32,000 nucleotides of DNA from the NCBI RefSeq assembly GCF_039383305.1, contig NZ_CP135009.1, positions 30,001-62,000 of the forward strand. The letters run 5' to 3'. The DNA is from Candidatus Saccharimonadota bacterium. GTDB taxonomy: Bacteria > Pseudomonadota > Gammaproteobacteria > Enterobacterales > Enterobacteriaceae. Below are positions 1 to 32,000 of the stretch, piece by piece. The stretch's first letter is position 1, and the number at the start of each line of letters is the position of its first letter. The translations under genes were made by a program, and so were the position numbers. Under the pieces are notes generated by a model. The model saw only the letters and a program-made list of their open reading frames with translations, made no database searches and was not told the DNA's origin.

Positions 1-168
1 TTTTACAACAGAAATTATTACATTTTTTAATCTATTTTTTTGACGTAAATAATTAATTTCATTAACTGTAATTTTTGAAATATCTGCAATAATTAAAGAA
101 AAAGCTTTTTTTGCTAGGGTATGATATGTTTTAATAATTTTTTTTTTTTGTATTATTGTTAACGCCAT
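1..168 (-). CDS. rplJ: 50S ribosomal protein L10, N-terminal part (gene continues past the left window edge)
   Basis: Reverse-strand ATG at 168-166 opens MALTIIQKKKIIKTYHTLAKKAFSLIIADISKITVNEINYLRQKNRLKNVIISVVK, collinear with the E. coli L10 N-terminus (MALNLQDKQAIVAEV..AVVADSRGVTV..LR). It lies downstream of rplA as in the secE-nusG-rplKAJL order. It is absent from the ORF track because it is truncated. Confidence 0.85.
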   Translation of the reverse strand, partial: MALTIIQKKKIIKTYHTLAKKAFSLIIADISKITVNEINYLRQKNRLKNVIISVVK

Positions 169-335
169 TTTTTTTTCTCTATAATTTAAATTTTATAAAT
201 TTTTATAAAATTTTTTTATATAATTTTTGAATATTAATTAATATATTATTTTAAGGTATGATAAAATTTTTTAAAAAAAATAAAATTTAAAATTTTAAAT
301 ATTTCTATATAATTTCATATATAATAAGATATTTA

Positions 336-1025
336 TTAAAGAGATATATGATTAACTATGATACTAGGACTCATCGTAGTAGATAAAGATATTTTTTTAA
401 AATAGAATCCTTTTAATTGAGGTGGTTTAGAATTTTTAATATGTTGTAATAAAAATAATAAATTTTCATATAATTGGGTGGTAGAAAAATTAATTTTTCC
501 AAATGTGCTATGAATAATTCCATATTTATCATTACGACATTTTATTTTACCTTTTCGAAGTTCTTGAATAGTATTTTTTAAATTGTCAGTAATTGTTCCA
601 TCTTTTTTATTAGGCATAAATCCTTTAGGTCCTAATATTAATCCTAAATTTTTTATAAATTGCATAGCGTCTGGAGTAGCTAAAACATAATCAATTTTTT
701 TTTTTTTTTTTTTAATAATATCTAATATAGATTCCATACCAGAAAAATCAGCTCCTATTTTCAAGGCTTTTTTTTGATTTTCAGGAGAAGTAAAGACTGC
801 AATAGTAATTTTTTTTCCTGTACCATGGGGTAGAATTACTGTATTTCGTATATTTTGTTCTGATTTTTTAGAATTTATAGATAATTGACAAGCAAGATCT
901 ACACTTTCTGTAAATTTTGTTGGTACAAATTTTTTTAAAATTTTTATTCCATCTTTTATTTTGTAAATTTTTTTTTTTATAAAAATTTTTATATTTTTTT
1001 TATTTCTTTTGGAAATTTTTTTCAT
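336..1025 (-). CDS. rplA: 50S ribosomal protein L1
   Basis: The 229-aa ORF is collinear with E. coli L1 (LPHGTGK, ATPDAM..LGPKGFMPN, GIIHSTFGK, LSTTM). It starts 5 nt after the rplK stop. It contains a 19-nt coding-strand poly(A) run. Confidence 0.95.
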   Translation of the reverse strand: MKKISKRNKKNIKIFIKKKIYKIKDGIKILKKFVPTKFTESVDLACQLSINSKKSEQNIRNTVILPHGTGKKITIAVFTSPENQKKALKIGADFSGMESILDIIKKKKKKIDYVLATPDAMQFIKNLGLILGPKGFMPNKKDGTITDNLKNTIQELRKGKIKCRNDKYGIIHSTFGKINFSTTQLYENLLFLLQHIKNSKPPQLKGFYFKKISLSTTMSPSIIVNHISL

Positions 1026-1030
1026 AATTT

Positions 1031-1462
1031 TTATTCCTGAATAACTTTGATTCCCATTGATTTAGCAGTACCTTCAATAGAATTAGCAATTTTTTCTAAA
1101 TTTGAGCCTGTCATATCAGTAATTTTTTGTTGCGCTATTTCATATATATTTTTTTTAGTAATAGTAGCTACAGTAATTTTTTTTGGTTTTTGAGATCCTT
1201 TTTTTATGTTTGCTATTTTTTTTAATAAAACAGAAGCAGGAGGTGTTTTAATTATAAAAGAAAAAGATTTATCAGAATATACAGTTATAATTACTGGAGT
1301 AGGAATTCCTTTTTCTATCTTAGAAGTTTTTAAATTAAATTGTTTACAAAATTCCATGATATTAATTCCTTTTTGCCCTAAGGCTGGACCGACTGGAGGG
1401 CTAGGATTAGCCATACCTGATAATATTTGTAATTTAATATAAGTATTTATTTTTTTAAGCAT
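1031..1462 (-). CDS. rplK: 50S ribosomal protein L11
   Basis: The 143-aa ORF carries the L11 signature [22 protein letters not shown]. It sits between nusG and rplA. Confidence 0.95.
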
Positions 1463-1490
1463 ATATATTCTCTTTGATATAAAATTATTG

Positions 1491-2033
1491 TTAATTTTTT
1501 GTAACTTGATTAAAATCTAATTCTACGGGGGTAGATCTGCCAAAAATAGATATGGAAACTTTGAGTCTATTTTTTTCATAATCAATATTTTCTACAATAC
1601 CATTAAAATCTGAAAAAGGTCCTTCTTTTACTCGTATAGTTTCTCCTGGTTCAAAAATAATTTTGGGTCTAGGTTTATTATGAATTTTTTTTAATTTTTG
1701 TAAAATTTTATCAATTTCTTTCTTATTAATTGGGGTAGGTTTATCAGGAGAGCTACCGACAAAACCTGTAACTTTAGGTAATTTTCGAATGACATGCCAA
1801 TTTACATTATTCATAATCATATATACTAAAATATATCCTGGAAAAAATTTATATTCACTTTTTTTTCGTTGACCTTTAATAATTTCGATTACTTCTTCAG
1901 AAGGTACTAAAATTTTTCCAAATTCTTTATTTAAATTATTTAAAGTAATATATTCACGAATAGATTCTGCTACAGTATTTTCAAATCCAGAAAATGCTTG
2001 TATAGCATACCATTGTTTTTTTAAATTATACAT
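1491..2033 (-). CDS. nusG: Transcription termination/antitermination factor NusG
   Basis: The ORF track extends to 2081. I trim to the ATG at 2033-2031 because [19 protein letters not shown] aligns with the E. coli NusG N-terminus (..KKRWYVVQAFSGFEG) and the extra 16 codons would overlap secE. The KOW region [30 protein letters not shown] is conserved. Confidence 0.93.
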
Positions 2034-2038
2034 ATTTG

Positions 2039-2425
2039 TTATAGTTGTGTTGGAATAAAAAAAGAGATAATACGTATACATAAGTTATCCAATATCCATA
2101 ATATTATAGATATTAGTAATATGATTAAAAGAATTATAAAAGTAGTTTTTAATGTATTTATTTTTTTTGGCCATGTAATATGATGTGTTTCAGTATGAAT
2201 TTCGTAAATTAATAAAATAATTTTTTTAAAAAATTTGGTAGAAAAAAAAATTTTTATTATTATGATATTAGTGATTACAATATATAAAATTTTTAATATT
2301 TTTTTAAAATGATATTTTAGAAAAAAAATTTCTAAAATTAGAATACTTTTTAAAAAAATCATTAATATCCATTTTATTTTTTCTAAATTTTTAACATAAA
2401 ATTTATGTATATTTTTAAAATTCAT
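2039..2425 (-). CDS. secE: Preprotein translocase subunit SecE
   Basis: The 128-aa ORF is close to the E. coli length of 127 aa. The C-terminal [23 protein letters not shown] matches the conserved SecE segment (VVWPTRQETLHTTLIV..ILWGLD). It lies immediately upstream of nusG. Confidence 0.85.
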
Positions 2426-2690
2426 AGTATAAACCTATTTTAAGCTGTTTTAATACATTTTTTTTGAAAAAAATTTATATTGTAAGATTTTTAAAATTTT
2501 AATAATTTTTAAAATATATTTTTATAATAATAAAAAAAATATTATAAATATTTTAAATATTTTTTTTTAAAAAAATAAAAAATGTTATAAGAATTTAAAA
2601 ATATTAAATTTTTTTCATGTTAGAATTTATTTATTGAAAAATAATAGAAAATTTTGAGAAGTTTTTTATATTTTATTTTAATATTTTTGA

Positions 2691-2764
2691 TGCTGATACC
2701 CAGATTTGAACTGGGGATCTCATTCTTACCAAGAATGTGCTCTACCTAACTAAGCTATATCAGC
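2691..2764 (-). tRNA. thrT: tRNA-Thr (anticodon GGU)
   Basis: The reverse complement GCTGATATAGCTTAGTTAGGTAGAGCACATTCTTGGTAAGAATGAGATCCCCAGTTCAAATCTGGGTATCAGCA folds as a cloverleaf. The anticodon stem is CATTC/GAATG and the loop is TTGGTAA. It is the fourth member of a thrU-tyrU-glyT-thrT-like operon. No 3' CCA is encoded. Confidence 0.92.
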
Positions 2765-2788
2765 TTTTTTTAAAAAAATATTTTTTTG

Positions 2789-2860
2789 AGCGGATAGTGG
2801 GAATTGAACCCACATAATCAGCTTGGAAGGCTGAAATAATAACCTTTATATGATATCCGC
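2789..2860 (-). tRNA. glyT: tRNA-Gly (anticodon UCC)
   Basis: The reverse complement is GCGGATATCATATAAAGGTTATTATTTCAGCCTTCCAAGCTGATTATGTGGGTTCAATTCCCACTATCCGCT. The anticodon stem is TCAGC/GCTGA, the loop is CTTCCAA and the discriminator is U. No CCA is encoded. Confidence 0.9.
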
Positions 2861-2879
2861 ATTTTTTAAAATTTTTTTA

Positions 2880-2961
2880 TGGTGGGAGAAGGATTCGAAC
2901 CTTCGAAGTCAATGACGTCAGATTTACAGTCTGCTCCCTTTAACCACTCAGGAATCCCACC
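2880..2961 (-). tRNA. tyrU: tRNA-Tyr (anticodon GUA), long variable arm
   Basis: The reverse complement is GGTGGGATTCCTGAGTGGTTAAAGGGAGCAGACTGTAAATCTGACGTCATTGACTTCGAAGGTTCGAATCCTTCTCCCACCA. The final A is the discriminator and the next bases are TA, so no CCA is encoded. Confidence 0.92.
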
Positions 2962-2972
2962 TTAGACATTTT

Positions 2973-3045
<73 letters not shown>

Positions 3046-3110
3046 TAATTAAATTTTTTATTATTATTTTTTTTAAAAAAAATAAATTTTAAAAAATATT
3101 AATATTTTTA

Positions 3111-3139
3111 ATTATTAAATTTTTTATAAAAAATGTCAA
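3111..3139 (-). promoter_or_regulatory. Candidate sigma70 promoter for the four-tRNA operon (TTGACA-N17-AATAAT)
   Basis: On the minus strand there is a perfect -35 TTGACA (3139-3134), a 17-nt spacer, then AATAAT (3116-3111), about 65 nt upstream of the thrU 5' end. A G/C-containing -35 is uncommon in this AT-rich background, but -10-like hexamers are everywhere. Confidence 0.35.
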
Positions 3140-3349
3140 CTATTTTTTTATTTTTTATAAAAAAAGGTAAAAATATTTTTTATAAAAAAAATATTTTTTT
3201 CAAGAATTTAAGATTTGATTTTAAAAAAATATTATTATATTATAATAAATAATTTATTGAAATATTTAATAATTTTAATTTTTTAAAAAAAATATTAAAT
3301 CAAAAAATAAAATATGATTTTAAAGGTTTTTTTGGAGAGTATATATATA

Positions 3350-4240
3350 ATGTTAAAAACTTTTAATTTTTTTTCTATACCATTAATTCCAAAAAATATG
3401 TTAAATAAAAAAATTAATTTTTCGTTTGAATTTTTTCCTCCCAAAGATATTTTTGGAAAAAAAAAATTATTAAAAATAATTAAAGAATTAGAAAAAATTA
3501 AACCTATTTTTTTTTCTATTACACATAGTGTAAAATCTTTAAGTTATTTCAATACTGATCAAATTATTTTTTTTTTGTTAAATAATACTAAAATTCCGAT
3601 TATTCCTCATCTTACTTATATAAATTTTAAGAAAGCTGAAATTCAAAATATTGCAAAAAAATATTTAAAATATGGAATTAAAAGTGTTTTAGCTTTGCGC
3701 GGGGATTTACAAGAAAATCAAAAAAATTCTAATGTTTATTCAATAGATTTAATTAAAATTTTAAAAGAAATTGGGGATTTTAAGATTTTTGTAGCAGCTT
3801 ATCCTGAAATACATCCGGAATCTTCTAATATGTTAGAAGATTTAGAAAATTTAAAAAAAAAAAAAAATATGGGGGCAAATACTGCCATTACTCAATTTTT
3901 TTTTAGTATAGAAAAATTTTTATTTTTTAAAAAACAATGTTTATTACATAATGTTAGTTTAAAAATTATTCCGGGTATTTTACCTATATTGTCTTTTCAA
4001 CAATTATTACGTTTTAAAAATTTAACAAACGTTTTTATTCCTCCAAATATTTTTAAAGGTTTTTTAAAATATCAAGATAATTCTAAGAAATTTAAAGAAT
4101 ATAGTATAAATTTTACAGTGAATTTGATTTTAAAATTATTTCTACATGGCGTCACAGATTTTCATATTTATACTTTAAATCGTATAGATTTCTTTAAAAA
4201 AATTTTTTTATATTTACAAAAAATATTTTTAAAAATATAA
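3350..4240 (+). CDS. metF: 5,10-methylenetetrahydrofolate reductase
   Basis: The ORF is collinear with E. coli MetF (INFSFEFFPPK, ALRGD, VAAYPEIHPES, GANTAITQFFF, IIPGILP, DFHIYTLNR). Starting at ATG 3350 gives 296 aa, the same as E. coli. An upstream ATG at 3314 (ORF-track start) cannot be excluded. Confidence 0.9.
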   Translation: MLKTFNFFSIPLIPKNMLNKKINFSFEFFPPKDIFGKKKLLKIIKELEKIKPIFFSITHSVKSLSYFNTDQIIFFLLNNTKIPIIPHLTYINFKKAEIQNIAKKYLKYGIKSVLALRGDLQENQKNSNVYSIDLIKILKEIGDFKIFVAAYPEIHPESSNMLEDLENLKKKKNMGANTAITQFFFSIEKFLFFKKQCLLHNVSLKIIPGILPILSFQQLLRFKNLTNVFIPPNIFKGFLKYQDNSKKFKEYSINFTVNLILKLFLHGVTDFHIYTLNRIDFFKKIFLYLQKIFLKI

Positions 4241-4436
4241 ATTTTAATTTAGAAATAACTTTTTAATTCTAAAATTTAAATCTGTAAAATATATTTTAAA
4301 AATTAATTTAGACTAAGATACTTTTTTAAATAATTTGATAACAGAATTTTAATTATTAAAAAATTATATTAAGAATAAAAATAATATATAATTTTTTAGG
4401 TTTTTTAAATTAAATAAATTTTGGAAATATTAGAAA

Positions 4437-5654
4437 ATGAAAAATTTATATAAAAAAAATACAATCGTATTAGCGTATTCTGGTGGGTTAGATACTTCAG
4501 CTATTATTCCTTGGATTAAAGATACATATAAATATAATGTTGTAGCATTTGTAGCTAATATAGGGCAATCGAAAAAAGATTTAATGAATATAAAAAAAAA
4601 AGCAATTGATTCTGGAGCTGATAATTGTTACGTTGAAGATTTACGTGCTGTTTTTGTGGAATCTTTTATTTTTCCAATGTTAAAAAGTGGCGCTTTATAT
4701 GAAAATAAATATTTATTAGGAACTGCAATTTCACGTCCTTTAATAGCTCAAGCTCAAATTAATTGTGCAAAAAAAATTAAAGCGATTGGAGTATGTCATG
4801 GAGCAACAGGAAAAGGGAATGATCAAGTACGTTTTGAATTATCGTATGTTTCTTTGGCTCCTCAATTAAAAATATTAGCACCTTGGAGAGAATGGAAATT
4901 TTGTTCTCGGGAAGATTTATTAGAATATTTAAGAGAGAAAAATATTTTAACTAATGTAAGTTTACAAAAAATTTATAGTAAAGATGAAAATATTTTTCAT
5001 ATTTCTACGGAAGGGGGAATTTTAGAAGATTCTTGGAATGCTCCAGATGAAAATTGTTGGTCTTGGACTACTTCTTTACAAAAAGCACCTAATAATTCTG
5101 AAAAAATACATTTAAAAATTTTAAAAGGAAATATAGTTGAAATTAATCATGTAAAGGTAACTCTATATCAATCTTTAAAAATTTTAAATAAAATTGGTTG
5201 TAAACATGCTATTGGACGTATTGATATTATAGAAAATCGTGTTATCGGTTTAAAATCTAGAGGTTGTTATGAGACTCCAGGGGGGACTATTATTTTTACA
5301 GCTTTAAGGGCATTAGAGGAATTGACTTTAGATCGTGAAAGTTATTGTTGGAAAAATCAAATCTCTCATAAAATGTCAGAAGTGATTTATGAAGGAAAAT
5401 GGTTTACTCCATTAAGAATTTCTTTACAAAAATCTTCAGAAGTTTTTTCAAATTTAATTAGTGGGAAAGTTTTAATTGAATTATACAAAGGTTCTGTTTT
5501 AGTTTTAAAAAAATATTCTTTAAATTCTTTATATTCAGAAGAATATTCTACATTTGGAAAAGATACTGTTTATACTCAAAAAAATGCTCATGGTTTTATT
5601 CAATTGTTTTCATTACCTTCTAAAATCCGCGCATTAAAAAAAAATATTATATAA
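4437..5654 (+). CDS. argG: Argininosuccinate synthase
   Basis: The 405-aa ORF has the N-terminal P-loop AYSGGLDTS, plus NDQVRFE and SRGCYETPGGT, which are argininosuccinate synthase motifs. Confidence 0.95.
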   Translation: MKNLYKKNTIVLAYSGGLDTSAIIPWIKDTYKYNVVAFVANIGQSKKDLMNIKKKAIDSGADNCYVEDLRAVFVESFIFPMLKSGALYENKYLLGTAISRPLIAQAQINCAKKIKAIGVCHGATGKGNDQVRFELSYVSLAPQLKILAPWREWKFCSREDLLEYLREKNILTNVSLQKIYSKDENIFHISTEGGILEDSWNAPDENCWSWTTSLQKAPNNSEKIHLKILKGNIVEINHVKVTLYQSLKILNKIGCKHAIGRIDIIENRVIGLKSRGCYETPGGTIIFTALRALEELTLDRESYCWKNQISHKMSEVIYEGKWFTPLRISLQKSSEVFSNLISGKVLIELYKGSVLVLKKYSLNSLYSEEYSTFGKDTVYTQKNAHGFIQLFSLPSKIRALKKNII

Positions 5655-5693
5655 AAAAATATTTTTATTAATTATATTATAGGATAAGATATT

Positions 5694-7070
5694 ATGAATT
5701 TATGGGGTGGAAGATTTCAAGAAAAATCGCATAAAAAATTTAAAGATTTTAATAATTCTTTAAAAATAGATTTTCGTTTATTTAAAGAAGATATTTTGGC
5801 ATCTATTGCATGGTCTCAGATTTTAAGTGATGCTTCGATTTTAACAACTAAAGAACAAAAAATAATAGAAAACGGTTTAAAAAATATTTTAAAAAATTCT
5901 TTTACAAAAGAGAAAATTTTAAATTCTAATTCAGAAGATATACATAGTTGGGTTGAAAAAGAATTAATTAAGAAAATTGGGGTATTAGGAAAAAAATTAC
6001 ATACTGGGCGCAGTAGAAATGATCAAATTTCGACAGATTTAAAATTATGGTGTAAATCTAAAATTTTACAATTACTTTGTCAAATTAAAAAATTACAATC
6101 GCATTTAATAAAAATAGCAACTAAATATCAAAATACAGTTTTTCCGGGATATACTCATTTACAGAGAGCGCAACCTATTACGTTTTCTTTTTGGTGTTTA
6201 GCATACTTTGAGATGTTGGAACGAGATAAAAAAAGATTAAATAATGCATTGGAAAATTTGGATTTATCTCCTTTAGGTTCGGGAGCTCTAGCTGGGACTT
6301 CATGGGAAATTGATCGTAAAAAATTAGCAAAATTAATGAATTTTCGTACATGCACAAATAATGCGTTAGATAGTGTTTCCGATCGTGATTATATTTTAGA
6401 ATTATTATCTGTTGCTTCCATTAGTATGATGCATTTGTCAAGATTTGCAGAAGATTTAATTTTTTATAATTCAAATGAAGCAAATTTTATTGAATTTTTT
6501 GATAATATTACTTCTGGTTCGTCTTTACTACCACAAAAAAAAAATCCAGATATTTTAGAATTAATTCGAGGTCGTTGTAGTACAGTATATGGTGGTTTAT
6601 TTTCGACATTAACTTTATTAAAAGGTTTACCTTTATCATATAATAAAGATTTTCAAGAAGAAAAAAGGAATTTATTTTTAAGTATTGATATTTGGAAGAG
6701 TTGTTTAGAAATTTCTATTTTAGTTTTAAAAAATTTTAAAATAAATTTTGAAAATTGCACAAAAGCAGCTCAAAAAGGATATAGTAATTCTACAGAATTA
6801 GTAGATTATTTAGTGAACAAAAAAGTTCCTTTTCGAGAAGCGCATTATTTAGTTGGGCGTATTGTTTTAAAAGCTATCAAAAAGAAGAAATTTATTGAGC
6901 AATTTACATTAAAAGAATTACAAAAATATCATTCCTGTATTTCTCAAGATGTTTTTGAATTTTTAACATTAGAAGCTAGTTTACAGAAAAAAAATTCTTT
7001 TGGAGGAGTTTCCCCTAGTCGTGTTCAAGAAGCTTTAAACAATGCAAAAATTATTTTATCAAATAAATAA
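5694..7070 (+). CDS. argH: Argininosuccinate lyase
   Basis: The 458-aa ORF starts MNLWGGRF and contains TGRSRNDQ and the fumarate-lyase signature GSSLLPQKKNPD. Confidence 0.95.
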   Translation: MNLWGGRFQEKSHKKFKDFNNSLKIDFRLFKEDILASIAWSQILSDASILTTKEQKIIENGLKNILKNSFTKEKILNSNSEDIHSWVEKELIKKIGVLGKKLHTGRSRNDQISTDLKLWCKSKILQLLCQIKKLQSHLIKIATKYQNTVFPGYTHLQRAQPITFSFWCLAYFEMLERDKKRLNNALENLDLSPLGSGALAGTSWEIDRKKLAKLMNFRTCTNNALDSVSDRDYILELLSVASISMMHLSRFAEDLIFYNSNEANFIEFFDNITSGSSLLPQKKNPDILELIRGRCSTVYGGLFSTLTLLKGLPLSYNKDFQEEKRNLFLSIDIWKSCLEISILVLKNFKINFENCTKAAQKGYSNSTELVDYLVNKKVPFREAHYLVGRIVLKAIKKKKFIEQFTLKELQKYHSCISQDVFEFLTLEASLQKKNSFGGVSPSRVQEALNNAKIILSNK

Positions 7071-7483
7071 TGTTTTTAAATTTCCTTATAAGATTTTATA
7101 TAATAATTTTTTAAGATTAATAAAAAAATTTTCTTATTAAAAATTTTATAATATGTATTTAAAGATATTTATTTATATAAATTTTTTATTAAGAATTATA
7201 GAAATTAAAAATTATATATTTGAAAATTTTTGCATATGTTTTTAGGAATTTTAAAAATAATTTAAAAAATATTTTAATTTAGAATATCTATAAGGAAGTA
7301 GATATTTTTATTGTATTTTACATTTTTTATGTATATTATGAAATTTTTATATATTATATTTTTTAATATTTTTAAAAATTAGGTAATAAATTATTGTTTA
7401 ATAAATTTTAGAAAATTTTTATAATATATAATATTTTTTTAATGAATTTAAAATATGTAAAAATAAATTTTATATTTAGTATT

Positions 7484-9340
7484 TTAAGAGTCATCTAAAA
7501 AACTTTTTAAAATCTCAGATCGGCTAGGATGACGTAACTTTCGTAAAGCTTTAGCTTCAATTTGTCTAATACGTTCTCGAGTAACATCAAATTGTTTTCC
7601 GACTTCTTCTAAAGTATGATCTGTATTCATATCGATTCCAAATCTCATACGAAGAACTTTAGCTTCTCGAGCGGTAAGACCAGATAATACATTATGAGTA
7701 ATATTTTTTAAACTTTCTGAAGTAGCTGATTCTAATGGTAATTCTAAATTTGTATCTTCAATAAAATCACCTAAATGAGAATCATCGTCGTCTCCTATTG
7801 GAGTTTCCATTGAAATAGGTTCTTTAGCAATTTTTAAAACTTTTCGAATTTTATCTTCTGGTATAGACATTTTTTCAGATAATTCTTCTGGTGTAGGTTC
7901 TCTTCCAATTTCTTGTAACATTTGTCGAGATATACGATTAAGTTTATTAATAGTTTCGATCATATGTACAGGTATTCGAATAGTTCTTGCTTGATCTGCA
8001 ATAGATCTAGTAATTGCTTGACGGATCCACCATGTGGCATATGTAGAAAATTTATATCCTCTTCGATACTCAAATTTGTCTACAGCTTTCATTAAGCCAA
8101 TATTTCCTTCTTGTATTAAATCTAAAAATTGTAATCCTCTATTGGTATATTTTTTTGCAATAGAAATAACTAATCTTAAATTTGCTTCTACCATTTCTTT
8201 TTTAGCGCATTTAGTTTTTGCTTCTCCTATAGAAATTTGTTTATAAATATTTTTAATTTGTTGAATAGTTAATCCTGTTTTTTTTTCTATTAAATTTAGT
8301 TGATGAATATTTTTAAGAATATTTTTTTTATGTTGTATAATTTTTTTTGACCATTTTGTTTTAAAATTTTTAATTTTATTTAACCAGAATTTTTGTATAT
8401 TTTGATTTTTAAATAATGTTAAAAATTTTTTTTTAGGCATTTTACATGTTTCAACGCAAATTTTCATTAAAAAATTTTCTTGTAAACGAATTTTTTTGAT
8501 TAGGATTTGCATGTGATTTACTAAAAGATTAAATTGTTTTGGTACTAGACGAAATTGTTTAAATATTTTTGATAATTTTAAAATAGCATTAATAGAATCT
8601 TGATGATGTCTTTTTTTTTTTTGTATAATATTATAAGTTAGAAAATACTGTTTACGTAATTTTTTAAATTTTTTTTTTGCTAAAATTGGATCAATATGAT
8701 TTTCAGTATCTTCAGGTATCATATTGTTATTTAAAGAATGAATTTTATTATTATTTTTATTATTTAATTTATTAATTTTTTTTTTGTCAATTAATGTAGG
8801 TATAATAATTTTAATTTTTGGTGTTAATGTAAGGTCAATAAATCCTGTAATGATTTCTGAAAGTTTCAGAAATCCTTTTTCTACTTTTTTGTATTGTTCT
8901 AATAAATATAAAATAGTTTTAGGGTATTCTGCAATAGAAGATTGGACTTGATGAATACCTTCCTCAATTCTTTTAGCTAAATTTATTTCACCTTCACGTG
9001 TTAATAAATCTACAGTTCCCATTTCTCTCATATACATACGAACTGGATCTGTTGTTCTACCTAATTCAGTTTCTACTTGAGATAAAACTCTTTCTGTCGT
9101 TTCTGCTACATCTTCTTCGACATTAGTAGGTGGCTCATTTAGTATTAAATTTTCTATATCACGAGCTTCTGCAACAATCTGTATTCCTAAATCATTAATT
9201 ATTTGAATAATATCTTTAATTTGTTCTGGATCAATTATATTATTTGGAAGATAATCATTTATTTCAGAATATGTTAAATATCCTTGCTCTTTTCCGTGTA
9301 AAACAAGTAATTTTAACTGTGATTGTGGGTTTTGTTCCAT
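7484..9340 (-). CDS. rpoD: RNA polymerase sigma factor RpoD (sigma70)
   Basis: The 618-aa ORF has region 2 ([27 protein letters not shown]) and region 4.2 ([30 protein letters not shown]) almost identical to the enterobacterial protein. The central non-conserved region is K/N-rich. Confidence 0.97.
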
Positions 9341-9463
9341 AATACGATATCCATTCTGATTAATTAATACATTAAAAAAATTAAATAATATTAATATAAT
9401 TTGTATAAAATATTATTACTTTAATAAAAATTTTTTTATAAAAATTTTTTAAATATATTTTTT

Positions 9464-11230
9464 TTAAAAAAATTTTTTTGTATTTTTTTTAGATAAAATT
9501 TTATTTAAGTGAAATATTTTATATTTTTCAGACATATTTAATCCTGTATTTTTTTCTTTTGTAATAAGTAAATTATATTGATATTCAGATTCTTGAATAT
9601 ATAAATTATTTAATAAATCTAAAAATGTTTGTGTAATTTTTTTAGTCGAAATCATATTATTCCAATTTAATAATTTTTTAAATATTTTTTCATATTGAGT
9701 ATGTCTAAAATGTTCTAATAATTGTCCAGTATTAATATAAGAAGAATTTGATAAATATTTTACAATTTTAACAAAAGTTGATATTCCTTGAATATGAAAT
9801 TTTTTAATTTTTTTAAAATTTTTAATTTTTTTTACCAATATAGGGTTTTGTAAAATTAAACTAATTAATAATCTCATTGTAGTGATTTTAATTGGTGTAT
9901 TTGTTTTTTTAGTATTTTTTTTTTTTTGGAGATAAATAATATTTTGTAATTCTGTATGTTCTAATAAACCTATTTTATAACCTAATATTTTTCTTAAATA
10001 AATTTGTATCATTTTTCCGGGAATTTTTTTAATTAATGGAATAACTAATTTACTTAATTTAATTTTAGAATCAATAGAATTTAGTTTTAATTTATTAGTA
10101 AAAAAATTAAAAAAAAAAGTATAAAAACTTTGTGCATTTTTTATTCGTTTTTTGAATTTTTTTTCACCTTCTTTAAAAATGATACTATGTGGATCTTCGA
10201 ATTTAGGTAAAATAATAAATTTAATTGTTCTGGAATCATATAAATAAGGTAAAATTAAAAGTAGAGATTTCCAATGTGCTTCTTGACCAATTTTATCTCC
10301 ATCATAACAAAAAATTAAATTAGAACTAATTTTAAAAAGAATATTAACTTGATATTTACTTAATGTAGTACCCATGATTCCTACAACATATGGAATATTA
10401 TGTTGTATTAAAGATAATACATCTAAATATCCTTCGACAATTAATAATTTTGGTGGATGTGGAATTTTCTGGTAAAGCTCATATAATCCATAAATATTTT
10501 TTTTTTTAGAAAATATTAAAGATTCTGGAGAATTAATATATTTTGCTGTATTATTAATATTTAACGTTCTTCCTCCAAAACCATTTATTTTACCATATTG
10601 ATTTCGAATAGGAAAAATTATACGATGATAAAAACGATCATATAATTCTTTGTAAGAATTAATTGATACTAGTCCGGTTTCTAAACAATTTTTTTTTTTA
10701 ATATTTTTTTTTGTTAAATATTTTATAATTTGATTTTTTTGAATAGATGCATATCCAATAGAATATTTTTTTATAGTATTATTATTAATTCCTCTTTTTT
10801 TTAAATATTGTAATGCGTAATTAAATGGGATTTGAAATAAATTTTTTTGATAAATTTTACATATTTTTTTTAAAATTTTATGTAAAAAATTAATTTTTAG
10901 ATATTTTTTTGTTTCTTTTGAATTTAAATTTTTATAAGGAATTTTTAAACTATGTAATGAAGACAGAAAATTAATACTTTCTAAAAAATTATATCCTTCA
11001 TATGTCATTAAAAAATCAATTGCATTACCGTGTATATTACAACCAAAACAATAAAAAAATTGTTTTGATTTATTAATAACAAAAGAAGGGGTTTTTTCTT
11101 GATGAAAAGGGCATAATGCATGATAATTATTACCCATTTTTTTTAAAATAATATAATTTCCAATTAACTCTACAAGATTAGTTCGTTCTAATAGTTCTTG
11201 AATAAAAATTTTAGGTATTTTTTCAGTCAT
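9464..11230 (-). CDS. dnaG: DNA primase
   Basis: The 588-aa ORF has the zinc-ribbon CPFHQEKTPSF..CFGC..HGNAIDF and the TOPRIM segment LLIVEGYLDV. It follows the rpsU-dnaG-rpoD operon order. Confidence 0.93.
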   Translation of the reverse strand: MTEKIPKIFIQELLERTNLVELIGNYIILKKMGNNYHALCPFHQEKTPSFVINKSKQFFYCFGCNIHGNAIDFLMTYEGYNFLESINFLSSLHSLKIPYKNLNSKETKKYLKINFLHKILKKICKIYQKNLFQIPFNYALQYLKKRGINNNTIKKYSIGYASIQKNQIIKYLTKKNIKKKNCLETGLVSINSYKELYDRFYHRIIFPIRNQYGKINGFGGRTLNINNTAKYINSPESLIFSKKKNIYGLYELYQKIPHPPKLLIVEGYLDVLSLIQHNIPYVVGIMGTTLSKYQVNILFKISSNLIFCYDGDKIGQEAHWKSLLLILPYLYDSRTIKFIILPKFEDPHSIIFKEGEKKFKKRIKNAQSFYTFFFNFFTNKLKLNSIDSKIKLSKLVIPLIKKIPGKMIQIYLRKILGYKIGLLEHTELQNIIYLQKKKNTKKTNTPIKITTMRLLISLILQNPILVKKIKNFKKIKKFHIQGISTFVKIVKYLSNSSYINTGQLLEHFRHTQYEKIFKKLLNWNNMISTKKITQTFLDLLNNLYIQESEYQYNLLITKEKNTGLNMSEKYKIFHLNKILSKKNTKKFF

Positions 11231-11300
11231 TTTAGTAATTTTAAAAAAATTTAATTAATATTAAATGTGAAAAATGAAATATTTTAAATTTTTATTGAAT

Positions 11301-11516
11301 TTAATATAAACGTATTCGTTTAGCAGCTTCACGGGTTAATTTTTTAGTTAAACGTTTGATAGCGGAAGCTTTAGCGCGTTTTCTTTTAGTTGTAGGTTTT
11401 TCATAAAATTCTCTTCTTCGAATTTCTGCTAATATTCCTGCTTTTTCACAAGATCTTTTAAATCTCCGTAAAGCAACATCAAATGGTTCATTATCTCGAA
11501 TTTTAATAATAGGCAT
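11301..11516 (-). CDS. rpsU: 30S ribosomal protein S21
   Basis: The 71-aa [45 protein letters not shown] is near-identical to E. coli S21. Confidence 0.97.
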
Positions 11517-11644
11517 TTTTTTCTCATATTTAGTTAAATAGTTTTATATTTAAAAAAAAAAATAAAATTTTTATAAAGTATTTTTAAAATATTTTATAAA
11601 ATTATTATATAATATCTTTTTAGCATAATCTTTAGGAAAAAACA

Positions 11645-12667
11645 ATGAGAGTTTTAGGAATTGAAACATCTTGTGATGATACTTCAGTTGCAATATATGA
11701 TGATAAGTTAGGAATAATTTTTGATAAAACTTTAAATCAAGATCTTATTCATTCTAAATATGGTGGGGTTGTTCCCGAGTTAGCTGCGAGAGCTCATATT
11801 AATCAATTAACATTTTTAATAAAAAAAAGTATTTCTAAAATACAATTTTTTAACAAAAAAAAGAAATTTAAAAAAAAAAATATTGATGCAATTTCTTATA
11901 CTGCTGGTCCGGGATTAATAGGTTCTTTATTAGTTGGTGCTACTATGGGGTGTACTTTATCTTGTGTTTGGGGTATTCCTTGTATACCAATTAATCATTT
12001 AGAAGGACATATTTTTTCTGTTATGTTAAATAAAATTCATCCCTCTTTTCCTTTTATTGTTTTATTAGTTTCTGGAGGAAATACACAATTAATACGTGTT
12101 AATGGAATAGGAGAATATTTAATTTTAGGAAAAACTATAGATGTAGCAGTAGGAAATGTTTTTGATAAGATAGCTAATAAATTAGATTTAAAATATCCTG
12201 GAGGGGAAAAATTATCTAAATTAGCTAGTTTTGGTCAAAATAATCAATATTATTTTCCTCGCCCTATGATTACTCCAATGAATTTAAATTTTAGTTTTTC
12301 TGGATTAAGAACCTATACTGAAAGAATTATTAAAAATAGTTCAAAAACTTTTCAAAATCAAGCAAATATTGCGAAAGCTTTTGAAGATGCAGTAGTAGAT
12401 ACATTAGTATTGAAATGTAGTTATGCAATTAAAAAAACTAATATTAAAACATTAATTGTTTGTGGAGGTGTAAGTTCTAATGTGTTATTAAGAAAAAAAT
12501 TAAAAATTTTATTAAAAAATTTAAATGGTCATTTTTTTTTTTCTAAAAAAAAATTTTGTACAGATAATGCAGCAATGATAGCATATACAGGATTTTTAAA
12601 ATTTCAAAAATATAAATATTCTGTTGCTTCTTCTATTTTAGTAAATTCTAAATGGAATATAGTTTAA
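11645..12667 (+). CDS. tsaD: tRNA N6-adenosine threonylcarbamoyltransferase TsaD (YgjD/Gcp)
   Basis: The 340-aa ORF has MRVLGIETSCDDT and the NHLEGHI metal-binding motif. It is divergent from rpsU as in E. coli. An AGGA sits 8 nt upstream of the ATG. Confidence 0.93.
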   Translation: MRVLGIETSCDDTSVAIYDDKLGIIFDKTLNQDLIHSKYGGVVPELAARAHINQLTFLIKKSISKIQFFNKKKKFKKKNIDAISYTAGPGLIGSLLVGATMGCTLSCVWGIPCIPINHLEGHIFSVMLNKIHPSFPFIVLLVSGGNTQLIRVNGIGEYLILGKTIDVAVGNVFDKIANKLDLKYPGGEKLSKLASFGQNNQYYFPRPMITPMNLNFSFSGLRTYTERIIKNSSKTFQNQANIAKAFEDAVVDTLVLKCSYAIKKTNIKTLIVCGGVSSNVLLRKKLKILLKNLNGHFFFSKKKFCTDNAAMIAYTGFLKFQKYKYSVASSILVNSKWNIV

Positions 12668-12788
12668 AAGATATTTTTAAAAAAATGTATATAAAATTTT
12701 CAATTTTTTATTTTTTTTAAATATTTAAAATATTTTTTTAAAAAAATCAAAAAATTTTAAAAAATATTTTAATATATCAGGTATGTAT

Positions 12789-14018
12789 ATGCAAGTATAT
12801 TTAGTAGGTGGCGCGATACGAGATCTTTTATTAGGAATAGAAATACAAGATCGTGATTGGGTAGTTGTAGGTAGTACACCAGATGAAATGATAAAAAAAA
12901 AATTTTTAAAAGTTGGTCGAGATTTTCCAGTATTTCTTCATCCAATTACTCATGAAGAGTATGCATTAGCACGAACTGAAAGAAAAATTGGAGTAGGATA
13001 TAATGGTTTTAAAGTAAATTTTTCTTCAAAAGTTACTTTAGAAGAAGATTTAATGCGTAGGGATCTAACTATTAATGCTATTGCTCAAGATAATATGGGA
13101 AATTTTATTGATCCTTTTTTAGGGCAATTAGATGTTAAAAGAAGAGTATTACGACATGTTTCTTCTGCATTTTCAGAAGATCCATTACGAGTATTTCGTG
13201 TTGCTCGTTTTGCTGCTAATTTATTTCATTTAGGATTTTATATAGCGAAAGATACTTTAGTATTAATGAAATCAATTTGTATTAAAAAAGAAATTATGAC
13301 GTTATTACCGGATAGAATTTGGAAAGAAATAATTAAGGGTTTAAAAACTAGTAATCCTCATATTTTTTTTATGATTCTAAATCAGTGCCATGCTTTAAAA
13401 TATGTATGCCCAGAATTTTTTTATCTTTTTCAAAATTTTCGTTATTCTTTATATAAAAAAGTAAATTTTTCTTTTAGAAAGTTAGTTTTTACAGAATTAA
13501 TATATATTTCATTACAAACTAAAAATGCAGAAATTCGTTTTTTATATTTATGTCAATTTTTTTCTAAACGTCATAGTTTAGGTTGTTCTTCAGTTATTTT
13601 AAGATTTTTTGATAAAAAATCTTCTCAAATAGTTTATTCATTATGTAAAAGATTAAAAGTATCTACAGAAATTTTAAAAATGTCTGTATTAATGTGTGGT
13701 TTTTATCATTTTTTACAAAACATTTATGCTCAAACTGCAGAGAAAATTGTAAAATTTTTTAATATTTTAGATGTTTGGAGAAGACCTAAAAGATTAAAAA
13801 AATTAATTTATTTGAAAATTTATGAAAATTCATTTTTTTTTTTAAAAAAATACCCATTATCTTTAGGTAAATTTTTAAAGAAAATGTTTCAGATTATTAA
13901 TAAAATTACAGTACAATCTCATTCTTTACATCGAAATTTTAAGGGTGTACAAATCCGTAAAGAATTAAATCGTTTAAGGGTAAAAATTTTAAAAAAATGG
14001 TTAATATCAAATATATAA
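12789..14018 (+). CDS. cca: tRNA nucleotidyltransferase (CCA-adding enzyme), with degenerate HD domain
   Basis: MQVYLVGGAIRD..DRDWVVVGSTP..GRDFPVFLHP..EEYALARTERK..RRDLTINA..EDPLRVFRVARFA is collinear with E. coli Cca. I prefer ATG 12789, which has AGG 7 nt upstream, over the ORF-track ATG 12783, which abuts the AGGT. The E. coli HD motifs (HPEIDTGIH, CHDLGK, HHGHG) have no counterpart here (YKKVNFSFR, CQFFSK). Confidence 0.9.
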   Translation: MQVYLVGGAIRDLLLGIEIQDRDWVVVGSTPDEMIKKKFLKVGRDFPVFLHPITHEEYALARTERKIGVGYNGFKVNFSSKVTLEEDLMRRDLTINAIAQDNMGNFIDPFLGQLDVKRRVLRHVSSAFSEDPLRVFRVARFAANLFHLGFYIAKDTLVLMKSICIKKEIMTLLPDRIWKEIIKGLKTSNPHIFFMILNQCHALKYVCPEFFYLFQNFRYSLYKKVNFSFRKLVFTELIYISLQTKNAEIRFLYLCQFFSKRHSLGCSSVILRFFDKKSSQIVYSLCKRLKVSTEILKMSVLMCGFYHFLQNIYAQTAEKIVKFFNILDVWRRPKRLKKLIYLKIYENSFFFLKKYPLSLGKFLKKMFQIINKITVQSHSLHRNFKGVQIRKELNRLRVKILKKWLISNI

Positions 14019-14053
14019 TTTGATACTATTTCTTTTAATAAATAAAAGTTTTA

Positions 14054-14551
14054 TTAAATTTCTAATTGAAAAATTTTTGTATGTCCAGATTTAATAATCT
14101 TTAAAGGTGCAATTAATAAGGAATGTTCTGATGTATATATTTCGAAATATATAAATAATAAAATAGGATATATTTGACATATTTTTTTGGTTTTTAAGAT
14201 CATAAAAATTTCTCTTGTATACAATTTTTCTTTAAAATAAAAAAAATTATAATAATTTGGATATAAAAATAATAATTTTTGTAAATTAAATTTCATACTA
14301 ATTTTAAAAATATTATTTGAATAAAAAAATATTTTTTTTTTCATGGAAAAATTTTTATAAACTTTTCCGGAATAAGGTGCTGTAATAATTTTTTTGAAAG
14401 GTTTAATAATAATTTTATAATAATATTTTTTTTTTTTATAGTTTTTTTTAGAAATTATATTTAATATTTTACCAGTAATAGGAGCGTAAATATATTCATT
14501 TTTTTTTTTTATATTTATTTTTTTTTGTATTAAATTATGATAAAAATTCAT
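14054..14551 (-). CDS. crr: EIIA-Glc (crr)-derived ORF without catalytic histidines; probable relic or repurposed protein
   Basis: The 165-aa ORF compares with 169 aa for E. coli Crr. IYAPITGKILNI matches IIAPLSGEIVNI, and IIIKPFKKIITAPYSGKVYKNF matches IAIKPTGNKMVAPVDGTIGKIF. The ungapped continuation places K at both E. coli His75 and His90. It is divergent from ligA, as the cysK-ptsHI-crr block is in E. coli, but cysK, ptsH and ptsI are absent. Confidence 0.55.
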   Translation of the reverse strand: MNFYHNLIQKKINIKKKNEYIYAPITGKILNIISKKNYKKKKYYYKIIIKPFKKIITAPYSGKVYKNFSMKKKIFFYSNNIFKISMKFNLQKLLFLYPNYYNFFYFKEKLYTREIFMILKTKKICQIYPILLFIYFEIYTSEHSLLIAPLKIIKSGHTKIFQLEI

Positions 14552-14687
14552 GTTTTAGCCTTTTTTTTTAAAAAAAAATTTATTTTTGAATATAAAATTA
14601 ATCAAAAAATTTTTTATTTTTTAATAAATAATAATATTTTTGTAAAAAATTTTGTTTATTTTTTCTAAAGTTTTTAGTAGGTATATT

Positions 14688-16709
14688 ATGAAATTATTTC
14701 TTAAGAAATTTTTAAAAATTAAATTAAAAATTCAATATTATGATTATTTATATTATACATTAAATTCTTCTATTATTTCTGATTATCAATATGATAAATT
14801 ATGCTTTTCTTTAAAATCATTTAAAAAAAAATATAAAATTAAAAAAAGTTATTTAGAGTATAAAAATTCTTTAATAAAAAAAAATTTTTCTTATTTTCCA
14901 GAAATAACTCATAAAACACCTATGTTGTCTTTATTTAGTGGATCTCAAATAGAAGATTTCGAACAATATGAAAAAAAAATTAAAAAATTTTTAAACTCTT
15001 CTCAAAATTTGGAATATTTTTGTGATTTAAAATTTGATGGTTTAGCAATTAGTTTAGTATATGAAAAAGGAATTTTGTTATATGCAGTAACGCGTGGTGA
15101 TGGTCTTGTGGGGGAAAATGTTACTGTAAATGTAATGACTATTTCTACTATTCCTATAGTTTTATTAAATAAAAATGTTCCAAAATTTTTAGAAGTGCGT
15201 GGAGAAGTTTATATGAAAAAAAAAGATTTTTTACTATTAAATAAACAAAATTATTTAAAAGATAAAAAAAATTTTTCAAATCCACGTAATATTGCTGCCG
15301 GTTCTTTACGACATCGTGATCCTGAAATAACTCGTCAAAGAAATTTACAATTTGTAGCATATAGTTGTAATTTTTTTGAATCTATTTTAAATTTAGAAAA
15401 TCATGATAAAAATATGTTTTTGTTAAAAAAATGGGGTTTTCCAATTTGTAAATATTTTACGATTTGTAATACTATTAAAGAAGTATATAAATTTTATGAA
15501 AAAATTAATAATAATAGGGCGAAATTAAATTATGAAATTGATGGTATAGTTATTAAAATTAATTCTAAAGCATTACAAAAAAAAATTGGTTTTGTAAATA
15601 AAGCTCCTAAGTGGGCTTTTGCATTAAAATTTTTTTCTTATAGTGTTATAACAAAAGTCATAGGAATTAAATTTTCGATTGGTAGGACTGGTATTTTAAC
15701 GCCAGTAGCATTTGTAAAACCTATAATTATTTCTGGAGTATTAATACGTAAAGTTAGTTTATATAATAAAAAAAAAATAGAACAATTAAATTTATGTCTT
15801 GGAGATTATGTTAAAATTTATCGTGCTGGAGATGTAATTCCAAAAATTGAAAAAGTTTTATTAGAAAAAAGATTAATAACAGTACAAAAAATTATTTTTC
15901 CGAATTTTTGTCCTGTATGTAAAACTAAATTGATTTTTATAAAAAAAGATTCTTTAATATATTGTCCAGCTAGTTTTTTTTGTTCAGCTCAGAATGAAAA
16001 AAGATTATTACATTTTTCTTCAAAACAAGGAGTTTATATACCAGGTTTAGGTATAACTTTAATAAAAAAATTATTTTTAAAAGGAATTTTAAAAAATCCT
16101 GTAGATTTTTTTAAATTAAATAAAAAATCTTTTTTAAATATTTCTAGAATAGGATCAATATTAACAAAAAAAATTTTAAATTCTATTCAAAAATCAAAGA
16201 AAGTTACATTAAATAAATTTATTTATTCTTTAGGAATTTTTTTAGTTGGAAAAGTTGTTTCTCAAAATTTATCTGATTTTTTCGGATCTTTAAATAATTT
16301 TTTAAAAGCAAAATATAAAAATTTACGTCAAGTTGAAGGAGTAGGAAAAAATATAGCAAATTCTATTTTATTATTTTTAAAATTAAAAGAAAATCAAAAA
16401 ATTATTTTAGATTTACAAAATATTTTATTTATTTCTTCTTTTTTTGCTAATTCTTTTTATGTGAAAAAATTTTCAATGATGTGGATATATGATAAAAATT
16501 TTGTATTATCTGGAAAATTTTTAATTTTTTCAAAAAAAAAAATTTTTAAAATAATTAAAAATAATGGAGGTAACATTAAATATGATATTTCAAAAAAAAT
16601 AAATTTTTTAATTATTGGGGAAAAATATGGAAATAAATTTAAAAAAGCAAAATTATTAAAAATTAAAATATTATCTGAAAAACAATTTATTCAAAAAATT
16701 AAAAAATAA
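14688..16709 (+). CDS. ligA: NAD-dependent DNA ligase
   Basis: The KxDG adenylation motif (CDLKFDGLAIS), RGEVYM, four-Cys zinc finger (CPVC..C..C), HhH region and C-terminal BRCT-like segment are present. The start is trimmed from the TTG at 14652 to ATG 14688 (AGGT 6 nt upstream), which aligns with the E. coli N-terminus (..YDYLYY.. vs HHEYLYH). Confidence 0.93.
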   Translation: MKLFLKKFLKIKLKIQYYDYLYYTLNSSIISDYQYDKLCFSLKSFKKKYKIKKSYLEYKNSLIKKNFSYFPEITHKTPMLSLFSGSQIEDFEQYEKKIKKFLNSSQNLEYFCDLKFDGLAISLVYEKGILLYAVTRGDGLVGENVTVNVMTISTIPIVLLNKNVPKFLEVRGEVYMKKKDFLLLNKQNYLKDKKNFSNPRNIAAGSLRHRDPEITRQRNLQFVAYSCNFFESILNLENHDKNMFLLKKWGFPICKYFTICNTIKEVYKFYEKINNNRAKLNYEIDGIVIKINSKALQKKIGFVNKAPKWAFALKFFSYSVITKVIGIKFSIGRTGILTPVAFVKPIIISGVLIRKVSLYNKKKIEQLNLCLGDYVKIYRAGDVIPKIEKVLLEKRLITVQKIIFPNFCPVCKTKLIFIKKDSLIYCPASFFCSAQNEKRLLHFSSKQGVYIPGLGITLIKKLFLKGILKNPVDFFKLNKKSFLNISRIGSILTKKILNSIQKSKKVTLNKFIYSLGIFLVGKVVSQNLSDFFGSLNNFLKAKYKNLRQVEGVGKNIANSILLFLKLKENQKIILDLQNILFISSFFANSFYVKKFSMMWIYDKNFVLSGKFLIFSKKKIFKIIKNNGGNIKYDISKKINFLIIGEKYGNKFKKAKLLKIKILSEKQFIQKIKK

Positions 16710-16711
16710 TA

Positions 16712-16784
16712 TGGGTCGTGCAGGATTTGAACCTGCGACCAATTGATTAAAAGTCAACTGCTCTACCGACTGAGCTAACGACCC
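16712..16784 (-). tRNA. lysV: tRNA-Lys (anticodon UUU)
   Basis: The reverse complement is GGGTCGTTAGCTCAGTCGGTAGAGCAGTTGACTTTTAATCAATTGGTCGCAGGTTCAAATCCTGCACGACCCA, with anticodon loop CTTTTAA. No CCA is encoded. Confidence 0.93.
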
Positions 16785-16794
16785 AAAAAATTTT

Positions 16795-16867
16795 TAGGTA
16801 ATGACGGATTCGAACCGCCGACCTTCTCCGTGTAAAGGAGATGCTCTACCAGTTGAGCTAATCACCC
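16795..16867 (-). tRNA. valU: tRNA-Val (anticodon UAC)
   Basis: The reverse complement is GGGTGATTAGCTCAACTGGTAGAGCATCTCCTTTACACGGAGAAGGTCGGCGGTTCGAATCCGTCATTACCTA, with anticodon loop TTTACAC. The acceptor stem has two G-U pairs. It is divergent from gltX like the E. coli valU-lysV operon. No CCA is encoded. Confidence 0.88.
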
Positions 16868-16878
16868 AATATTTCTTT

Positions 16879-16906
16879 ATTGTAAATTAGTTATTTTGTT
16901 AGTCAA
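16879..16906 (-). promoter_or_regulatory. Candidate sigma70 promoter for the tRNA-Val/tRNA-Lys operon (TTGACT-N16-TACAAT)
   Basis: On the minus strand TTGACT (16906-16901), a 16-nt spacer and TACAAT (16884-16879) end 11 nt before the mature tRNA-Val 5' end. This implies a very short leader. Confidence 0.4.
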
Positions 16907-16983
16907 TCTTTTTTTTGTTTTTTTATAAAAAAAATAAAAAATTTTTTAAACAATTTTTTTTAAATAGATTTTTAGAGTGTTTT

Positions 16984-18411
16984 ATGAAAATAAAAACTAG
17001 ATTTTCGCCTAGTCCTACTGGTTTTTTACATTTAGGGGGATTACGTACAGCATTATTTTCGTGGTTATTTGCGCGTAAAAATAATGGTTCATTTATTTTA
17101 CGAATTGAAGATACAGATAAAAAAAGATTTAATGAAAATTCCTCTAATGATATTATGGAAAGTTTATCTTGGTTGGGTTTATTTTGGGATGAAGGGCCTA
17201 TTTATCAAAGTAGTCGTTTAAAAATTTATCAAAAAGCGATTTTAAAATTGTTAAATTTAAAAAGAGCTTACAAATGTTATTGTTCATATGAAAGATTAGA
17301 ATTATTAAGAAGTAATTTATTATTAAAAGGTGAAAAACCTCGTTATGATGGAAAATGTCGGTTTAAAGAAAACCAAAAAAAAAATAATAATAAATCTTTT
17401 GTTATACGTTTTAAAAACCCAAAAAAAGGATCTGTAAAATTTTTGGATCAAATTCTAGGAGAAATTATTGTTCAAAATTCTGAATTAGATGATGTAATTA
17501 TACAACGTTCAGATGGTATGCCCACATATAACTTTTGTGTTGTAGTAGATGATATTGATATGAAAATTACACATGTAATACGTGGAAATGATCATTTAAA
17601 TAATACGCCTAGACAAATTAATTTATTTAATGCTCTAGATGGAAAAGTTCCTAAATTTGCTCATTTATCTATGGTTTTAGATTTTGAAGGAAAGAAAATT
17701 TCTAAAAGATATTCTCAATCTAGTATTTTAAAATATCGTATGTCTGGATATTTACCGGAAACAATTTTAAATTATTTATTTTCTTTAGGAACCTTAAAGA
17801 ATAAAAAAGAAATTTATTCTTTAAAAGAAATGAAATCATGTTTTTCTTTTAAAAAAATTAATAAATCCCCTAATATCGTTAATAAGAAAAAAATTTTATG
17901 GTTTAATCATTATTATTTAAAGACTTTAAATAATGAAAAAATTTTTATATATTTTCAAAAATATTTATTGTTAAATAAAATTAAACTTGTGAAATCTTTT
18001 CCTACAAAAGAGTTGATTTTTAATTTTATTAAAAGACATGTGACTTTAGAAGATTTTTTAAAATCTTATACATATTTTTATCAAGATGTTAAATTTTCTT
18101 CTTTAAAAAATTTACATATAGGTTTTAAAATTAAAGATATATTAATTTTAATATATTTTAAAAAAAAAATTTTAAATCTTAAAAAATGGTCTCTGGATAA
18201 TTTGTCAGAAGTTTTTCAAAATATATTATGTAAATTTAATTTAAAATTTTCAGAATTAGCACCATTAATACGGCTGAGTGTTACAGGTTGTTTATGTACT
18301 CCTAGTCTTAAATTGATTATATTTTATTTAGGGAAGAAATGTATTTTAATACGTTTAAAATCTGCAATACAATATTTTAAAAAGAATATTTTGAACAATA
18401 AATATATTTAG
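16984..18411 (+). CDS. gltX: Glutamyl-tRNA synthetase
   Basis: MKIKTRFSPSPTGFLHLGGLRTALF carries the HIGH-type motif, KISKR is the KMSKS-type motif, and the Cys cluster CYCS..GKCR is present. The start is trimmed from the TTG at 16915 to ATG 16984 to match the E. coli N-terminus (MKIKTRFAPSPTG). Confidence 0.95.
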   Translation: MKIKTRFSPSPTGFLHLGGLRTALFSWLFARKNNGSFILRIEDTDKKRFNENSSNDIMESLSWLGLFWDEGPIYQSSRLKIYQKAILKLLNLKRAYKCYCSYERLELLRSNLLLKGEKPRYDGKCRFKENQKKNNNKSFVIRFKNPKKGSVKFLDQILGEIIVQNSELDDVIIQRSDGMPTYNFCVVVDDIDMKITHVIRGNDHLNNTPRQINLFNALDGKVPKFAHLSMVLDFEGKKISKRYSQSSILKYRMSGYLPETILNYLFSLGTLKNKKEIYSLKEMKSCFSFKKINKSPNIVNKKKILWFNHYYLKTLNNEKIFIYFQKYLLLNKIKLVKSFPTKELIFNFIKRHVTLEDFLKSYTYFYQDVKFSSLKNLHIGFKIKDILILIYFKKKILNLKKWSLDNLSEVFQNILCKFNLKFSELAPLIRLSVTGCLCTPSLKLIIFYLGKKCILIRLKSAIQYFKKNILNNKYI

Positions 18412-18611
18412 AAAAAAAATATTTATTTAAGGTTTTTTTATAAAAAAATATAAAAAATAAAATTTTTTAATTATTTTTATTTTTTTTTAGAATTTAATTG
18501 GAAATAATTTTAGAAGAAGTATAATATTAAAATAAATTTTAAGTTTTTTTAAAATATTAGTATATAAAAATTATAAAAATTGATATTTTCAAAATATTTT
18601 TTAAAAAAATG

Positions 18612-18636
18612 ATTTTGCTGGTAAATCCAGCAAAAT
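18612..18636. terminator. Perfect 10-bp hairpin (ATTTTGCTGG-TAAAT-CCAGCAAAAT) with T-runs on both sides; likely bidirectional intrinsic terminator
   Basis: The inverted repeat was read directly. It lies 25 nt downstream of the fliE stop (minus strand) and in the convergent gltX/fliE gap. Flanking sequences are TTTAATTTTTTT (+) and TTTTTTTAA (-). Confidence 0.6.
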
Positions 18637-18661
18637 TTTAATTTTTTTAAATAAAATTTAT

Positions 18662-18970
18662 TTATAATGGTAGGTTCATTAATTCTTGATAAGAACTTAT
18701 AATTTTATTTCGTAATTGAACTAATATTTTAATCCATAAACCTTTTTGATTCAGTTCAAAAAATTGTCCTTGATTTTCTATTTCATAATTTTTTATGTTT
18801 TTTTTTTGAAAATTATTTATTATATTATCTTTTTTAAAAGAATTTTTTTTTATATTTTGTTCTAAATAATTTTGAAAAGGTTTATTAGGATAAAAATTTG
18901 AAATTTTATTATTTTTTTTTTGAATTATGTTTTTAAAGTATATAGGAAGTTCTTTAGAAATTTTTTTCAT
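18662..18970 (-). CDS. fliE: Flagellar hook-basal body complex protein FliE
   Basis: The C-terminus IKILVQLRNKIISSYQELMNLPL matches E. coli FliE [21 protein letters not shown], and the ~102-aa length compares with 104 aa. It is divergent from fliF. I prefer ATG 18970 to the TTG at 18985 in the ORF track. Confidence 0.85.
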   Translation of the reverse strand: MKKISKELPIYFKNIIQKKNNKISNFYPNKPFQNYLEQNIKKNSFKKDNIINNFQKKNIKNYEIENQGQFFELNQKGLWIKILVQLRNKIISSYQELMNLPL

Positions 18971-19158
18971 ATTTAAGGGTCTCAAAGGGAATACATGAAT
19001 ATAAAAAACTAGATTTTATAATTTTATATATTTTAAAATATTCATATTATATTTTCAAATAAAAATTTTATTTATTTTTAGAATATATATAATTTTTCAT
19101 AATAATTTTTTTATAGAATATGAAATTTTTTATCATAGTAATAATATAGGATATTCTG

Positions 19159-20829
19159 ATGAATTTTAAAAATTTATTATTTAAAGATGTTAAAAAAAAA
19201 TATAATTATTTAATGAATTATTTTTTTAAAAATTATCAAGTTTTTTTTATTTTTTTTTCTGGTATATGTGCAATAATATTTTCTATTATTTTTTGGATTC
19301 GTTCAGAAAATTATAAAATTTTATATGATTCCATTTCTAGAATTGAAGGAAGTGAAATTATAAAAAAATTAACAAGAATGAAAATTCCATATAAATTAGA
19401 TGAAAAAACTGGATCTATTTTAGTGCCAGAAAAAAAAATACAAGAAATAAAGTTTAAGTTAGCATATAAAAAAAATTTTTTTAAAAAAAATAATGGTTTT
19501 GAGATTTTAGATAAAGAAAAATTTGGAATTAGTGCGTTTAATGAAAAAATTAATTATAATCGTAGTTTAGAAGGTGAATTAGCGAGAACTTTACAAATAT
19601 TATATCCAATTAAAAATGTTCGTATTCATTTATCTATTCCTCAGGAATCTAGTTTCTTACATACTAATCATAATAATATTTCGGCTTCTATTTTATTATT
19701 TTTAGATTCTAAAATAAAATTAGATTTTTTACAAATAGAATCTTTAGTTCATTTTGTAGCTTTTAGTGTTCCTAACCTTACTTGTGATAAAATTGTTATT
19801 ATGGATCAGTTTGGAAATATGTTAAATACTATTGTACCTAATTTAAAAGATAATTATTTTTTTCATTTTTTAGAATTATATAATCAGCAATTAGAAAAAA
19901 AAATTAAAACTAGTATTACACAATTATTAACCCCAATTTTAGGTATTAAAAATTTTATTGTTCAAGTAACTGTTCAACAATTAGAAAATTTGTCTTTTAA
20001 TCAACAAAAAAAAGATAGAGTTTTGTATACAAAAGATAATAATAGTTTATTAAAATTAGTTCCTGAATATTTTAATGAGTTAGGAATTTCTTCTAATTCT
20101 GATTTTTTTTCTTCTAAAATGAAAAAAAAAATTTTTTTTAAAAAAAAAGAAAAATTACCTATTGAACAAAAAAAAAAAAAAATTAAAAAATCTGTAAATA
20201 CTATTGTAAAAAATAAAAAAAAAAATACTAAATTAAATAAAAGAAAAGATTATAAATATCATATTTTAAAATCTAAAAATATTTTTTTTAATGGTAAAAA
20301 AAGTATTTCTATCGTAATAATTTTAAATTATTATAAAAATTTAAAAGGAGAATTAGTTTCTTTTACCTCTACTGAATTGAATAATTTTAAATTTTTAATT
20401 AAATCGAGTTTACCGTTTCTTTCAAATTATCAAAATACTATTCGGGTTTTTAATCAATTATTTATTATTAGTCAGAAAAATATTTCGAAAAATATTTTTT
20501 TTAGAATATGGAATATTTTTTTTATAAAGAAAAATTTTTTATATTATTTTTTATTTTTTTTATTTTTTTTAATTTTTTGTATAAAATATAAAATTAATAA
20601 AATTTTTCAATATATTTTTAAAAAATATTGTCTAATTAAAATTTTTAATATTAATAAAAAACCTTTTTTAATTTCACAAAAAGATTTTCAGAAAAATTCT
20701 TTACAAAAGTTAAATAATAATAAAAATTCTAATTTTATCATTTCGAATATTCGAAAAAAAATATTAAATATGAGCGCAAAAACAATTGCGAAAATAATTC
20801 GTATTTGGTTTAAAAAAATGGAAAATTAA
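19159..20829 (+). CDS. fliF: Flagellar M-ring protein FliF
   Basis: The 556-aa ORF compares with 552 aa in E. coli. An N-terminal TM segment is followed by ISRIEGSEIIKKLTRMKIPYKLDEKTGSILVPEKKIQEIKFKLA, like FliF LSDQDGGAIVAQLTQMNIPYRF..IEVPADKVHELRLRLA. AGGA sits 7 nt upstream. A lysine-rich insertion includes an A15 tract. Confidence 0.9.
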   Translation: MNFKNLLFKDVKKKYNYLMNYFFKNYQVFFIFFSGICAIIFSIIFWIRSENYKILYDSISRIEGSEIIKKLTRMKIPYKLDEKTGSILVPEKKIQEIKFKLAYKKNFFKKNNGFEILDKEKFGISAFNEKINYNRSLEGELARTLQILYPIKNVRIHLSIPQESSFLHTNHNNISASILLFLDSKIKLDFLQIESLVHFVAFSVPNLTCDKIVIMDQFGNMLNTIVPNLKDNYFFHFLELYNQQLEKKIKTSITQLLTPILGIKNFIVQVTVQQLENLSFNQQKKDRVLYTKDNNSLLKLVPEYFNELGISSNSDFFSSKMKKKIFFKKKEKLPIEQKKKKIKKSVNTIVKNKKKNTKLNKRKDYKYHILKSKNIFFNGKKSISIVIILNYYKNLKGELVSFTSTELNNFKFLIKSSLPFLSNYQNTIRVFNQLFIISQKNISKNIFFRIWNIFFIKKNFLYYFLFFLFFLIFCIKYKINKIFQYIFKKYCLIKIFNINKKPFLISQKDFQKNSLQKLNNNKNSNFIISNIRKKILNMSAKTIAKIIRIWFKKMEN

Positions 20830-20835
20830 AATTGT

Positions 20836-21426
20836 ATGGAAAAAATAAAAATTATTCAAAAAATTGCAATTTTTTTATTATCTTTAAATAAAAGAAAAAT
20901 TATAGAAGTATTAAAATTTCTTGATAAAAAAGAAATTATAATTTTTAGTGAGGAAATGTTTAAAATTGATAAAAAATTATTAAAAAATAGTAACAACATT
21001 TTAAAAGAATTTTTAGAAGTTTATAAATTTTATTTTTCACATAAATTTCAAAATTTTGATCAAGTGATGTTATTATTAAAAAATTCTATTGTAAAAAATA
21101 AAGATCAAAATGTTATAAAAAAACCTCAAATTAAATATAAATTTTTAAATAAAATCTTATTTTTAAATACATTAAAAAGTTTTGACATTTTTAATTTTTT
21201 AAAAAATGAATCAAGTATGATTATTAGTATTTTTTTAATTTATTTAAAAAAAAAAAAGTCTTTAAAAATATTTTTTTTATTTAAAAAAAAAAAACGTTTA
21301 AAAATTTTTAAAAATATTAAAAATTTTACTGGTATTAAAAAATTTGGATTTTTTATTTTAAATCGAATTTTAAAAGATAAATTTAAAAAATTTAATTTTA
21401 TTATTAAAAAAAAAAAGAGTATTTAA
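20836..21426 (+). CDS. fliG: Flagellar rotor/switch protein FliG, truncated to the N-terminal and middle domains (196 aa vs 331 aa in E. coli)
   Basis: [33 protein letters not shown] aligns with E. coli [59 protein letters not shown] aligns with [36 protein letters not shown]. The ORF ends near E. coli residue ~200. Only 157 bp remain before fliH, with stops in all frames. Confidence 0.78.
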   Translation: [196 protein letters not shown]

Positions 21427-21583
21427 TATGTGTTAAATTATTTAAAATTTTTTAAAAAATAAAAAAAATAATATATAAAAAATAAATAATTTTTTATATA
21501 AAAATAATTTTTTATATAAATTTTAATTTTTATAAATTTTTTAAAATATATAATTTTTAAGAATATTACTTAGAGGAAAAAAT

Positions 21584-22485
21584 ATGTTAGATATAAAAAA
21601 AAAAAATGGAAAAAATGGCATCCACCAGTTTTAACAAAAAAAAAAAATATTAAAAAAAAAATACAAAATAAAAAATTTTTATTTTCTAAAAATTTAAATA
21701 TTCAAAATAATAAAAAGATAAAAAAATGTTTATTTAATATTCATAAAAAAGATTGTAAAATAAATTTATCATTAAAATCTTTAAAATTAAATCAAAAATT
21801 ATGTAAGGAAGGTTATCAAATAGGATATAAAGAAGGGCATCAAGCAGGATATAAAGAAGGGCATCAAGCAGGATATAAAGAAGGGCATCAAGCAGGATAT
21901 AAAGAAGGGCATCAAGCAGGATATAAAGAAGGGCATCAAGCAGGATATAAAGAAGGATATACAGAAGGATATAATGTTTCTGATTTCGTTCAAAAATTTC
22001 AAATTACAAAAAAAAATTTGCGAGATTTTGAAAAAAAATATATTTCTTTTATTTTAAAAGAAAAAATTCATAAAATTAATCTTTTATTAACAGAATTTAA
22101 AAAATCAATTATTATGTTAAATGATGATGTTTCATTAAAATTGTTTGAAATATCAATTAAAATTTCTGAATTTATAGTTTCTGATGTTTTATTAGTCGAT
22201 AAATTTTTAGTATTACGAAAAATTTCTATGATATTAAAAAAAGTTAAAAATTCTATGGAAAATTTAATAATTAAAGTACATTCAAAAAATGAATTTTTAG
22301 TTAAAAAAAAATTTTCTGCTTTTTTTCAAAGTTATGATTGGAAAATTTTAATTGATAATACATTAGATCAATATAGTTGTTATGTAATTATTGATAATAT
22401 GGAAATTGATGGAACAATATCTGCAATTTGGAATTCTGTATATGAACTATCAGGAATCACTAAGGATAAAAAAGATGATAATTAA
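21584..22485 (+). CDS. fliH: Flagellar export ATPase regulator FliH; reading frame interrupted at an A12 tract near the 5' end (needs +1 A to be in frame)
   Basis: AGAGGA plus ATG 21584 give MLDIKKK, then a stop at 21632 in that frame. The long frame (open 21574-22485, no start codon of its own) reads KKWKKWHPPVL.. (E. coli FliH LPWKTWTPDDL), then a GYKEGHQA repeat ladder (E. coli GYQAGIAEGRQQGHEQGYQEG), then the C-terminal domain. The stop lies 11 nt inside fliI. Confidence 0.8.
21823..21956 (+). repeat. Perfect 24-bp tandem repeat, 5 full copies plus a 14-nt partial copy, in frame within fliH (GYKEGHQA units)
   Basis: GGATATAAAGAAGGGCATCAAGCA occurs at 21823, 21847, 21871, 21895 and 21919 with no mismatch. 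Degenerate copies flank it (KEGYQI upstream, GYKEGYTEGYN downstream). Confidence 0.97.
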
Positions 22486-23875
22486 TCAAAATCCTTGGTA
22501 TCAAAAATTAAATAATTTTGAAAATAAAATAGAATTTTTATCTGATTTGATATTTTTTGGTAGATTAATAAGTGTGAATGATTTAGTATTAGAAGTAGTT
22601 GGTTTACAACAAGAAATTGGATCTTTATGTTATATAGAATGTTTTAGGAAGAAAAAAAAAATTTTAGTAACGTGTGAAATTATTGGTTTTAGAGAAAAAA
22701 AGACTTTTTTAATTTCTTTTGATTATACTTATAATTTCTTTCCTGGAGCTCGTGTTTTTATTAAAAGTCAAAAAAAAAATTTTTTAGAAAATTCTCAGAT
22801 TTTTCCTTTTGGTAGAGGATTGTTAGGCAGAATTTTAGATAGTACAGGTTTTCCTTTAGATCAATTAGGGACATTTAAAGGGGAAATATTTTATAAATCT
22901 TTTTATCATAAAAATATTAATCCATTAAAAAGAACTCCCATTACTAAAATTTTTGATACAGGTATACAAGCAATTAATAGTTTATTAACTATTGGTCAAG
23001 GTCAAAGAATAGGAATTTTTGCGCGTCCAGGAGTAGGAAAAAGTTTATTATTAGGTATGATTACACGTTATTCTGCTGTAGAGATTATTATTGTTGCTTT
23101 AGTTGGAGAAAGAAATCGAGAAGTATTAGATTTTGTTCATAATATTTTAAATAAAGAAAGTTTAAAGAAATCTATTATTATTGTATCTACCGCTGATTCA
23201 CCTCCAATATTACGAATTAAAGCTGTCTCTTATGCTACTTCTTTAGCTGAATTTTTTCGTTCTTTAAATAAAAATGTTTTATTAATTTGTGACTCTCTAA
23301 CACGTTATGCTATTGCATATCGTGAAATTTCTTTATCATTAGGCGCTTTCCCTATTTCTAGAGGATATCCAGTTTCTATTTTTTCAAATATACCTTCTTT
23401 GATTGAAAGGACTGGAAATTCTATGAATAAAAATGGTACTATTACTTCTTTTTATACTATTTTAACGGAGGGGGATGAAGATAATGATCCGATTTTAGAT
23501 ATTTCAAAATCTATTTTAGATGGTCATATTATGTTATCTAACATATTATCTAATGCTGGTCATTATCCAGCGATTGACATTGAATTATCTATTAGTCGGT
23601 TAATGTCTTCGATTGTATCTTCTTCACATTTAAAAAATGCAATTTTTTTAAAGAAATTAATTTCATGTTATAATACACATAAAGATTTAATTACGTTGGG
23701 TGCTTATGTACCAGGAAAAAATTTTTTATTAGATCAATCTGTACAAATGTGGCCATTAATAGAAAAATTTTTAAAACAAGATTTTTTATTTAGTGTTTCA
23801 TATGATACTTCTTTATTACATTTAGAAAATTTATTAAAAAATTTATATGTGAAAAAAGAGAAAATTAATATATGA
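22475..23875 (+). CDS. fliI: Flagellum-specific (type III export) ATPase FliI
   Basis: Walker A is FARPGVGKSLLLGM and Walker B is LLICDSLTRYA, and PPILR and GHYPAID are conserved. The start is set at ATG 22475 (AAGGA 8 nt upstream), giving 466 aa against 457 aa in E. coli. The ORF-track start at 22391 lies inside fliH. Confidence 0.95.
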   Translation: MIINQNPWYQKLNNFENKIEFLSDLIFFGRLISVNDLVLEVVGLQQEIGSLCYIECFRKKKKILVTCEIIGFREKKTFLISFDYTYNFFPGARVFIKSQKKNFLENSQIFPFGRGLLGRILDSTGFPLDQLGTFKGEIFYKSFYHKNINPLKRTPITKIFDTGIQAINSLLTIGQGQRIGIFARPGVGKSLLLGMITRYSAVEIIIVALVGERNREVLDFVHNILNKESLKKSIIIVSTADSPPILRIKAVSYATSLAEFFRSLNKNVLLICDSLTRYAIAYREISLSLGAFPISRGYPVSIFSNIPSLIERTGNSMNKNGTITSFYTILTEGDEDNDPILDISKSILDGHIMLSNILSNAGHYPAIDIELSISRLMSSIVSSSHLKNAIFLKKLISCYNTHKDLITLGAYVPGKNFLLDQSVQMWPLIEKFLKQDFLFSVSYDTSLLHLENLLKNLYVKKEKINI

Positions 23876-24315
23876 AAGTAACAAGAAATTTATTCGTTAG
23901 TTTACGAAAAAAAATATATTTTGAATTACAAGAAAAATTTTTTATATTAAAAAAATCTTTAGAAGTAGAAAAAAAAAATTCTATATATTTAATAACAATA
24001 AAAAAATACTTGGTAGAATATACTAAAATTTTTTCAAAAAATCTCTTTAAAGGTATCTTAATTTTTCAATTAAAATTTTTTGAAAAATTTAGAAATTTAT
24101 TAAAAAAATCTATTTTTTTACAAAAAAAAATTTTAAAAGATTTAATTGAAAAAAATTCTTTTTTTTTAAATGAAATTCAAAACCTGTTTCTTATTTTTAA
24201 AAAATGGGAAAAATTAGAAAAACATTATTTACAAATACAAATAAAAAAAAAAAAATTAAAGATTAATCGTCAAGAAGAATTTTTATCTCAAAATTTTTAT
24301 ATATTATTACATTAA
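23872..24315 (+). CDS. fliJ: Flagellar export chaperone/stalk protein FliJ
   Basis: The 147-aa length equals E. coli FliJ. There is an ATGA overlap with fliI. The composition suggests a coiled coil. The C-terminal KKWEKLEKHYLQIQIKKKKLKINRQEEFLSQ resembles SWREKKQRLQAWQTL..NRLDQKKMDEFAQ. Confidence 0.7.
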   Translation: MKVTRNLFVSLRKKIYFELQEKFFILKKSLEVEKKNSIYLITIKKYLVEYTKIFSKNLFKGILIFQLKFFEKFRNLLKKSIFLQKKILKDLIEKNSFFLNEIQNLFLIFKKWEKLEKHYLQIQIKKKKLKINRQEEFLSQNFYILLH

Positions 24316-24437
24316 TAATTTTTTTATTTTTTTTATAGGATATAAATGATATTTTTGTATATAGACATATTAAAAAAATTTATTATTAAATTTTAAAAGA
24401 ATATATTTTTTTTAAAAAAAAATTATAAGGAAATCTT

Positions 24438-25847
24438 TTGTATATAAAAAAATTAAAATTTATGAAATTTTATTGGTTAAATAATCAAAAAAATTTAAAA
24501 TATTCTTTTAAAAAAAAAGAAGAAATAAAAATTAAAATTTTTAAAAATTTTTCAATTATAAAAAAAAAAATAGATTTATATTTTTTTGAAAAAAATTTTT
24601 TTTTAGAAGAAAAAATTTTTAAAATATGTTCTCAATTAGAAAAAATTTTTAAAAAAGAATTTGATTTAACTTGTAAAGTGAATTATAAAATTCAAAATTA
24701 TTTTCAAAATTCTACTATGAAAATATCTCATGATTTGTGTTTTTTAGAAAAATTATATTTTTTAAAAGATTTTAATAGTATTTTAGGATTATTAATATCT
24801 CAAAATATGATTAATTTTTTTTTAAATATATTTTTAAATCAAAAAAAAAATAATATTTTAATAAAATTTAAAAATAAATATTCGAAAATTGAATTAACAA
24901 TTTTTAAAATTTTAACTAAATTTCTTTATAAAATTTTTTATAAAAATTTTCTTTTAATATTTCAGGAAATACGATTTTATGATATTTCTAATTTATTTAT
25001 GAAAAAAAAAAATATTAAAGAAAATGAAAATTTTAATTTAATTATTAAATTTTATATTACATCTCAATATGGTTCGGGTATTTTTTTTAACATATATTCA
25101 ACTAATATTATAAAAAATTTTTTATTTAAAAAAAAGAAAAAAATTTTATTTCAAAAAAAAAAAATATATTTTGCAACATTATATAGTTCTATGTTAATGT
25201 TGCAAAAAATTCCATTTATACTTAGGGTTTTTTCTCAAAATTATTTTATTTTTTTATCTGAATTTTTAAAATGGAAATGTAATTATATTTTTTTTATAAA
25301 AGAAATAAAAATTGTAACAGCATATATTGAAAGATTTTCAATTTTTTTAGCTAAATATGGGCTTTATAATAAAGAGTATTCACTTCAAATTTTAAAAATT
25401 TTAAAAATTCAAAAAAAAAATTTATTTTTTCAGGAGTCCGATATGAATATAGATGAACAAAATAATAAAAAAATATTAGAAAAATCTTTGAAAAATTTTA
25501 CATTAGAAAAAAATAATTCTAATTTTCAAGATTCTATTTTAAAAAATCAAAAAAAAGATTCATCTTATAAAATTTCGAAAGAAAAAACTATTCTTTCAAA
25601 AAATTTTAAAAATTTAAAAATTATTTCTCATTTACCAATGAATATTACAGTAGAATTAGGTTATAAAAAAATTACTATTAAAAAATTATTAACGTTAACA
25701 AATGGATCTATAATTTCATTAAAAAAAAAAGAAGGAGATGCTTTAAATATTTTTGCAAATGGATATTTAATAGCTCAAGGAGAATTAGTAATGGTAAAAA
25801 AAAAATATGGAATACGAATTATTTCGATGATTTCTGATCCTATCTAA
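24438..25847 (+). CDS. fliM: Single ORF encoding FliM (residues 1-335) fused in frame to FliN (residues 336-469)
   Basis: The N-terminal ~335 aa are collinear with FliM in length and hydrophobic pattern (C-terminal IPFILRVFSQNYFIFLSEFLKWKCNYIFF..YGLYNKEYSLQILKIL vs LELVANFADISLRLSQILKLNPGDVLPI..YGTLNGQYALRIEHLI). No stop codon precedes the FliN part. TTG 24438 has AAGGA 6 nt upstream, and ATG 24462 is an alternative start. Confidence 0.75.
   Translation: MYIKKLKFMKFYWLNNQKNLKYSFKKKEEIKIKIFKNFSIIKKKIDLYFFEKNFFLEEKIFKICSQLEKIFKKEFDLTCKVNYKIQNYFQNSTMKISHDLCFLEKLYFLKDFNSILGLLISQNMINFFLNIFLNQKKNNILIKFKNKYSKIELTIFKILTKFLYKIFYKNFLLIFQEIRFYDISNLFMKKKNIKENENFNLIIKFYITSQYGSGIFFNIYSTNIIKNFLFKKKKKILFQKKKIYFATLYSSMLMLQKIPFILRVFSQNYFIFLSEFLKWKCNYIFFIKEIKIVTAYIERFSIFLAKYGLYNKEYSLQILKILKIQKKNLFFQESDMNIDEQNNKKILEKSLKNFTLEKNNSNFQDSILKNQKKDSSYKISKEKTILSKNFKNLKIISHLPMNITVELGYKKITIKKLLTLTNGSIISLKKKEGDALNIFANGYLIAQGELVMVKKKYGIRIISMISDPI
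25443..25847 (+). CDS. fliN: Flagellar switch/C-ring protein FliN (possible independent initiation inside the fused ORF)
   Basis: AGGAG (25432-25436) lies 6 nt upstream of the in-frame ATG 25443. The 134-aa product compares with 137 aa in E. coli. NITVELGYKKITIKKLLTLTNGSIISL..LNIFANGYLIAQGELVMVKKKYGIRI matches KLTVELGRTRMTIKELLRLTQGSVVAL..LDILINGYLIAQGEVVVVADKYGVRI. Confidence 0.85.
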   Translation: MNIDEQNNKKILEKSLKNFTLEKNNSNFQDSILKNQKKDSSYKISKEKTILSKNFKNLKIISHLPMNITVELGYKKITIKKLLTLTNGSIISLKKKEGDALNIFANGYLIAQGELVMVKKKYGIRIISMISDPI

Positions 25848-25883
25848 TATAAAATTTTGATATTTAATTAGGTATCTTTAAAA

Positions 25884-26216
25884 ATGTATAATTTTAGAAA
25901 AAATTTTTTATTTATTTTTTTAAACAAATGTTTTTATTTTTTTTATAATAATGAATCTTTAAAGTATATAAATTTTTCTGTAATATTGTTTTTATGTTTT
26001 ATTTTTTTGTTTTTTTTTTATATTAAAAAAACAGGTTTAGTAAATACTACTAAAACTTCTAATTCTATTACTTTATTAGAGCAATTTTATTTAACTGCTC
26101 ATCAAAAAATTATTATTATAAAGATTAGGAAGGTAAATTTAGTTTTAGGAGTTACAGAAAAAAATATCAATTTTTTATATATATTACCATCTTCAATAAA
26201 AAAAAATTATAATTAA
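25884..26216 (+). CDS. fliO: Flagellar biosynthesis protein FliO
   Basis: The 110-aa ORF sits between fliN and fliP and has one hydrophobic segment (FSVILFLCFIFLFFFY). SITLLEQFYLTAHQKIIIIKIRKVNLVLGVTEKNINFLYILPSS matches E. coli FliO LKISASASLGARERVVVVDVEDARLVLGVTAGQINLLHKLPPS. Confidence 0.7.
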   Translation: MYNFRKNFLFIFLNKCFYFFYNNESLKYINFSVILFLCFIFLFFFYIKKTGLVNTTKTSNSITLLEQFYLTAHQKIIIIKIRKVNLVLGVTEKNINFLYILPSSIKKNYN

Positions 26217-26280
26217 GGAATATTTTTATAATTGATATTATTTTAACATACTTTTTTATAGTAGTTTTAGGTAAATATTT

Positions 26281-27018
26281 ATGAATTTTTTTTTAAAGTA
26301 CATTTTATATTTTTTTATAAGTTTTTTTCCAAGAATTCTATATGCTAAAAATTTTTTTTCTTTAGTAGATACAGCAAAATATTCGCAAAATTTTTGGAAT
26401 GTTTCTTTACAAACTTTTTTAATTTTTTTTTTATTAAGTTTTATACCAGCTATTATTTTATTAATGACGAGTTTTACAAGAATTATTATAGTTTTTGGAT
26501 TATTACGAAATGCTTTAGGGACTCCATATTCTCCACCGAATCAAATTTTAATTACTTTATCTTTATTTTTAACTTTTTTTATTATGTCTCCAGTATTTAC
26601 TAAAATTTATTCTCAAGCTTATGTACCATATTTTCAAGAAAAATTAGATTTTAAAAATTCCATGCATAATGCTATTAAACCATTACATCAATTTATGCGT
26701 CATCAAACTCGTAAAACTGATCTTTTATTATTTTTTGAATTAGCAAAAATTAAGTATCCTAAAAAAGAAAATAATATTCCTTTAAGAATTTTATTACCTG
26801 CATATATAATTAGTGAATTAAAAACTGCATTTCAAATTGGGTTTTCAATTTTTTTACCTTTTTTAGTAATTGATTTAGTGGTAGCTAGTATATTAATGGC
26901 TTTAGGTATGATGATGGTGTCTCCTTCTACAATTTCATTACCATTAAAATTAATTTTGTTTGTATTAAGTGATGGTTGGAATTTATTAATTACTGCATTA
27001 TCAAAAAGTTTTTTTTAA
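26281..27018 (+). CDS. fliP: Flagellar export gate protein FliP
   Basis: The 245-aa length equals E. coli Fli[47 protein letters not shown] is almost identical to the enterobacterial protein. Confidence 0.96.
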
Positions 27019-27099
27019 GTATAAAAAATTTTAGACAAAAAAGATTTTTAGAATGTTAATTTAATTTATAAAAATTAATTTTAAAAAATAGGAAATATA

Positions 27100-27369
27100 A
27101 TGTATCAATTACAAATTTTAAATTTAGTACAAAATTCTATGAAAATAGCAATAATTTTATCTTCTCCTATTTTATTGTCTCTTTTATTAATAGGATTATT
27201 AATTAATATTGTGCAAGTATCTACTCAAATTAATGAGCAAACTTTATCTTTTATTCCGAAAATTTTAGTTATTTTTTTTTCTGGATTTTTTTTTGGATCT
27301 TGGATGTTAAAATATATTTTAGATTATATTGTTTATATTTTTCATAATATTCCTGTTATGATCCAGTAA
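27100..27369 (+). CDS. fliQ: Flagellar export gate protein FliQ
   Basis: The 89-aa length equals E. coli FliQ. It has two hydrophobic helices and the motif VQVSTQINEQTLSFIPKI, like FliQ QA.TQIQEQTL.F.PK. AGGA sits 6-7 nt upstream. Confidence 0.92.
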   Translation: MYQLQILNLVQNSMKIAIILSSPILLSLLLIGLLINIVQVSTQINEQTLSFIPKILVIFFSGFFFGSWMLKYILDYIVYIFHNIPVMIQ

Positions 27370-28163
27370 TGAATGAATCTAAAATTTTGACAATATTACA
27401 GATGTTTATGAATCAAAAAATTTTTTTAATTATGACTAGATTAATATTTATTTTCTTTTATATGCCAATGTTTGATACTCAGTATATTAGTAAAAAAATA
27501 AAAATTTTATTAATATATTGTATAAGTTATTTAATTAGTTTTTCAATTATTTTTAATGAAAATCAATATTTAATTCAAGATATTTTTTGTTTATTTTTAT
27601 ATCAAATTTTTCTTGGAATATGTATAGGATTAATTATTAAATATCTTTTTTCTTCTTTTTTTTTAACAAGTGAAATATTGAGTTCTTTATTAGGATTATC
27701 TTTTTTTTCATTTTTTGATAATAGTATAAAATCTCATTCTTTAATTTTGTTACGTTTTTTAAATATTTTTATCATTTTGACATTTCTTTCAATAGATGGT
27801 CATTTATTACTTTTAAAAATATTTTGCAAAAGTTTTGATTTTTTTCCTTTAATGTATTATAAAATTAATTTTTATTATCTTTTCTCTTTAATTAAATTCT
27901 CTTCTGTAATATTTTATAATGGTGTTTTAATAAGTTTATATATAATGTTTATAATTTTAATGGTACATATTATTTTGTTGTTATTATCACGTATGGTCCC
28001 AAATTTTTCTTTTTTTTCTTTATCTGTGTCTATTTTTTTTTTATTAGGTATGTTTTTATTAAGATTATTTATGCCAATTATAAGAATGTATTTAATTTTT
28101 TTATTTAGAAAAAATATTACTTATTTATTATTTTTTTTAAAAAATATAAATAATAAAATTTAA
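27369..28163 (+). CDS. fliR: Flagellar export gate protein FliR
   Basis: The 264-aa polytopic membrane ORF compares with 261 aa in E. coli. Its start overlaps the fliQ stop (TAATG). It is the last gene of the fliPQR order. Confidence 0.85.
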   Translation: MNESKILTILQMFMNQKIFLIMTRLIFIFFYMPMFDTQYISKKIKILLIYCISYLISFSIIFNENQYLIQDIFCLFLYQIFLGICIGLIIKYLFSSFFLTSEILSSLLGLSFFSFFDNSIKSHSLILLRFLNIFIILTFLSIDGHLLLLKIFCKSFDFFPLMYYKINFYYLFSLIKFSSVIFYNGVLISLYIMFIILMVHIILLLLSRMVPNFSFFSLSVSIFFLLGMFLLRLFMPIIRMYLIFLFRKNITYLLFFLKNINNKI

Positions 28164-28174
28164 AAAAAAATTTT

Positions 28175-28196
28175 GGGGATCTTTTTAAAGATCTCC
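28175..28196. terminator. GC-containing hairpin (GGGGATC-TTTTTAAA-GATCTCC region) in the convergent fliR/rpmG gap; likely bidirectional terminator
   Basis: GGGGATCTTT / AAAGATCTCC is an inverted repeat with one G-U position. It lies 12 nt after the fliR stop and 33 nt after the rpmG stop. T-rich runs follow on both strands. Confidence 0.5.
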
Positions 28197-28228
28197 AATT
28201 TTCTAATTTTTTATTTTAATATTAAAAA

Positions 28229-28396
28229 TTATTTTATTTTTTTTTCAATATATAAAACATGTTTTTTAATAATTGGATCATATTTTTTAAGTTTTAATTT
28301 TTCTGGTTTGTTTCTTTTATTTTTTGTTGTGGTATAAAAATGACCACTTTTTTTACTAGAAATCATTTTAATTTTTTCACGTTTACTTTTAGCCAT
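28229..28396 (-). CDS. rpmG: 50S ribosomal protein L33
   Basis: This gene is not in the ORF track (55 aa). The reverse strand reads [55 protein letters not shown], against E. coli [55 protein letters not shown]. It lies downstream of rpmB as in E. coli. Confidence 0.95.
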
Positions 28397-28413
28397 ATTA
28401 TATTCCAATATTT

Positions 28414-28638
28414 TTAATTTTTAATATATTTTTTTAATATTTTAGAAATTCCATATTTATTAATTAATCTTAAAGCTTTTGTAGAAATTTTTAATGTAAT
28501 AAATTTTTTTTTTTGTGGATCCCAAAAACGATGTTTATGTAAATTTAAAAAAAATTTTCTTTTTGTAGCATTCATAGCATGTGATCTTTTATTACCATTT
28601 AAGGGTAATTTTTTAGTTATTTGACATATTTTAGTCAT
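28414..28638 (-). CDS. rpmB: 50S ribosomal protein L28
   Basis: The 74-aa [38 protein letters not shown] matches E. coli [35 protein letters not shown]. Confidence 0.95.
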
Positions 28639-28650
28639 ATATATTTCTCT

Positions 28651-29196
28651 TTAAATTTTTTTATTTTTTTTTTGATATCTGGTATGTGCTGAAATAATAA
28701 TTGAGTGTGCTTTTTGGAGATTTTCTAATTTTATTTTTTTAGTCCATTTATTTTTTTCTAAATTTTTATAAGTAGTAAAAAAATGTATAATTTTTTTTTT
28801 GAAAAATTCTGAAAGATGCGAGATATCTTGTATATTTTGATATTCTTTTGTTAAAGAGGAATGAGGTACTGCGATAATTTTTTCATCTTTTCCTTTTTCA
28901 TCTTCCATATTTAATACCCCTATTGGGCGACACCTAATTATGACATTTGAATTTAAAGGATAAGTAGTAATAATCAAAATATCTAATGTATCATTATCTA
29001 AAGATAAAGTTTGATTAATATACCCATAATTACAGGGATAGAATATAGAAGTAGGAATAAATCTATCTACCATTAATAAATCATATTTTTGATTTTTTTC
29101 ATATTTTATAGGAGTAGATTGTGCTGAAATTTCTATAATTGCATATAAATCATTAGGAAAATTTTTTCCTATTGGAATTTTAGTATAATTAGACAT
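28651..29196 (-). CDS. ppa: Inorganic pyrophosphatase
   Basis: In the 181-aa ORF, [24 protein letters not shown] and [24 protein letters not shown] match E. coli Ppa [24 protein letters not shown] and [24 protein letters not shown]. Confidence 0.95.
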   Translation of the reverse strand: [181 protein letters not shown]

Positions 29197-29355
29197 TTTT
29201 TAGATTCTCTTTGTTAAAAAAATTTATAAAAAAACTTTAGTTATTTTTAAAAAGTTTTTTAATTGATATATATAATTGCTTAAATTATAATAATATAAAT
29301 TTTTATTTATAGTTTTTTATAATATTTAAAATATTTTTTTTGAATAGGATTGAAA

Positions 29356-30702
29356 ATGTTAGATTTTAATATCACAAATAATGAAAAAAAAATATTAATT
29401 CAATATTTAAAGTTTTCTTTAGAATATTTAAAGAAAAAAAAAATGATTGGTTTAGTTCAAATTGAAAAAAATAATAATTTTAATTTAATAATACGAAATA
29501 AAATTTTAGAAAATATAGAATATTCTTCTAATATTTCTATTTATATTACAGCATATTATAAACATCGTCAATTTAGTCTTATTTTAAGTCATGTAACAAA
29601 AAAAAATATTCAATGCGCTATAGATCGAATTTTTTTTATTATTCAAAATATGCAGAAAGATTTAGATTTAGGTTTACCTAAACTTAAAAATTTATATAAT
29701 CAAGATTTTAAATTAAATTTATTTTTTCCCTGGTCTTTTAATATATCTAAAATTAAAGATTTGGTATTATGTGTTGAAGATGCTGCTTTAAATTTTAGTA
29801 AAAAAATTATTAATTCAGAAGGTACAATTTTTAATAGTTTAATTAAAATAAAATTTTTAGGAAATAGTTTAAATTGGTTTAATTCTCAAATTTCTACAGA
29901 AAATTATTTGTGTAGTAACATTATAGCTGCTGATAAAAATAGTATGGAAACGAGTTCGGAATATTTTTTAGGGCGGGATATTAAAGATTTAAAAGATCCT
30001 TCAGTAATTGGTATAAAAAGTGCTAAAAAAAGTATTTCAAAGTTAGGATCTCGAAATATTCAAACTCAAATTTCTTCTATAATTTTTTCTTCTGAAGTAT
30101 CATCTAATTTATTTTTTTATCTTTTTAAAGCGTTAAATGGATATTCTGTATATAAAAAAACTACATTTTTGTTATATTTATTAAATACTAGAATTTTTCC
30201 TAAATGGTTAGATATTTATGAAAATCCATTTTATGATAAAGGATTATCTTCTAAATTATTTGATGGAGAAGGTGTTAAAACAATATGTAGAAAAATTGTA
30301 AAAAATGGAAAAATTAAAACATGGTTATTAGATACTTATTCGGGAAAAAAAATTTTTCAAGAAACTACAGGGCATTGTAGCGGAATACATAATTGGTTTA
30401 TTAATAGTCAAATTCCTAGATTATCTTTGAAGAAGTTATTAAAAAATATGAATAAAGGTATTTTAGTAACAGAATTAATGGGTGAAGGCGTAAATTTAAT
30501 GACTGGTGATTATTCAAAAGGTGCTTCTGGATTTTGGGTAGAAAATGGGGAAATAAAATATCCTATTAATAAATTTACTATTTCAGGTAATTTATTAAAA
30601 TTATGGAAAAATATTATAAATTTAGGAAATGATGCTAGAAAATATCAAAAAATTTCTTGTGCTTCAATTTTTTTATCTGAAATTCAAATTTCTGGAGTTT
30701 AA
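29356..30702 (+). CDS. pmbA: Metalloprotease PmbA (TldE)
   Basis: The ~448-aa ORF compares with 450 aa in E. coli. The C-terminal GILVTELMGEGVNLMTGDYSKGASGFWVENGEIKYPINKFTISGN is typical of the PmbA/TldD family. ATG 29356 has AGGA 7 nt upstream, whereas the ORF track starts at TTG 29350. Confidence 0.88.
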   Translation: MLDFNITNNEKKILIQYLKFSLEYLKKKKMIGLVQIEKNNNFNLIIRNKILENIEYSSNISIYITAYYKHRQFSLILSHVTKKNIQCAIDRIFFIIQNMQKDLDLGLPKLKNLYNQDFKLNLFFPWSFNISKIKDLVLCVEDAALNFSKKIINSEGTIFNSLIKIKFLGNSLNWFNSQISTENYLCSNIIAADKNSMETSSEYFLGRDIKDLKDPSVIGIKSAKKSISKLGSRNIQTQISSIIFSSEVSSNLFFYLFKALNGYSVYKKTTFLLYLLNTRIFPKWLDIYENPFYDKGLSSKLFDGEGVKTICRKIVKNGKIKTWLLDTYSGKKIFQETTGHCSGIHNWFINSQIPRLSLKKLLKNMNKGILVTELMGEGVNLMTGDYSKGASGFWVENGEIKYPINKFTISGNLLKLWKNIINLGNDARKYQKISCASIFLSEIQISGV

Positions 30703-30737
30703 TTTATTAGAAAATTTTTTATTTATATTATATTAGA

Positions 30738-31142
30738 AAATGAAGTTGACCGATAAGCCGGGTTCTGTTTTAAACAGTCATTTATCTAGATTAATAATTA
30801 CTTATTAATTCAAGCGACTTACCCGGGATTTTAATACGGGTTATATTATTAATCCCTGTTTAGTCTTGCACCAGGTGGAGTTTACCGCGCCAAAATTGTT
30901 ACCAATTTTGCGGTGCGCTCTTACCGCACCTTTTCATCCTTACCATTTATTTTTTTTAAAATAATATTTTTAAAAATTAAGTAATATATATTAAAAAAAA
31001 TGTTTAGGCGGTTTTTTTTCTGTAGCACTAGTCGTAAAATTTCTTTCCCCAGGTGTTACCTGGCACCTTTACCCTATGGAGCCCGGACTTTCCTCTATTT
31101 ATTACCAAAATGTAATAAAATAGCGACTGTTTAGTCAACTTC
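30738..31142 (-). ncRNA. rnpB: RNase P RNA (M1 RNA, type A)
   Basis: The minus strand starts GAAGUUGACUAAACAGUCGC and contains GAGGAAAGUCCGGGCUCCAUAGGGUAAAGGUGCCAGGUAACACCUGGGGA, GGUGCGGUAAGAGCGCACCGC and GGUAAACUCCACCUGGUGCAAG. It ends ACAGAACCCGGCUUAUCGGUCAACUUC. These are the universally conserved E. coli M1 blocks, and P1 pairs perfectly. The 3' end is approximate (+/-5 nt). Confidence 0.93.
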
Positions 31143-31999
31143 ATTTAAAAATTTTTCTTGAATCATTTTATTGTACAGAAAATTTTTTTTTATTCCATAT
31201 ATTTTTTGCATAATTTTTATTGAATTAGAAAAAGAAATTTCAGAAGATAATATTTGAAAAATTTTTTTCATATTTTGTGTAATTTTTTTTTTTTGATAGA
31301 TTTTTGAACCTTCTAAAATAATTACTATTTCACCTTTCCTTAAATTAACATTTTTTTTAAAAAATAAAAAAATTTCTTGCATTGTACCTGTAATAATTTG
31401 TTCCCATATTTTGGTTAATTCTCTTGCTATGGTAATTTTTCTTGTAGGTTCAATTTCTTGAGAAAGGATTTTTAGTGTTTGAATTAATCTTTTAGGAGAT
31501 TCGTAAAATATAATAGTTCTTTTTTCTTTTTTAATTTTTTTAATTTTTTTTTTTTTAAAATTTTTGTTAGAAGATAAAAAACCTTCATAACAAAATGAAC
31601 TAGTTTTTATTCCTGATGCACATAAAGCTGCAATTGCTGCGCAAGGACCTGGAATAGGTACTACTCTAATATTTTTTTTATGAGATTTTTTTACTAATAA
31701 AAAACCTGGATCATTAATTAAAGGTGTTCCAGCTTTTGAAACTAAAGCTATATTATATCCTTTTTTCAATTTTTTAATATATTTTATGGTATTTTTTTTT
31801 TCATTAATCTTATTTAACGAATATATTTTATTTATTATAGAAAAATTTTTTAAAAGTATTTTCGTATGATGTATATTTTCTGTAATAATAAAATCTACAG
31901 ATTTTAAAATATTGACCGAACGATATGATAAATCTTGTAGATTACCTATAGGGGTAGATACAATATATAATAATCCAATATTATTTTTTTTTTATACAT
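31131..31999 (-). CDS. rsmI: 16S rRNA 2'-O-ribose C1402 methyltransferase RsmI (YraL); frame interrupted at an A10 tract after the third codon
   Basis: The long frame reads ..NNIGLLYIVSTPIGNLQDLSYRSVNILKSVDFIITENIHHT..GYNIALVSKAGTPLINDPGFLLV..VPIPGPCAAIAAL..FCYEGFL..IFYESPKRL..ARELTKIWE, collinear with E. coli RsmI from residue ~13 to the end. The ORF track reports only the part after an internal TTG (31769). The only ATG (31999-31997) is out of frame by one A. Confidence 0.85.
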
Positions 32000-32000
32000 A

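Follow-up and report, generated by a model that had tools for sequence, protein, structure and literature searches.

The window, that is, the whole 32,000-nt stretch of DNA analysed here (NZ_CP135009.1:30001-62000), belongs to Buchnera aphidicola of the aphid Nippolachnus piri, as identified by exact-protein look-ups and the published sample list (PMC11193766). It carries flagellar genes in the order fliE, fliF, fliG, fliH, fliI, and fliJ, which is the same as in E. coli, and these are followed by a FliM/FliN-like ORF, fliO, fliP, fliQ, and fliR. Housekeeping genes are present around them, including rplA, rplK, nusG, secE, metF, argG, argH, and rpoD, as well as dnaG, tsaD, cca, ligA, gltX, ppa, and pmbA. 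All features of fliH and fliI described below are located on the + strand. The ATPase partner gene fliI (22475-23875) overlaps the end of fliH with its ATG and has its own AAGGA at 22462-22466.

The gene fliG (20836-21426) is truncated and encodes 196 aa, which cover the N-terminal domain and some of the middle domain, the FliG_C torque domain being absent. It is also short in Buchnera of Tuberolachnus salignus (210 aa) and in contig L021 (217 aa), and is 315-326 aa long in other Lachninae-type Buchnera. Downstream of fliJ, one ORF of 469 aa (24438-25847) possesses a FliM C-terminal-like segment (residues 273-318 match E. coli FliM, E=1e-5) and a FliN domain (40% identity with E. coli FliN over residues 370-466), in which the hydrophobic patch reads LVMV, compared with VVVV in E. 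coli. Neither fliK nor fliL was found between fliJ and this ORF, which looks like a FliM-FliN fusion by these matches. Similar long ORFs are present in T. salignus, L015, and L019, and two separate genes in the Cinara cedri strain.

The gene fliH has its start codon and its body in different reading frames. A Shine-Dalgarno sequence, AGAGGA (21573-21578), is located 5 nt 5' of ATG 21584-21586, which opens a short zero-frame ORF (21584-21634) translated as MLDIKKKNGKNGIHQF and closed by TAA 21632-21634; its 16 codons encode the product expected from unslipped decoding. The FliH body frame (21607-22485) comprises 292 codons and TAA 22483-22485 in the open-frame scan, and it contains no stop, while the remaining five frames contain 17-44 stops across the same stretch. 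Upstream, the body frame is closed by a TAG at 21571-21573, which is probably a relic of the ancestral fliG stop, since 'TAGG' is conserved just 5' of fliH in other Buchnera. The same 'TAGG', corresponding to the fliG stop/fliH Shine-Dalgarno sequence in relatives, ends the AT-rich fliG-fliH spacer (21427-21583). After the TAG, the body frame reads AGG AAA AAA TAT GTT AGA TAT AAA AAA AAA AAA TGG, with no ATG, GTG, TTG, ATT, or ATA before the tract, and its earliest ATG/GTG/TTG is TTG 22018.

The ATG frame and the body frame adjoin at an A run exactly 12 nt long (21595-21606), the proposed slip site, four codons past the start codon. The spacing from ATG 21584 to TGG 21607 is 23 nt, and one added A restores the register: A13 (or A10) at this position would join the ATG frame with the FliH body, and with A13 the joined reading is ATG TTA GAT ATA AAA AAA AAA AAA TGG. 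In-frame A12 and A10 runs within the body (21636-21647 and 21652-21661) are further slippage-prone sites. Direct reading confirmed what the original prediction had stated for this region, namely the AGAGGA and ATG with their stop, a body frame of about 290 codons that opens after the TAG without any start codon, and an A12 tract at which A13 joins both frames exactly.

Long A/T runs are common in the window, with 103 of at least 9 nt and 16 of at least 12 nt, nearly all of which lie within intact ORFs. The A12 tract itself is ordinary, and it is the out-of-register state that is the exception. What goes beyond chance is that the frame breaks exactly between the sole Shine-Dalgarno sequence with ATG and a stop-free frame of 292 codons.

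The protein obtained with A13, which is called repaired FliH here, starts with MLDIKKKKWKKWHPPVL and has 300 aa. NCBIfam FliH models match the body (E=7.7e-27 for NF004266), and the score, 94 bits, does not reach the equivalog cut-off of 260 bits. An alignment to Salmonella FliH (PDB 5B0O, E=3.3e-6) covers residues 164-289 of repaired FliH, which places the C-terminal FliI-binding domain at 22072-22449. Repaired FliH also aligns end to end with intact orthologues, though its identity to E. coli FliH is only 18%. A W-K-K-W motif encoded by TGG AAA AAA TGG (21607-21618) aligns with E. coli W7/W10 and corresponds to Trp7/Trp10 of Salmonella FliH, which have been shown to mediate FliN and FlhA binding (PMC4185386). 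All nine aligned FliH proteins, that of E. coli included, share the first Trp, and the N-terminal resemblance to E. coli claimed in the original prediction was found as described, as FliH of E. coli K-12 starts with MSDNLPWKTWTPDDL.

A PDB search with the 22-residue N-terminus gave no match. In a homology search with repaired FliH, the results were swamped by a GYKEGHQA repeat (Yae1_N-like) and contained no Buchnera FliH, and the 155-aa C-terminal part retrieved only itself, with no 300-aa version in the protein collection. A GTDB genome scan with exact-peptide patterns of FliI returned Burkholderiales only, the patterns being too specific.

The GYKEGHQA repeat is encoded by a 24-nt tandem repeat of about seven copies (21804-21974, repeat scan), five of which are perfect. 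By its sequence it is taken as an expanded form of the GxxxG repeats of FliH, a class described previously (PMC2674601), and it is absent from T. salignus fliH. Like canonical E. coli/Salmonella FliH, the protein thus possesses a W-x-x-W motif, a GxxxG region, and a C-terminal FliI-binding domain, and its gene takes the same position between fliG and fliI, with the same overlap onto the fliI start. Unlike canonical FliH, it falls below the NCBIfam equivalog cut-offs and belongs to a non-motile basal-body/secretion apparatus with a truncated FliG and an apparently fused FliM-FliN.

A second genome of the N. piri symbiont allows the A12 tract to be read twice. According to the published sample list, CP135006 is sample 09 (417,640 bp) and CP135009 is sample 10 (417,660 bp), both sequenced on Illumina NovaSeq and assembled with MEGAHIT (PMC11193766). 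Over 20.6 kb, the window and CP135006.1 differ by two synonymous SNPs, at 11689 in tsaD and at 25964 in fliO (AAG/AAA), and by one 24-nt fliH repeat unit, which is extra in the window (21834-21857), so that CP135006.1 has one unit, or eight codons, fewer in frame. The repeat copy number may partly be an assembly matter, as the repeat length is about that of a 150-nt read. Since the two assemblies differ elsewhere, they are independent readings of the tract, and both have A12. Logan contigs of the N. piri runs break off at two repeats, one of 18 nt in an intergenic region and the 24-nt tandem repeat, and none of them spans the tract.

The original prediction had also considered that A12 might be a homopolymer error and that the true genome has A13. 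Such an error would fit PCR-amplified Illumina libraries assembled with MEGAHIT (PMC11193766), in which long homopolymers are error-prone. However, both N. piri samples, with their real differences elsewhere, have A12, and the same minus-one state occurs in four T. salignus assemblies under separate accessions. Moreover, about 90 other long runs of the window lie within intact ORFs, which speaks against a systematic homopolymer error. We regard a sequencing or assembly error as exceedingly improbable.

The closest FliI (77% identity) is that of Buchnera of T. salignus, for which four assemblies were compared: LN890285.1, CP135003.1, OZ035016.1, and one Logan contig, with the host of LN890285.1 and CP135003 given as T. 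salignus (PMC11193766). Their fliH genes are 100% identical. The 5' end reads ATG AAA AAT TTT A10 TTGG, with the N. piri spacing of 23 nt between ATG and TGG, and the tract, A10, is in the minus-one state, in which one added A gives MKNFKKKNWKKWIPSIL. The ATG frame likewise forms an equivalent ORF of 16 codons, MKNFKKKIGKNGYLLF*. The 12 nt encoding W-K-K-W, TGGAAAAAATGG, follow directly 3' of the tract and are identical in both symbionts. The comparison of tract length among sister strains, suggested in the original prediction, therefore gave A12 in both N. piri and A10 in all four T. salignus assemblies. Besides the out-of-frame A10 (3314-3323 on L012), T. salignus fliH contains an in-frame A14 (3401-3414) and A12 (3518-3529), making three long slippery tracts within a gene of 230 codons.

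As outgroups, six Lachninae-type Buchnera were used: the C. cedri strain, plus five metagenome or Logan contigs. Their fliH is in frame in 6/6, with the start 8-9 codons before the Trp. For instance, MNHFIKKNWEKWIP has an A9 run and a spacing of 24 nt between its start and TGG, and VKNFIKKKIWKHWRP has an A11 run. In a distance tree of FliI, the N. piri and T. salignus symbionts are sisters, separated by a distance of 24%, compared with at least 41% to all others. By parsimony over these two lineages, from which the age of the frameshift is estimated, the sequences are most likely explained by one deletion in the common ancestor of both symbionts, while two independent recent deletions at this indel hot spot are possible.

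The rest of the gene was examined for decay. The fliH bodies of N. piri and T. salignus share 48% protein identity (about 53% divergence) and show 229 nucleotide differences in 672 aligned sites, without a stop in either, and all length differences between them are multiples of three. Neutral simulation gave 17-18 stops when all changes were placed in one sequence and 10-11 per lineage when half were, and none of 3000 runs remained stop-free. With only 10% of the divergence, the chance of an open frame would be 6-7% per lineage. Differences are fewer at second codon positions (0.24) than at first (0.40) and third (0.39) positions. NG86 omega for fliH of N. piri/T. salignus is 0.67, compared with 0.83 for an intact fliH pair (L016 vs C. 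cedri), 0.70 for fliF and fliJ, and 0.27 for fliI of the same two symbionts, and these values, inflated by saturated dS in an AT-rich genome, are meaningful only as a relative comparison. On that relative scale, the frameshifted fliH shows no acceleration of protein evolution vs intact fliH, fliF, and fliJ. As well, the W-x-x-W codons, which are rich in G, have been kept in a genome whose G+C content is about 21% (PMC11193766), and these Trp codons can be translated only after a frame change from ATG 21584, because the body frame has no start upstream of them. Surfaces for the partners of FliH are likewise retained, namely the hydrophobic patch of the FliN domain and the FliI-binding domain of FliH, and fliI itself is intact and constrained. 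Selection thus appears to have kept the rest of fliH intact, and a fresh pseudogene is unlikely.

A pseudogene might nevertheless be expected on other grounds, either through independent recent deletions or because the ATPase module is being lost, the frame being undecayed so far. Homopolymer runs are indel hot spots that initiate gene erosion in Buchnera, according to PMC5574713 and PMC3017870, the ATPase gene fliI is often shed in other Buchnera (PMC8109811), the neighbouring fliG has already lost its C-terminal domain, and no gene caller gives a full-length fliH. Since fliI has been lost altogether in some Buchnera lineages (PMC8109811), the FliH/FliI module is not universally required in Buchnera. 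However, both lineages would have to be caught briefly after independent hits of the same sign in the same tract, and even with no more than 10% of the divergence later than these events, the joint probability that both frames have no stop would be about 0.004. Unraised omega, the retained W-x-x-W codons, and a tract length fixed in two N. piri and four T. salignus assemblies argue in the same direction. In addition, fliI is the most constrained gene of the cluster, and FliH anchors FliI to the basal body via FliN. We therefore consider it quite unlikely that fliH is a pseudogene.

The original prediction had left the choice between a fresh pseudogene and expression limited by slippage. The first part is unlikely, given the same minus-one state in the sister genus and an ORF, W-x-x-W, and C-terminal domain that are conserved like intact flagellar genes. 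The second part is favoured by the evidence against a fresh pseudogene and against an assembly error. Slippage in Buchnera and Blochmannia, to which that prediction had appealed, also proved to be the right frame for the case.

The frame change would not be needed if translation began at a codon of the body frame itself, either further downstream or non-canonical. Candidates are ATT 21649 and TTG 22018, the latter giving a 155-aa C-terminal fragment, and in T. salignus a position directly after WKKW (L012:3337), which underlies the 220-aa call of LN890285 and is an ATA codon as read. Gene callers do propose such starts, with 155 aa in N. piri and 220, 143, or 119 aa for identical T. salignus DNA, and the C-terminal FliI-binding domain would still be produced. 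However, none of these candidates has a Shine-Dalgarno sequence, poly(A) or AT-rich sequence lying 5' of each, and their positions are not conserved between N. piri and T. salignus. The 137 codons 5' of TTG 22018, which are open and conserved (W-x-x-W, GxxxG), would then not be required, and a good Shine-Dalgarno sequence with ATG stands exactly at the start position of intact orthologues. An internal start is accordingly regarded as very unlikely. Two other starts were tried and rejected. Initiation in the body frame 5' of the Trp finds no near-cognate codons, the frame in T. salignus opening with only three non-start codons (AAA AAA AAT) between the preceding stop and the first Trp. The third-frame ATGs at 21606 and 21615, combined with a deletion in the second A12, have no Shine-Dalgarno sequence and no T. 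salignus counterpart, and their product would be without W-x-x-W.

With moderate confidence, we suggest from these sequences a real, heritable deficit in A12, probably ancestral and tolerated, with low-level FliH being made through slippage that adds one A and/or through ribosome sliding. A single A would have been lost in the ancestor of the Nippolachnus and Tuberolachnus symbionts and the loss tolerated since. Ribosomes would initiate at ATG 21584, and on unedited A12 mRNA translation would end after 16 codons. RNA polymerase is presumed to slip backward on the T12 template and to add one extra A in a minority of transcripts, and these A13 transcripts would encode full-length FliH of 300 aa. 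The ribosome could contribute as well, by slipping -1 or sliding within A12, and the protein would be identical. The net effect would be a low level of FliH, set by slippage, relative to FliI. As fliI has its own AAGGA, FliI would be made independently of FliH, and a low FliH:FliI ratio is expected. Two additional A runs within the body would further reduce the amount of correct product.

Polymerase slippage is ranked first because this mechanism has been shown experimentally in this group of organisms. In Blochmannia and Buchnera, frameshifts in A/T runs are conserved between species and rescued by transcriptional slippage, and frameshifted genes give about 30% full-length transcripts, as summarised in PMC3017870. 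In Buchnera, 151 of 157 insertions during transcription occurred in homopolymer runs and were mostly +1 (PMC5574713), which is the direction needed at A12. The same genome-wide study, performed in a different Buchnera strain, found no transcription error that restored a reading frame (PMC5574713).

The ribosome rather than RNA polymerase might mainly correct the frame, by a -1 slip on A_AAA_AAA or by sliding on A12, an alternative that was absent from the original prediction. The protein would be the same, MLDIKKKKW..., as from the A13 transcript. The zero frame, ATA AAA AAA AAA AAT, holds the heptamer A AAA AAA, on which a -1 slip leads into the body frame; TTT AAA AAA AAA ATT of T. salignus permits the same slip; and E. 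coli ribosomes slide robustly on A11 and little on A9 (PMC4363877). However, no stimulatory RNA structure was found downstream in either species, as the predicted folding energies (-4.2 kcal/mol, z=-0.34, and -8.1 kcal/mol, z=-0.76) do not surpass those of shuffled sequences, and PMC3017870 attributes the published Buchnera/Blochmannia rescue to transcript heterogeneity. Both processes may act together and are inseparable in the sequence. That the ribosome plays the main part is considered rather unlikely.

Other known systems share features with fliH. As in poly(A) ribosome sliding (Koutmou et al. 2015, PMC4363877), an AAA-lysine run is present, and A12 exceeds the A11 threshold for robust sliding; unlike the rescue suggested for fliH, published sliding is a source of errors and truncated products (PMC4363877). 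Similar to dnaX-type -1 frameshifting on A AAA AAG, fliH has a slippery AAA run on which -1 gives the needed frame, but it has neither a downstream stimulatory structure nor an SD-like element at the dnaX spacing. In phase-variable contingency loci of pathogens, a homopolymer near the 5' end of the coding sequence likewise sets the open frame. In contrast to them, the fliH tract is invariant in length and off register in 2/2 N. piri and 4/4 T. salignus assemblies. Phase variation is not supported, as this small sample of two and four assemblies shows no on/off length polymorphism.

The known class to which fliH belongs is that of persistent poly(A) frameshifts of insect endosymbionts, and the gene, the Tuberolachnini, and the position of the tract are specific to this case. 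As in endosymbiont genes rescued by slippage, there is a one-base indel in an A run of at least 10 nt in an otherwise intact gene of an AT-rich genome, the frameshift is conserved across species without a raised rate, and the correction takes one extra A. Precedents reportedly include those of Tamas et al. 2008 (PNAS) and Wernegreen et al. 2010 (MBE). A further one is Williams & Wernegreen 2010 (PMC3017870). Neither fliH nor Tuberolachnini hosts are among the published cases examined. Unlike in those cases, the tract lies four codons after the start and 5' of every functional element, so that the unslipped peptide has 16 residues, and the expression of fliH is deduced from sequence. No fliH frameshift in Buchnera was found among the papers searched, and neither fliH nor slippage is mentioned in the T. 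salignus genome paper.

The out-of-frame start of fliH has misled automated annotation. Calls on identical T. salignus DNA give 143, 220, or 119 aa or none at all, and the call in N. piri, present on both genomes, has 155 aa (L005, L011, L012, L013, and L014). With such miscalled products, tables of flagellar gene content in Buchnera would erroneously show the fliH of Tuberolachnini as truncated or lost. The locus provides a clean case, common to two aphid genera, of an endosymbiont gene that survives despite an out-of-frame start codon. Should expression be confirmed, the site would be convenient for separating polymerase slippage from ribosome slippage, with the 16-residue unslipped product and the first tryptic peptide of the body frame, WHPPVLTK, being diagnostic.

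It has also been considered whether the minus-one tract is a selected recoding site, kept since before the split of Nippolachnus and Tuberolachnus, which we regard as doubtful. If true, the tract would fix a very low FliH:FliI ratio in a reduced flagellar apparatus (truncated FliG, fused FliM-FliN) that now serves secretion, and selection would keep the run uninterrupted and at least 10 nt long, with slippage remaining efficient.

Finally, other long runs were noted in the window. A T19 on the + strand (A19 in the mRNA, 695-713) lies in frame in an apparently intact rplA, and in-frame A15 runs are present in the apparently intact genes metF (3853-3867) and fliF (20168-20182). If slippage occurs at the published frequency, a considerable fraction of the proteins made from these essential genes would be aberrant. 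An ORF of 165 aa on the - strand (14054-14551) shows a sub-threshold match to PTS EIIA (crr-like, 23 bits vs a cut-off of 27) and carries four T runs of 9-12 nt; it may be strongly diverged or degenerating.

Follow-up and report, generated by a model that had tools for sequence, protein, structure and literature searches.

A fliM-fliN fusion in Buchnera aphidicola of Nippolachnus piri and the A10 run near its junction

In the stretch of DNA analyzed here (the window, 32,000 nt in length) the flagellar genes fliM and fliN are read in one frame, and a run of ten A residues lies shortly upstream of the point at which FliN begins. This locus raises the question of whether it holds a stable fusion, inherited as such, or a homopolymer switch seen in one of its states, as proposed in the initial annotation, which had described the run as a potential toggle between fused and separate proteins and the layout with nine A residues as ancestral. 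Our analysis leads us to consider it probable that fliM-fliN of N. piri is a stable, inherited in-frame fusion and not one state of such a switch.

The fused reading frame and its two portions

The window, with a G+C content of 19.75%, belongs to Buchnera aphidicola of the aphid Nippolachnus piri. A single ORF starting at a TTG extends from 24438 to 25847 (+ strand) and encodes a 469 AA protein, 100% identical to WP_343126587.1, for which RefSeq gives the name “FliM/FliN family flagellar motor switch protein”. An AAGGAA Shine-Dalgarno-like element (24427..24432, + strand; anti-SD duplex energy of -6.2 kcal/mol) is located 5 nt upstream of the TTG. No stop codon separates the 335 codons derived from FliM from those of FliN, and the joining of both genes in one frame, as first described, was confirmed to the base. 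The gene order around the ORF, fliH-fliI-fliJ-[ORF]-fliO-fliP-fliQ-fliR, is conserved when compared with related Buchnera loci. The fusion is already known, since RefSeq annotates it and earlier work on Buchnera has commented on it; there, fused fliM and fliN genes are described as frequent in this symbiont (Manzano-Marin et al., bioRxiv 10.1101/2022.08.28.505559).

Miscounted homopolymers are a well-known type of error, and if the true genome held A9 or A11 the fusion would be a mere miscall of the run; we regard this as extremely improbable. The identical 469 AA protein is present under two GenBank accessions, corresponding to two N. piri genomes (417,640 and 417,660 bp) obtained from samples 09 and 10 by Illumina NovaSeq 2x150 sequencing (PMC11193766). 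As these two independently sampled Illumina genomes give the same protein, the fusion is not a sequencing error; moreover, the same frame relation is found in five other assemblies, which represent four other lineages and come from different sequencing groups.

The FliM-derived portion comprises codons 1-335 (24438..25442, + strand) and is highly diverged: the Pfam FliM middle domain (PF02154) gave no match in the window protein at E<=1 and none in the other Lachninae copies at E<=0.1; it was matched by FliM of APS (4e-13) and of Chaitoregma (5.6e-12). The portion was assigned to FliM by its position in the fliJ-fliN interval, with fliJ upstream and fliN, fliO and fliP downstream, and by a collinear alignment with Buchnera FliM that includes the C-terminal SpoA domain. 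This SpoA-type domain (SpoA1) and a short tail cover approximately residues 271-335 (25248..25442, + strand), as delimited by a phmmer alignment to PDB 4yxb_A in which residues 271-466 align in one stretch (E = 8e-21); the Pfam FliMN_C match on SpoA1 (residues 269-322) is weak (E = 0.2). The FliN portion, 134 AA long (25443..25847, + strand), is composed of a fast-evolving linker and a conserved SpoA2 domain (~25623-25832), the latter recognized by FliMN_C (PF01052) at residues 396-465 with E = 4.2e-22 and a score of 78 bits, the cut-off being 23.8. The ORF protein also matched PDB FliN chains (E = 1e-17).

The junction in other Buchnera and the A10 run

The A10 run (25411..25420, + strand) is flanked by C and T and lies in the FliM tail, within the codons CAA AAA AAA AAT. 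When the loss of one A was simulated, the result was a 335 AA protein ending in ..IQKKIYFFRSPI at a TGA (25444..25446, + strand) contained in an ATGA overlap, which follows from the Met-Asn beginning of FliN (ATGAAT); the simulated gain of one A led to a TGA at 25454..25456 (+ strand) and to a 339 AA protein. A slip of a single A in either direction yields a stand-alone FliM that ends at the fliN ATG or 9 nt past it, just as the initial annotation had stated, and its placement of A10, AGGAG, ATG and both off-frame TGAs was correct throughout. The view of the ATGA stop/start overlap as the classic layout is likewise borne out by Escherichia (L055), in which the fliN start, at 5109, precedes the end of fliM, at 5112.

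Related loci were reached via FliI homologues and exact-protein look-ups, although for one FliI of 488 AA no exact match was obtained. A scan of genome contigs using FliP matched free-living Enterobacterales and Burkholderiales and no Buchnera; a word-indexed protein search with the fusion, a low-complexity and A/T-biased query, returned itself and one contig protein, and in an exhaustive representative search the FliN domains of all bacteria dominated, with two further long collinear proteins being added. Fused ORFs were found in Tuberolachnus salignus (387 AA, its junction being identical in three assemblies from three projects), Cinara tujafilina (454 AA), the Lachninae-type contig SRR33594963 (455 AA) and Chaitoregma tattakana (456 AA, with Pfam FliM and two FliMN_C stretches). 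These fusions of 387-456 AA share with that of N. piri the same join point, from the FliM tail to the FliN Met, as well as two FliMN_C/SpoA domains each and an internal ATG with a purine-rich element upstream.

The A10 in the tail, in turn, is specific to the N. piri lineage among the Buchnera fusions compared. The T. salignus junction has no A-run and carries a T10 located 15 nt upstream of the ATG, and the junctions of C. tujafilina, SRR33594963 and Chaitoregma hold only runs shorter than 8; the A-run is absent there in 4/4 of the other fused lineages. The N. piri and T. salignus sequences align through the junction without gaps and share the reading frame there, AAAAATAATA being the T. salignus counterpart of A10; therefore, fliM and fliN were already joined in the common ancestor of both, and substitution created the run afterwards. 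In a neighbor-joining tree of FliI+FliP the fused lineages are paraphyletic to a split-gene Cinara clade (95-100% bootstrap), in which FliM is devoid of the SpoA domain and of the junction.

Runs of this size are common in the window, which contains 33 A-runs and 27 T-runs with a length of at least 10, that is, one per 533 bp. For 3.5% of the positions, an A-run of at least 10 ends in the preceding 35 nt (6.4% if A or T runs are taken), and seven runs of at least 10 (A11, A10, A11, A12, A10, A10 and A10) are found inside the fused ORF, including A10 runs at 24841-24850 and 25721-25730. The A10 run is no more than chance would give and is part of the compositional background. All 15 A/T runs of at least 8 nt inside the ORF led, when slipped, to a stop within 0-35 codons, which indicates that a nearby stop after a slip is a generic outcome in a genome of 20% G+C.

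These results bear directly on the proposal that A10 is a selected switch between fused and separate proteins, operating by phase variation or programmed transcriptional slippage, with A9 and its ATGA as the ancestral state. The outcome of a one-base slip in either direction and the overlap in Escherichia agree with it, as do the documented transcriptional slippage at long A/T runs of Buchnera, where insertion frequency is exponential with length up to 11 nt (PMC5574713), the mixed mRNA pools of endosymbionts (Tamas 2008, as summarised in PMC3017870) and the fact that T. salignus assemblies differ in run length at other sites (A7 vs A8). We nevertheless find it very unlikely: the in-frame fusion exists without the A-run in all four other lineages, three of them (C. 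tujafilina, the SRR33594963 contig and Chaitoregma) having it fixed with no homopolymer, which is the pattern that the initial annotation had itself named as removing the toggle; the run was born by substitution within a frame that was already fused, a condition that is ancestral on the tree; both N. piri samples have A10, with no length variation between these consensus genomes; and neither the abundance of such runs, one every 533 bp and seven in the ORF, nor the stops reached by all 15 slipped runs sets A10 apart. The gap-free alignment also gives no support to the A9 layout as ancestral, and the ATGA is not kept in two fused lineages, C. tujafilina reading ATGGAA and SRR33594963 ATGTCA. 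These two sequences led us to reject ATGA as a conserved coupling signal as well. The case calls for caution: in a genome of 20% G+C a homopolymer beside any gene boundary mimics a frameshift switch, and orthologues settle the matter quickly.

In the phase-variable contingency loci of Campylobacter, Neisseria and Haemophilus, the length of a coding mononucleotide run sets the reading frame. Unlike those, the run of N. piri displays no length variation between samples, no conservation and no enrichment over background, and it belongs to an obligate intracellular symbiont without an obvious use for a stochastic switch. Long coding A-runs are likewise a feature of the homopolymer frameshifts of endosymbionts, which, as outlined in Tamas et al. 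2008, Wernegreen et al. 2010 and Traverse & Ochman 2017, involve a broken genomic frame that slippage rescues, some of the runs being conserved; in N. piri, by contrast, the frame is intact, slippage would only truncate the product and the related fusions lack the run. A genuine case of the frame-broken, slippage-rescue kind is seen in fliM of T. salignus (T10 vs T9). A minority of FliM-only transcripts would probably come from transcriptional slippage at A10, a process to be expected at all long A/T runs of this genome; we view it as noise and not as regulation, although it could still be biologically significant.

The internal FliN start and the constraint on the FliM part

FliN keeps its own ribosome-binding site and start inside the fusion, in agreement with the initial annotation. 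An AGGAG Shine-Dalgarno motif (25432..25436, + strand) lies 6 nt upstream of an in-frame ATG at codon 336 (25443..25445, + strand), the ancestral FliN start, which is kept in 5/5 fused lineages. The strength of this site was judged by duplex energies, compared with those of called starts and internal ATGs: at -6.9 kcal/mol it is stronger than each of the 10 called starts of the locus and ranks in the top 3% among 131 internal ATGs; the median is -3.7 over 46 called starts, compared with -1.0 over internal ATGs. In the fusion frame, the site is encoded by the rare, G/C-rich codons CAG GAG TCC, which represent 7.3% of Gln, 7.0% of Glu and 2.5% of Ser codons, respectively, with a joint synonymous probability of ~1.3e-4. 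The FliN site of C. tujafilina (-5.8 kcal/mol) is the strongest of that locus, and the SD-like elements of T. salignus (-2.9) and SRR33594963 (-3.1) do not surpass an ordinary start; in all four Lachninae fusions the SD is at least as strong as is usual at gene starts. The AGGAG motif has 18 copies on the + strand, among which only that of FliN has an ATG at 4-12 nt that matches a known gene start; AGGAG alone was rejected as a start-site marker, most of these copies being inside genes and away from starts.

Of six ATG codons in the fast-evolving region formed by FliM and the linker, only that of FliN is conserved between N. piri and T. salignus (1/6). Furthermore, in lineages without the upstream SpoA1, fliN is still predicted to start from the homologous SD and ATG. 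At the level of sequence, FliN's own SD and ATG, together with the open frame, are what is conserved at the junction.

A further explanation is that the fusion is a side effect of a single-base indel at the ATGA overlap, in a genome with weak repair, FliM being a functionless, eroding leader and FliN the only part that matters, whether as a domain of the fusion or as a protein made from its internal start. Such neutral decay would fit the dN/dS of the FliM part between N. piri and T. salignus, ~0.98 by a crude Nei-Gojobori estimate, compared with 0.22 for SpoA2 (1.4 for the linker), 0.27 for FliI and 0.32 for FliP, although a value of about 1 is here an upper bound because the method is inflated in extremely A/T-biased genomes. 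It would also fit the values of the truncated Cinara FliM (0.88-0.93), the failure to detect Pfam FliM in every Lachninae copy at the thresholds given above, the deletion of the FliM SpoA domain in one Cinara clade, the frameshift at T10 in the N-terminus of T. salignus fliM (three assemblies) and the lack of the C-terminal domain of FliG in N. piri and T. salignus. Decay is harder to reconcile with the intact FliM frame, in which 0 nonsense codons were observed in 335 codons vs 21-32 expected under neutrality (the chance of 335 open codons is ~1e-15, and the longest off-frame open run has 51 codons), with the truncated Cinara FliM, which stays open at a conserved length of 204-234 AA in four lineages, and with the dN/dS between C. 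tujafilina and SRR33594963, which is 0.69 overall and 0.54 for SpoA1. We consider decay of this kind a doubtful explanation of the fusion, though one with a real claim to attention.

The full-length product may have little function, given the FliM dN/dS of ~0.7-1.0, the loss of the FliG C-terminus and the frameshift in T. salignus. An AlphaFold2 model of the fusion, built on a 17-row alignment, had a pLDDT of 45 and a pTM of 0.25, only the FliN SpoA being moderately confident. The resulting constraint is unusual: residues of the FliM part are nearly free to vary, yet no nonsense codon is tolerated and the FliN start inside the frame is retained without exception.

For the stable inherited fusion that we favor, a plausible history begins with an ancestral ATGA stop/start overlap such as that of Escherichia; because of this layout, a one-base frame change in the short and unconserved FliM tail would suffice to join both genes. 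The fusion event would predate the divergence of Lachninae Buchnera and was probably repeated independently in Chaitoregma, and A10 would be a later product of A/T-biased substitution, which affected Lys/Asn codons of the FliM tail along the branch of N. piri. Selection would maintain the uninterrupted frame through the fast-evolving FliM part, and also the ribosome-binding site and ATG of FliN inside the fusion. Two products may be expected from such a gene, a full-length FliM-FliN of ~55 kDa with tandem SpoA1-SpoA2 and, by internal initiation, a free FliN of ~15 kDa, and a complex between them is conceivable.

Likeness to SctQ and to other joined FliM-FliN proteins

The SctQ proteins of injectisomes (Shigella Spa33, Yersinia YscQ, Salmonella SpaO/SsaQ) resemble the fusion in being encoded by one gene with an N-terminal domain followed by tandem SpoA1-SpoA2, and in having an in-frame internal SD and start just upstream of SpoA2, from which full-length and short products are possible. 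In the N. piri protein two consecutive SpoA domains were found, through the alignment to 4yxb_A and two FliMN_C stretches (the first one weak), and a conserved internal start with a ribosome-binding site precedes SpoA2. A FliM-FliN fusion has been described as the equivalent of full-length SctQ, and free FliN as that of SctQ-C (PMC4832279). The N. piri protein also has weak direct sequence similarity to YscQ-C and SpaO, which were among its weaker matches. The two systems differ in that the N. piri architecture is a recent fusion of two flagellar genes, its internal start being the old fliN start.

Covalently joined FliM and FliN have precedents in the laboratory. The Salmonella fusion invoked in the initial annotation is indeed in the literature: the FliM-FliN mutant of Kihara 1996, as cited in PMC4832279, had fragmented C-rings and was complemented by FliN and not by FliM. 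As in Buchnera, the link is also covalent in an engineered FliM(SpoA)-FliN whose crystal is available as PDB 4YXB/4YXC. These Salmonella cases are laboratory constructs or mutants, from a motile host, whereas the Buchnera fusion is natural and ancient and occurs in a non-motile symbiont without filament.

As found, the fusion and its A-run matter little, since the former had already been annotated and remarked on and the latter is compositional background. Their interest would lie in a possibility that we put forward tentatively from the arrangement of domains and start sites, namely that the fusions of the most reduced Buchnera are a flagellar re-invention of the SctQ gene, supplying a tandem-SpoA protein plus free FliN to a non-rotating, maybe export-only apparatus; dual products would fit a Buchnera flagellum reduced to a non-rotating basal-body/export machine. 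If true, these fusions would display, in a living organism, the change in gene architecture by which injectisome sorting platforms differ from flagellar C-rings. Should both the fusion and free FliN be produced, they would constitute a natural parallel to the SctQ system of full-length and short forms, with implications for the organisation of a non-rotating flagellar export apparatus and for the possible origin of injectisome sorting-platform genes.

The fused fliM-fliN gene and its neighbours

In Buchnera from Nippolachnus piri, one open reading frame of 469 aa, from a TTG at 24438 to the stop at 25845-25847, covers both fliM and fliN; the 335 FliM-derived codons run into FliN without a stop (junction ..KIQKKNLFFQESD-MNIDEQ..). 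The gene lies downstream of fliH, fliI and fliJ and upstream of fliO, fliP, fliQ and fliR. The limits of the ORF, an A10 run (25411-25420), an AGGAG (25432-25436), the FliN ATG (25443) and TGA codons in the two other frames (25444 and 25454) were located exactly by the initial annotation, and the slips it predicted were reproduced by simulation: A9 gives 335 aa with C-terminus IYFFRSPI and a stop within ATGA, and A11 gives 339 aa.

Pfam FliMN_C (SpoA) gave a strong match to the fused protein, residues 396-465, and a weak one, residues 269-322; the FliM middle domain gave no Pfam match. One continuous alignment joined residues 271-466 to 4yxb_A, an engineered fusion of Salmonella FliM and FliN (E=8e-21); YscQ-C and SpaO were weak matches. 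The C-terminus is a tandem SpoA1-linker-SpoA2, SpoA1 being the C-terminal SpoA domain of FliM and SpoA2 that of FliN. The AlphaFold model of the fused protein was poor, and a search of representative proteins was uninformative.

The fusion is already annotated, as one CDS at NCBI whose protein matches WP_343126587.1 ('FliM/FliN family flagellar motor switch protein [Buchnera aphidicola]') at 100% identity, and is mentioned in the literature (Manzano-Marin et al., bioRxiv 10.1101/2022.08.28.505559); slippage at homopolymers is a familiar phenomenon in Buchnera. Thus the initial annotation was accurate as an observation and mostly incorrect as an interpretation. The same protein is found in two GenBank accessions, with genomes of 417,640 bp (CP135006.1) and 417,660 bp, the samples 'N. 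piri 09' (CP135006) and 'N. piri 10' (CP135009) having been sequenced by Illumina NovaSeq 2x150 (PMC11193766). A miscall of A9 or A11 is therefore very unlikely, and a fusion made by sequencing or assembly error is hardly credible, as other lineages also have the two genes in one frame.

Elsewhere in the cluster, fliG (20836-21426) encodes only 196 aa, in which FliG_N is matched, FliG_M weakly and FliG_C not at all; FliG has 210 aa in T. salignus Buchnera and 307-332 aa, with FliG_C, in Cinara, A. pisum and Chaitoregma Buchnera. The domain that binds FliM and generates torque seems to have been lost from Tuberolachnini Buchnera. The ~590-nt gap from truncated fliG to fliH holds a 24-nt tandem repeat (21804-21974; consensus TAAAGAAGGGCATCAAGCAGGATA, 7.1 copies, 93% matches), far higher in G+C than the genome, with a 67-aa ORF of repeated FFISCLMP units on its minus strand. 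FliH (22018-22485) is short, 155 aa where Cinara and Chaitoregma have 216-229 aa; the fliI ORF at its longest (22391-23875) shares 95 nt with fliH, and its start is putative (NCBI FliI, 488-492 aa). The fliJ-fliM interval (24316-24437) is empty, as in the T. salignus and Cinara loci; it holds fliK-like ORFs of 104 and 222 aa (Flg_hook) in A. pisum Buchnera (contig L088, 6868-7879) and a 324-aa ORF in Nipponaphis monzeni, and fliK appears lost in Lachninae. Genes fliO (25884-26216) and fliP (26281-27018) are separate in the window; in A. pisum Buchnera (L088, 9414-10553) they are called as a single 379-aa product with Pfam FliO and FliP, in agreement with literature reporting this fusion as also frequent in Buchnera.

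The junction in related Buchnera and its homopolymer

Related loci were gathered from FliI homologues, followed by exact-protein look-up. The genes are fused in T. salignus (CP135003, LN890285, OZ035016; 387 aa; ..KNKNNNFFFKEKPN-MNQPS; T10 without A-run; junction identical across three assemblies from three projects), C. tujafilina (CP001817; 454 aa; ..FINKEDKY-MEQKGS; no homopolymer at the junction), Logan contig SRR33594963 (455 aa; ..VNDIEKKI-MSKKDG; no homopolymer upstream) and Chaitoregma tattakana (CP134991; 456 aa; ..LTCGDK-MNNQLE; no homopolymer at the junction). All four carry two FliMN_C stretches, Chaitoregma also a Pfam FliM match. Separate genes are found in A. pisum Buchnera (8-nt overlap), N. 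monzeni (48-nt spacer) and Escherichia ruysiae (fliM end 5112, fliN start 5109). In a Cinara clade (C. cedri, C. kochiana, C. pseudotaxifoliae and contig SRR23525766) the gene is split, FliM of 204-234 aa ending before the SpoA domain and being followed, after a 130-220-nt gap, by fliN with its own start.

Neighbour-joining of FliI+FliP over 653 columns (bootstrap 95-100%) gave the topology (Escherichia,(A. pisum,(Chaitoregma,((N. piri,T. salignus),((C. tujafilina,SRR33594963),split-gene Cinara clade))))); the fused state is therefore ancestral within Lachninae, and the split state results from a secondary deletion of SpoA1 and the junction. The Chaitoregma fusion is probably independent, since N. 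monzeni, also hormaphidine, has separate genes.

Over the 36 nt before the Shine-Dalgarno (SD) motif, N. piri (TTAAAAATTCAAAAAAAAAATTTATTTTTTCAGGAG) and T. salignus (TTAAAAAATAAAAATAATAATTTTTTTTTTAAAGAG) align gap-free and in the same frame, the run of each being broken in the other. Both runs arose after the fusion, through point substitutions in the Lys/Asn/Phe codons of the tail, so the N. piri state does not descend from A9 with ATGA, proposed as ancestral. The proposal holds at a deeper level: the 4-nt overlap of E. ruysiae, with an ATG start, must read ATGA, and this ancestral overlap explains how easily the genes fuse when the FliM tail, which is unconserved, gains or loses one base. 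ATGA, missing at the junctions of two fused lineages, is only a consequence of FliN beginning Met-Asn.

The A10 run is not special. The window (G+C 19.75%) holds 84 A-runs of at least 8, 33 A-runs of at least 10 and 27 T-runs of at least 10, that is, one A/T run of at least 10 per 533 bp; 3.5% of positions have the end of such an A-run in the 35 nt upstream (A or T run, 6.4%). The fused ORF by itself has A11, A10, A11, A12, A10, A10 and A10, and a one-base slip at any of its 15 A/T runs of at least 8 leads to a stop within 0-35 codons, about one off-frame codon in 10 being a stop (longest open run, 51 codons).

Longer runs lie inside intact ORFs, A15 in fliF (20168-20182), A13 in fliJ (24243-24255) and A12 in the FliM part (25153-25164), and should be far more prone to slippage than A10. 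T. salignus fliM has T10 (~8130-8150 in its three assemblies) vs T9 in N. piri (24596-24604), leaving a separate 58-aa N-terminal ORF (assembly L084, 7976-8152) and the 387-aa fusion ORF; it is the same in three assemblies from three projects and represents a true, fixed frameshift at a homopolymer, of the type proposed as rescued by transcriptional slippage. These assemblies disagree at one A-run (A7 vs A8; L085 vs L083/L084, ~8100-8107), the called fliJ (7391-7843) having 130 vs 150 aa; run length therefore varies between strains or assemblies in the flagellar cluster, but not at the fliM-fliN junction.

In Buchnera, transcription insertions become exponentially more frequent as A/T runs lengthen, up to 11 nt (PMC5574713), and mixed mRNA pools in endosymbionts are mentioned in PMC3017870, citing Tamas 2008, so some A11 or A9 transcripts for FliM alone are likely at A10; slippage would be equally expected at every other long run of the gene, with a merely truncated product. 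That A10 flips fliM and fliN between fused and separate is nevertheless very improbable: the run is not conserved and is of ordinary frequency, the N. piri samples are identical, the fusion is ancestral, and the four other fused lineages are in frame without an A-run at the junction. The in-frame fusion is old and stable.

Constraint on the FliM part and the FliN start

Between N. piri and T. salignus dN/dS was ~0.98 for the FliM part, vs 0.22 for FliN SpoA2, 0.27 for FliI and 0.32 for FliP; between C. tujafilina and SRR33594963, FliM had 0.69 (its SpoA1 alone, 0.54) and FliN SpoA2 had 0.27. The value near 1, the T10 frameshift of the T. salignus N-terminus and the truncation in Cinara favour a FliM part that is a functionless, decaying extension. 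However, this explanation, which we consider unlikely, leaves the exclusion of stops unexplained. Among 240 aligned codons there are 217 non-synonymous differences. Nonsense makes up 9-13% of the single-base changes that are not synonymous, so that 21-32 stops should have accumulated had they been tolerated, whereas the count is zero (P<1e-9). By chance, 335 open codons at this composition have a probability of ~1e-15. There is selection against stops in the FliM part.

The duplex of the AGGAG, 6 nt from the ATG, with the 3' end of 16S rRNA has an energy of -6.9 kcal/mol, better than at 10/10 called starts of the locus (median -2.9) and at 97% of 131 internal ATGs in frame; the motif is spelled with rare codons (CAG 7.3%, GAG 7.0% and TCC 2.5% of their synonymous families). 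At the corresponding site C. tujafilina has -5.8, the strongest value of that locus, T. salignus -2.9 and SRR33594963 -3.1 (medians: 46 called starts, -3.7; internal ATGs, -1.0). In the fast-evolving FliM and linker of N. piri only one of six ATG codons is also ATG in T. salignus, codon 336, the FliN start; and in the split-gene Cinara clade, which lost the upstream domain, fliN still starts at the homologous SD and ATG. A putative internal ribosome-binding site with its ATG is thus conserved in the fusion.

A proposed likeness to SctQ proteins

A single gene would then yield FliM-FliN plus free FliN, the arrangement described for the injectisome SctQ proteins, in which full-length Spa33 is the counterpart of the FliM-FliN fusion and Spa33-C that of free FliN, in a 1:2 complex (PMC4832279). 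A Salmonella mutant with only the fusion requires extra FliN, not FliM (PMC4832279). Buchnera has many basal bodies and no filaments, and the proteins considered for preparations from A. pisum Buchnera include FliM and FliN (PMC8109811); the FliG C-terminal domain is also lost in N. piri and T. salignus, whose flagellar ring is clearly not a motor. The remaining interest of the locus lies in this SctQ-like reading, a fusion accompanied by free FliN, which the conserved internal start suggests and which we advance tentatively.
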